Below are positions 1-64,000 of a DNA stretch of 64,000 nucleotides, one piece after another (within the stretch, counting starts at the first letter, position 1; each line of letters starts with the position of its first letter). This DNA comes from Eledone cirrhosa (taxonomy: Eukaryota): positions 18,166,001 to 18,230,000 of the forward strand of contig OZ024757.1 of assembly GCA_964016885.1 (NCBI GenBank), given 5' to 3'. The position numbers were made by a program, and so were the translations under genes. Below the pieces are notes generated by a model. The model saw only the letters and a list, made by a program, of their open reading frames with translations, searched no databases and was not told the DNA's origin.

Positions 1-44
1 AAATATATATTATATATATTATTATATATATATATATATATAAC

Positions 45-78
<34 letters not shown>

Positions 79-280
79 TATATTATATATATATATAAAT
101 ATATATTATTATATATATATATAAATATATATTATTATTATATATATATATATATAACTAACTATATATATATATATATAAATATATATTATTATATATA
201 TATATATATAAATATATATTATTATATATATATATATATATAACTAACTATATATAAATATATATTATTATATATATATA

Positions 281-320
<40 letters not shown>

Positions 321-408
321 TATATTATATATATTATTATATACATACATATATCTTATATACATACACACTCACATATATAAATACACACATACATACA
401 TATATATA
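1..408. repeat. degenerate (TA)n microsatellite
   Basis: Direct reading; TA runs interrupted by tattat/taac. Confidence 0.95.
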
Positions 409-659
409 TTCTGTAGAATTTTACACTCCTGACTATATATTATTGTATTCAGCTATTTCAATTCATGTGCCTCTCCTCTCCTCATATATGCACAAATCAG
501 GCTATACATGTTTAGAGATTCAAACACACACACACACGCGCACACACACGCGCGCACGCACGCACACAGACACACACACACACACACACACACATTGTGT
601 GGAAGGAAATATATTTATCTGTGTGATACGATATCTATATCTATCAATTATCTCTTTCA

Positions 660-1295
660 TATATATGTATGTGTATATATATAAACATTCATATACATAC
701 ATACATGCATACACACACATACATACACATATATACATACATACATACACACATACATACACGTATATACATACATACATACACATATATACATACATAC
801 ACACATACACATATATACATACATACACACACATACATACACATATATACATACTTACAAACGCATACATACATATATACATACATGCACATGCATACAC
901 ATATATACATACACACATACACATATATACATACACACACACACGCATACATACACATATATACATACATACACACACATTCATACACATATATACATGC
1001 ATACATACATACATACACACATACATACACATATATACATACATACATACATACACACATATACACACATACACACATACATACACATATATACATACAT
1101 ACACACATGCACATATATACATACATGCACATACATACACACACACACATATATACATACACACACACATATGCATACTTACACACACATACATACATAT
1201 ATACATACACACATATACATACATGCACACACACACACACACGCACACATACATACTCATATATACATACATAGATATACATACATATATATATA
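660..1295. repeat. (CA/TACA/TA)n compound microsatellite
   Basis: Direct reading; source of H/T/Y/I-rich pseudo-ORFs. Confidence 0.95.
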
Positions 1296-1615
1296 AAGAA
1301 TTAGTATATCTACCAAAATATATATACAGATGCATACCTATGCTAGCAAATATATAGGTTTTGTCTTAGTAACTTTGTGGTTCAATGCAAGGGGATGCAG
1401 AACAATTATATGAAAGACGTAAAGTAAGAAAATTATAAAAATTAACTTACTTTACGTCTTTCATATAATTGTTCTGCATCCCCTTGCATTGAACCACAAA
1501 GTTACTAAGACAAAACCTATATATTTGCTAGCATAGGTATGCATCTGTATTTATATGTTGGTAGATATACTAATTCTTTATATATATATATGTATGTATA
1601 TCTATGTATGTATAT
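1261..1615. repeat. long inverted repeat (fold-back), 17-nt loop 1429-1445
   Basis: Left arm ends aaagtaag (1428), right arm starts cttacttt (1446); near-perfect complementarity extends into the flanking microsatellite. Confidence 0.93.
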
Positions 1616-1782
1616 ATGTGTATGTGTGTGTATGTATATATGTGTATGTATGTGTGTGTGTGTAAGTATGTATATATGTGTATGTATGTGTGTGGGTGTC
1701 TGTATGTATATATCTGTATGTGTGTATATATATATGTGTATGTATGTATTTATGTGTATATATATGTATATATGTGTGTGTA

Positions 1783-1842
<60 letters not shown>

Positions 1843-2251
1843 CATGACGGTTGCAACTCGATTTCGAGTAATGCCATAGCTTGATACTTAAGCATGAACA
1901 TCACAGACGCGGATTTTCAGTCCTGCCAGGGTCTTGCCTATGGCCAGCCATGCCATGCATCGCAGCATATGCCACATATCAAGCGATGCCGGTACTGCAA
2001 GCTTTTTTAAGTTAGGAAAGCCTTTAGACGGGGGCAATCACACTCTCTAAACATTAAATGCATTTGCCCAACACGTAGAACCGGTCTACAACATTGGATG
2101 CAAAGGAAGTCGCAGGTTTTATATCAGAGTGACCTTCTCTTGGAGAAATGACTTAATGAAGGCTGGGACTGTCTCGCTCTACAAAAAATAAAAACATACA
2201 TACATACATACATACATACATACATACATACATACATACAAATATATGTGT

Positions 2252-2318
<67 letters not shown>

Positions 2319-2427
2319 TGCGTGTGTGTGTGTATGTGTGTGTGCGTGTGTACGCGCGTGCGTGTCAGTGTGTAAGTAATGATACATGCAAATATCAAAA
2401 TCCAGAGAGGGCTCGATAAAAGTTGTG

Positions 2428-2990
2428 TATAAGAGCGAGTCCTGAACATTTCCTGGCTTTAAGGGTAAAGCTAAAGGGTAGAACTGTCACCGTTACAGTA
2501 GGACAAATATTTAGGGAAAGATGGGCAAAGAACCGGGATTGTATACAATTTATCATTCTCTTCTTTCACAGATTTAGCGCACGATAAGAGATCACACAGT
2601 GGATTTGGGTAAAACTGAAGTACGGGTGGCCATGAAGTTGATCTTCTTGCAAGTCAATCGTTCAGTAGAAGTTTTTAGCGAGATGAAGGAAGTCTTGATC
2701 AATGGCTGTCCATCTTACTCCACCGTGGAATCTGGGTTTCGGGCTGATCATTTCGAAGTCACATGAACCAGGATCATGTAGAACAACTTCCATGACCACA
2801 GAGGCCAGGATCATGTAGAACAACTTCCATGACCACAGAGGACAAAGCCGATGCTGTGCACGTCATGATTCTTGAGGACCACCGGATTTCAGCTGAAGTT
2901 ATAATTGAGACTCCAGGGATTTCCCACCAAAGTATTGGTCATAAAATCCACAGCCCTCCGGGCATGATAAAATCATTCCGCAAAATGCCT
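2428..2990 (+). mobile_element. mariner-family transposon 5' remnant (TIR-like start, degenerate N-terminal HTH of transposase)
   Basis: From about 2600: EVRVAMKLIFLQ..EVFSEMKEVL..CPSYSTV..TTEDKADAVHVMILEDHRISAEVIIETPGISHQSIGHKIH, mariner-like; 37-bp tandem duplication 2768-2841. Confidence 0.8.
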
Positions 2991-3024
2991 GAACAAATAC
3001 ACAAAGGCCAACAAGCTTGAGACC

Positions 3025-3581
3025 CATGAATACGTAGGTAAGGTCCTGGTCCAATTTAAACAAAGATTATAGCTGCACCTTTCCTCATTTAGATATCCCA
3101 ATATGTTAATCACCACAGCACTGGCAAAGAGGGTCTGGCAGCTAAAGGAAAAGGGAATAATACCCCCACGATATCACATGGAAATTACTCAAAAAGTCAA
3201 CACCATATAAAGAGGTAGCAAAAAATGCTCGCTTCTGTCTCAGAGAGAAATTCAGTATCTTAAGGGATATTTCGACATTCACCGGATATTTGACAACACA
3301 CAAAACAAGACGGTGTAAGAGAGAACAAAGGAGAGACACAAAATAAAAACTCACTCACTGAGGAAGTCACAGAATGTGTGATGAAACAGATTTCACAATA
3401 TATGAACAACCATCCGTTTATCGAACCAAACAACCAACAGGAAATGTATGATAAATTGAAATGAAAACCAACAGGTGCGTGTGTTTTTTATTGGCAGCAT
3501 GGCCATCACAAAATATAACAAAACCTACTTCAACACACGTTTTTGACATAAGAAATCTTGCAAAACAAATTCAAAAACGAA

Positions 3582-3585
<4 letters not shown>
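3025..3585 (+). mobile_element. Penelope-like element 3' end: degenerate GIY-YIG endonuclease plus family-B tail, ending at (TA)n
   Basis: YVGKVLVQFKQRL*LHLSSFRYP..TTALAKRVWQLKEKG../ITWKLLKKSTPYKEVAKNARFCLREKFSIL resembles the Neptune-type PLE C-terminus; HHR-like CTGAGGA..GAAA at 3358-3386; tail related to 30647-30790. Confidence 0.78.
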
Positions 3586-3631
<46 letters not shown>

Positions 3632-3634
<3 letters not shown>

Positions 3635-3697
3635 AAGGGATGTAACTATGCTAGAAAGCATGGCGTCCAACCCTCTACCGATATCACCAGCAGTAGA
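3632..3697 (-). mobile_element. SINE 5' fragment
   Basis: Matches the head of the SINE family found throughout the window. Confidence 0.75.
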
Positions 3698-3790
3698 ATT
3701 TAAAGAGCAAAGATCAAGTCCAGTCCATAAGTTGACATTATCAAGCCATCGTTTTGGTTGCCGGCTTCTTCTTGTCTTACCAGTCAACCT
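3698..3790 (-). mobile_element. RTE-group LINE C-terminal fragment
   Basis: GKTRRSRQPKRWLDNVNLWTGLDLCSL matches the RTE G.R.RGRP..RW.D motif. Confidence 0.6.
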
Positions 3791-3791
3791 G

Positions 3792-3940
3792 GTCGCAGAC
3801 TGCACCAGGTTGCGGCTGGAGAAAGTGTCGCGGCAAGTGGCATCCCAGACGAAGCGTTTGCCACCGCGGAACACGGGAAGATGGTCATACCGTCTGGCCT
3901 TTTGCCGTCTCTCGGTCCGGTCCCACCGGCTCGAACTGCA

Positions 3941-3986
<46 letters not shown>

Positions 3987-4190
3987 TGCAGGGTTCCCCT
4001 TCCAGTTCGAGCCGGTGGGACCGGACCGAGAGACGGCAAAAGGCCAGACGGTATGACCATCTTCCCGTGTTCCGCGGTGGCAAACGCTTCGTCTGGGATG
4101 CCACTTGCCGCGACACTTTCTCCAGCCGCAACCTGGTGCAGTCTGCGACTAACCCAGGTACTACTGCAAGTGGGGATGAGGAGGCCAAAC
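3792..4190. mobile_element. CRE-like RLE retrotransposon fragment present as an inverted duplication around a central (TA)n
   Basis: RDGKRPDGMTIFP/FRGGKRFVWDATCRDTFSSRNLVQSATNPGTTASGDEEAK is a restriction-like endonuclease motif; arms 3792-3943 and 3984-4149. Confidence 0.82.
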
Positions 4191-4504
4191 TCATTCATTC
4201 TCAGCCCCACACACATCGACACAGTCTCAACCTCCTCCATCAAATCCTATAACTCCTTCACTGTATTTGTCACCAAGACCTATGTCGTCGGCAAATTCAA
4301 CATTCTATATCTTTTTCGCCTTTACTCCCCTGCTCTGAGCCAGTGTTAAAATAAAGCCAGAGTCCTGGTGTTTTTCCAGCGCAAGGCGCATACAATAGTC
4401 CACTACGATGATAAAAAGTAGGGAGCCAATGCATCTCCGTGGAACACTCCAGCCAGTATCTCAAAGAACTCTGTCATCCCATCAGATGTTGGTGTAGAGC
4501 ACTG
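4190..4504 (-). mobile_element. RTE-group LINE reverse-transcriptase fragment (same family as 56.4-58.5 kb)
   Basis: Closely matches 58057-58182 and the reverse complement of 58280-58535 (GVLQGD, FADD regions). Confidence 0.88.
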
Positions 4505-4761
4505 AAAATGCTTTTGTTTAAATGAGGATATCAGTTATGTCTTTAGTCCATATGACTTATAGCCCAGAGCAGGATAGCTAAACGACAGTTCACAGTTTAA
4601 TCCAATCGTAAAATTCCAATCTTATCAGCGTAACAATATCATTGAGTATATACACACAAAATATAAAGTTTAACAAGATTTTTAATTAAATATTTCAATT
4701 GACTGAGTAATATAAATCCTTGTTAATCTTTATTCTTTATATATATAAATATATATATATA

Positions 4762-5005
4762 TAAGCAAAGAGTTATTTAATTTGTTGGCTATTAAACAAA
4801 TGTATTTATAGCAGATTAGAAGCACTCTCCAAAATTCTTCTGGAGTATAATATTAATAAATGGAAACTATCTTTATAAAAGCATATTATTTTATTATATA
4901 TATTTCAAGGGTACCAACATTTTTGGTACGCCCTCATCAGATAAAATACAAAAGATGTTTTACAGATAGTGACATATCCAAAATAGGAACTTATCGATTT
5001 AAGTT

Positions 5006-5010
<5 letters not shown>
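4762..5010 (-). mobile_element. family-A HHR element in (TA)n
   Basis: Homologous to 14840-15102, 6925-7084, 20304-20668, 42105-42351; TA flanks. Confidence 0.8.
4887..4948 (-). ncRNA. type-I hammerhead ribozyme (family A)
   Basis: tattttat CTGATGA gggcgtacc..ggtaccctt GAAA tatata TA ataaaata; stems I and II pair. Confidence 0.85.
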
Positions 5011-5065
<55 letters not shown>

Positions 5066-5550
5066 AGGGAGTGTAACTTGGAGTTACTTTAGGTTCACCC
5101 GGGTGAGCACTCGATGTTTGGGTTCACTTCAGTGTCGAGGTGGAGAGCTAGATAGAGTGTATTATAGTGAAATGATCGTCCTTGTTATCTTATTTCACTA
5201 TATATATATATACTTGGGGAGAGTCATATTTGTGTAATAATATTGCCAGAATTAATCACAGAACACTCTCCCTGGAAAGGAGACTATATCTGTGTGTATC
5301 AGCAAACGTTGTACACACATAGATATTTTTTCAAGTTCCAATTGAGTTCTAGCACGTGGCATGAATTCCTTTTAGAGTTCATTGCTATGGCATTGTTTTT
5401 TTTTGCGGTAATTTACTTCCTCGTTTTTGAATCAGTTTGAGTATTTCTTTAGAACTGCTGGACTAGCAACCTGAGAGATACCTCAGGCACTGATGATGAT
5501 TATCGTTAAATACTGATGTTTAGATTATCAATATTAGTATTATTGGGGCA

Positions 5551-5677
5551 CCCACTGATGAATTATAGGAGCCCACTTGAATATATATCTATTGATGGTA
5601 TACAAGCTCCTACATAAATTGGTATAATTTCACCCAAATTGTAGGAATCCTATAATGAAACGAGACGTCCGTCTGGG
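5551..5677 (+). ncRNA. type-I hammerhead ribozyme with greatly extended stem II
   Basis: ccca CTGATGA attatagga ..about 75 nt.. tcctataat GAAA cg agacgtc cg TC tggg. Confidence 0.78.
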
Positions 5678-5856
5678 AAGAGATATATTCGATATATCTC
5701 ATATGAAATAATGCAGCCAATTTTCCACACAATACAATTAGTTAGCACCCCGAGCGTTTAATTAGGAATATACTCACTTATTTCCTAATGTTTGTTGAGT
5801 GAGTTGGAATTTGGCCGGAGTATCGCTAAAAAGCTTTCTGCGATAATGTATTTATT

Positions 5857-5902
<46 letters not shown>

Positions 5903-6424
5903 ATATTTATATATATATACATATATATATTTATATATACACACATATACATACGTATTTTTTCTGATATCTTAGAAAATATTTATGTATTTTGAAGACT
6001 ATGTTTTCCATTATTAGGAGATTGTCCAGAAATCTATATTGCAACCTTTAAAAAAAATTAATTCCATAGTCTTGATAGGGGTCAGTTTAATTAACTAACT
6101 AAGGGATCACACGCTATGGTAAAGTAACTTCTTAAGCACCACAAAGTCATGTTTGCACCTATACAAAGGGAAGCAACTTCTGTGTGCGTGTGTATGTATG
6201 TGCGCGCCTGGGTTTGTGTTGGGCGTAGATTTCAATAAGTGCGTGTGTGTATGTGTGAGTATGAGTGTGTGTTAGTGTGTGTATGTGTGAGTATGAGTGT
6301 GTGTGCGAGTGTATGTGATATCTTCAATAAAAACACCGATAGAAATGAGAAATGGTTATAGCTTGCTGATAATATTGATCTACACACAACAATACATGCG
6401 TGTGTGTGTGGCTGTATAAGTGTG

Positions 6425-6495
<71 letters not shown>

Positions 6496-6862
6496 CGTGT
6501 GTGTGTGGTTGTATGTGACTGTCTCTGGCTGTGTATCAATAATCCCCGTGTGTAGTTGCGTATATATATATGTCTGCACGTGTATGTATATGCGCCTATA
6601 TTTGTGTATATGTGTATGTGAGCATATTTCTGTCATTCTATCTGTATGTGTGTATGTGTGCGTCTTTGTATATGGATAATCATTGACATATTTGTAATGA
6701 ATAACATGTGGATATATATATGGGGGAGGGGGTCGTATGCGTGAGTGTATGTATGAGGGTATCAGCATAAGCATATATATATATATATTAATTAACTAAA
6801 GGTTCATGTATGTGTGTTTGTGTATGTTTATGTATATGTGTGTACGTGTGCATATGTTTTAT

Positions 6863-6915
<53 letters not shown>

Positions 6916-6924
6916 TACATAAAA

Positions 6925-7081
6925 CATGTCCTTGAAATATGTATAATGAAATAAATATGGTTTTATAAACATAGTTTCCATTTGTTAATATCGTATGTTT
7001 ACTCCAAATACTTGTTGAGTGGTTTTTATCAGTTATGAAAAATATTTGCCTGTTGTATCCCAACAATTTAAATATAACTTT

Positions 7082-7084
<3 letters not shown>
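6925..7084 (+). mobile_element. family-A 3' fragment (starts just before the HHR GAAA)
   Basis: Homologous to 14948-15102. Confidence 0.8.
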
Positions 7085-7148
<64 letters not shown>

Positions 7149-7151
<3 letters not shown>

Positions 7152-7350
7152 CCAGTAAGACCCCGACGGCTGAGCTCAAGCCGTTTCGACGGCTAATTCT
7201 GGACTAAATTTAGTCCAGAATTAGCCGTCGAAACGGCTTGAGCTCGGCCGTCGGGGTCTTACTGGTTCCTATTACCCACTCTACTACCCTAAGTATTGAG
7301 TACTTTGGTGCGTTATGGTTTACCTGGTTCCTTACCACATTTTCTTCGTT
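7149..7350 (+). mobile_element. family-C fold-back element (120-bp palindrome 7149-7268 plus tail) in (TA)n
   Basis: Near-perfect palindrome; each arm has GAAA CGGCttgagctc(a/g)GCCG TC ggggt, the 3' half of an HHR. Confidence 0.88.
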
Positions 7351-7615
7351 GTATATATATATATTAGCAATTGGAAAGACCAACGGAAACATTGTTCCCT
7401 CGGTCCGATTTGACGAAAGTCGATCGATTAGAGATTAGAGATATATAGCCTTTAGTATCGAATATTCGGCCCCGCTCCCCTTTATTAATTTTAAAGAATT
7501 TTTCTAAACCCCTTCCCCCGCTTTTATTCCAACCCACTTGTTAACTTTGGCTAAACTATGTCCGGTGAAATTATCTTTTAAGTCTTAGCATTCCTGCGAC
7601 AATTAATTTTCTTTA

Positions 7616-7800
7616 GGCGGTGAATTGGCAGTATCGGTAGAGGGTCGGACATACTTTCCAGCATAGTTACGTCCCCTTACGATCTGAGTTCAAATCCCAC
7701 CGAGGTTAACTTTGCCTTTCATCCTTACAGGATCGATAAAATAAAGTACCAGTAATACACTGGCTAATTGCTGGCCTTGTGCCAAAAATAGAAACAATTA
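7616..7800 (+). mobile_element. tRNA-derived SINE, 18-bp TSD
   Basis: A-box-like tggcagtatcggtag, B-box gttcaaatccc; TSD acaattaattttctttag at 7599-7616 and 7794-7811. Confidence 0.92.
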
Positions 7801-7834
7801 ATTTTCTTTAGACATTGACCAAATATTATGTATG

Positions 7835-8021
7835 GGCGGTGGATTGGCAGTATCGGTAGAGGGTCGAACACCATGCTTTGATGCATAGCGTTGCGGCCCT
7901 TGCCATTCTGAGTTCTAATCCCGCCGAGGTTAACTTTTCCTTTCATCGTTACGGGTTCGATAAAATAAAGTACCAGTAATGCACTGGGTGGTTGCTGGCC
8001 TTGTGCCAAAAGTAGAAACAT
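7835..8021 (+). mobile_element. tRNA-derived SINE
   Basis: Full-length copy; short TSD ttatgtat. Confidence 0.9.
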
Positions 8022-8330
8022 TTATGTATATAACCGGTGCCCCAGCATGGCCTCAGCCGGATAGCTGAAACAGTTAAAAGAGTAACCAAAAAGCTACTTT
8101 ACCACAAATCCCACAAGTAAATGGGATGGGTTGGGGTTCTCAATACGTAAACTAAACGACTAATTATGGTTCTTTAAGAATATCAACGGAAACAAGATAG
8201 AAAGATTATTATTTGGGACCCAAGAGTATGAATGTATGTAAATATTTATGTCTATATATGTATATACATATGTCATTATGTACGTAATATGCGTGTATAT
8301 GTGTATATTTATACGTACGTAATATATTTC

Positions 8331-8383
<53 letters not shown>

Positions 8384-8722
8384 GCATATATATATATATG
8401 TGTGTATATATATGCATATATATATATGTATATGTATATATATATGCATATTTATATATATATATGTATACATATATATATATATGTATACATATATATA
8501 TATGTATACATATATATATGTATATATATGTATATATATGCATATTTACATACATATATGTATATATATATACACATATATATTCGTATATATATATGTA
8601 TTATATATATCTATATATATCTATGTATATGCATATTTACATATATATATATACACATATATATTCGTATATATATGTATAATATATATATATATGTGAA
8701 TATATATATATATTATCTCAAT

Positions 8723-8997
<275 letters not shown>

Positions 8998-9049
8998 ATA
9001 TATATACATATTATCTCAATTATATATATATCTGTATGTATGTATGTGA

Positions 9050-9250
9050 GTCCCGGGTACAATCGGGTGTAACCACAGTAAGAAAGCTACTTGATAGATT
9101 AGTAGACTGCAAATATAATGATCAATGCAGAAATGGCTTCTACAGGACTAGCCCAGTTTCATTCAAAGGAAATCACCAAGAAAGCTTTCTTAATGATTAC
9201 ATTTGACTGAAACAGATCTAGTCCTGTAGAATCTGTATCTATATTTAACA
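9050..9250. mobile_element. family-D fold-back element, decayed (two degenerate HHRs back to back)
   Basis: ttctacaggactag..tttca / tgaaacagatctagtcctgtagaa; homologous to 41068-41265 and 14500-14614. Confidence 0.72.
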
Positions 9251-9454
9251 GGATATATATCTATACACTGTCGCTATTAACTATCAACTAACCCACTGAC
9301 TGACCGACCATATATATACACTGGATATATCTAAACTGTGTGTATGTGTGTTCGTTAGGATTTCCAGCCCTCTATTGTGTATATAGATGTCTTTTGGTTG
9401 CGTGTGTTTCAGTGCGTGTGTGTGTAAGCCTGTGTTCGTGTGTGCGGATTATCA

Positions 9455-9503
<49 letters not shown>

Positions 9504-9578
9504 GTGAAAAAATGGGGAGAAGAATACTGCAGGTTGCACATGGATAACATGTTATAAAATATATAACATGTTATAAAA

Positions 9579-9616
<38 letters not shown>

Positions 9617-9653
9617 CATATGCACAGACCGTATATATTTACATGTGTGTGTG

Positions 9654-9859
9654 TTAACTCTTTAGCATTCACATTACTCTATATATACTATTATATTTTC
9701 ATGGTAAAGGCTTTATCTCACATAATATCGAATCTATGAGATTTTGAAAGATTTTTTTTTTTAGAATAATACCTTAACATCAGTATGAGTGGCCTGTTAC
9801 AGCCAGTTTCAACAGAAAGAGGTTTAGAATTCTGGCCGGTTTGAACATTAAAGGGTTAA
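9654..9859. mobile_element. piggyBac-type MITE with TTAA ends
   Basis: TTAA-ctctttagcattca ... tgaacattaaaggg-TTAA, imperfect TIRs. Confidence 0.65.
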
Positions 9860-9860
9860 G

Positions 9861-10024
9861 TATTTCCATAGAAAGTATAAAGGAAAGAAGAGTGCTCTAT
9901 GGAGAGTACAAAGCTATTTAATTACATAATAAACAACACAATATAGTTATTCCATTACCAAAGGTTTCAGGAGATTACGTTTCTGTAAGGACCTTCTAGT
10001 CTCCTGAAACCTTTGGTAATGAAT
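9861..10024. mobile_element. family-E fold-back element; inversion at HHR stem II
   Basis: Palindrome 9953-10021; homologous to the intact copy at 31680-31850. Confidence 0.78.
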
Positions 10025-10107
10025 TAATATATATATATATGTATGTATGTATGTAAGTATGAATATATATATATATATGTATGAATATATATATTTATAT
10101 GTGCATA

Positions 10108-10154
<47 letters not shown>

Positions 10155-10181
10155 ATGAATATATATATTTATATGTGCATA

Positions 10182-10232
<51 letters not shown>

Positions 10233-10243
10233 TAAATTTAGCT

Positions 10244-10351
10244 ATCCCGCCGAGGTTGACTTTGCCTTTCATCCTTACGGGGTCGATAAAATAAAGTACC
10301 AGTAATGCACTGGGTATTTTGCTGGCCTTGTGCCTAAAGTAGAAACAATTA
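10244..10351 (+). mobile_element. 5'-truncated SINE, 13-bp TSD
   Basis: TSD attaaatttagct at 10231-10243 and 10348-10360. Confidence 0.92.
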
Positions 10352-10476
10352 AATTTAGCTCTCATAGACCACTCTTCACTCCTATGACTTTTTCAATTTT
10401 CAACGGAAACTTCAATACTTATATATATATGTATAGATAAATATACACGGGTGTGTATGATTGTGTATAGAAGATT

Positions 10477-10833
10477 ATATTAATAAAAGGAATTCCAACT
10501 TTGTCTGATTTACTCGTTTTATTTACAATCCTTTAAAATTTATAATGGTATTAGAATGAAATAGTATGGTAGAATATTAAATGTTAAGTGTTAATTGAAC
10601 AAGTACTTTCATGCTTTCGCAATCTTCAGGTTCACATTTTGTGGTGACAGCCAAGTTTGCAATTTTAAATTTTCAACAGTTGAAAATTGCAAACTTGACT
10701 GTCACTTAACATTTAATATTCTTTAACACTTAACATTTAACATTCTATCATACTATTTCATTCTAATACCATTATAAATTTTAAAGGATTGTAAATAAAA
10801 CGAGGAAATCAGACAAAGTTGGAATTCCTTTTA

Positions 10834-10840
<7 letters not shown>
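10477..10840. mobile_element. fold-back element, about 115-bp arms enclosing an HHR and an inner hairpin
   Basis: Arms 10477-10593 and 10724-10840; inner hairpin 10644-10705. Confidence 0.85.
10596..10634 (-). ncRNA. minimal type-I hammerhead ribozyme
   Basis: tgaac CTGAAGA ttgc gaaa gcat GAAA gtac TT gttca. Confidence 0.78.
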
Positions 10841-10921
<81 letters not shown>

Positions 10922-11164
10922 TATAAATATATATGTATTCATACATACATATACGAGCACCATATTTTTGTCCATGTACCTGAATGAAGGGCCAGTTTAA
11001 AAGACCCCCCTTCATTACACAGTGGTGGCCATAATTGGACCCCGAAACCAATGATAGCACATACATGTTAAGCGTATGAAACTTTGTTTATACTAAATAA
11101 TCTCTCTTGCAAAAGATTAAACACTGTTTTCCTTGATCTAACATCTATGGATTTCTACCAACTT

Positions 11165-11318
11165 TATATATATATATAATATATATATATATATTATATA
11201 TATTATATATATATATATATTATATATATTATATATATATATATATATTATATATATATATATATATTATATATATTATATATATTATATATATATTATA
11301 TATATTATATATATATTA

Positions 11319-11366
<48 letters not shown>

Positions 11367-11653
11367 TATATATATAATATATATAATATATATAATATAT
11401 ATAATATATATATATATAATATATATAATATATATAATATATATATATATAATATATATATATATATAATATATATAATATATAATATATATAATATATA
11501 TATATATATAATATATATAATATATATATATAATATATATAATATATATATATATATATGTATATAATATATATAATATATATATATATATAATATATAT
11601 AATATATATATATATATAATATATATAATATATATAATATATATATATATATA

Positions 11654-11694
<41 letters not shown>
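11165..11694. repeat. (TA)n / (TATATATAA)n tract
   Basis: Direct reading. Confidence 0.95.
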
Positions 11695-11696
<2 letters not shown>

Positions 11697-11862
11697 CGAA
11701 GGTGTGGAACCAGTTGGACCATAACGCACCAGAGTACTCAATACTTAGGGTAGTAGAGTAATAGGAAAATGTTTAACCCCGACGGCAGAGCTCAAGCCGT
11801 TTCGACTGTCCACAAATAGCCATTGAAACGGCTTGAGCTCGGCCGTCGGGGTTAAACACTTT
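11695..11862 (-). mobile_element. family-C fold-back element
   Basis: Tail plus palindromic accccgacggc..gccgtcggggt. Confidence 0.87.
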
Positions 11863-11942
11863 AACTATATATATATATATATGTATATATATTCAAATAT
11901 ATTTATATACATATATATATATACATGTATATACACGTTATA

Positions 11943-11998
<56 letters not shown>

Positions 11999-12071
11999 TA
12001 TATATATATTTCTACATGCATATATATATACACACTCACACACACACACATATATATCTATATCTATCTAT

Positions 12072-12192
12072 ATATGAAAAGCTTCAGGACCCTTAGGTCC
12101 TGAAGCTTTTCATATTACCCACTCTACTACCCCAAGTATCGAGTACTCTGATAGGTGATGGTCCACCTCGTATTTTACCACACCCTTTCTGA
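12072..12192 (+). mobile_element. family-C-related element with a short terminal palindrome
   Basis: atatgaaaagcttcaggacc-ctta-ggtcctgaagcttttcatat followed by the ttacccactctactacc tail. Confidence 0.72.
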
Positions 12193-12193
12193 T

Positions 12194-12224
<31 letters not shown>

Positions 12225-12552
12225 CATATATATATACATACACACACACACATATGTAGATATAGATATATATATACATATACATATTGATTCATATACA
12301 TGCGCATTACAATCACACATACAAGAGTATGTGTGTGTATCTACGTGCGTGTGCGTGTGTTTATGAAAAGGTATTCTCCACGACAATAAAACTGTCTATC
12401 GCCTCAGGTATCAGTAATCAACCAATACAACATACACCTGCATTACTCTAATTAACAACACATATTGTCAAATTTATATGATATTACATTAAAATTTAAT
12501 TTATTTTATATCAATTTTAAATTTATTCTCAAAGTAACACCTGGCCATAATA

Positions 12553-12977
12553 CTTTCTCATTTAGACACAAGACCAACAATGTTTGAGGGTAATGTCAAT
12601 TAAATAGGCCTCAGTACAACACTGGTATTTTATTATTTCGACCGCGTAATGAAGAAAGGTAAAATTAACCTTGGCTGGATTTGAAAATCAAAACGTAACT
12701 GGTCATATCTATATGGCACAAAGTAGGGTGTCCGACCCTCTACCAATTACTACCTATCCATCGCACTCTGGTGTCTGATTTAGGCAGAAGTCCAACAATT
12801 AAGGGAAACTTTATTAAATCGACCTCAGTGCATCACTGGTATTTAATCTTATCGAACACTTTGAGGATGAAGGGCAAATCTAACTCGGCAGCATTTGAAC
12901 TCAGAACGTAAAGGGGTGTAACTCTATGCCACAAATCATGTTCTCCGACGCTTTACCGATTGCTGCCAATCTTCCGC
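12553..12977 (-). mobile_element. two old, diverged SINE copies in tandem
   Basis: About 12553-12764 and 12775-12977 align loosely to the SINE consensus. Confidence 0.75.
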
Positions 12978-13967
12978 TGCAACACCTGATAGTAGTGTTA
13001 CTTCAATTCAAGACCATACCACTAACTCTGTTTTCTCAATCTGTATTTATTAATCGATCGAATTGATTGACTGACAAACAAGGGTTAGTGTGTCGCACAA
13101 AATACTTCGTGGCAGTAGCTCCCACCTTTACCTTCTCAGTTCACGTGGCTACGAATTCCATCATAAACTTTCCTGCTTCCAGGATCGATAAATATAAAGT
13201 AGATGTCGATCAGCTTTACCTTACCCCTAAATTGCTTGGTTGTGTCTAAATTAAAAACCATTTATTTATCGCAGTAGTTGACACGAAGTAATACTCATGG
13301 CTGGAGGGGTTTTGTACGAAATAATGACCAGCATTGTATTGAGTCTAACTCGTTTAGAATAGGTACACTGTATTTCTGTACGACGTTTGAGGCATCTGAA
13401 ATGGCTGGAAATGGCTGGCAAATGGAAAACTGTCGTCTAAAAGTTTTGGCGTCAGAAAGTTAGACATGGAATCGATCTGTAAACTATGGCTACAGGCGCC
13501 CTTGTATGTAGAAAGATATTGAATAGCACCGCATGGCTCCGGGGGTGTCATAAGAGTCGACCAAAAGGATTGGAGTGAGAAAAGTCAACTAACAATAAAA
13601 CCTTTATTCAGAAAGGACACAATGATTGTCCCGAGGTCTATTATTGTGACATTATAACTCATTGTACGATGTAAGAGGCGACTAAATTGACTGGGACTAG
13701 GAAAAAGTATTTGCTCATGAAACCTTGATTCAGAAATGACGCCGTGATAGGTAGGAATGATTTTTGGGGGTTTATATGTGTCGTAAGAGGAAAGTTCGGG
13801 GCCCAGAACTGGCTTCTGGCATTGAAACATTGCTTAAAATACGACGATGATGCGCATAAAGTTTTACATTGGGTGAACATGGTTCTTTGTGATCGTGTGT
13901 ATGTGCGTCTATGATAGTGTATGTGTGGTTGTATATGTGTTGATCCTTCTATAATAATTATATATAT

Positions 13968-14161
13968 GAGAGAGAGAGAGAGAGTTAGAGAGAGTGAGAG
14001 AGAGAGTTAGAGAGAGTGAGAGAGAGAGTTAGAGAGAGTGAGAGAGAGAGAGAGCGAGAGAGAGTGAGAGAGAGCGAGAGAGAGCGAGAGAGAGAGCGAG
14101 AGAGAGCGAGAGAGAGAGCGAGAGAGAGAGCGAGAGAGAGCGAGTAAGAGAGAGAGTGTGT

Positions 14162-14199
<38 letters not shown>

Positions 14200-14500
14200 A
14201 AGAGTGAGAGAGAGAGAAAAAGAAAGAGTGAGAGAGAGAGAGAGAAAGAGAGAGTGAGTGAGAGAGAAAGAGAGAGTGAGTGAGAGAGAGAAAGAGAGAA
14301 AGAGAGAGTGAGTGAGAGAGAGAAAGAGAGAGTGGGTGAAAGAGAGAAAGAGAGAGTGAGTGAGAAAGAGAAAGAGAGTGTGAGTGAGAAAGAGAAAGAG
14401 AGTGCGAGTGAGAGAGAGAGAGAAAGAGAAAGAGAGTGTGAGTGAGAGAGAGAGAGAAAGAGAAAGAGAGTGTGAGTGAGTGAGAGAGAGAAAGAGAAAG
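13968..14500. repeat. (GA)n-rich compound microsatellite
   Basis: Direct reading. Confidence 0.95.
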
Positions 14501-14614
14501 TCCCGGGTTCAAATGGAGATAACGACAGTAAGAAAGGTACTCAATACATAAGTAGAGTGCAAACGACAAATTTAATATAAGAATGGCTTCTATAGGACTA
14601 GAACTGTTTCATTC
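14500..14614 (-). mobile_element. family-D fragment (tail plus HHR 3' half)
   Basis: Reverse complement of 41155-41260. Confidence 0.72.
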
Positions 14615-14906
14615 GTTGTTCAACATTTTTCCTGAGTTCGGTTTTCTTCGTGGCTATGGTCACTTCGGGCCGTCTATCGGTCGCTGTATTTGATTTGCAA
14701 AGCTGTCTAAACGTAATGTTATAACTACAGGGTAATATTCCCTATTGAGTGCTTAGCTGCACACCGAAACTGCATTTGTTAGCTTGGCTGCAACCAAAAG
14801 CTTCGTTGATACTGTGCTAAAATTTGTATATATATATATATACAAAAGGAACGGTCACTTTTTAAAAGGGTACGTCAATGTCAATTTATAAAACTGTTAT
14901 ATATTG

Positions 14907-14971
14907 TATTTTGTCTGATGAAGGCATACCATAATTTAACTTGGTATCCTTGAAATATATATAATGAAATA
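14907..14971 (+). ncRNA. type-I hammerhead ribozyme (family A, element 14840-15102)
   Basis: tattttgt CTGATGA aggcatacca..tggtatcctt GAAA tatata TA atgaaata. Confidence 0.85.
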
Positions 14972-15098
14972 AATATGGTTTTATAAATATAGTTTCCATT
15001 TATTAATATCGTATATCTCCTCCAAATATTTGTCGAGTGCTATATATCAGTTATAAAAATATTTGCTTGTTGTATCCAAACACTTTAAATAGAACTTT

Positions 15099-15134
<36 letters not shown>

Positions 15135-15143
<9 letters not shown>

Positions 15144-15377
15144 AGAACAAAAGATGGTTAAAGGAGTTCCATGTATTTTATTATGCGCATTTCAAAAACA
15201 AATATCATCATGAGATGACATTTGCGCTTTCGTCAGATAAAATAGGGAGACATGACATGAAGATCAAAAAACACTTGTGAATAGTGCAGTTGATATGTTG
15301 ATTTAAAACTGCACCATTCACAAGTGCCCCTCCGATATCTGCATTGCTTTATTGTACTACAATAAAACTCACCTCCT

Positions 15378-15381
<4 letters not shown>
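15135..15381. mobile_element. family-F fold-back element with collapsed right arm
   Basis: Same left end and same tail (aaaactcacctcctaca) as 19938-20212 and 40038-40476. Confidence 0.85.
15174..15244 (-). ncRNA. type-I hammerhead ribozyme (family F)
   Basis: tattttat CTGACGA aagcgcaaatgtcatc tcat gatgatatttgttttt GAAA tgcgca TA ataaaata. Confidence 0.85.
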
Positions 15382-15424
<43 letters not shown>

Positions 15425-15554
15425 GATAAATCTACCAAAATGTACGGTAGTGTCCAATCCGTATGAAGAACTCAATGTAATCCGAATATCATGAAAAGAG
15501 AAGATGTATTCAAATAAGGAACTGTTTCTTTGTTTTTATTCATTATTTTTATTA

Positions 15555-15590
<36 letters not shown>

Positions 15591-15594
<4 letters not shown>

Positions 15595-15960
15595 GTAATC
15601 TTAGTTTTTCGAATATTAAGAACAACATTCGATTTGTTTGCAATTATGCAAACAAGCCTCAACGTTATAGCCATGTCAATAGAACTGTGTATTTTTGAAA
15701 ATAGCATATATTTTCACTAGCTCTGACAGTTTGGCAGGTTAACAGTTTAGCTGTACTGATGAAGGGTGATACCCAAAAACATTAGTGTCTGCAGTTCTGT
15801 TCGCATGTCAACACAAGAGCAAGAATGAAGGGTTCAATCTACTGACATGGCTATAAAATTGAGGCTTGTTTGCAAAATTGCAAACAAATCGAATGTTGTT
15901 ATTAACATTCGAAAAACTCAGATTACATTTACTGTATTCAGCCATGTAGAGCGAAATTTT

Positions 15961-15963
<3 letters not shown>
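15591..15963. mobile_element. fold-back element (arms about 15591-15683 and 15838-15930) with a mutated HHR at 15749-15796 (+)
   Basis: ctgta CTGATGA aggg tgata ccc aAAAA ca ttag tg TC tgcag (GAAA changed to AAAA); TA flanks. Confidence 0.8.
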
Positions 15964-16023
<60 letters not shown>

Positions 16024-16265
16024 GGTTATGCACGAGTGCATTAATGTTTTCCAGGACACAGTGTTATGTACCGTGTAGGGGAAGGTCAGCTTACAACAGA
16101 GTGGTGCTCAACGAAATGCAGAAAAAAGGTGTATATTCCAGTTTAGCTATATTCCGGGGTGTGTATAAAGAATTAAAAAGAACAGAAAGATGCAGTAAAA
16201 GAGATTTATTCGGTTCTAACGTACGTTTCAATAGACATCAATTTGCCTAGAACTCGCTACATCTA

Positions 16266-16451
16266 TAATTGTTTCTACTTTAGGCACAAGGCCAGCAATT
16301 ACCCAGTGCATTACTGGTACTTTATTTTATCGACCCCGTAAGGATGAAAGGCAAAGTCAACCTCGGCGGGATTTGAACTCAGATCGTAAAGGGACGTAAC
16401 TATGCTGGAAAGCATGGCGTCCGACCCTCTACCGATACTGCCAATCCACCG
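16266..16451 (-). mobile_element. tRNA-derived SINE (young)
   Basis: Near-consensus full-length copy. Confidence 0.92.
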
Positions 16452-16749
16452 AATATTATATATTTAGTAGAGCATTCGATATCCAATGCACAATCGATCC
16501 CATATCATCAGAGATTATATATATATATATATATCGCTAGCCAACGGTTTGTTGTGCGCAGACTGTGTCTGTGTGTCTAGCTTGGTTATAAAACCATATA
16601 TTGATCGTAGTTACGGAACACTCACTCATTCCACGGCTGGCGTGGTCTTATGTATCTCTGATATTTCCGATACTCAATATATAGTAAACGACTGCCATAT
16701 CTTCCTTGGCCGTAGCTGTGTACGTGTGTCCGTCGCTCTCTATAGCAGA

Positions 16750-17514
16750 TGTGTGTGTGAGCGTGTGAGCCTCTGGTTAGGTGTGTGCGTGTGAGCGTGA
16801 GCCTCTGGTTAGGTGTGTGCGTGTGGTTGTGTGTGCATGCGTGTGGCTCTGGTGGTGTGTGTGTGTGTGTAACTGTGTGTGTGTGTGTGTGTGTGTAACT
16901 GTGTGTGTGTGTGTGTGTGTAACTGTGTGTGTGTGTGTGTGTGTAACTGTGTGTGTGTGTAACTGTGGCTCTACTTATGTATGTATATGTGTGGCTGTGT
17001 GTGTGTGTGTGCGTGCGTATGTGTTGAATGTGGGTCTAGTTGTGCGTGTATGCGTGTGACCGTGTGTGTGTGTGTGTGTGTGTGTGTGTAACTGTGGCTC
17101 TAGTTATGTATGTATATGCGTGGCTGTGTGTGTGTGTGCCTGCGTATGTGTGGAATGTGGGTCTAGTTGTGCGTGTATGCGTGTGACCGTGTGAGTGTGT
17201 GTGTGTAACTGTGGCTCTAGTTATGTATGTATATGTGTGGCTGTGTGTGTGTGTGCGCGTGCGTATGTGTTGAATGTGGGTCTAATTGTGTGTGTATGCG
17301 TGTGGCTGTGTTTGTGTGTGGCTGCGGTTGTGTGTGTGTATGTGTGTATGTGTGTAAATGTGGCTCTGGTTGTGTGAGTATGCGCGTCGATGTGTGTGTG
17401 TTAAATATGGTTCTGGTTGTGTGAGTATGCGAGTGACCGTGTTTGTGTGTGTGTGTAAATGTGTCTCAGCTTGTGTGTTTTTGTGTGTTGAAGGTGGCTC
17501 TAGTTATGTGTGTA

Positions 17515-17565
<51 letters not shown>

Positions 17566-17698
17566 GTGCACGCATGTAGATGTATATATGTGTATCCGAA
17601 TATGTGTTAGGGTGTGGCAGCGGTTGCAAGTGAGTGTGTAAATGTATGTACACACACACACAGCTGCATATTTATGTGTCTCTACACGTATCAGTAGC

Positions 17699-17781
<83 letters not shown>

Positions 17782-17915
17782 CAGCATGTGTGTGTGTAAA
17801 TGTACACACACAGCTGCATGTGTCCGTTTATGTCAGAAGCTGTGTATGTGAGTTTATGCGGTGAGTGTGTTTGTATATATTTAATTACACTCATACCCGT
17901 GTGTGTGTAAATCTA
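16750..17915. repeat. (TG)n-derived compound minisatellite
   Basis: Direct reading; recurring gtaactgtggctctagttatg units. Confidence 0.9.
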
Positions 17916-17963
17916 CACACATGTAAATGTAATTCCGCGTGTCCGATTGTGTGTCATTATCTG

Positions 17964-18343
17964 GGCGGTGGATTGGCAGTATCGGTAGAGGGGCGGACGC
18001 CATCTTTTGCAGCACAGTTACGTCCCTTTACGGACTGAGTTCAAATCCCGCCGAGGTTAACTTTGCCTTTCATCCTTACGGGGTCGATAAAATAAAGTAC
18101 CAGTAATACACTGAAATAATTGCTGGCTTTGTGCCAAAAGGTAGAAACAATTATCTGGGTGGATTGGCGGTCTCGGTAGAGGGTCGGACGCCATACTTTG
18201 ACGCATAGAGTTACGGCCCTTGTCATTCTGATTTCAAATCCCGCTGAGGTTAACTTTGCCTTTCATCCTTACGGCGCCGATAAAGTAAAGTACCAGTAAT
18301 GTACTCAGATAATTGCTGGCCTTGTGCCAAAAGTAGAAACCAT
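17964..18343 (+). mobile_element. tandem pair of SINEs sharing a triplicated target attatctg
   Basis: attatctg at 17956-17963, 18150-18157 and 18342-18349. Confidence 0.9.
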
Positions 18344-18478
18344 TATCTGCTTATACCTGCGAGAAACACCCCAGTATGACTGACACTTTTACCAGACGCA
18401 ACATGCCTTTAAATGGGACCCGTCTAACCCATGCTAGCATGGAAGATAGACGTTAATCGATGGTGACGATGATGATGA

Positions 18479-18512
<34 letters not shown>

Positions 18513-18620
18513 AACCCACCCCCACTCTCAAGCGTGAAACTAATACTAATATCGTTTGTACTGCCTCTGTTTTTTGTTCTCTGTTTATTTATTTTTTAAA
18601 AAAAAAATATATATATATAT

Positions 18621-18807
18621 AACGAAGGAAATGTTGGTAAGCAACCAGATGGACCATAACGCACCAGAGTACTCAATACTTAGGGTAGTAGAGTGGATAA
18701 TAGGAAAATGTTTAACCCCAACGGCAGAGCTCAAGCCGTTTCGACGGCTATTTCAGTCCAGAAATAGTCGTCGAAACGTCTTGAGCTCTGCCGTCGGGGT
18801 TAAACAT
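18621..18807 (-). mobile_element. family-C fold-back element
   Basis: Tail plus palindrome centred near 18755. Confidence 0.88.
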
Positions 18808-18817
18808 GTTCATGTTC

Positions 18818-18875
<58 letters not shown>

Positions 18876-18877
<2 letters not shown>

Positions 18878-19107
18878 AGTAACTATGTTTTGAAACAGTG
18901 AGCAGGTTTGAAATTAGATAATAGAATAGCTTTCACCGTATTTTTGACTAAAGAAATTTTAGCCTGATAATGGGTCTTAGAACCCTCAGATAAATGGAAA
19001 AAGATGAGTATTGACGTACATGTACGTCAATACTCATCTTTTTCCATTTATCTGAGGGTTCTAGACCCCATTATTAGGCTAAAATTTCTTTAGTCAAAAA
19101 TACGGTG

Positions 19108-19110
<3 letters not shown>
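18876..19110. mobile_element. fold-back insert in (TA)n, 180-bp loopless palindrome 18931-19110
   Basis: Centre ttgacgtaca|tgtacgtcaa at 19020/19021; extra tail on the left. Confidence 0.85.
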
Positions 19111-19149
<39 letters not shown>

Positions 19150-19452
19150 ATGTCTATGTATATATGTGTGTAAGTGTGTGTATGTGTGAGCGAGAGAGAA
19201 AGAGAGAGTGTGTGCGCGATTGTGTTTGTGTGTCCGTATACGTGTGCGGGCGTGTGTGTGTGTGTGTGTTTGAGCGCGTATGTATGTGTCTGTATGTCCG
19301 TAACTATCGTTATCAAATGTTTCTCCAAGTTTTACCAAGCCACCCATTATAACGTGTAACATCCCAGTTATAAGGTCGACCTATCTATTATACTCTACAA
19401 CCACAACTACCATTTCTCACACGCAGACACATTCATATATATATATATATAT

Positions 19453-19891
19453 AGAAGGGTTAAAATACTGGAGCGTGTTGGAGTTAAACACCCTCTTCGT
19501 ATTATAGAAATGACAGTAAAAGGTATAGCTCAATGTAGTTAAACAGAGCCGAAGAATTAAGAAAGTAAAACAAAGAAGCCTTCAATACATCAAAAGTCTT
19601 TATTATATATTTTAATTTTTTGCTTTGGACTATATTTGTAATATGGTTCTTAATGTTATACACCTCCTTAGTAATTTTTATTATATATTTTTATTATTTT
19701 TATTATATATTTTTACCCATAATCTTGCAATACTTTAGTGTATGTACACTCCATATTCTTCGGAGTTTCCGGCTTGTATCGGCCGATAATACTTCTGTTG
19801 TTTTAATTGCCCTGATGAGTCCTTAATAGGACGAAACATTGTCGGCTAATAAAGACTTTTGATGTATTGAAGGCTTCTTTGTTTTACTTTC

Positions 19892-19896
<5 letters not shown>
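19453..19896. mobile_element. HHR element with perfect 50-bp inverted arms (19556-19605 and 19847-19896)
   Basis: Direct reading; TA flanks. Confidence 0.82.
19809..19846 (+). ncRNA. type-I hammerhead ribozyme, canonical core
   Basis: gcc CTGATGA gtcct taat aggac GAAA cattg TC ggc. Confidence 0.88.
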
Positions 19897-19941
<45 letters not shown>

Positions 19942-19969
19942 ATCAAAAGATGGTTAAAAGAGTTCCAAG

Positions 19970-20040
19970 TATTTTATTAGGCGCATTTCAAAAACAAATA
20001 TCATCATGGGATGATATCTGCGTTCTCATCAGATAAAATA
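19970..20040 (-). ncRNA. type-I hammerhead ribozyme (family F, element 19938-20212)
   Basis: tattttat CTGATGA gaacgcagatatcatc..gatgatatttgttttt GAAA tgcgcc TA ataaaata. Confidence 0.8.
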
Positions 20041-20208
20041 TGGAGTCATGATATGAAGCTTAAAAAACACTTGTGAATAGTGAAGTTTTAAATCAACATA
20101 TGAAAAACAAATTAAGATTGATGTACGAGATTGGGAAAAAGTAACTGTTGAGTGCTACTTATCCGATATTTGCATTGCTTTATTGTTGCTACAATAAAAC
20201 TCACCTCC

Positions 20209-20290
<82 letters not shown>

Positions 20291-20303
20291 TATATATATA
20301 TAT

Positions 20304-20663
20304 AAAACCAAAGATTAATATGGTTCGTTGATTATTCAACGAATACAATTTTACAATAGATTAGGAGCACTCGACAGTTGATTTTCCTGGAGTATTTAAT
20401 ATTATTTACAATGTTAATAAATGAAAATTATTCTCATAACCAAAATATATATTTTATTATACATATTTCATCAGACAAAATATAAGATTTGAAATGTGAC
20501 ATACTGGAATTGAATAATCATTTCCATAGCGGTATGGCACATATCAAATCTTATATTTTGTCTGATGAAAACGCACTTAAACACCACTGTACCTTTGAAA
20601 TATGTATAGCAAAATATATATTTTGATTATGAGAATATTTTTCATTTATTAACATTTTGAATA

Positions 20664-20668
<5 letters not shown>
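20304..20668. mobile_element. family-A fold-back element; HHR 20554-20616 (+); left-arm HHR has stem II deleted
   Basis: Right arm: tattttgt CTGATGA..GAAA tatgta TA gcaaaata; left arm (-): ttttgtCTGATGAAAtatgtata. Confidence 0.82.
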
Positions 20669-20697
<29 letters not shown>

Positions 20698-20746
20698 AAA
20701 AAGTAAAAAAACAATAAAAAGGAGTACAGTTACGAAAAGTGTTTGG

Positions 20747-20775
<29 letters not shown>

Positions 20776-20779
<4 letters not shown>

Positions 20780-20969
20780 AAAATGTATGACCCCGACGGC
20801 AGAGCTCAAGCCGTTTCGACGGCTATTTCTGGACCAGAAATAGCCGTCGAAACGGCTTGAGCTCTGCCGTTGGGGTCATACATTTTCCTATTACCCACTC
20901 TACTACCCTAAGTATTGAGTACTCTGGTGCGTTATGGTCCACCTGGTTCCTTAACCTAACTCCTTCGTT
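20776..20969 (+). mobile_element. family-C fold-back element
   Basis: Palindrome centred near 20833 plus tail. Confidence 0.9.
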
Positions 20970-21108
20970 ATATATATATATATATAATAGGATATGTGTT
21001 CCTACACGCACAAAGCGCTAAGGGACACATGTATTGTCCAACTATATGCCAATGTGGTTTAATGGCAGGTTAATAAATTAACGAGCCATAACATATATAC
21101 TAAACCTG

Positions 21109-21153
<45 letters not shown>

Positions 21154-21476
21154 CAGTATCGTTGGTAGGGGTTGGAACTGCCCAAGTCCATCTCAACGGC
21201 GGATGACCATGGAGTTCTGTGTCCGTCGTTTGTATATTTACTTTTAAAATATAATTTTTCAGGTTTCCCCTTAAAAAATTGTTTTTCGTTTTGTTTTGTA
21301 TCCGTTCGTAGTGTTATCCTTTGTTTGTTGATTTCCTTAAGTTTATATATAAGGCTGACTGTAGAAAGTGTAATATCGATGGCGGTGCCCCAGCACACCT
21401 CAGCTGGAACGCAAATAAATAAATAAAATGTAATATATTATATATATGTATATATTATATTATATATACATGAAAA

Positions 21477-21666
21477 GGGCGGTGAATTGGCAGTATCGGT
21501 AGAGGTTCGGATTATGCTTTCCAGCATAGTTACGTCCCTTTACGATCTGAGTTCAATTCCCGCCGAGGTTAACTTTGCCTTTCATCCTTACGGGGTTGAT
21601 AAAATAAAGTACCAGTAATGTACTGAGATAATTGCTGGCCTTGTGCCCAAAAAGTAGAAACAATTA
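21477..21666 (+). mobile_element. tRNA-derived SINE, 16-bp TSD
   Basis: attatatatacatgaa at 21459-21474 and 21663-21678. Confidence 0.92.
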
Positions 21667-21881
21667 TATATACATGAACCTGTGGTAAACAGGCGATTCT
21701 CCAGAGTAACAAGGTCTGCTGTATAGATTTCGCTCAGCCGTCAGTCACATCAACATACGAATATATATTGAAGCGAATAGCTATGTGTATACTCTGGGAA
21801 TGTATCTTACATTGCCCATGGAGTATGCTGAAATACAACCGGTCCTGGCATTGATAAATATAATGGGTCCGTCAACTCATT

Positions 21882-21913
<32 letters not shown>

Positions 21914-21914
21914 T

Positions 21915-22176
21915 ATAGTTATGTAATAAACAACATAAGGCAATTATTCCATTTACCAGTGGTTTCTTAAAAGCAAAAAAATTTTTTGCTTTCAATCATC
22001 AGAATGAAAAAAAAAAAAAAAAATCTGATGAATGAAAGCAAAATTTTTTTGCTTTTAAGAAACCACTGGTAAATGGAATAATTGCCTCATGTTGTTTATT
22101 ACATAACTATTAAGCTCTGTTACCTACATAGAGCAATCTTTTTTCCTGGACTTTTCCGACGAAATTACTTCATTCA

Positions 22177-22180
<4 letters not shown>
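21915..22180. mobile_element. family-E-related fold-back with two HHRs joined by a poly(A) spacer
   Basis: Minus 21950-22006: catt CTGATGA ttgaaagc..gcttttaa GAAA ccactgg TA aatg; plus copy 22024-22075; A run 22007-22023. Confidence 0.86.
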
Positions 22181-22224
<44 letters not shown>

Positions 22225-22228
<4 letters not shown>

Positions 22229-22690
22229 CGAAACATAAGTCAATTGCATGAACTCATAATCCTTTATTTACTGCTATATATATTTCGATGATAGCCATTG
22301 AATGGCTATGACCTCATCAGGCAGTTAGTCAGTTCCTAGATATGCCAGCTCTGTGTTTATAGTGTTGATGGTATCAGAGTCTTGGGACATATGAGCGTGT
22401 TAGGAATAAATTGTTGTCAGCAGGAATAATCTTGATTCTCATTGGGTCAGTTTGTAGATGGTAGTAGGGTTGGTATTTGACCTCAAAGTGGCAGGTGGTG
22501 TTGTAAAGTTCAAACCGTCAGGCAAGATGACAATAGTTCCATATGACTGATTTTCACAAAAAGCATTCCAGGTCAGATATATATTCAATTAAGGTTAATA
22601 GTATGAAATAGATACTACAGGTCATTCTTAAATTGAGGAATTTATGTGGAGTGGTGCTACTGAAAATCATGGTTGGAGTAGAAAATTTAC
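22225..22690 (-). mobile_element. Penelope-like 3' end (family G) with possible GIY-YIG C-terminal remnant
   Basis: LECFL../YGTIVILPDGLNF resembles the PLE terminal E..WI..L.T..P.GLN motif, followed by an HHR and (TA)n. Confidence 0.55.
22270..22325 (-). ncRNA. type-I hammerhead ribozyme (family G)
   Basis: actgc CTGATGA ggtcatagccat tca atggctatcatc GAAA tatata TA gcagt. Confidence 0.9.
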
Positions 22691-23195
22691 AAATAAAATA
22701 TATACATATATACATATATAGGCATACGAAGTTAGTCGAAGTGAATCGACTCCGTCTCGGTAATTTTCCCACTCACTCAATGATATAATTAGATTTGTAT
22801 TATTAATAATACAAACCCATTAACCAGAGTGTAGACATTCGTGAATCAGTAAGATAAACGACGTGTGCCTTCGATAATAACATGAAAATCCCGGACCAAG
22901 ATATATTTTCTGCAATTCCGATCTGTAAATAACAGACCGACTGGAAGCGCAGTTCACAGAAATTAGGTAATGTCAGGAGACATTACGCTATTTAGCTGGA
23001 GATTGCTTCATCAGCCGTATGTAACTTGCCAGGAATGAAATGGTCCGTTTCGCTTACCCAGCCCGTATAGAGATGGTGGTGGTCATCAGCGAGTGTAGTA
23101 GTAAAACAAGACTTTTAGTGACACGTGACTTCATATCAAAGAGGAGGTAAGCCGAACCTTACAAGTTTTAGGGAACACGATTATATATATATATA

Positions 23196-23398
23196 TAGGA
23201 ACGAGTAGGACTCCGACGGCTGAGCTCAAGCCGTTTCGACGGCTAATTCTGGACAGAATTGCGTCCAGAATTAGCCGTCGAAACGGCTTGAGCTCAGCCG
23301 TCGGGGTCCTACTCGTTCCTATTACCCACTCTACTACCCTAAGTATTGAGTACTTTGGTGCGTTGTGGTCCACCTGCTTCCTTACCACATTTCCTCCG

Positions 23399-23400
<2 letters not shown>
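23196..23400 (+). mobile_element. family-C fold-back element
   Basis: Palindrome about 23196-23321 plus tail. Confidence 0.9.
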
Positions 23401-23468
<68 letters not shown>

Positions 23469-23485
23469 ATGTTACGAAAAAATTC

Positions 23486-23548
23486 AAGACCCCGACGGCT
23501 GAGCTCCAGTCGTTTCGATCTAGCTGTCGAAACGGCCGTAGCTCAGCC
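23486..23548. mobile_element. family-C fold-back remnant
   Basis: aagaccccgacggctgagctc..tttcga..gtcgaaacggc. Confidence 0.72.
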
Positions 23549-24109
23549 AGTTTGGTAATGGTTCAGTGAGGATTTAGTGATGGTTCGGTAATGATTTTGT
23601 GAGGGTTTTGTGAATATTTGGTGAGGGTTATGTAATGGTTAGACAAGGTGTTGTTGATGGTTTGACGAGATTAGGTGATGGTTTGGCGAGGTTTTGATGG
23701 TGGTGTGACGATGGTTGGGTGATGGTTTAGTGATGGTTCGGTGAGAGTAAGGTGGAGAGTGGTTTGGCAAGGGTCTGGCGATGGTTTTGAGAGTATCTGT
23801 TGATGGTTTGTTGATGGTTAATTCTTGATTTTCGTTATATAGCAATCGCTTCAGACGTAAGATGAACCTTACTAACCTACAAATCTACATCTTAATGTTT
23901 ACCGTGAGACTAATGAAGGGTAATGGAATTAAAGACTGGGAGAAAAGCTAAGTTGCATAGAGTTGGAGCTGCTGATAAAAATAACGAAATAAAAATTAAT
24001 GATAAAGCTAGACAGAGCAACTTTGAAATTCACTTTCCTCTGCACCTGTTTCCGCTGATCGTAGTTTAAAGACAACCAAATAACAAACAAAACACCTACT
24101 CACACATAG

Positions 24110-24168
24110 ACACACACATACACACATAGACAGACACATATATAGACAGATATACAGAGGGTAATAGA

Positions 24169-24213
<45 letters not shown>

Positions 24214-24339
24214 GATAGACAGACACATAGAGACACACAGACACACACGTGCACGCATAGACACACATATATATAGACAGATACACAGCCGGTAATAGAC
24301 CACACACACACACATATATATATATATATACACACACAC

Positions 24340-24370
<31 letters not shown>

Positions 24371-24423
24371 TAGACAGACACATAGACACATATATATAGA
24401 CAGATATACAGACGGTAATAGAC

Positions 24424-24479
<56 letters not shown>

Positions 24480-24707
24480 TACACACACATATATATACAC
24501 ACATATACACAGACAGACACACACATAGACACACACATACACGCATAGACACACATATATATAGACAGACGGTAATAGACCACACACACACACATATATA
24601 TATATACACATATACACACATATACACACACATATATATATATACACACACATACACACACGCGCATAGACACACATATATATAGACATATAGACAGACG
24701 GTAATAG

Positions 24708-24739
<32 letters not shown>

Positions 24740-26190
24740 CACACACACAGACAGATGGTAATAGACCACACACACATATATATATACACACACATAGAGA
24801 CAGATACACAGACGATAATAGACAGATACACAGACGATAATAGACCACACATATATATATATATACACACATAGACAGACGATCATATACACATATACAT
24901 ACACACACAGACAGACAGATATACAGACGATAATAGACCACATATACATACATACATATATACATATACTCATATACAGACACATAGACAGACGATAAAA
25001 GACACACATACTTACACATTCACAGACATATACAGACACATATACAGACACATATATAGACGATCATATGCACATATATACAGACACACATATACACACA
25101 CATATACAGAAACACATATACAGACATATACACACACAGATATACAGAAACACATATACAGACATATACACACACATTCACAGACACATATACAGACACA
25201 GTTATACACACACATATACAGACACAGATATACACACACACATATACAGACACACTGACAGACACACACACACACACACACATACATACACATACAAACA
25301 TAGACAGTCATGTATAAGCATATATGCACACACCAAAAAAAGACACGCACACACATACAGACACACACATACACAAACAGACAGATACACACATACACAC
25401 ACATATACAAACATACAGAGAGACAGACACACACATATACAAACGCAGACACATATACACACATATACTCATACATAAACACTTACAAGCATATACACAC
25501 ACATACACAGACACACACACGTATATATACAGACAGACACACACACACACACACATATGCAAACGTAGACAGGCAGACACATAAACACACACACACATAC
25601 ATATGCAAACGTAGACAAGCAGACACATAAACGCACACACACATACACACGTAGACAGGCAGACACATAAACACACACATACACATACATATGCAAACGT
25701 AGACAGGCAGACACATAAACACACACACACATACATATGCAAACGTAGACAAGCAGACACATAAACGCACACACACATACACACGTAGACAGGCAGACAC
25801 ATAAACACACACATACACATACATATGCAAACGTAGACAGGCAGACACATAAACACACACACACATACATATGCAAACGTAGACAAGCAGACACATAAAC
25901 GCACACACACATACACACGTAGACAGGCAGACACATAAACGCACACACACATACATATGCAAACGTAGACAAGCAGACACATAAACGTACACACACACAT
26001 ACACACGTAGACAGGCAGACACATAAACACACACACACATACATATGCAAACGTAGACAAGCAGACACATAAACGCACACACACATACACACGTAGACAG
26101 GCAGACACATAAACACACGCATACACATGCATACACATACATATGCAAACGTAGACAGGCAGACACATAAACACACACATACACAAATAA
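24110..26190. repeat. CA/GA-rich minisatellites (cagacggtaatagaccac units, then gcaaacgtagacaggcagacacataaac units)
   Basis: Direct reading. Confidence 0.92.
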
Positions 26191-26442
26191 ATTGATATTG
26201 CACAGCCCCCTCCTCCCCTCACAGACAAACATCACTTAACAACAGACCAATACATCAGGATTAGAAATGTCTGTCATTCAACCTGCACCTTCACTGCACC
26301 CCACTTCCACACCACCTTCACTCAACAGGCACTTTCACTCCACATCCCCCTCCATTGCACCTTTACTCCACATGCACATTCAAGGCACCCCACCTCCACT
26401 CCAAAGCACTCCAATCCATCTTCACTCCCACGCTACTCTACA

Positions 26443-27080
26443 ATGTAGTGTAGTGATGTAGTAGTGTAGTAGTGTAGTCTGGTGGTGTAGTTTAATGGTG
26501 TAGTGTCGTAGTGTTGTTTAATGGTGTAGTGTCGTAGTGTAGTTTAATGGTGTAATGTAGTAGTGTAGTTTAATGGTGGAGTCTGGTGGTGTAGTGTAGT
26601 AGTGTATTTTAATGGTGTAGTGTAGTGGTGTAGTAGTGTTGTTTAATAGTGTAGTGTAATAGTGTAGTGTAGTTTAATGTTGTAGTCTGGTAGTGTAGTT
26701 TAATGGAGTAGTGTAGTTTAATGGTGTAGTGTAGTAGTGTAGTTTAATGGTGTAGTCTGGTGGTGTAGTTTAATGGCATAGTCTGGTGGTGTAGTTTAAT
26801 GGTGTAGTGTAGTTTAATGATGTAGTGTAGTTTAATGATGTAGTGTAGTAGTGTAGTTTAATGATGTAGTGTAGTGATGTAGTTTAATGGTGTAGTCTGG
26901 TGGTGTAGTTTAGTAGTGTGGGGTAGTGTAAAGGTTTAGTGATGTATGGTGTGGTGTAGTGTAGAGGTATGGTGATGTGATGTATGGTGGTGTGATGTAT
27001 GGGTGATGTAGTGATATGGTGTAGTATTGTGTAGTGTAGTGTAGTGTAGTGTAATGGTGTGGTGTGGTGTGATGTAGTGT
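26443..27080. repeat. (GTAGT)n-derived minisatellite
   Basis: Direct reading. Confidence 0.92.
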
Positions 27081-27256
27081 ATAATTTAAAGTGTATTTTA
27101 ACTAAGAAGTTTAAGTCTAATGAAATTAAGTAATTGAATTCTTGATAGTTTCAGACGAGACTTTTAGAAATCTTATTCAATATAGAATTAAGATTTTCAA
27201 ATGTAACAGATTTACCACTGAGATGTTGTTTGTCTTTCTCTCTGAACGTCTGATGA

Positions 27257-27365
27257 GAGTGGGAGTAAGGGTGTAGGAGAGTGGGAGAAAGGGTGTAGGA
27301 GAGTGGGAGAAAGGGTGTAGGAGAGTGGGAGAAAGGGTGTAGGAGAGTGGGAGAAAGGGTGTAGG
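27257..27365. repeat. 22-bp tandem repeat gggtgtaggagagtgggagaaa
   Basis: About 4.5 copies. Confidence 0.9.
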
Positions 27366-27547
27366 GGGTGTAGGGGAGGGGGAGGGAAGGGGAGTAGTTT
27401 GAAAGAAAGGGGGAGTGTAAGATACATTGAAGAGAGAGTAAGAGAGAGTGACAAAGATGGAGAGATGTATATCTGAATGCTTTTTTGCTGTACGATCAGT
27501 CATTTTACACACACACACACACACACACAAATATGCATATATACATG

Positions 27548-27585
<38 letters not shown>

Positions 27586-27809
27586 AATTCATATACACAT
27601 ATATTTACATACATACATATGTATACACATCTATATAGGTACAAACATTTACATACGTATATACATACATACACATATGTTCACATAGAAGGCCGCCCTA
27701 TAATAGATGAAATGAGTAAAAGAAGAAAAGTGTATGTATAAACACAAAAAATAGCAAGCACATACACGCACACATATATATGTGTGTATGCGTGTATGTA
27801 TATTGCACA

Positions 27810-28068
27810 CAAAAACAGGCTAAATTATCGACAAAAATTGCCGAAACTTTCATAAAAAATTGGCTAGATTTTCAACAAAAATTGACGAAATTTTCAACAA
27901 AAATTGCTTAAATTTTCAACAGAAATTCGCTAAATTTTCGACAAAAATTGGCTAAATTTTCGACAAAATTTGGCTAAATTTTTGACAAAAATTGGCTACA
28001 TTTTCAACAAAAATTGATGAAATTTTCAACAAAAATTGGTTAAATTTTCGACAAAAATTGGCTAAATT
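27810..28068. repeat. 22-bp tandem repeat aaaaattggctaaattttcgac
   Basis: About 12 diverged copies. Confidence 0.9.
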
Positions 28069-28249
28069 TATATATTTACGGCTGAATGTGATTTTGTGAG
28101 GTTTATTTTATGGAGTAAGTGAAATAGATTTGTCTCCAGATCGATCATTATTTTGACCGTATTATGGATTATATACGAGTAATTAGACAGTGAACAATGA
28201 ACAACTCTGGTTAGAAGCTAGCCACGTGGACTAATGATAATAATAATGA

Positions 28250-28445
28250 TTTCAAGTATAGGCACAGGGCCAACAAATTTGGGGGAGGGAAAATTTGATT
28301 AAATCGACCCCAGTGTGTGACAGGTACTCTATTACGCCGTAAGGATGAAAGGCAAACCTCACTTCGGCGGGATTTGAACTCATAACGTAAAGGGTCATAA
28401 CTATGCTGTAAAGCATGGTGTCTGACGCTCTTCCGATTCTACCAA
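28250..28445 (-). mobile_element. older SINE subfamily copy
   Basis: Shared core and head, longer internal segment. Confidence 0.8.
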
Positions 28446-28469
28446 TACACGGCCCTGCATGTTGTCAAT

Positions 28470-28690
28470 GATATTAACAAAAGATCTTCCTTGGGAGTAT
28501 TGAGGAGATGACTAACAGTCCGAGGATAATGAGAGGGAGACCATGAGCAAGATGGCTGCATAATATACATAATCTTGGTTGGTCTCACTTTGGGATCTCG
28601 TGGGTTCAGTTGGAGAGAGTTGCTTCTGGTAGGACCGTCTGGAGGGTACGTCTGGCGTCTCTGATAGCAGGACTCTCTCAAGAAGATGAA
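28470..28690 (+). mobile_element. RTE-group LINE C-terminal remnant
   Basis: RIMRGRP*ARWLHNI..LERVASGRTVWRVRLASL. Confidence 0.6.
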
Positions 28691-28884
28691 GACAAAGAAG
28701 GAAAAGAAGGAGAAGAAAGAGGCGAAGACGTAGAAGATGACAAAGAGGAAGAAAACGAAGAAAAAGAAATAGACGACAAAAGAAAAAAAGGAGAAGGAGG
28801 AAGAGAATAAAAGAGGAAAAAGGAGAAAAAGAGGAAGAAGAATAGTTGAGAATGCTCAGATGTAAACACGAGGGTGAGAGAATG

Positions 28885-29775
28885 TAATAGAGAGAGAGAG
28901 GAGGGTAGAGATAGAGGGGCGGGGGTAGAGATAGAGGGGCGGGGGTAGAGATAGAGGGGATCGGATGGTAGAAATAGAGGGGTAGAAATAGAGGGGAAAG
29001 AGAGGGGTAGAGATAGAGGGGGTAGAGATAGAGGGGAGAGAGAGGGGTAGAGATAGAGGGGGCATGGAGAGTAGAGATAGAGGGAGTAGAGATAGAGGGG
29101 AGAGAAGGAGTAGAGATAGAGGGGAGAAGGGAGTAGAGATAGAGGGGAGAGGGGCGTAGAGATAGAGGGGAGAGGGGCGTAGAGATAGAGGGGAGAGGGG
29201 CGTAGAGATAGAGGGGAGAGATGGGGTAGAGATAGGGGGGAGAGATGGGGTAGAGATAGGGAGGAGAGAGGATGGTAGAAATAGAGGGGAAAGAGAGGGG
29301 TAGAGATAGAGGGCGAAAGAGGAGGGTAGAGAGAGGGGAGAGAGGAGGGTAGAGAGAGGGGGAGAGAGAGGGGAGTAGAGTGGTGGATAGAGGGGGAGAG
29401 AGAGAGAGGGGGATGGAGATAGGACGAGAGAGAGAGGGGGAGAGAGAGAGAGAGGGGGAGAGAGAGAGAGAGAGAGGGAGAGAGAGAGAGGGGGAGAGAG
29501 AGAGAGGGGGAGAGAGAGAGGGGGGAGAGAGAGAGGGGGGGAGATAATGAGAGAGAGAGAGAGGGGATGTAGAGACACGGGACGGAAAGAGGGAGAGAGT
29601 GAGGGAGTGCGTGTGTTTACATATGAGATTTTACAAGAGTTATGCTAGAAGTGAGAAAGGGAGAATAAAAGATAGAGAGAGAGGGGCGAAGAGAGATAGG
29701 GAGGGGGAAGATGGAGAGAGAAAGAGAGAGAGAGGGGCGAAGAGAGATAGGGAGGGGGAAGATAGAGAGGGGGGA

Positions 29776-29827
<52 letters not shown>

Positions 29828-29880
29828 GAATAGAGACAGGCGAAGAGAGGAGCCGGGAAATGAGAGAGTGAAAGAGAAAA
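28885..29880. repeat. purine-rich minisatellite (ggggtagagatagagggg) and (GA)n
   Basis: Direct reading. Confidence 0.92.
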
Positions 29881-30103
29881 GGGTTTATAATAAATAAAAT
29901 GGTGTACTGAAGAAAGAGAAGGTCTAGCTAGGATATTTGTGATGGCCAAGTGATTGGAATAAACAGGGTTTAATACAAATATTGATATAAAAGATTGTAA
30001 GATGGTGGGAGTCCAGAGTAAGGTAGGCGAATGTGTCAAACATCAAATGTGGGAATCTACCAGACGGCGCCAACAAAGTGGATATATATATATATATATA
30101 TGA

Positions 30104-30147
<44 letters not shown>

Positions 30148-30232
30148 GAAAATTTGAACAGGAACAAAACAGAGAGGCAGTACAACGAGTGTTTATTAAT
30201 TTCACGCTCTGGAGAGTGGGGTGGTGGTGGGG

Positions 30233-30268
30233 AACGACGTTTCGGGCATAAGCCCTTCCTCAGGTGAG
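30233..30268 (-). ncRNA. HHR-like core without a pairing stem I
   Basis: CTGAGGA a gggc ttat gccc GAAA cgtcg TT. Confidence 0.5.
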
Positions 30269-30596
30269 AAGTGTGTGGGAAGAGAGTTCAAAGGGTGTGT
30301 AGGGGAGTGGTGGAGAGACATATAGCGAAAAGGGGGTGGGAGGAAACGGTGCGAATGAAATTAAAAATAAAAATAAAAATAAAGCATGATCAAAATAAAA
30401 TGAAATGAAATAAAAATAAATATAAAAGCATGATCAAAATAAACTGAAATTAAAAAGGAGTAAAACAGGTGGTGGAAGGGTGTGGGGTGTGTAGGGGGTG
30501 GTGGCGGGTGGAGTGGGGAGAGGGGTGTCCGAGCGGGGAGGGCTGAAGGTGGTGTGTGTGTGTATGTGAAAGCAAGGGTTGGGGGAAGAACGGGGT

Positions 30597-30646
<50 letters not shown>

Positions 30647-30652
<6 letters not shown>

Positions 30653-31275
30653 TTGCGAGATTTTTTATATGAAATCGTGTGTCGAAACAAATACTGTTAT
30701 ACTTGGGGAGGGTCATATTGTTGTAATAATATTGCCAGAAATAACAACACAACACACTCACTGTATGGTTGGTTTTCGCTTCTGTATCTTTTATATCTCC
30801 ACAGTTAATTCATTTGTCCTCAATGTTTATCATTGACTGACCAACGGTCAAAAATACAGATATAATATCGATATAAACACATATATATATAGTCTAACAA
30901 AGTTCTTTCGTTGCACATCTGCAACATCATCAGTGGTACTATTATGTTCCTCCTGCTGTATTGTATGTCTACGCCAGATGATAAACATTGAGGACCAAAT
31001 CAATTAACAGAAGCGAAAACCAACCAAACGGTGAGTGTGTTCTGTTATTATTTCTGGCAGTATCGGTAGAGGGTCGGACGCCATGCTTTCCAGCATAGTT
31101 ACGTCCCTTTACGATCTGGGTTCAAATCCCGCCGAGGTTGACTTTGCCTTTCATCCTTACGGGGTCGATAAAATAAAGTACCAGTAATGCACTGGTTCAT
31201 TGCTGGCCTTGTGTCTAAAGTAGAAACAATTATTTCTGGCAATATTATTACAATAATATGACCCTCCTCAAGTAT

Positions 31276-31282
<7 letters not shown>
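30647..31282. mobile_element. family-B fold-back element with HHR 30895-30938 (-); right arm interrupted by a SINE
   Basis: Arms about 30696-30833 and 30978-31279; tacca CTGATGA tgttgca gatg tgcaac GAAA gaac TT tgtta. Confidence 0.82.
31055..31231 (+). mobile_element. tRNA-derived SINE, 13-bp TSD
   Basis: attatttctggca at 31047-31059 and 31229-31241. Confidence 0.92.
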
Positions 31283-31313
<31 letters not shown>

Positions 31314-31352
31314 GTGTGATGGTGTAATGGTCTAGTGTGGTGTGTGTATATA

Positions 31353-31403
<51 letters not shown>

Positions 31404-31565
31404 ATAAATTTGTTTTTCACCGCTCCAATTAATGACGTATTATATTTGTTTTTTCCGTTCTTTGCCAGGGAACGTTTCCACGAACCAAAGTTTCGTCTTC
31501 CTGTCTTCCTCCGGTTGCAACGTTTTTTGAAATATTCACTTCTGCGTTCACAGATTGACTTTGTT

Positions 31566-31616
31566 AGTTTCAGAAGATCCCGTTAAGGGTGAAAGCAGCG
31601 ATTCTTTGCTTAAACT
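31566..31616 (+). ncRNA. hammerhead ribozyme with one core mutation
   Basis: agttt CaGAAGA tccc gtta agggt GAAA gca gcgattctt tgc TT aaact. Confidence 0.65.
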
Positions 31617-31692
31617 TTAATCTGTTATTTTAATAAATATATATATATATATATATATATTGGTCTTGATAATTATTACTATATTTATATAC

Positions 31693-31764
31693 ATTTTATC
31701 TGATGAGAGTACTGGACGTTTCTGTTAAGATCGCCTAGTTTACTGAAACCTTGCGTAATGGAAT
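31693..31764 (+). ncRNA. type-I hammerhead ribozyme (family E, element about 31660-31850)
   Basis: attttat CTGATGA gagtactgg..ctagtttact GAAA ccttgcg TA atggaat. Confidence 0.72.
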
Positions 31765-32012
31765 AATTATATTCTGTTGTTTATTATATAATTAAATAGC
31801 TCTTTACTGTACATAAAGCACTCTTCTTTCCTTTACCTTTTTCGGAAATACATACATATATCCCTACTCACAAGCGTTAAACTAATATTAACATTTCGAC
31901 TGCCTCTTCAACAACGTTGTTTTTTTTTTGTTTTCTGTGTACTGTCTCAACTCTAAAATATATATATAATAATATAATAATAATAATAATAATATAATAA
32001 TAATAATAATAA

Positions 32013-32199
32013 TAATTGTTTCTACTTTATGCACAAGGCTAACAATTACCCAGTGCATTACTAGTACTTTATTCTATCGACCCCGTAAGGATGAAAGGCA
32101 AAGTCAACCTCGGCGGGATTTGAACTCAGATCGTAAAGGGACGTAACTATGCTGGAAAGCATGGCGTCCGACCCTCTACCGATACTGCCAATCCACCGA
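32013..32199 (-). mobile_element. tRNA-derived SINE inserted at (TAA)n
   Basis: Near-consensus copy. Confidence 0.92.
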
Positions 32200-32202
32200 T
32201 TA

Positions 32203-32590
32203 TAATAAATGGTGGTTTTGGACAAGGGAAAAATATCGTGCCTGAATGTGGATGTAGCCTGCCCATTGGACATGAGAGTGCAAGAGAAGAAGAGGGAGAA
32301 AATTAACCGATACCAGGACTTAAAGTGGGAGGTAAAAAGAATTTGGAACTGCCATGAAGTCAAAGTGGTCCTGATTGTCATAGGCGCATTAGGTACTATC
32401 TCAAAGGGTTTCCAAGGATGGTTAAAGAAAATTGGTCCCGCCCCGCTTTTTGGAACACTTCAAAAGGCATGATTGCTGGGAACAGCAAGAACCCTCCGAT
32501 ACGTCCTGAATATCTGGGGCTGCAGGTAGTGGCTTGATATTCATTTCAACAAACTTTCCAGTTAACTAACATCAATGACTGAGACTCAAA
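32203..32590 (+). mobile_element. R4/Dong-like RLE non-LTR retrotransposon 3' end
   Basis: CLNVDVACPLDMRVQEKKREKINRYQDLKWEVKRIWNC..VVLIVIGALGTISK..LQKA*LLGTARTLRYVL; followed by (TAA)n. Confidence 0.88.
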
Positions 32591-32611
32591 TAACAATAAT
32601 AATAATAATAA

Positions 32612-32870
32612 TAAATACCTAAGACGTCTAATGATTACATATCCCAAATCCCGCATATAGAAGAAATACAAAAGATAGTACTAATGGGAACTGTCCATAT
32701 ACTAAGGAAGATTCTGTCAATATAAGTACATCACAAGTCTAAACACCTAAAGATGCATGTGTGTGTATGTATGTTCTTTATTGAACATAGCGGACCTTGT
32801 TGTCTGTTGAGGTCACTGGTTGTGACGTGATGATAACTCCTATGAACATAAAGCAAGATAAATGCAACTA
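32612..32870 (+). mobile_element. second R4/Dong-like 3' end (different family)
   Basis: IPHIEEIQKIVLMGTVHILRKILSI* plus UTR, between (TAA)n tracts. Confidence 0.75.
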
Positions 32871-32882
32871 TAATAATAATAA

Positions 32883-33040
32883 TAATTGTTTCTACTTTTG
32901 GCACAAGGCCAGCAATTACCCAGTACATTACTGGTACTTTATTTTATCGACCACGTAAGGATGAAAGGCATAGTTAACCTCGGCGAGATTTGAACTAAGA
33001 ATGGCATCAAAGCATGGCATCCGACCCTCTATCGATACTA
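32883..33040 (-). mobile_element. SINE with internal deletion
   Basis: Consensus match. Confidence 0.88.
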
Positions 33041-33094
33041 AATAATAAAATCAAACAAGGACGAGTGGTTACGCCTTCATTACGTTTATTGGTT

Positions 33095-33180
33095 GGTGAC
33101 GCACGTTTCGCCTCCGATCAGCTCAAGGTTCGAACTGTATCGATCTAGCCCGACTCTGTAACCCGCGGTTCATCAGATCC
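33095..33180 (-). ncRNA. degenerate HHR-like motif
   Basis: CTGATGA ..long.. GAAA cgtgcg TC; stems I and II pair poorly. Confidence 0.4.
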
Positions 33181-33203
33181 TTTATATATATATAGCTTTT
33201 ATA

Positions 33204-33248
33204 GCTCTGAAGAATCCTACGGTTACGTAAGGAAGAAACATTGTAAGC
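33204..33248 (+). ncRNA. type-I hammerhead ribozyme (related to the 19809 copy)
   Basis: gct CTGAAGA atcctac ggttac gtaaggaa GAAA cattg TA agc; downstream aataaa..cttttgatgt shared with the 19.85-kb copy. Confidence 0.72.
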
Positions 33249-33293
33249 CAATAAAAATCTTTTGATGTTGTAGACGCTCTTGTGTTCTTTATC

Positions 33294-33324
<31 letters not shown>

Positions 33325-34179
33325 CACGAGTCCTGCTGTCAGTGTCAACATGTTTGTTTGATCAGATAGTCACTAACACAACCTCAACACCATCTAAAAT
33401 ATACCATGTAAAGACTGAAACTTTGGTCACGGTGTAAATGGCGTTCGCCATAGATATACTCAACCACCATTCACCTGATTACAAATGAAAATGTAATAAT
33501 ATCACGCAGAGTTTAATCTCAATGCATGTCATCTTGTGATAGGGCCTTTTACCATAACATCAGCACAATAAATCCAGTGGAATTTGGTGCAAAGAGTTTA
33601 GCCCAACTTCCCAAAACTGGGTCATCTTGGAATCAAAGATAGGATAAGAACATCAACAATGAAACACCCGTCAGAGACAGCCGAGAAAAGATTGGTGTGA
33701 CTTTGATGAAAGAGGAATGACAACTGAAGGTAAGATAGGATGATTGATGTTTAAATAGATGAGAAATGTGTTACCGATGGCCTCCATGGTCGTGTGGAGT
33801 AAATCACAGGAAGAGGCAACTATACCACCACAGCAAGGTCCCAGCGTTCATATCTCACAGGAAGAGAAGCACGACAAGAGAACTCTTAGGATTCATGACC
33901 TAAATGGCTTCATTAATGAAACAGGCGCCGGGGGAATGCTCAGTCACTAGCAGTTTACTTCCAGGCGGTTCAATTTGCAGGTCAGCCATCGTGGAAAATC
34001 AATATTATTCTATACCATTCTATTCCAGAGGAAATCGATCAGAATTGGTAAATATCAATTTGGTATGCGAGGTGACTCAACCGTAGGCTGATCAGTTTGA
34101 TGGTCGAACATATGTAGTAGTCATCGTCGAGAACAATGGAAGACCATTATATTCTATTCCACTGAAAATAGATCACATT

Positions 34180-34650
34180 TCCACGACGGAGTAACCCTCT
34201 CCCAATTCGGGGGAGGTAAATCCCCAATCTGGGACGTGCTGTGACTCCTTCTCTGCCTCCAACCCTGTCGTCTGGAAGGCATACCTGGGGCACCAACACC
34301 CACAAGACAGAGGAAACGAAGATAAATACCGGAGCTTGGCCGATCGCTTCTCTTTTGTACCCGTCACAGTCGTGTCGTCTCGTGTCGTGTCCTCTGACCC
34401 GATATTGCCACAGAGGAGAGGAAGATAAACAAATACCGGGGCTCGACCGCATCCTTTTTATACCTCTCACCGTCGAGACCTCTGGTGTGCTTGGTCGACG
34501 GACTGCAGATTTCCTACAAAAAAATCTGAAAGACTGCAGCCAGCATGAGGAAGCTGCCCCGTCAGGCGGGGTCGCTGTGGCTGTTGCAGTGGGATTCCCT
34601 GGCCAGTCTTGTTGACAATGCCTTCGCCAGATTGTCTGCGGGCCTCAGTC
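34180..34650 (+). mobile_element. CRE-like RLE retrotransposon 3' remnant (partly duplicated)
   Basis: DGVTLSQFGGGKSPIWDV..DSFSAS..KYRSLADRFSFVPVTV / FIPLTVETSGVLGRRTADFL..WLLQWDSLA..NAFARL. Confidence 0.72.
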
Positions 34651-34884
34651 GTATCACCATTGATAAAAGCAACCTTTTTATAGGAAATGACTGAAACACT
34701 AGATGTCTACTCTTCGACTGAATAATGGCCGCCTTCCCTACTAGCTGACAACCTAAAACAAAATATCTTATTATATAAACCAAACATAGTACTCACAATA
34801 ATTCCAACACGATCATGCCCAAGAGAATTCAAAAACAAGAACAAAAAAAATCTTATTATCAGTGTTTTATGATCGAGATTAAAA

Positions 34885-34927
34885 TACATACATAACATGT
34901 ATATGTGCGTATATACACACATATATG

Positions 34928-34964
<37 letters not shown>

Positions 34965-34970
34965 ACTACA

Positions 34971-35026
<56 letters not shown>

Positions 35027-35361
35027 TATATATATACATACATACATAAACAAGCATACACATATATATGACTACATATGTATACATATATGTATACACA
35101 AATATATGTATATATGTGTATGTATGTGTGTATATATACATATATGTACATATATATACATATATACACACGCATACACATATATACATACATACATATA
35201 TATACATATATGTACATATACATACATACATACATACATATATATACATATATGTGCATATACATACATACATATATATACATATATGTACATATACATA
35301 CATACATATATATACATATATGTACATATACATACATACATATATATACATATATGTACAT

Positions 35362-35408
<47 letters not shown>

Positions 35409-35415
35409 TGTACAT

Positions 35416-35509
<94 letters not shown>

Positions 35510-35838
35510 GTATATATATATATATATATAGACATGTTTATGCGTGTGTATATGAGCAATTTCAAATGATTTTTACGATTACTTTCATAAGAATCTCCAT
35601 GCTTCCTTTTATAATTGGATTTTTTCCTACCAATAAATGCGATTGGTTTCCGTTAGAACGTTAAACTAATTTCAAATCTATATTATCGTTACCTGCTGCC
35701 GTTTATGTCATCTGCGCCAAGGGTATTTCATTTAACACATTAATCCAAACTCATAATTCTGTTCTTTCCATGTCGGCTGGCTCTTATGAATATACATATA
35801 CATACATAGATACATAGATATGTAGCTCTCTGACTCTC

Positions 35839-35869
<31 letters not shown>

Positions 35870-35900
35870 TGTATATGTATATGTATGTATATGTATGTAT

Positions 35901-35945
<45 letters not shown>

Positions 35946-36462
35946 TTATATATACATATATATATATATTATATATATACATATATTATATATTATATAT
36001 ATACATATATTATATATATTATATATATACATATATATATATATTATATATATACATATATATATATTATATATACATACATATATATATATTATATATA
36101 CATACATATATATATATTATATATACATACATATATATATTATATATACGTACATATATATATTATATATACATACATATATTATATATATACATACATA
36201 TATATATTATATATACATACATATATTATATATATACATACATATATATATTATATATATACATACATATATATATTATATATACATACATATATATATT
36301 ATATATACATACATATATATATTATATATACATACATATATATATTATATATACATACATATATATATTATATATACATACATACATTATATATACATAC
36401 ATATATTATATATATACATACATACATATATACATGTACTAACTATTACACTGTGTCTGTTG

Positions 36463-36557
<95 letters not shown>
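34885..36557. repeat. TA/TACA compound microsatellites with a (CT)n block
   Basis: Direct reading; unique island at 35555-35790. Confidence 0.9.
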
Positions 36558-36558
<1 letters not shown>

Positions 36559-37237
36559 CACGGTACTAGCTGGTACTAAACATTCGATTCAATCAAGGTG
36601 ATAGTAGTTCTTTAGTTCCCATACTTCCCCCGCCCCCCTCGGCCCTCCCTCACACTTCCCACAGCTCTATTTCTTTCCTCGTATTTATTGTTCTCATAGT
36701 TGTTATGGTAGTAGTTATCGTTATAGTAGTAGCTGTTGTTGATGTAGTTCTTATGTTAGTTGTTGTTGTTGTTGTTGTAGTTCTTGTCTTAGTTGTTGTT
36801 GTTGTTATAGTTCTTGTCTTAGTTGTTGTTGTTGTTGTTGTTGTAGCTGTATTTGTTTTGTTTTTTTAGCTTTCTAACCCCCGCCACCACCATTTCATTT
36901 TCTTTACTTTATTATCGACAAGTCGTCGTAAAAATTTCTTTGAAATGAATTACAAAAGAGACCGCTGAAAAGTTGGACATAATTTATTGTCTTCTAAAAT
37001 ATGTTTTATATGAGGTGGTTGCCAAGGAGCGATATTGGTATTATTGGAAATTAGATGACATAATGGTGATATTAGAAAGTGATTAATGCGTCGCTTTTAG
37101 CTGACATGACAATCTTTATTGAAATGAATGTTACAATAAATTCAACCAGAAACGTCATTAATTTATTCTCCCTTTAGCCAATATTGATATTTTAATCATC
37201 GTTTAAGGATATATATATATATATATTTATATATATG

Positions 37238-37269
<32 letters not shown>

Positions 37270-37708
37270 GAGATATATATATATATATATATATATATGA
37301 GCCTCCACTTCTAATTCCCTTGTATCGGCCATCTTATATATTTTTTATGTTATTTATGTCGTTAATATACATAAAGACACACGCACAAATATATATATAT
37401 ATGGAGAGAGAGAGAGAGAGAGAGTGGTAGAGATGGAGAGAGGGGGGTGGAGAAAGTGTGTGGGCATGAGAAAGAGAAAGAGATAACAGGGTCTCGGCAG
37501 TATATGAATATATAAATATATGTTTTTCTACTATTAATAATACGGTCGCATGCGCCACCGAAGACTGTGTATTTGACTTGGATGGTGCTATATATCTGCC
37601 ATAAAACTCCATTAATTTCTTCCAAGCGCTTATTTAACTTTACAGCTTTTCCACATGGATTAAAAATAATGATGTTTTTCATATGAGATGGTTTTTTTTT
37701 CTGGATAG

Positions 37709-37756
<48 letters not shown>

Positions 37757-37781
37757 TGTGTGTGTGTGTGTGCGTGTGTCT

Positions 37782-37819
<38 letters not shown>

Positions 37820-37989
37820 ATACCCTGATGGTATCCAATGATGTTGATTTGTTCTTCTTTTTGGTAAATATCATATTAGTTAAGAGAGTGGGACTGGCTT
37901 TGTGCACTGCCTTTGCTCACTATAAAAGCTTCACGGCACAGGCATTGCTATATATCTGGAGATCTCTCTGCACTTGTCATCACATGGTA

Positions 37990-38160
37990 CCATGGGCCCG
38001 GCACTATGTGTCAATAATTGTCACATGTGCAGTGTTTGTACCAGAGTTTTCAAGTCGCTGGCTGGACTAAAAAGTCACACTCGTTCAGCGCATCAGTAGG
38101 GATTCTCCTACATGGATATAAAGTAGTGGCCGTACTCGAAAACGAGTTGGCAGCCACCAT
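37990..38160 (+). mobile_element. RTE LINE extreme 3' end (C2H2-like finger plus UTR)
   Basis: TCAV/TRVFKSLAGLKSHTRSAHQ* followed by the ctcgaaaacgag hairpin. Confidence 0.6.
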
Positions 38161-38909
38161 ATATGTATGTATGTATACATATATATAGTCGAATAGAATA
38201 TTCTGCAATCTTCGTGTCGGTTCTCTGCTATCTGAGTTCAAATAAAGCCAAGATCAACTCTGTCTTTCATTCTTTCGAGGTTGATAAAACTAAACAATAG
38301 TAGCCTGAAGCCCGTATCAATTATTCGTAAATATTTCTTCATTGATCTCCTTTTCTCCCCCTCTCTCTTTCTCTCTCTCTCGCCCCTTTTCTCTCCCCCG
38401 TTCTTTCTTTTTAGGAAATCGGCTGTATGTAGGCATTGAGAGTACATTGGATTTAATTGAGAGTATATCAATTACAAAAACAGGCCGTATTTCACAACGG
38501 TGCCCCTAAGACTCCGTCAGAAAAGATAATATATATTTCGTTAAACACGGCAGCATGTGGTGCACGCATTCTGGTCACCGGTTGGTGAAGGCAGGGTATA
38601 TACATAGAATTATATATATAGAAATGTCCCCCAGAAGTATGAATCCGTGCCCAGCTAAACGATATAGAGGTTATGTCATTTTAGGTTTATGTTTGGGTAG
38701 TAATATAGTTTCCGCATGACTATGCGTTGACGTTATTTTCACACACACGCACACACACACACACACATTTTTGCAAGAGATGTCAACATGAATGGACCTG
38801 TTATTTTTGTCTAAAGACATTTCTTCCAATCCGCCCGTCCCTTCAATCTATCTTATTTCTCATTCTTCCAACCCACCCGTCCCTCCAATCTATCTTATTT
38901 CTCATCCTT

Positions 38910-38945
38910 TCTTCTGATGAAGGACTAGCGTCCGAAACGTTAAGA
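38910..38945 (+). ncRNA. minimal type-I hammerhead ribozyme
   Basis: tctt CTGATGA a ggac tagc gtcc GAAA cg TT aaga. Confidence 0.8.
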
Positions 38946-39039
38946 CCCTCTTCCTGCTATATCAAGCGTTAGCCTAATACATCCCTTCCATATACTGTAC
39001 CGTTTGTGTAGTTATTTTACCTTTTACATATATACACAC

Positions 39040-39696
<657 letters not shown>

Positions 39697-40037
39697 TTTT
39701 TTTTATTATTCCACAATGCTTCAAGCAAACTTCAATACTCTCATATATATATATATATATATTCAGAAATGTACAAGGAAAAGAATGCTGCTAGAAAAAA
39801 GGATTAACATATACCGTATAAATGTGGTGTCTATTATTGCCTATTTACCAGACAGAAAATAGGGGTCGACTTATATGCGAGTATAAAGGGTATGTCATCA
39901 TATCTAAGATGAAATACATATTCAACAATATCAGTAACACCAAATCCATCAACAACAAGACATATATATATATATATATATATATCCCCAAGTTGTGTTG
40001 GTGATAACCATAGTTGTGATATAGAAAAAGGATATAT

Positions 40038-40472
40038 ATAATATAAGATCAAAAGATGGTTAAAGGAGTTCAATATATTTTATTATGCGCATTTCAAAAA
40101 CAAACATCATCAAACAATAATATTTGTGTTTTCATCAGATAAAACAGGAGAACATGATATGAAGGCTAAAAAAACACTTGTTGATAGTGCAGTTTTAAAT
40201 CAACAGTTTTAAATCAACATATGTTGATTTAAAACTGCACTATCAACAAGTGTTTTTTTAGCCTTCATATCATGTTCTCCTGTTTTATCTGATGAAAACA
40301 CAAATATTATTGTTTGATGATGATTGTTTTTGAAATGCGCATAATAAAATATATTGAACTCCTTTAACCATCTTTTGATCTTATATTATGCATACTCCAG
40401 TCCCACAAACTGTAGAGTGCTTCTTATCCGATATCTGCATTGCTTTATTGTACTACAATAAAACTCACCTCC

Positions 40473-40476
<4 letters not shown>
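40038..40476. mobile_element. family-F complete fold-back: about 170-bp arms, HHRs 40078-40144 (-) and 40283-40349 (+), plus tail
   Basis: Centre aaatcaacat|atgttgattt at 40220/40221; ttttat CTGATGA..GAAA tgcgca TA ataaaa on both strands. Confidence 0.92.
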
Positions 40477-40521
<45 letters not shown>

Positions 40522-40523
<2 letters not shown>

Positions 40524-40614
40524 ATGATATACTCTAGAAAAACTTGTCGAGTGCTTCGAATCTGTTATAAATATATTTGTTGAATTACCAACAAATTAAA
40601 TATCCTTTGCTTAC
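40522..40614 (+). mobile_element. family-A tail fragment
   Basis: Reverse-complement homolog of 4762-4850. Confidence 0.72.
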
Positions 40615-40684
<70 letters not shown>

Positions 40685-40876
40685 TGTGTGTGTGTGCGCG
40701 CGCGTGTGCGCGTGTGTGTGTGTGTACAAATATACACATTTATATAAAATATAGATATGTATACATATAGAAAATATGAATTTACCTGTACACACACACA
40801 TATATATATGAATATATATGCGACTTTGTGTTGTGTATATATACATATATATATATGTATATAAACATACATGTAT

Positions 40877-40916
<40 letters not shown>

Positions 40917-41023
40917 ATGTATATACATATATATATATATATATGTATATAAACATACATGTATACATATGCATTTATATATATACTTATATGTATCTAG
41001 ATGAATACATAGACTTATATGTA

Positions 41024-41064
<41 letters not shown>

Positions 41065-41067
41065 TTA

Positions 41068-41264
41068 TAATATAGATGAGATTCTACAGGACTAGAACTG
41101 TTTCATTCATTAGAAATCATCAGGAATCCCATGATTCCTGATGATTTCTAATGAATGAAACAGTTCTAGTCCTGTAGAATCTCATCTATATTAAAACTAT
41201 TATACTCTGCTATGTATTGAGTACCTTACTTACTGTGGTTACCTCCGATTCAACCCGGAATAAC

Positions 41265-41265
<1 letters not shown>
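41068..41265. mobile_element. family-D fold-back: back-to-back complete HHRs 41080-41128 (-) and 41133-41181 (+)
   Basis: gattc CTGATGA tttc taat gaat GAAA cag ttctagtc ctg TA gaatc; 4-nt loop ccat. Confidence 0.9.
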
Positions 41266-41303
<38 letters not shown>

Positions 41304-41624
41304 TATATACATATACTTATATGTATGTATATATATATATATGTGTAGGTATACTTGACTGAGTGTATACCTAACCATATAGCTGATAGAGCTCGCCACC
41401 AGTAACATCGATGGCTAAATCGGAAAGAAGAAGGAAAGAAAGCGATTGGTATAGATTATCAATTGAAATTCCTAATATCTTCCTGCTAGAAAATACGTTA
41501 AACATTTATTAGAGAACTAAGTTCTCTATTGTCTGATAGTGTTGAAAATTGCTGTAGCCGAACAGAGAAAATACTAGCACAATAAACACATATGAATATA
41601 TATCTAGCGAACAAACACACACGA

Positions 41625-41707
<83 letters not shown>

Positions 41708-41724
41708 TATATATATATATATAC

Positions 41725-41791
<67 letters not shown>

Positions 41792-41792
41792 C

Positions 41793-41847
<55 letters not shown>

Positions 41848-42071
41848 AATAATGGAGCTGCGGCGTTGCAAATGGGTTACATATGAAAAAGTTTGTCCTT
41901 CATCAGTGGTCTTCCAACCGTCCTAGGCATTTCATCGCTTTAAAGACCATATACCTCAGGTTGGTGCGAGCAACGGCTAAAAAAAGTCGTTGGGACACGT
42001 AAATAAAGGGGACGTTATATATATATATATATACATACACACACATATATATATACGAATATATATGTATG

Positions 42072-42103
<32 letters not shown>

Positions 42104-42104
42104 A

Positions 42105-42348
42105 TCAAAACGATAGCGGTATGTCGTATATCCAATCTCTTATATATTTTATTTGATGAAAATGTACTGAAACATCATTGTACCTTTTAAATATGTATAA
42201 TAAAATATATACTTTGGTTATGAGAATATTTTTCATTAATTAATATTTTTAATAATATTAAATACTCCAGATAAATAACTGTCGAGTGCTTCTAATCTAT
42301 TGTAAAATTGAATTCGTTGAATAATGAATGAACCATATAAACTTTTGG

Positions 42349-42351
<3 letters not shown>
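42105..42351 (+). mobile_element. family-A element with inactivated HHR (42145-42207)
   Basis: tTGATGA..tAAA core substitutions; TA flanks. Confidence 0.8.
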
Positions 42352-42406
<55 letters not shown>

Positions 42407-42526
42407 TCGTATATGTATGAATATACATACATACATAATATATATATATATATATATATATATGTACTCTCGTATATGTATGAATATACATACATAATAT
42501 ATATATGTACTCTCGTATATGTATGA

Positions 42527-42579
<53 letters not shown>

Positions 42580-42670
42580 GTCTATGTGTGAATGTGTGTG
42601 TGTTTAATTACATCAATTTTATGTTTCAGTATTTTGCACTTTATATCATCAGGTGTATATATACATAGAT

Positions 42671-42701
<31 letters not shown>

Positions 42702-43864
42702 TGTGTGTATGTATCTATGTATATACATATATATATATTTACAACAAACAAAATATTTTTAAAGTGAATTGTTGATAAAATGTATGTACATTTTGATCTT
42801 TTCTATTAAAATTATGACATATATCGCAAATAAGTGTTACAATATACATCAATAGTGGTATATAACATTGAAGTATATATTTATACACACACATTCATAC
42901 ATATATATGTAAATAAATAAATATATATATATATATAAATACATACATATATACATAAATATATATATATAAATACATACATATATACATAAATACAAAC
43001 ATATATACATAAATCTTATATATAAATACATATATAAACAATTATTCAAACTTGAATAGAATAATGCAACAAGGAGGATAAGAGGGTGAGAGATGAAAGG
43101 GGTGTATATATTGTGAAAAACAACAACAACAACAGCAGCAGCAACGAAAAAATACCCCAAAAAACTTACTAAATCTCGGTGGCCATACTATAAAAACCAT
43201 AATTGAAAAAATAAAAATATGAAAAAAGCCAATAAAAAACATAAAACAAAATGGATGAAAATAGGAAATAAGTTAATGGAAAGATCATAGAAAAGAAAAA
43301 CAAAAACAAACAATAACAACAACAACACTGATACACATACAAACAGCGAACGAAACAATATATAAAAAATATATAAAAATTCAATGAAATCACGTTCTTT
43401 TGTCCAAATCCCATAAATGTAGTCACGTGGCACTTTTCATGTTAATTGTATATAAAACCTTGCCAGCGTCCATTAGAAAACAACATAAACACAAACAATT
43501 ACCCCCCAAAAAAGCAGGATTTTTATTTATTTATTTTTATTTATTTTTTTTTTTTTTCAAAATGGTGATTCAGGAAAATCTATGATTCTGTTGAAATTTG
43601 CACAAACAACAACACTGAATAATTCTTTTATATTTTTAATTTGGTATTGATTAAATAAGTAAGAGCTGGGCTTTTTGGCTTGAAAAACACACGCCTAATT
43701 ACCGAATAGTGATAATTCATGATGACCTCACTGGCTTGGGGAACATTTGATTTCCATCAAGGCTTTTGCCAAACCGACAGACATAACTCCATTAAAAACT
43801 TATATCCGGATGAATTGAAAATAAAAAGGTTTATTTCGAATACAGACACGTCAACATCACTTGC

Positions 43865-43961
<97 letters not shown>

Positions 43962-44001
43962 AATGTATGTATGAATAATTGCATACATTTACTCAAACAC
44001 A

Positions 44002-44045
<44 letters not shown>

Positions 44046-44246
44046 GAACACATTTATTTATATATGTGTGTGTATATATGTGTGTGTGTGTGTGTGTTTG
44101 TATAAATACATACATGAATACTTATATATATATGTATATACACATGTATATATATATATGTGCATATATATATATGTACATTTGCATATATGTTTATATA
44201 TTTGTGTGCGCGCTCGCGTGTGTGTGTGTATATATATATATACGCG

Positions 44247-44349
<103 letters not shown>

Positions 44350-44523
44350 TCGTTACATACATATACATAGTGTCTTGATTTCAAAATTAGGCTGTGTAGT
44401 ATGTAGTATTATGATTTTTAAAAATACCAGTTTGAAATATACAGGGGACATATTACTCTGAAGGTACATTTCCCGTTTATCGGCTGTCTTCTGTGGGGCA
44501 TTATAGTTTCGTCTGCTTGGCCA

Positions 44524-44709
44524 GTGGATTGGCACTATCGGTAGAGGGTCGGACGCCATGCTTTGACGCATAGAGTTACGGCCCTTGCCATTCTGAGTTC
44601 AAATCCCGCCGAGGTTAACTTTGCCTTTCATCCTTATGGGGTCGATAAAATAAAGTACCAGTAATACACTGGGTAATTGCTGGCCTTGTGCCAAAAGTAG
44701 AAACAATTA
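44524..44709 (+). mobile_element. tRNA-derived SINE, 20-bp TSD
   Basis: attatagtttcgtctgcttg at 44500-44519 and 44706-44725. Confidence 0.93.
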
Positions 44710-44938
44710 TAGTTTCGTCTGCTTGCATGCAATTGTCCCTTTCGTTTTTTTCTCCCACATGTATATATCCCACGTGCTCTTTTTTATATTATCAAGCCAA
44801 ATTATATATATATAAACATAGCGTTATGTCGTATATCCAATGTCTTACATATTTTATCTGATGAGTTGGCTTGAGTCGTTAGAACGTCGGACAAAATAAT
44901 TTGCAGCATATACTCAGATATTTAAGTTCTCAGTAACA

Positions 44939-45124
44939 TAATTGTTTCTACTTTAGGCACAAGGCCAGCAATTACCCAGTGCATTACTGGTACTTTATTT
45001 TATCGACCCCGTTAAGGATGAAAGGCAAAGTCAACCTCGGCGGGATTTGAACTCAGATCGTAAAGGGACGTAACTATGCTGGAAAGCATGGCGTCCGACC
45101 CTCTACCGATACTGCCAATCCACC
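44939..45124 (-). mobile_element. tRNA-derived SINE with about 20-bp TSD
   Basis: agttctcagtaa(c/a)ataattg on both sides. Confidence 0.92.
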
Positions 45125-45561
45125 CCAGTTCTCAGTAAAATAATTGAACCATTTTAGTAACATTAAAATTTGTAAATAAAATGAAAAATAACTTAGCATA
45201 AAGTGCTCCTTCTACAGGCCGCCATGAAAACGATAATAGCTTTTTTACTATAACCCTTCTCAATGGCCTCACTAGCCTGAATAGTCCATTCTCAATAATA
45301 ACCCACTTCATTTCCTCCCTAAGAACTTGTTATTCTCTTCTTTGTAAATAGTGTATTATACATTCGTACACCGTTTATATATTTTTAAACTATACACAGC
45401 TAGTGATTTAAATGAAGAGACATCATGTTCAAATCCCATCGATGTCAACTTTATCTGTCATCGCCCTGGAGTCAATAAAATATAATACCAATAACGTATT
45501 GGTATCGATATCATCACCTTTCTCCTTCCACAAATTGGTAGCTTTCTACCAATATCAGAAA

Positions 45562-45700
45562 TAATTGTTTCTACGTTAGGCACAAGGCCAGCACTTATCC
45601 AGTGCATTACTGGTACTTTATTTCATCGACCCCGTTAAGGATGAAAGGCAAAGTCAACCTCGGCGGGATTTGAACTCAGATCGTAAAGGGACGTAACTAT
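45562..45700 (-). mobile_element. 5'-truncated SINE, 13-bp TSD
   Basis: tatcagaaataat at 45553-45565 and 45698-45710. Confidence 0.9.
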
Positions 45701-45786
45701 CAGAAATAATAATTGGTAACATCCATATATCTTATTTTAGTATTATATTTACTCTCAACTGGTAAAATATTTTTCAATGAAGAATA

Positions 45787-45972
45787 TACGAGGGTCGGTT
45801 GAAAAGATCAGAGGTTGACTATGAAGGGATGATGCTAGAGATATGAAATCTTACATGCATTAATTTCAACTCTTCTTATCAATAACTGCACTGTTTCTTT
45901 CAAGGGGCTATGTTGAAAAATAAACTTCTTTTGGTCAATCCATGTGAGCAGTTTGGTCTGCCAACCCTCGTA
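45787..45972 (+). mobile_element. mariner-derived MITE with TA TSD
   Basis: TA-cgagggtcgg ... ccaaccctcg-TA; internal ggggctatgttgaaaaataa resembles the mariner G.YVEK* end. Confidence 0.78.
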
Positions 45973-46424
45973 TGAAAGTCTAAAAATTACCCAGGCCGAT
46001 TCGATCTTAGTGTCCTAAGAACTAGAATGAATAAAGCAATTTGGACAACGCTCTCACGATTTCGGCAATATGTACTTTATTTTAAGAACAAGAAACTATG
46101 AGGGGCAAAGTTGACATCGCTAGGATTTGAACACAAAGTTAAAGATAGCGGATTAATACCCGATTGTGTCCAACACTAACAACTTTTCCCAGTTGCTGAC
46201 TTAAGCACAAAACAAGACCAAACGAAGCATTGCATGCATGTATGGCCATATACCTCATGAGGGGGCCATGGGGACACTCTATAGACATAAGGCCTTTCTA
46301 GGACCATTAATTTCAAACCTGGCGGAATCCAATCCTCTCAGGACTGAATACAGCAGATTTCTTCCAGCGAAGGATACAGACTGAGAGAACGGAAATTAGA
46401 GAGAGCTGAGCTGTAGAGGAATAA

Positions 46425-46585
46425 TAGACCCCAGTACTCGACTGGTACTCTGTTTATTGACCTCGAATGGATGAAAGACAATATTAGCCTCGGTGGGATT
46501 TGAGCGGAGAGAGTTAGAGAGCCGGAACAAATCCTGCAAAGTATTCGATCCGACGTTCTAATCACTCTGCTATTTCGCCACCTTG
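46425..46585 (-). mobile_element. old SINE-related copy
   Basis: actggtact..gacctcgaatggatgaaag..cctcggtgggatttga. Confidence 0.7.
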
Positions 46586-46779
46586 CGGCATTAACAGGAA
46601 CTTATACGACAACAACAACAACTACAACAACTACAGTGATATTAATATATTTAACTGTTGTGGGTTTTATATCTTCTCTTCTTTCAATGTCCTCCCCATT
46701 CAATAGTTTTATTCCAATGTCGACTGTGTCTGGCTTGGAAGACTTTGGTCGTTGTCTACAGACAGCGCCATCTATGTCT

Positions 46780-48313
46780 CTCATGCGTCTGTCGTGTCTC
46801 TCTGTCTCTCTCTGATGTCTGTGTCTCTTGTGCGTGTGTTTGTGTGTGTGTATGATGTGTGTGTGTCTCTTGTACGTGTGTTTCTGTGTGTCTTTGGTGT
46901 GTCTTTGATGTGTGTGTATGATGTGTGTGTGTGTGTCTCTTGTGCGTGTGTTTCTGTGTGTCTTTGATGTGTGTGTATGATGTGTGTGTGTGTCTCTTGT
47001 GCGTGTGTTTCTGTGTGTCTTTGATGTGTGTGTATGATGTGTGTGTGTCTTTTGTGCGTGTGTTTCTGTGTATATTTGGTGTGTGTATGATGTGTGTGTG
47101 TCTCTTGTGCGTGTGTTTCTGTGTGTCTTTGATGTGTGTGTCTCTTGTGTGTCTGATGTGTGTGTGTTTCTGTGTGCCTTTGATGTGTGTGTGTCTCTTG
47201 TGTGTCTGATGTGTGTGCGTCTCTTGTGTGTCTGATGTGTGTGCGTCTCTTGTGTGTCTGATGTGTGTGTGTTTCTTGTGTGTCTGATGTGTGTGTGTCT
47301 CTTGTGTGTCTGATGTGTGTGTGTCTCTTGTGTGTCTGATGTGTGTGTGTCTCTTGTGTGTCTGATGTGTGTGTGTCTCTTATGTGTCTGATGTGTGTGC
47401 GTCTCTTGTGTGTCTGATGTGTGTGTGTCTCTTGTGTGTCTGATGTGTGTGCGTCTCTTGTGTGTCTGATGCGTGTGTGTCTCTTGTGTGTCTGATGTGT
47501 GTGTGCCTCTTGTGTGTCTGATGTGTGTGTGCCCCTTGTGTGTCTGATGTGTGTGCGCCTCTTGTGTGTCTGATGTGTGTGTCTCTCTTGTGTGTCTGAT
47601 GTGTGTGTCTCTCTTGTGTGTCTGATGTGTGTGTGTGTCTCTTGTGTGTCTGATGTGTGTGTGTCTCTTGTGTGTCTGATGTGTGTGTATCTCTTGTGTG
47701 TCTGATGTGTGTGTGTCTCTTGTGTGTCTGATGTGTGTGTCTCTTGTGTGTCTGATGTGTGTGTGTTTCTTGTTTTTCTGATGCGTGTGTGTCTCTTGTG
47801 TGTCTGATGCGTGTGTGTCTCTTGTGTGTCTGATGTGTGTGTGTCTCTTGTGTGTCTGATGTGTGTGTGTTTCTTGTGTGTCTGATGTGTGTGTGTCTCT
47901 TGTGTGTCTGATGTGTGTGTCTCTTGTGTGTCTGATGTGTGTGTGTTTCTTGTGTGTCTGATGCGTGTGTGTCTCTTGTGTGTCTGATGCGTGTGTGTCT
48001 CTTGTGTGTCTGATGTGTGTGTGTCTCTTGTGTGTCTGATGTGTGTGTGTTTCTTGTGTGTCTGATGTGTGTGTGTCTCTTGTGTGTCTGATGCGTGTGT
48101 GTCTCTTGTGTGTCTGATGCGTGTGTGTCTCTTGTGTGTCTGATGTGTGTGCGTCTCTTGTGTGTCTGATGTGTGTGTGTCTCTCTTGTGTGTCTGATGT
48201 GTGTGTCTCTCTTGTGTGTCTGATGTGTGTGTGTCTCTTGTGTGTCTGATGTGTGTGTGTCTCTTGTGTGTCTGATGCGTGTGTGTCTCTTGTGTGTCTG
48301 ATGCGTGTGTGTC
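46780..48313. repeat. about 26-bp minisatellite gatgtgtgtgtgtctcttgtgtgtct
   Basis: Direct reading, about 50 units. Confidence 0.95.
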
Positions 48314-48630
48314 AACAGCAATAAAAACAACACAATAACACCACCAACCAACAACAACAACAACAGCAATAACAACACCACAGTAACACCACCAACAACA
48401 ACAACAACAGCAATAACAACACCACAGTAACACCACCAACCACCAACAACAGCAACAACAACACAGTAACACCACCAACCACCACCAACAACAACAGCAG
48501 CAACAACACAGTAACACCACCAACCACCACCAACAGCAGCAACAACACAGTAACACCACCAACCACCAACAACAACAACAGCAGCAACAACACCACAGTA
48601 ACACCACCAATCACCACCAGCCACCACCAC
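48314..48630. repeat. CAA/CAC/CAG trinucleotide minisatellite
   Basis: Direct reading. Confidence 0.92.
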
Positions 48631-48978
48631 CTTACCATGCTTACATCCAACATTACCTACATATTATTATCATTATAATTCGCTATCTATCCCCCCTCCG
48701 TCCTCCCTTGTTTCTAAGACTTCTTTAATTTTACTCCACTCTGCAAATATCCACAAACTCTTTCATTAATTTCCCATAAGTCTCCTTCACAGATTCCTGT
48801 CTCGCTTCTCTCTTTATTATCTCTTTACACATAAACATCCTATCTATCTCTCTCTCTCCCTCTCTCTCTTACTCTCTCTCTCTCTCTTAACACTTACCCT
48901 TCCTATCACTGACTCTCCGTTTATTCCTTTTCTAATGGGTATCAATTTTAATATATATAAATATATATATATATATAG

Positions 48979-49070
<92 letters not shown>

Positions 49071-49074
49071 TGTG

Positions 49075-49128
<54 letters not shown>

Positions 49129-49200
49129 ATATATATATATATATGTCTGTGATTATATATATATATATATATATATATAGACAATATATATATATATATG

Positions 49201-49246
<46 letters not shown>

Positions 49247-49321
49247 CATTTGTATTATATTCATACATTTAAAAAAACTGATGCAAAGATACATTATGCA
49301 TATATATATATATATATATAT

Positions 49322-49416
49322 AACAAAGGAATTGTAGTAAGGAACCAGGTGGACAATAACGCACCAGAAATAGCCGTCGGAACGGCTTGAGCTCTGCAGT
49401 CGGGGTCATACTTTTT

Positions 49417-49419
<3 letters not shown>
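49322..49419. mobile_element. family-C fold-back with one arm deleted
   Basis: Tail (..aacgcaccaga) fused to the centre (accagaaatagccgtc) at shared accaga. Confidence 0.82.
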
Positions 49420-49505
<86 letters not shown>

Positions 49506-50446
49506 ATATATATATATACAAGTGGAAGCTTAGTAAACTCGAAGCTTTGGCTGTGGCCAAGCAAAGTCGACCTACAATAAGGAATGAGTAGCAAAGCACT
49601 CAATCAGGGTAGGTCCTTAGAGTGATAACATTACGTTTAAATAGCTCGACAAATTGAAAATTGCGGTAGGCAAAACCCAACCATACGATACCAAAGTAAC
49701 GAAAGAACTAATCAGGTAAATATAAATATATATTTGTGTGTGTGTGTGTGTGTATTTATATATTGGGAGTTACTAGTAAGAGACCATGTTCAACTTAATA
49801 CTCAATACTTGAGAACGTAGAGTGTAGTTAGTATCAATAGATAGCTGGGCTCTATTTACAATACATATATTACACACACACACACACAGACACATATATA
49901 TATATGAGGAAGTCGATCTGACAGACATTAAAGCTTTGGCTATTTCTGTGCGGAAAAGCACGCACACACACACACACACATACATACATATATATGAGGA
50001 AGTCGATCTGAGAGACGTTAAAACTTTGGCTATTTTTTGTATGTCTCTTCTGTGCGGAAAACCCTGTAAGGTCCACTTTGCCCATCATACATTTGTGGTC
50101 GATAAAGAAAGTTAGAAACCGGTGTTGGTGCAGACTTCCCCTCTTCCAGGTGTCACAAACTCGATTTTCCGCCGAAATAAGGCATAACAAATGAAAAAGG
50201 GATCTGTGTCTGTAGGGAAATCCCTAGTGAAAACATTGAATATACTATCAAGGCATACTAAATCGGGCAAGAGCTCAGCCGTTGGGCAATAACTCTTTAT
50301 GATGCTTACACTCAACGTTCCCAAGTAGATAGTGCTTAGCTCAATAATAGCTTTAATAATCTAAACTGGTAACAACCAATTTCTCCGCCTCCTCTCTCGT
50401 TCTCATTTACATCTGTATACATATATATATTAACGGTTTTTAAATA

Positions 50447-51038
50447 GTCACAAGGCCAGCAATTTAGGGGGCAGGTAAAGTCGATTAAATCGACCCCAGC
50501 GCCTGCCTGGTACTTTATTTTATCGACCCCTTTAAGGATGAAAGGCAAAGTTAACCTCGGCGGGATTTGAACTCAGATCATAGAGGGACGTAACTCTATG
50601 CTTGCAAAAAGATATACACGCTCACACACACATAACATATATACTTACAAACACACAAACACACATATATACTCATATATCCCAGTGCATTACTGGTACT
50701 TTATTTTATCGACCCCGTAAGGATGAAAGGCAAAGTCAACCTCGGCGGGATTTGAACTCAGATCGTAAAGGGACGTAACTATGCTGGAAAGCATGGCGTC
50801 CGACCCTTTACCGATACTGCCAATCCACCGCCCTTGTGTATATTTTAAATAATTGTTTCTACTTTAGGCACAAGGCCAGCAAAATACTCAGTGCATTACT
50901 GGTACTTTATTTTATCGACCCCGTCAGAATGAAAGACAAAGTCAACCTCGGCGGGATTTGAACTCAGACCGTAAAGGGACGTAACTATGCTGCAAAGCAT
51001 GGCGTCCGACCCTCTACCGATACTGCCAATCCACCGCC
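50447..51038 (-). mobile_element. cluster of three SINEs (about 50447-50600, 50661-50832, 50850-51038)
   Basis: Consensus matches; cccttgtgtatatttt duplicated around the third copy. Confidence 0.9.
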
Positions 51039-51786
51039 CTTGTGTATATTTTTAAAAATATGTGTATATATAGGTTTCTCTAAACTACCACAGCATCATG
51101 TTATATTTATTCATTTAATTACTGTTACTATCGTTAGTAGTATTATTATTATCATCATTAGTAGGGCTGTTATATTTCTCTCTTAAGTCTACTAATACCT
51201 CTGTTAAATGGGAAAAACGACACCAGCTTGGTAAACACGAAGCATTTGCTGGTATGGTGTGTGTGTGTGTGTATATATATATACATACATACATGCGTAA
51301 ATGCACAACAAACGCGCACACACACACATATATATATATACATATATATACACCTATTCCCCCCCCCCCCACACACACACACACGATATATATATATATA
51401 TATATATAATGAAGGCAGGTTGTGTACGGGTCTGCCGTTCTCAAGCCTCTCTCTACTTCCATTTCAACCCTGCCAATTCCATTTAGACCATTAGCTGCTC
51501 GGCTAAATCATTTTACAAGACACATAAAAGCCCACGCATACAACACGCACACGCACACGCACACGCACACACACACACACATTCATACCCTCGCAAACAC
51601 ATACATACACAAAGTACCGTTCACACAGTTTCTCACACATATAAATGCAAACTTTCTAACATACACACACAAAACATTCTAACATACACACAGATAAACA
51701 GGCAAATCAGCACACACACCAACACACGCATTCATTTATATATATATATATGTATATGTTTGTGCGTGTTTGGGGGGGGGGGGTAC

Positions 51787-51817
<31 letters not shown>

Positions 51818-51857
51818 TGCATATATGTACGTGACGGTTTAAGGCAAAAACACAGAA

Positions 51858-51888
<31 letters not shown>

Positions 51889-51923
51889 TATATATATATA
51901 TCTGTATGTATGTACATAGATAC

Positions 51924-51972
<49 letters not shown>

Positions 51973-51999
51973 TATATATATATCTGTATGTATGTACAT

Positions 52000-52066
<67 letters not shown>

Positions 52067-52099
52067 TATATATATATCTGTATGTATGTACATAGATAC

Positions 52100-52143
<44 letters not shown>

Positions 52144-52271
52144 CACACACATATATTATATATATATATATATATATGTGTATGTATGTACATAGATACA
52201 TATATAAATATATATATATATACACACATATATATACATATATATATATATATATGCGTGTATCTATGTAC

Positions 52272-52324
<53 letters not shown>

Positions 52325-52375
52325 CATATATATATATATATATATATATGTGTATGTACATAGATACATACATAT

Positions 52376-52406
<31 letters not shown>

Positions 52407-52450
52407 ATATACACATATATATACACCCATATATATACCCCCCCCCCCAC

Positions 52451-52483
<33 letters not shown>

Positions 52484-52635
52484 AGAGAAGGAGAGAAGAG
52501 AAGGAGAGAGCTGCGGAAAAAGCTAGTTACGAAAGCTTGCTAATGTAATAGGTGTGTAAACATTGCAATAAACAAGCGAAACACATAATGCATTTGTTTT
52601 TCGTTTGTCGTTTATATTTGTGTTTTTATGTTCAG

Positions 52636-52683
52636 ATGACGTTAGACATTCGCCTTTTTCCACAAATGGAAATCACGGCAATG
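52636..52683 (+). other. candidate 48-nt symmetric micro-exon
   Basis: T-rich tract and ttcag acceptor, G|gtaacgt donor; open in phase 1 (DVRHSPFSTNGNHGN). Confidence 0.22.
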
Positions 52684-52748
52684 GTAACGTGATTGTAATG
52701 CTCAGTTGGTGTTTGTGTATTCTAGCAAACCGACACACGTATGGATAT

Positions 52749-55873
<3,125 letters not shown>

Positions 55874-56131
55874 GTTTGTGTGTGTGTATAGGAAAATGTG
55901 TGTATTTACGTACGAATGTATATATCTTTGATTTTCTTTTAGTCACGAATATAATTCTGTTTCGCTGAATAACCATTTGTATTGTTTGAATATATATATA
56001 TATATACATACATATACTTACATGTATATATATATATATATACATGTATATATATACATACATATACATGTATATAAATATACATGTGCATATAAATATA
56101 CATGTGCATATGCATATACATCTATATACAC

Positions 56132-56194
<63 letters not shown>

Positions 56195-56450
56195 GTCTAT
56201 ACATATGCATATATATATATATATATACAACTTAAAATGCAGTGGGAATACGAAGAAATCAAGAAGGGGCGCGGGAGTTTTCCCGATCAGTTCTCTACTG
56301 GGTCCCGGATATTTCGACGCTTTAAAGACAATATATGTTGCCCCAGGGCGTCAATAACTGGATAAGTTATAAGGAAAATGGAGGAGGGAGAGAAGGAACG
56401 CAAAAGGGAAGAAAAGAGAAAACAGTAACAATTATATATATATATATATA

Positions 56451-56926
56451 TTTCAGGTCTCTACGAAGGTCCGACTTCCACACCGATCTCAAGCTCTTCA
56501 TTGCTGTAGTGGAGTCTGTGCTGCTGTATGGGTCTGAGACTTGGACACTGACCAAGAGACTCACTCAGATGGTGGATGAGTGCTACACGAGAATGCTGAG
56601 GATGGCTCTGAACATTAATCAGTATACACTGAGAATGAAAAACTCAGAGCTGTATGGGAGCATCCCAAAAGTGAGCTCAAAAGTGACACAGAGGAGACTG
56701 AGGTTGGCTGGACATGGTCACCGACATCCAGAGTTGACATTGCACTCAGTGCTCCTTTGGGAGCCCCTACATGGACACACTAGAAGAGGAAGACCAAGGT
56801 TAACATATGTTGATGCCCTGAGGACAGACACTGGACTGTTGGAGATGCAGGATATGGCAGCGATAATGAGGGACAGAGACCGCTGGAGAGAACTCGTCCA
56901 TGGATCTCGGGAATTTTACCCGCCTT

Positions 56927-56928
<2 letters not shown>
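56451..56928 (+). mobile_element. 5'-truncated RTE-group LINE in (TA)n with a 45-nt 5' inversion
   Basis: VESVLLYGSETWTLTK..LRLAGH..LLWEPLHG..RGRPRLTYVD..DRDRWR; 56451-56495 is the inverted upstream segment. Confidence 0.92.
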
Positions 56929-56976
<48 letters not shown>

Positions 56977-57138
56977 AGTATATGTTTCCAGTTTTGAGTA
57001 TATGATTCCAGTGAAAGAACAGTGAAAGTATATGATTCCAGTGAAAGAACAACCCAACCAGGAACTGGGAATATCAGAGTATTGACAAAGTTAAACACCT
57101 CAACAACATGTGTACTCGTCTCTACCACACTAATTCGG

Positions 57139-57193
57139 ACTGCCTGAAGAGGTCACAGCCAAAGATGGCTGTCACCGAAATATATATAGCAGT
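57139..57193 (+). ncRNA. type-I hammerhead ribozyme (family G)
   Basis: actgc CTGAAGA ggtcacagcca aaga tggctgtcacc GAAA tatata TA gcagt. Confidence 0.9.
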
Positions 57194-57382
57194 AATAAAC
57201 GAAGCCAAATTTTAAACATTTGACTTATTTATTTTATTTTATTTTATATATATATATAGATACAAATAAAGATTCAGCGAGAATCGCATTTCGGCGGGCA
57301 GGAAAAGCGAGGCGAAACGCAAAAATCAGAAATGATACTGGCAAAGTGCTCAATAGTTAAAAACCAGAGCTAAACAATGTGT

Positions 57383-58545
57383 TAAGAAGCCATTTTTTTT
57401 TTTTAAGGCGGGTAAAATTCCCGAGATCAATGGACGAGTTCTCTCCAGCGGTCTCTGTCCCTCATTATCGCTGCCATGTCCTGCGTCTCCAACAGACCAG
57501 TGTCTGTCCTTAGGGCATCAACATACGTTAACCTTGGTCTTCCTCTTCTATTGTGTCCATGTAGGGGCTCCCAAAGGAGCACTGAGTGCAATGTCAACTC
57601 TGGATGTCGGTGAGCATGTCCAGCCAGCCTCAGTCTCCTCTGTGTCACTTTTGAGCTGACTTTTGGGATGCTCCCATACAGCTCTGAGTTTTTCATCCTC
57701 AGTCTATACTAATTAATGTTCAGAGCCATCCTCAGCATTCTCGTGTAGCACCCATCCACCACATGAGTGAGTTTCTTGGTCAGTGTCCAAGTCTCAGAGC
57801 CATACAGCAGCACAGACTCCACTACAGCAATGAAGAGGCGGATTTTCAGGTCTCTACGAAGGTTCGACATCCACACCGATCTCAAGCTGTGGCACGCCGC
57901 CCAGGCCTTGCTCTTCCTCTCAACCACATCATCTTCCGTATTCCCAATCTTTGCTCCCAAATACAGGAAGCTCTCAACCAATTCTAGCGGCTTCCAGCCT
58001 ACATTAGTGATCCCCTCTGGCTTCTCAACATTCTCTACCAGATATTTTGGTTTAGTCTCATTCATTCTCAGCCCCACACTCATCGACACAGTCTCAACCT
58101 CCCGCATCAAATCCTCTGCCTCCTTCACTGTATTTGTCACCAAAACTATGTCGTCGGCAAATTCAGCATCCGATACCTTTTGACTTTAGGAAGGCCTTTG
58201 ATTCTGTGAACCGTTACTGCCTGATGAAGATCTTACAGGCTTATGGAATCCCCAAGAGGATAGTTGACCTGATATCACTGCTCTACACCAACACCAAACC
58301 CCAAGTCATTACACCTGATGGGATGACAGAGTTCTTTGAGATACTAGCTGGAGTGCTCCAGGGAGATACATTGGCTCCCTACCTTTTTATCATCGTAGTG
58401 GACTATTGTATGCGCCTTGCACTGGAGAAACACCAGGACTCTGGCTTTACTGTAGTACCGGCTCAGAGCAGGAGAGTTAGGGCGAAAAAGGTATCGGATG
58501 CTGAATTTGCCGACGACATAGTTTTGGTGACAAATAAGAAGCCAT
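57383..58545 (-). mobile_element. RTE-group LINE with poly(A), 5' inversion (about 58180-58536) and 11-bp TSD
   Basis: TSD taagaagccat at 57383-57393 and 58535-58545; RT motifs FDFRKAFDSV, GVLQGDTLAPYLF, EFADD in the inverted part; FLYLG and YGSETW in the body. Confidence 0.95.
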
Positions 58546-58596
58546 ACAAAACTGAAAAGGTGGTCAAGAGGGCATTAACCACCCAAGCCAAAAAAC

Positions 58597-58837
58597 CAAA
58601 GGTGACAAATATTAACAAAATAGATATTCTTGTGATCAATTATGTTTTATTATACATATTTCAGAGGTACTGAATTAAGTTCAGCAGTACGTCCTCATCA
58701 GATAAAATAAAATGATACATTTGTTAATATTTGGAATTAATATTAATAACTCCGGAAAATATTTTTTTCTTGTAGAGTGCTTCCAATCTATTGTAAAACT
58801 CATTATTTGATGTATTCATCGAATCTTGTTTAACTCT

Positions 58838-58840
<3 letters not shown>
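58597..58840. mobile_element. family-A fold-back with HHR 58645-58707 (-)
   Basis: ttttat CTGATGA ggacgtactg..cagtacctct GAAA tatgta TA ataaaa; tail on the opposite strand. Confidence 0.8.
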
Positions 58841-58895
<55 letters not shown>

Positions 58896-59139
58896 TAAAG
58901 ACGCCATACCTCGTTGTGGAGTCGGAGAGCCACCGTCATACGGCATGTTTAGGGCACTTCTAAAGCTAGCAGTGCCCAACCCTCTCCAGGTCTTAACATA
59001 GTCTAAATTTTTCTCTTTTGGAACAATCGACCTCAGTACACCACTGGTAATTTTTTTATCGACATCGAAAGGGTGAAAGGCATACTTGACCATCACAGGA
59101 TTTGAACTCAGAGGGGCCAATCTGGTGGGACCAGTTATG

Positions 59140-59265
59140 TATATGTATATATGCTTTTATATGCATACATATATATAATAAATATATATATATATATATA
59201 TATATGCTTTTATATGCATACATATACATATGTATATATATATATATGCTTTTATATGCATACCT

Positions 59266-59300
<35 letters not shown>

Positions 59301-59315
59301 TTTATATGCATACCT

Positions 59316-59350
<35 letters not shown>

Positions 59351-59363
59351 TTTATATGCATAC

Positions 59364-59407
<44 letters not shown>

Positions 59408-59463
59408 TTTTATATGCATACATATACATACATATATATATATATGCTTTTATATGCATACCT

Positions 59464-59498
<35 letters not shown>

Positions 59499-59513
59499 TT
59501 TATATGCATACAT

Positions 59514-59544
<31 letters not shown>

Positions 59545-60270
59545 CTTTTATATGCATACATATACATATATATATATATATATATATACTTTTATATGCA
59601 TACATATACATATATATATATATATATATATGCTTTTATATGCATACATATACATGCATATATATATAATATATATACATATATATACAAACATATATAT
59701 ATATACCTATATATACACACATATATATATACATATATATACACAAATATATATATACATATATATACACATATATATATACATATATATACACATATAT
59801 ATACACATATATATATATACATATATATACACATATATATATATACATATATATACACATATATATATATACATATATATACACATATATATATATACAT
59901 ATATATACACACATATATATATACATATATATACACATATATATATATATATGCATATATATACACACATATATATATATACATACATATATATACACAT
60001 ATATATATATATGCATATATATACACATATATATATACATATATATACACATATATATATATATATATACATATATATACACATATATACATATATATAC
60101 ATATATATACACATATATATACACATATATATATTTACATATATATATATACATATATACATATATATACACACATATATGTATATAAATATATATACAC
60201 AGATGTATATATGCATATATATTTATATACATACATATGTATATATGTATATATACATATGTATATATAC
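59140..60270. repeat. TA-rich compound minisatellite (tacttttatatgcatac units)
   Basis: Direct reading. Confidence 0.93.
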
Positions 60271-60886
60271 ATGAATGTATGTAGAGTATATTTGGCAACA
60301 TACAGTATGTTTAATTAAAAATATTTAGAAGACCTTTCGCCATGAGTTTTAAAGCAGTGACTATGTCACATATATTGTCACTTATACATACATATACTTA
60401 TATACATACATATGTAAATAGATATATACATATATATACTTATATACATACATATGTATGTATATATATATATGTGTGTACATATATATTAAAAAATTTC
60501 ATGTTATTTAATCGGTCGCTTCTATTTGACTTAATATTTGAAAGCAACGGTCACACATCATTTCTCTTTCTTTCTTCTTTGCCGTTATTTCTTTCTTCTT
60601 CTCTATTCTATACCTCTCTCTCTCTCTCCCTTTTTCTTCCCTAATACGTATATTTACGCATTTAAATATTTATGTATGTACGTATTTATTTATGCTCTTG
60701 CATTTCCTCATATTCACCCCCTCCTTATACCTCTATCTCGCTCCACATCCCCTCCTTCATCATATTTAAGTTTGTCATGTTATTATTTATGGTATATAAA
60801 TGTTGAGATTTGTTGTAATAAATCACGGCCACTACTGGAAATGAACCATCAAGACCGTTGAGGTATGTCATACATCAATTCATGTA

Positions 60887-60949
60887 TTTTATCTGACGAG
60901 GACGTACTGCAAAATACAGCACAGTACCTTCGAAATATATATAATTAAA
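60887..60949 (+). ncRNA. type-I hammerhead ribozyme (family A, element about 60862-60998)
   Basis: ttttat CTGACGA ggacgtactg..cagtaccttc GAAA tatata TA attaaa. Confidence 0.78.
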
Positions 60950-61024
60950 CATATTTTGATTATGTGAATGTCTTCATTTATTAATATTCTGAATAATATA
61001 TATATATATATATATATATAATAT

Positions 61025-61220
61025 AACGAAGGAAATGTGGTAAGGAATCAGGTGGACCATAACGCACCAAAGTACTCAATACTTAGGGTAGTAGAGTGGG
61101 TAATAGGAACAAGTAAGACCCCGACGGCTGAGCTCAAGCCGTTTCGAAGGCTAATTCTGTACTGATAATAGAGTACAGATTTAGCCGTCGAAACGGCTTG
61201 AGCTCTGCCGTCGGGGTCAT
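61025..61220 (-). mobile_element. family-C fold-back element
   Basis: Tail plus palindrome centred near 61166. Confidence 0.9.
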
Positions 61221-61615
61221 ATATATATATATATATATAAGTATGTATACGTACATATATGTATATATAATCGAATGCGTTGGTGTTTTAAGTGAATTTG
61301 TCTGTAATCTATATAGTAGTGTGTTATGACTGTTAGATGTTTGCGTGTTAAAGAAATGTGGTCACCATTTTATAAGATTGTCTCTTTATACTTGTTTGTA
61401 AACACGTCTCTGTACCGTCTTTATATGTCACTATATGTATGTGTGTATGCAAGCAACCGTATGTATGCATGTGCATGTATGTGTGTATGTAAGTGTCCGC
61501 ATGTGTGTAAGTGTGCGTATGTATGTGTGTGTGTAAGACAATTATGCTCTTGCTTAATGTTTTCTACTTAGAACTAATTTATATTAATGCTTCCTTCTGC
61601 ATTTATATATATATA

Positions 61616-61667
<52 letters not shown>

Positions 61668-61928
61668 TGTGCGTGTGCGTGTGTGTGTGTTTGTGTGCGT
61701 GTGTGTGTGCGTGTGTGTGTGTGTGCGTGTGTGCGTGTGCGTGTGTGCGTGTGCGTGTGTGCGTGTGCGTGTGTGCGTGTGCGTGTGTGTGGGGGGGGGA
61801 GGGGAGTGTGAATATATACAAATATGTATGTATGAAAGCGTGTATGTGTGTGTGTGTATATATATATATATAGATATATATATACATACATACATACACG
61901 CTCTCATGCATACATATTTGTATATATT

Positions 61929-61962
<34 letters not shown>

Positions 61963-62288
61963 AATATATAAGTGTCCATGCATTGTTGCCACTATATATA
62001 TGTATTGTCTGTACCCATAAAGATGTGTATGCTTGTGTGTGTCTGTCTGCTTGACTGCGAGTGTGTGAGTGTGGGTGTGTGAGTGTGTGTGTGCTTGTGT
62101 GTGCGTGCGCTTGTGTGTTCGAGGATGTGTGTGTGTGTGTGCCTGCATGTGTTCGAGCATGTGTGTGTGTGTTCTTGTGTGTGTGTGTGTATGTGTTTAG
62201 TTGACCACTTTAATAGTGTACGGAACAAAATGTATTTTGTTAACGTGACATTTGCTGTTCTAATTTTATTTAAGAAATGCATCCTTCT

Positions 62289-62369
<81 letters not shown>

Positions 62370-62513
62370 TATGCAAATATATATATGTGCATGTGTTTGT
62401 ATGCGTGTGTAGTGAGCGTGTGTGTGCGTGTGTGCGTATTTATCTTTCCTTTACGTGTTTGTATTCGCTAAGTGCTCTTAACACTATGTTAAGAAGTTGT
62501 AAGTTGATATAAA

Positions 62514-62860
62514 CCACTCTCGACACCCTCCCTCTCTATCCTTACCTTCCCCTCTCCCCTCCACTCTCGACACCCCTCCCTCTCTATCCTTACCTTCCCC
62601 TCTCCCCTCCACTCTCGACACCCCCTCCATCTCTCTCCTTACCTTCCCCTCTCCCCTCCACTCTCGACACCCTCCACCTTTCTCTCTCCTTACCTTCCCC
62701 TCTCCCCTCCACTCTCGACACCCTCCTCCTCTCTCTCTCCTTACCTTCCCCCTCAACTCACGACACCCTAACTCTCTCCTTACATTCCCCTCACCTCTCC
62801 AGTCTCGACACCCCTCCCTCTCTCTCCTTACCTGTCCCCTCTCCTCTCCCGCCACCCCCC
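62514..62860. repeat. about 47-bp pyrimidine-rich minisatellite (ccactctcgacaccc..ccttaccttcccctctcccct)
   Basis: About 7 copies. Confidence 0.9.
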
Positions 62861-63145
62861 CTCCATCTCATAACCTATCCCCTCCCCCCAACACCCCCCT
62901 CCATACCTATCCCCTCTCCCCTCCACTCACGACAACATCCTCACCTGTCCCCCCTCACATCCTCTACACCTACTTGTTCCCCCCCCTTTCTATCTATTTA
63001 TCTATTACACAGGTCTATCATATATTACGTTTCAGTGTCTGTATATAAATAGGTATATATATAATACATACATATATATATACATACATATATATATATA
63101 TATATACACATACATATATATATACACATACATATATATATATAT

Positions 63146-63215
<70 letters not shown>

Positions 63216-63415
63216 NNNNNNNNNNNNNNNNNNNNNNNNNNNNNNNNNNNNNNNNNNNNNNNNNNNNNNNNNNNNNNNNNNNNNNNNNNNNNNNNNNNNN
63301 NNNNNNNNNNNNNNNNNNNNNNNNNNNNNNNNNNNNNNNNNNNNNNNNNNNNNNNNNNNNNNNNNNNNNNNNNNNNNNNNNNNNNNNNNNNNNNNNNNNN
63401 NNNNNNNNNNNNNNN
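63216..63415. other. assembly gap (200 N)
   Basis: Direct reading. Confidence 1.
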
Positions 63416-63550
63416 TATTATATATATATATATTATATATATATATATTATATATATATATATTATATATATATATATTATATATATATATATTATATAT
63501 ATATATTATATATATATATATATATTATATATATATATTAATATATATAT

Positions 63551-63581
<31 letters not shown>

Positions 63582-63926
63582 ATATATATATTATATGTAT
63601 ATATTATATATATATTATATGTATATATATATATTATATGTATATATATATATTATATATATATATATATATTATATATATATATTATATATATATATTA
63701 TATATATATTATATATATATATTATATATATATATTATATATATATATTATATATTATATATTATATATATATATATTATATACATATTATATATATATA
63801 TATTATATATTATATATATATATATATATTATATATATATATATATAATATATTATATAATATATATATTATATAATATATATTATATAATATATATATA
63901 TTATATATTATATATATATTATATAT

Positions 63927-63958
<32 letters not shown>

Positions 63959-64000
63959 ATATATTATATATATATATATATTATAAATATATATATATTA
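63416..64000. repeat. degenerate (TA)n
   Basis: Direct reading. Confidence 0.95.

Follow-up and report, generated by a model that had tools for sequence, protein, structure and literature searches.

The window, by which we mean the whole 64,000-nt stretch of DNA analysed here, derives from the Eledone cirrhosa genome, which is 3.0 Gb in size and rich in microsatellites. It contains eight copies of a short repeat, termed family C, in which two arms are joined head to head. Positions within the repeat are given in element coordinates, in which the A of TYAGT is +1 and the reference is a natural full copy of the parent element (L175); scripted positions at or below zero include a zero position. 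The copies in the window are as follows.

7149..7209, reverse strand: copy 1, short arm, from about +58 to a point 4 nt upstream of +1
7208..7350, forward strand: copy 1, tail arm, ending at +139 (coordinates from L175)
7212, 7230-7233, 7250-7252 and 7272: copy 1 landmarks, respectively the A of the inferred start site (+1), GAAA, GTC and the short-end position +61
11695..11806, reverse strand: copy 2, tail arm, +139 to +16
11808..11862, forward strand: copy 2, short arm, +2 to +56
18621..18754, reverse strand: copy 3, tail arm, ending at +7
18755..18811, forward strand: copy 3, short arm, beginning at about +1
20776..20834, reverse strand: copy 4, short arm, +61 to +2
20834..20969, forward strand: copy 4, tail arm, +4 to +139; the junction shares one base
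23196..23254, reverse strand: copy 5, short arm, +61 to +2, with an 8-nt fill after it
23263..23400, forward strand: copy 5, tail arm, +2 to +139
23480..23551, strand unassigned: copy 6, diverged relative, a small palindrome with an incomplete right arm
49322..49368, reverse strand: copy 7, tail piece, +139 to +93 only; no overlap with its partner and hence no mirror image
49364..49421, forward strand: copy 7, short arm, +4 to +61
61025..61165, reverse strand: copy 8, tail arm, extending just beyond +1
61172..61220, forward strand: copy 8, short arm, from +1, preceded by an untemplated G; its subfamily tag is unlike that of the partner arm

A preliminary description of these copies had reported the motif GAAACGGCTTGAGCTC(A/T/G)GCCGTCGGGGT, or a near variant, in each, and had proposed that the missing CTGAnGA half of a hammerhead ribozyme was replaced by a mirror image in all eight. 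The motif is indeed found at all eight sites, none of which has a CTGAnGA box near GAAA, and the five junction centres that had been quoted match the sequence as given. The mirror image holds for seven copies but not for the copy at 49322, in which the tail piece is joined to the short arm over a few shared bases. The two arms join within a few bases of +1 in the copies at 7149, 18621, 20776, 23196 and 61025, and one arm of the copy at 11695 ends at +16. (TA)n runs flank seven of the eight; in the diverged copy at 23486 the right arm runs out into unrelated sequence without (TA)n. No unit of the eight stubs, which start at or after about +1, contains both halves of the hammerhead core.

Other features of the window should also be recorded. 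A ninth, diverged relative (12074-12190) comprises a small palindrome and a tail and is ~85% like family C over +55 to +128. Hammerhead-like sites (CTGAnGA, hairpin, GAAA) number 41 against 15.7 expected, examples being those at 4934, 14915, 19812, 20026, 33170/33207, 38914, 40132/40289, 41117/41138, 58695 and 60893; several form head-to-head pairs in which the CTGA half is retained, and these resemble the ends of other families of Penelope-like elements (PLEs). Positions 56494-56927 and 57404-57837 make up a 434-nt inverted pair, 96% complementary and with 476 nt between its members, near a LINE-like fragment. An Rfam search of the window returned no hammerhead, only microsatellite-driven miRNA noise and chance matches.

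A genome-wide count gave 52,348 exact matches to a 24-mer of the arm and 12,199 mirrored cores that are likewise exact, while the reversed control patterns gave none. The abundance of family C arms is thus not due to chance. Most insertions are stubs of 120-200 bp that end at a fixed site, and these are inverted pairs lacking the 5' half of the ribozyme, not the tandem units of a non-LTR retrozyme. Partner arms differ on average by 2.4 of 45 bases, and in contigs of the public runs X1 and X4 depth increases more than tenfold at +1 and declines after +139 (summed contig depth does not equal copy number, and X1 may be the assembled sample itself); together these observations argue that the palindromes are not an assembly artefact. 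In runs X5 and X6, which carry two other organism labels, a few contigs contain the family, and one X5 contig has a small fold-back at +11.

The parent element and its ribozyme

Judged by its motifs, the parent of family C is a Hydra-clade PLE, of which family C represents the 3' end with the ribozyme. The reference copy consists of an inverted truncated copy, a pseudo-LTR (pLTR), an ORF and a second pLTR, in a unit of 3,118 bp. The ORF, with its ATG at +232, encodes 719 aa that include RWR at 37 (K to R), DKT at 117, YRDD, CNCPDRSIC at 572, CNLC at 670 and CKH at 698, and a GIY-YIG-type domain (VIY..YIG, R, H, E and N, read from the translation) lies C-terminal to the reverse transcriptase (RT). 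CCHH is not present, and the GIY-YIG core has one cysteine only. A Pfam search of the 719-aa ORF gave no match, and the clade assignment is therefore by motifs. The element displays the single RT/GIY-YIG ORF, the RWK/DKT/CxCx5C/CxxC/CxH series, the (TA)n targets (which also occur at most fetched loci) and the partial tandems with an inverted 5'-truncated copy and optional tail (L175, L196-L208) of the Hydra clade, whose marks, including a C-terminal GIY-YIG, are set out in the available description, as are inverted 5'-truncated copies and tails as known features of PLEs (PMC8557442). Assignment to the Neptune or Naiad clade was ruled out by the motifs and the domain order. The 'tail' of the arms (+62 to +139) is element sequence running on toward the ORF.

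Long head-to-head pairs of family C span 0.1-5 kb (100 listed cores, read by eye, yielded 22 such pairs), and the stubs are the shortest class of such pairs. Full-length copies that commonly begin at +1 were sought without success: a pLTR lies upstream in most copies that bear the ORF, and several that do begin at +1 are short jump products. Tandem arrays of full elements with a spacing of ~3.53-3.54 kb, greater than the 3,118 bp of the reference, are present at L222-L225 (G000:C1:91.48 Mb), G000:C1:437.20 Mb and G000:C2:320.55 Mb, and are possible sources of multimeric RNA.

The proposal that the window motif is the 3' half of a hammerhead was borne out, the ribozyme being of type I. The same description had predicted a non-inverted master of the form ACCCC-core-stem II-GAAACGGC. 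Such a master exists, as a recurring 79-nt non-mirrored form preceded by GGAATTACCCC that was recovered with a wider-gap search; its core, however, is mostly TTGAnAA or CTGAnAA and not the CTGAnGA expected. Indeed, 5,612 master copies contain the 5' half of a type I hammerhead with a relaxed core and only 38 an exact CTGAnGA, which was rejected as the master core on this count. CTGAnGA within 38 nt of GAAA gave 53 matches, and the 20 inspected were palindrome centres, ribozymes of other families or chance. Exact TTGAnAA cores (UUGAnAA in the RNA, U3-A8) number 3,665; all four bases occur at core position 7 and the remainder is fixed. GAAA and GUC are both present in the master, which thus has a type I core with a compensated U3-A8 pair, a variant known from Schistosoma PLEs according to the portion of PMC4209133 available to us. 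The mismatched CTGAnAA core is found in 21 of 110 fetched copies. In four of six copies that were folded the hammerhead lies within 1 kcal/mol of the free MFE structure, and in one of these, L136, it is the free MFE structure; in two CTG-core copies a competing fold is better by 3.5 and 6.9 kcal/mol. Folding places three stems around the core, with stem I open and 97% of cells paired. Covariation in 12 close copies was not above that of shuffles, and an Rfam search of L056 gave no hammerhead match. The suggestion that integration destroys the ribozyme is not supported, as thousands of insertions retain it whole, often on both arms; for the stubs, it is likely that the CUGA half was absent from the template RNA. 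Long copies tagged with CCTACTCG (for example L126, L140, L200 and L204) form an abundant subfamily with a mismatched C3-A8 core.

Boundaries of the arms at +1 and +42

The arms have a sharp upstream limit. Contiguous sequence amounting to 664 kb contains 81 arms, of which 59 begin in the interval from -7 to +12, with a peak at +1/+2, three begin between -8 and -30 and three read further. Exact counts fall from 52,348 arms reaching +11 to 23,426 reaching +1, and 5,586 reach 12 nt upstream, although the last figure was obtained with a shorter, more permissive anchor and is not strictly comparable with 23,426. Arms whose partner has been shortened by a long way likewise tend to stop at +1/+2. 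This wall lies ~17 nt inside the 3' strand of stem II, in its AU-rich part and beyond the GC-rich stems I and III, where a structural stall of the RT would not be expected. The same wall recurs at direct jumps from the ORF to the pLTR, which involve no palindrome. In 90 loci with the ORF start (of 306 matches), which were read by eye and in which jumps deeper in the ORF were possibly missed, 23 direct jumps were found; 15 begin from ~3 nt upstream of the start site to +5, seven at +40 to +42 and one elsewhere. Genome-wide, all ten matches to the direct-jump pattern start at +1 to +5.

The bases added at the wall provide further information. The AAAT subfamilies contain 358 double-full junctions, in which both arms reach +1. 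Among the first 50, read by eye, the fill is a single C/G in 22, C on both cDNAs in eight and C on one cDNA with a longer fill in three, the remainder comprising one single A/T, three without fill and 13 other A/T-led fills. Exact copies of the single C/G form number 109. At -1 the template carries T in all 9 long AAAT copies that were fetched and in all 22 that were listed, with L125 (C) as the exception. We read the extra C as a cap-like signature; in L1 and SVA an untemplated 5' G is accepted as the mark that copying of a cap leaves, as stated in the part of PMC4859970 at hand. A single C/G fill is not assignable to one of the two arms, and the cap base would be imitated by an AAAT subfamily outside the sample that has C at -1, but the eight two-sided cases point to a cap. 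The preliminary proposal that stem II acts as an RT stop and self-priming site does not accord with these data, as the wall lies in the AU-rich part, recurs in direct jumps and is accompanied by a cap-like untemplated base. Many arms extend 1-4 nt above +1 over a T run, 54 of 111 being preceded by T, and these extensions could reflect upstream starts or added A's. The +1 site coincides with a pyrimidine-A start motif in both the TTAGT and the TCAGT subfamilies, 232 nt before the ATG, and we take TYAGT to be an initiator-like motif. An internal promoter of the Inr type is described for Penelope pLTRs in the accessible parts of PMC2377424 and PMC3846280. T runs of up to ~20 directly before AGTCC (L120, L211 and other listed rows of the master search) correspond to poly(A) added to the cDNA end.

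A second wall is located at +42, exactly at GUC^G. Both arms end near this position in 279 insertions, which belong to three subfamilies with about 41,000 arms (40,997); of 100 sampled arms 96 had the templated TC before GGGG. In the first 50 of these insertions both arms stop exactly at +42 (GGGG) with an untemplated fill in 23; 14 have a blunt CCCCGGGG, which is ambiguous because it is also a favoured palindrome centre, six fall in a microhomology class, five have one arm past +42, one is ambiguous and one contains a jump junction. Single-base fills at +42 were A/T in ten cases and C/G in none (Fisher p = 1e-7 for the comparison with +1), which is what an uncapped end should show. In the genome-wide search for direct jumps at this site, five of six are at +42, one of which is already among the 23 read by eye. 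In L364 not only the jump but also both arms, sense and inverted, stop at +42, and at the seven loci with a +42 jump no upstream unit starts before +40. At one-sided junctions the +42 peak is modest (~18-20 of 100, read by eye) and is matched by comparable peaks of microhomology at +28, +32 and +38, and a BLAST tally places 4 of 535 arms at +42. These DNA boundaries suggest, indirectly, that the ribozyme cut the RNA at GUC^G in living cells. The C3-A8 subfamily tagged with CCTACTCG accounts for 8 of 50 of these mini-palindromes as against 25 of 100 arms.

Pairing of the arms and the origin of the stubs

One tail arm and one short arm make up 122 of 135 short-centre pairs, and the 3' ends of the arms peak at +61 and +139. 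Exclusion of 20 pairs from loci chosen for arm discordance leaves 102 tail-plus-short pairs, in which arms differ from their own partner at 2.4 of 45 bases and between copies at 5.6-5.9. The 102 pairs have 93 distinct centres. As had been suggested, the junctions therefore formed independently, and the joining of two cDNAs that had been proposed alongside fits these data. Both arms carry the same subfamily tag in 91 of the 102 pairs (mean 23 and maximum 39 after shuffling), and two different RNAs were thus rejected as the usual source of the arms. A few pairs do join different subfamilies (L004, L187 and the copy at 61025), and others have arms that do not overlap (the copy at 49322, L096, L097, L116, L159, L161 and L181).

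A selected search also recovered family C arms joined to other PLE families (L011, L013, L014, L020 and L024), a class that has no member in the unselected samples. In L013 (reverse strand, 1460-2330) and L014 (reverse strand, 1476-2030) truncated GIY-YIG copies that belong to other PLE families have a family C short arm at their 5' end, through two-RNA events or later deletions. In L011, L020 and L024 family C arms are fused to other hammerhead-bearing repeats, in L024 via a TTCTG common to both; in L011 and L020 the joint falls at the same position of one other family, which suggests a fixed 5' end there too.

The identity of the parent, the 3' ends at +61 and +139, one per arm, the walls at +1/+2 and +42 with their extra C and extra A, respectively, and the direct jumps are, as a whole, best explained if the stubs are pairs of cDNAs that ran off the 5' end of an RNA and were joined head to head, and we consider it quite probable, from the DNA boundaries, that this is how they arose. 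Pol II would start at the initiator TYAGT inside stem II of the pLTR hammerhead. The capped 5' end of the RNA would then carry the GAAA/stem III/GUC half only, with the whole ribozyme confined to the downstream pLTR. The RT-endonuclease would cut both strands of (TA)n and prime inside the RNA, at +61 on one strand and at +139 on the other. After some 60 and 140 nt the two cDNAs would arrive at the cap, which they would often copy as C, and their joining would involve 0-2 bases in common or a short fill, trimming being variable. The 5' half of the ribozyme would thus be missing from the stubs because transcription starts inside the ribozyme and that half is never in the template. On the order of 1% of templates would begin at the ribozyme cut at +42 and yield mini-palindromes. 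Long copies would derive from templates that have no end at +1, be it the downstream pLTR of RNA that escaped cutting, a multimer or a circle, or else from jumping to the RNA's 3' terminus. Among 30 fetched cores, one partner stops at +1, two are cut back in the tail and most other traceable partners read through, while several cores have no partner within 1.5 kb. That read-through is usually common to both arms favours one of the continuous templates over independent jumps.

A more speculative extension, which we regard as possible but doubtful, is that the promoter splits the ribozyme in such a way that strong-stop cDNA jumps via a repeat of +1 to +41 at both RNA ends, or that the two ends pair into one ribozyme and generate a unit-length circle. 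In the retrovirus-like version the 3' copy of the 41-nt repeat would end at the ribozyme cut, the jump would rebuild the pLTR and the palindromes would represent failed transfers; in the pairing version the two-ended ribozyme would remove the cap piece. Two loci provide hints. In L406 a long 3' UTR with the whole ribozyme ends exactly at GUC and is followed by a short fill ending in G and then by +1, as if a single imprecise jump had led from +1 to a long RNA that ends at GUC; no scar would remain after a precise one. Among 14 direct junctions of this type seven end at +40/41 and six at about +45 to +48, and the long upstream part occurs only in L406. L356 has three occurrences of the same +202/+42 junction, which lie on both arms, a pattern to be expected from a circular template. 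Short tandem units (~43-320 bp) that begin at or near +1 and repeat identical junctions (L215, L409/L410, L415, L402 and G000:C20:19837491-19837762) may reflect repeated jumps, a small circle or later DNA duplication.

It could be argued that the RT stalls in the stem II hairpin and that the cDNA folds back on itself, a view related to the self-priming reading of junction palindromes in the part of PMC3846280 available. The axis does lie within stem II, and the shared tags (91 of 102 pairs against 23 by shuffling), the rarity of discordance (163 A/T-discordant cores against about 12,199 cores, the 30 inspected resembling point mutations) and the read-through common to both arms (the 22 inverted pairs in 100 listed cores) are all expected if one arm is copied from the other. 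Fold-back is nevertheless unlikely. The longer arm can be either one and some arms do not overlap, a short cDNA cannot supply a sense arm that includes +62 to +139, and the same wall is present at direct jumps. Furthermore, the cap-like C and the GUC^G wall both follow the sense strand, against an antisense template, and the few pairs of different subfamilies are likewise at odds with copying of one arm from the other, although later deletion could blur some of the junctions counted here.

Less probable again is the proposal that the +1 wall is an RNA end left by a nuclease cut in stem II and not a transcription start. Such a cut would yield an equally sharp wall and permit ligation into circles, and identical jump junctions do recur in tandem at L215 and G000:C20:19837491. 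The fill base, however, is unlike that at the ribozyme-cut wall (C/G as opposed to A/T), and the site matches a pyrimidine-A start motif in both the TTAGT and TCAGT subfamilies, 232 nt before the ATG. That the stubs are longer inverted insertions trimmed afterwards by deletions at the palindrome centre is very improbable as a general origin: long inverted pairs exist, many junctions show short microhomology and one-sided loss, and trimming probably contributes to the shoulder from +3 to +40, but it explains neither the fixed walls at +1 and +42, nor the walls of direct jumps, nor the untemplated bases specific to each site, and arms ending between -8 and -30 are almost nil. Finally, movement of the palindrome as a MITE-like unit can be given virtually no credence, despite the terminal inverted repeats, TA targets, high copy number and a few recurring centres (up to 5 of 102), as short arms are nearer their own partner than other short arms (2.4 against 5.9 mismatches per 45), left arms do not group apart from right arms (the grouping that had been named as its test), the centres are mostly distinct and the recurring ones span subfamilies, the only arm-biased column, +58, adjoins the TA end, and the sequence is the end of an RT-coding PLE.

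Relation to other Penelope-like elements

Comparison by eye shows that the N-terminus and RT of the family C ORF resemble the printed protein of the octopus element Hydra-1_Obim. In the available description (PMC8557442) the two have in common the C-terminal GIY-YIG, RW(K/R), DKT, CxCx5C, CxxC, CxH, the lack of CCHH, (TA)n targets and a 3' hammerhead, as well as a 5'-truncated copy in inverted orientation with an optional tail. In contrast, the ribozymes differ in sequence, that of family C having a U3-A8 core and a stem II region of ~56 nt, and the element a 78-nt tail. Family C occurs mostly as stubs of 120-200 bp with a fixed 5' wall, a feature that the same description does not attribute to Hydra-1_Obim. 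The in vitro study of PAc, an Anolis Poseidon PLE (PMC11167929, in the part available), reports two internal RT start sites that bracket the tail, the cutting and extension of both strands at AT-rich DNA, a predicted dimer and a hammerhead at the pLTR-ORF junction. The +61 and +139 ends of family C match these two RT starts and the two-strand extension. The PAc account gives no RNA-seq reads ending at the ribozyme site and leaves the second-strand steps open, whereas family C has a DNA boundary exactly at GUC^G and head-to-head joining.

Penelope of Drosophila virilis and Adineta vaga is described, in the sections at hand of PMC2377424 and PMC3846280, with an internal Inr-type pLTR promoter, head-to-head palindromic junctions and a tail at one end, all of which recur in family C; in the latter, by contrast, both walls follow the sense RNA and jumps are recorded. 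Type I hammerheads in pLTRs are likewise described for PLEs (PMC4209133) and non-LTR retrozymes (bioRxiv 10.64898/2026.07.22.740005), and cleavage and circularisation of PLE RNA have been proposed in this literature, so far as available. In family C, however, stem III is full and not minimal, and its stubs consist of inverted pairs that lack a working ribozyme, in place of tandem ribozyme units. A further parallel is L1 twin priming, in which, according to the accessible text of PMC4859970, two priming events lead to inversion and a copied cap leaves an extra G; in contrast to L1, both family C cDNAs usually copy the same stretch from fixed internal sites, and there is no poly(A) tail.

Currently, to judge from the parts of these reports available to us, it is unsettled how the inverted junctions of PLEs arise, whether the template for transposition is sense or antisense (PMC3846280) and how pLTRs are rebuilt (PMC2377424), and the function of PLE hammerheads is called unclear (PMC8557442). 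In the mostly openly accessible literature searched, no report was found of a start inside the ribozyme, a cleavage fossil or the jumps. Thus, while the components of family C, a very abundant member of the Hydra clade, are known, its boundaries and jumps appear to be new within that literature. Family C represents tens of thousands of independent products with base-level boundaries that bear on the PLE transposition cycle. What these boundaries suggest is a capped template of sense polarity with its start inside the ribozyme, cleavage in vivo by a hammerhead that is mostly of the U3-A8 type, and end-to-end jumps, and each of these points offers an exact coordinate for RNA-end mapping or an RT assay.

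Follow-up and report, generated by a model that had tools for sequence, protein, structure and literature searches.

Organization of the fold-back copy at 9861-10024

Within the 64,000-nt stretch of the Eledone cirrhosa genome analysed in this study (contig OZ024757.1, positions 18,166,001 to 18,230,000, hereafter the window, to which all coordinates refer), the segment 9861-10024 is a head-to-head pair of two 5′-truncated pieces of one hammerhead-bearing repeat, set in opposite orientation. The repeat belongs to the family called E in the initial annotation, while the letters A to D used for other families are labels of this analysis. The long arm (9861-9974, minus strand) carries the 3′ strand of stem II, the GAAA box, stem III, the predicted cut site and a tail of about 97 nt, and spans stem II to +97 as counted from the predicted cut site. 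The short arm (10000-10021, plus strand) carries the 3′ strand of stem II, GAAA, stem III, the predicted cut site and 3 nt, and spans -42 to somewhere between +3 and +15; past 10021 the sequence weakly resembles the tail or (TA)n as far as about 10033. Between the arms lies a spacer of 25 nt (9975-9999), which represents loop II plus the inner part of stem II and reads in the same sense as the short arm.

Positions 9953-9974 pair perfectly with 10000-10021 (22/22 complementary), giving an inverted repeat of 22 bp for which the chance expectation is 3.6e-6 in 64 kb with a spacer of up to 100 nt. The initial annotation had read the loop at 9953-10021 as preceded by tttc, the inverted GAAA arm, in place of CTGATGA, and this reading holds. 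The copy is without CTGATGA and would be dead as a ribozyme. The inversion junction was likewise correctly placed at stem II: it lies in 9969-9977, at the position of the stem II 5′ strand, where 6 perfect pairs and 3 more with one G-T wobble can be formed with 9997-10005. From the wobble, at 9975/9999, native stem II sequence would seem to extend to this point or further. True microhomology may make up anywhere from 0 to 9 of these 9 nt.

When the spacer was compared with the loop of the intact family E copy (31716-31738), 18 of 23 positions were identical in the plus sense (score 26, shuffle p 5e-5), while no match was obtained in the antisense direction (score 8, p 0.96). The spacer is therefore contiguous with the short (plus) arm, confirming the earlier proposal that the loop belongs to the short arm and the long tail to the other.

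On the left, the 3′ end of the long arm is abutted by a high-copy repeat (9654-9860) that is TTAA-bounded, has inverted ends and is presumably MITE-like. This neighbour is very high in copy number, is common to public runs of at least 3 species labels, and holds most of the records from public runs placed on 9640-10040. Neither a target-site duplication nor an empty site is readable at 9953, because the flanks are either microsatellite or the later TTAA-bounded insertion.

Independent reads and contigs

The locus itself is known from the assembly alone, and independent reads give copies of the family: across 9640-10040, no read or contig from any of the four public runs spans the locus, and no empty-site allele was among the 15 of 71 joints listed. 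Family contigs and reads from the public runs cover 9976-10031, mostly with G at 10022, the letter of the family tail (151 of 158 first-mate-plus reads in X16; 7 contigs in X1 and 10 in X2). Since these reads continue past the spacer with the family's letter, other copies have no break between spacer and tail. A rare C at 10001 is mirrored at 9973. A fall of read depth over loop II was set aside as evidence, for it is explained equally well by divergence of the loop.

A short perfect inverted repeat with no independent contig or read across it is also what a chimera of library construction or assembly would look like. Such an origin is nevertheless highly improbable, because at many like loci the arms have diverged from each other (for instance by CpG-type changes at 11767, 18711 and 20786), the end sites of short arms are shared between copies, and the layout matches the published one.

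Relatives of the copy in family E

The intact copy of family E (31693-31854, plus strand) consists of a minimal type I hammerhead motif with its tail, preceded by 39 nt of upstream sequence and then (TA)n. The boxes are CTGATGA at 31700-31706 and GAAA at 31745-31748, and cleavage is predicted after TA at 31756-31757. All that the initial annotation had stated about the sequence of the intact copy at 31693-31764 proved accurate; its start at 31693 takes in the 5′ strand of stem I. The third copy (21915-22165) is again head to head and holds a whole hammerhead core in each arm. The three copies, which had been proposed to be related, are homologous: the long arm at 9953 (9857-9974, minus strand) is identical to 31739-31854 at 100 of 116 positions (86%; blastn E 1.7e-29), and the long arm of the third copy is identical to the intact copy at 105 of 137.

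In the third copy the stem I 5′ strand, upstream of CTGATGA, holds the junction, and the short arm ends at +41 in (TA)n, so that one of the two head-to-head copies of family E (9953, not 21915) is joined in stem II. The third copy also shows an A16 run at its inversion junction (within 21938-22087); it retains core and tail, whereas its stem II bears no sequence relation to the stem II of the two remaining E copies.

Hammerhead motifs and probable relationship to Penelope-like elements

A scan for CTGANGA followed by GAAA gave 29 matches in the 64-kb window, in many cases with a short stem III and TA or TC coming next. Core boxes and stems I-III are present at 31693-31765 and at 21940-22085. 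In the 31700 copy CUGANGA, GAAA and UH are present and helix II folds; helix I was read by eye and is absent from the minimum-energy fold (z 0.53). The arm at 22002 folds helices I-III. The G10.1-C11.1 pair, highly conserved though not universal, is absent from both, being replaced by A-U at 31700 and U-A at 22002. The window is AT-rich and microsatellite-rich DNA of animal type, with about 21 kb masked as simple repeats. Rfam gave no match at gathering score across the window and no hammerhead among 4 weak chance matches at 31660-31800; by E-value, microsatellite look-alikes of miRNAs were among the matches listed (150 of 770).

The layout of Penelope-like elements (PLEs), in which an inverted 5′-truncated copy stands head to head with its partner and one of the arms bears a tail, is found in two of the three family E copies and at 20 loci of the window, and the arms end in (TA)n, in line with the AT-rich or (TA)n targets of EN+ PLEs. 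A Pfam scan of 140 of 168 complex frames plus 9 read-through frames gave no ORF for a Penelope RT or GIY-YIG domain in the window; the only RT matches in the 140 frames were to RVT_1, in a LINE-type fragment at 57712-58670. PLE stumps need not contain an ORF. We conclude that the repeat is likely a pseudo-LTR (pLTR) stump of a Penelope-like retroelement, membership being likely rather than established because the defining RT/GIY-YIG ORF was not found. Assignment to the tandem non-LTR retrozymes, which are defined by tandem head-to-tail units with a type I hammerhead in each (10.64898/2026.07.22.740005, as far as accessible), was rejected, family E copies being dispersed, single or head to head, with no tandem units.

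Fragments of LINE-type RT were detected at 56494-58670 and 3792-4489 (matches to RVT_1 and DUF6451 at 57712-58670), and these include inverted duplications (56494-57837, 58131-58536 and 3792-4149), indicating that inverted arrangements are not confined to hammerhead-bearing repeats. Two different hammerhead-like motifs stand back to back on opposite strands at 33106-33238, about 30 nt apart, the minus-strand motif having a branched stem II of about 60 nt. A SINE-like repeat of 180-190 nt is present in more than 15 copies, several as tandem or inverted pairs (including 7616-8025, 16265-16451, 17964-18346, 31055-31235, 44524-45123 and 50681-51040); the copy at 31055 lies inside the 30704 element, in its short arm, and likely has a target duplication.

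Census of head-to-head loci in the window

Counting by hand, we identified 20 head-to-head loci of hammerhead-bearing families in the window: seven of family A (7156, 11767, 18711, 20786, 23198, 61126 and 49364), two of family B (20410 and 58701), two of family C (9138 and 41077), three of family D (15236, 20032 and 40038), two of family E (9953 and 21915), and four without a family letter (10491, 15603, 19566 and 30704). Four further places (1258, 12107, 18939 and 23488), with no core or too decayed, and the inverted LINE-like and SINE-like pairs were left out. At 1258-1618 and 18931-19110 there are long near-perfect palindromes in (TA)n with arms lacking the hammerhead core, probably the same layout in other families; 12072-12182 and 23488-23530 are related to family A, the former having a hairpin near the cut-site position (12072-12115) and the latter, next to the 23198 copy, being an older fold-back.

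At 7 of the 20 loci, namely six family A copies and 9953, stem II or loop II is where both arms end; at 49364 this is true of the short arm alone. Outside family A, a stem II join is seen at 1 of 13 loci, the 21915 copy of family E joining instead in the stem I 5′ strand. Stem II as the breakpoint, as proposed initially, thus stands for 9953, and a general rule that stem II is the junction is rejected. Family A is a much stronger hot spot than family E. We infer the 5′ half of the family A stem II, because the window holds no intact A copy.

Family A, in which stem III bears a GAGCTC palindrome, is head to head in all seven copies (7140-7350, 11690-11875, 18620-18820, 20765-20970, 23185-23400, 49310-49430 and 61025-61225); none keeps CTGANGA, every junction is different, and all seven short arms terminate within loop II or stem II. 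At 18711-18804 and 20786-20880 the cut site is TT in the long arm and TC in the short arm, for which a CpG transition is the simple reading. At four of six family A loci the arms are nearest to their own partner (mismatches 1/56, 1/57, 1/60 and 3/37), while at 18711 and 61126 they are as near or nearer to another copy; near-identical arms within a locus would fit one RNA or one source gene. Exact-pattern searches gave no match to family A in metagenome, viral or genome contigs, and none to family E in metagenome contigs. In family B, the long arm at 20466-20480 is without any stem II, lost between two TGAAA direct repeats, possibly by RT skipping over a hairpin.

The orientation of the spacer was scored at all loci where it can be read. 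It goes with the short arm at 9953, 21915, 11767, 18711, 20786 and 19566, and the same follows for 23198 and 41077 from inferred pairing. The long arm carries it at 15603, at 30704 and perhaps at 10491. Five loci are symmetric or unreadable (7156, 9138, 20410, 40038 and 61126), and 58701 is unassigned. The resulting ratio, 8 against 3, has a two-sided p of 0.23, and with two firm counter-examples (15603 and 30704) the notion that the loop always follows the short arm was discarded. Since the short arm starts further 5′, it would more often carry the spacer, and no special rule is needed.

The long arm at 9953 ends at the common 3′ end of its family, which lies +92 to +97 from the predicted cut site. 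The difference between the two arms amounts to about 50-90 nt for families A, D and E; it is 35 nt at 15603 and about 45 nt at 30704. The centres at 7156, 20786 and 40038 have a loop of 0-1 nt, while 15603, 19566 and 30704 have spacers of about 150-240 nt, located on either arm, that no stem closes.

Loci with non-overlapping arms

At three loci the two arms share no part of the repeat, leaving gaps of 33 nt (49364), 21 nt (20032) and 40 nt (15236). The family A locus (49320-49421) has a long arm from +54 to +100 (minus strand) and a short arm from -38 to +20 (plus strand), joined via the 5 shared nt CCAGA at 49364-49368, a microhomology with a chance of about 0.006 for one junction. The first family D locus (19935-20214) has a short arm from -126 to +43 and a long arm from +65 to +135; the second (15139-15380) has a short arm from -111 to +43 and a long arm from +84 to +133, with a small extra inverted piece at the junction. 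As the arms do not overlap, the short arm at these three loci cannot be a copy of the long arm: the pattern there fits an inverted piece primed internally and independently of the first cDNA, which at 9953 is not separable from copying.

Short-arm ends recur at shared TA-rich sites: +43 to +46 for all three family D copies and +20 for three of the seven family A copies, with about +6 to +16 for the other family A short arms. The loop-less palindromic centre at 40038 coincides with CATATG, a motif that 20032 carries as native sense sequence. The long arm at 19566 halts at the predicted cut site and the short arm crosses the core and continues about 200 nt further; the long-arm stop in this element (19556-19896) may reflect run-off from a cleaved RNA.

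Origin of the inverted arrangement

The initial annotation had favoured two cDNAs joined through stem II complementarity over simple snap-back copying. Plain snap-back is indeed excluded at 9953, for it would leave the loop antisense with the long arm and the opposite is observed. A snap-back that is nicked or trimmed and an intermolecular template switch yield the same product, so that 9953 alone cannot prove two cDNAs; the two-cDNA conclusion is still the best, resting on the non-overlapping loci 49364, 20032 and 15236. The recurrent end sites of short arms, the stemless spacers on either arm, the loop-less CATATG centre at 40038 and the likeness of arms within most family A loci also fit two primers acting on one RNA or one source gene. 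The in vitro activity of the Penelope/Poseidon protein (PMC11167929) and the inversion classes of L1 (PMC12350158) speak for it as well.

Taking together the observed architecture, homology, orientation and class of non-overlapping arms, we infer an enzyme, two nicks, stalling at the ribozyme and annealing, and consider the most likely origin, on the whole a probable one, to be twin priming: a Penelope-like RT/endonuclease would act in trans, and at 9953 stem II would serve as the microhomology. An RT/GIY-YIG protein, supplied in trans, would nick both strands of a TA-rich target; one 3′ end would prime at the usual site and the other at an internal TA-rich site just beyond the ribozyme. Synthesis of both antisense cDNAs would halt within the ribozyme or close to it, the one cDNA stopping in the 3′ strand of stem II and the other in the 5′ strand, and the complementary cDNA ends would anneal and be filled in. 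The join would be made at any short complementarity at hand, stem II being one of several; further junction microhomologies observed are the native CATATG palindrome and the 5-nt chance match. Against twin priming at 9953, the full 22-bp overlap and identity of the arms and the mirrored C at 10001/9973 also fit copying of one arm from the other, and the short arm ends near stem I, where a replication template switch would return. Further points against it are the 3 differences in the distal 12 nt of the short arm, the unreadable target-site duplication, the negative search for a Penelope RT or GIY-YIG domain in the frames scanned, the absence of an intact family A copy from the window, and the published reading of junction palindromes as self-priming (Arkhipova et al. 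2013, PMC3846280).

In the nicked form of snap-back, one cDNA would fold back on stem II and self-prime its second strand, the first strand would be nicked or trimmed, and the opened arm would join (TA)n. This too leaves the loop with the short arm and makes the arms identical over 22 bp, stem II supplying 6-9 bp for self-priming; self-priming is moreover the published reading of pLTR junction palindromes (PMC3846280, in its accessible part), and self-annealed 3′ ends are described to yield inverted duplications at L1 sites (10.1101/2024.12.14.628481, accessible part). It cannot, however, make the non-overlapping arms of the three loci, and fits poorly with the loops of 0-1 nt (7156, 20786 and 40038) or the stemless spacers of 150-240 nt; we regard it as unlikely.

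Alternatively, an intact copy may have been inserted first and altered later by an intermolecular template switch of a polymerase at the stem II quasi-palindrome, with return at stem I or (TA)n, by which the loop would be inverted and CTGATGA replaced by the mirrored GAAA side. A type I hammerhead provides two inverted repeats, one nested in the other, the end of the short arm at 9953 is a few nt from stem I, and a template switch can invert a spacer and perfect an arm in a single event (PMC8604942, accessible part). In the same direction, the distal 12 nt of the short arm have 3 differences from the tail as opposed to 0 of 22 within the arm (Fisher p 0.037). Yet 20 loci in 64 kb and all seven family A copies make a frequency too high for a rare replication error, and the short arms end at sites common to a family. 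In addition, the inverted spacers in the yeast data were changed at 2-5 bp (PMC8604942, accessible part), and the distal 15 nt after the short arm score lower, if not decisively so, with the reversed upstream sequence (8 and 4) than with the copy's own tail (12) or (TA)n (14). We therefore hold a template switch to be quite unlikely.

A more specific version of twin priming would make stem II the annealing adaptor: RT would stall at the folded ribozyme on both twin-primed cDNAs, and the complementary stem strands would splice them. We put this forward only tentatively and regard it as rather unlikely.

Comparison with known systems

The layout described here is already known for such elements; 9953 adds one family example and a modest mechanistic lead, and is not a new system. 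According to the accessible parts of the respective papers, insertions of EN+ PLEs carry an inverted 5′-truncated copy and, on one side, a tail of 30-40 bp (Craig et al. 2021, PMC8557442), and inverted junctions in Adineta, with a 15-bp overlap and palindromes of 18 and 38 bp, were read as self-priming (Arkhipova et al. 2013, PMC3846280). The loci in the window agree with EN+ PLE insertions in the head-to-head inverted truncated copy, the 3′ extension of one arm, the palindrome or overlap at the junction and the TA-rich targets. They differ in that pLTR-sized stumps stand alone here, with no ORF, and in an arm difference of about 50-90 nt (families A, D and E) against the published 30-40 nt. 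The junction was here mapped to hammerhead stem II, and our data favour two primers as against the published self-priming (PMC3846280, accessible part).

Minimal hammerheads of metazoan PLEs are described, in the accessible part of Cervera and de la Pena 2014 (PMC4209133), to include opposite-strand pairs 100-700 bp apart. The motifs in the window resemble them in the CUGAUGA and GAAA boxes, a long helix II, the extra nucleotide before stem II, a very short helix III, and the occurrence as single dispersed motifs and opposite-strand pairs. They differ in that the first stem II pair at 31700 is A-U and not G-C and that loop III is merely near-palindromic; junctions inside the ribozyme are not discussed in the accessible part of that paper. 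The Penelope/Poseidon protein of Anolis cleaves and extends both target strands and uses two internal RNA start sites in vitro (Frangieh et al. 2024, PMC11167929, accessible part). Shared with Poseidon are the AT-rich cut sites, a tail that two internal starts would explain, and uncleaved RNA as the template. In contrast, the Poseidon data are in vitro and, as far as the paper is accessible, leave the joining of two cDNAs unresolved, and the starts found here end in TA microhomology with the target.

Among retrotransposons with inverted insertions, L1 shares an internal second primer with the scheme proposed here. Twin priming of L1, with a 5′ inversion from such a primer, was reportedly described by Ostertag and Kazazian in 2001. 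L1 inserts of this kind carry deletions or duplications at the inversion point (PMC12350158, accessible part); the likeness thus extends to the deletion and duplication classes and to microhomology at the join. Unlike L1 inserts, the loci in the window have no poly(A) end and no readable TSD, their internal start sites recur, and duplications are common, up to the whole short arm. The accessible part of PMC13282606 holds nothing further on junctions. No statement placing inverted junctions at hammerhead stem II was found among the openly accessible main texts covered by our literature search.

For the origin of inverted PLE copies, self-priming was proposed in 2013, and priming on both strands was demonstrated in vitro in 2024. 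The tiny insertions of the window offer a cheap genomic test of this origin, in which non-overlapping arms argue for two primers, and maps of their junctions reveal whether the ribozyme fold sets the points at which the cDNAs stop and are joined. If the adaptor reading of stem II is true, the ribozyme fold would act in the closing of the insertion, apart from any self-cleavage, and this would explain the long-noted palindromes at inverted pLTR junctions.
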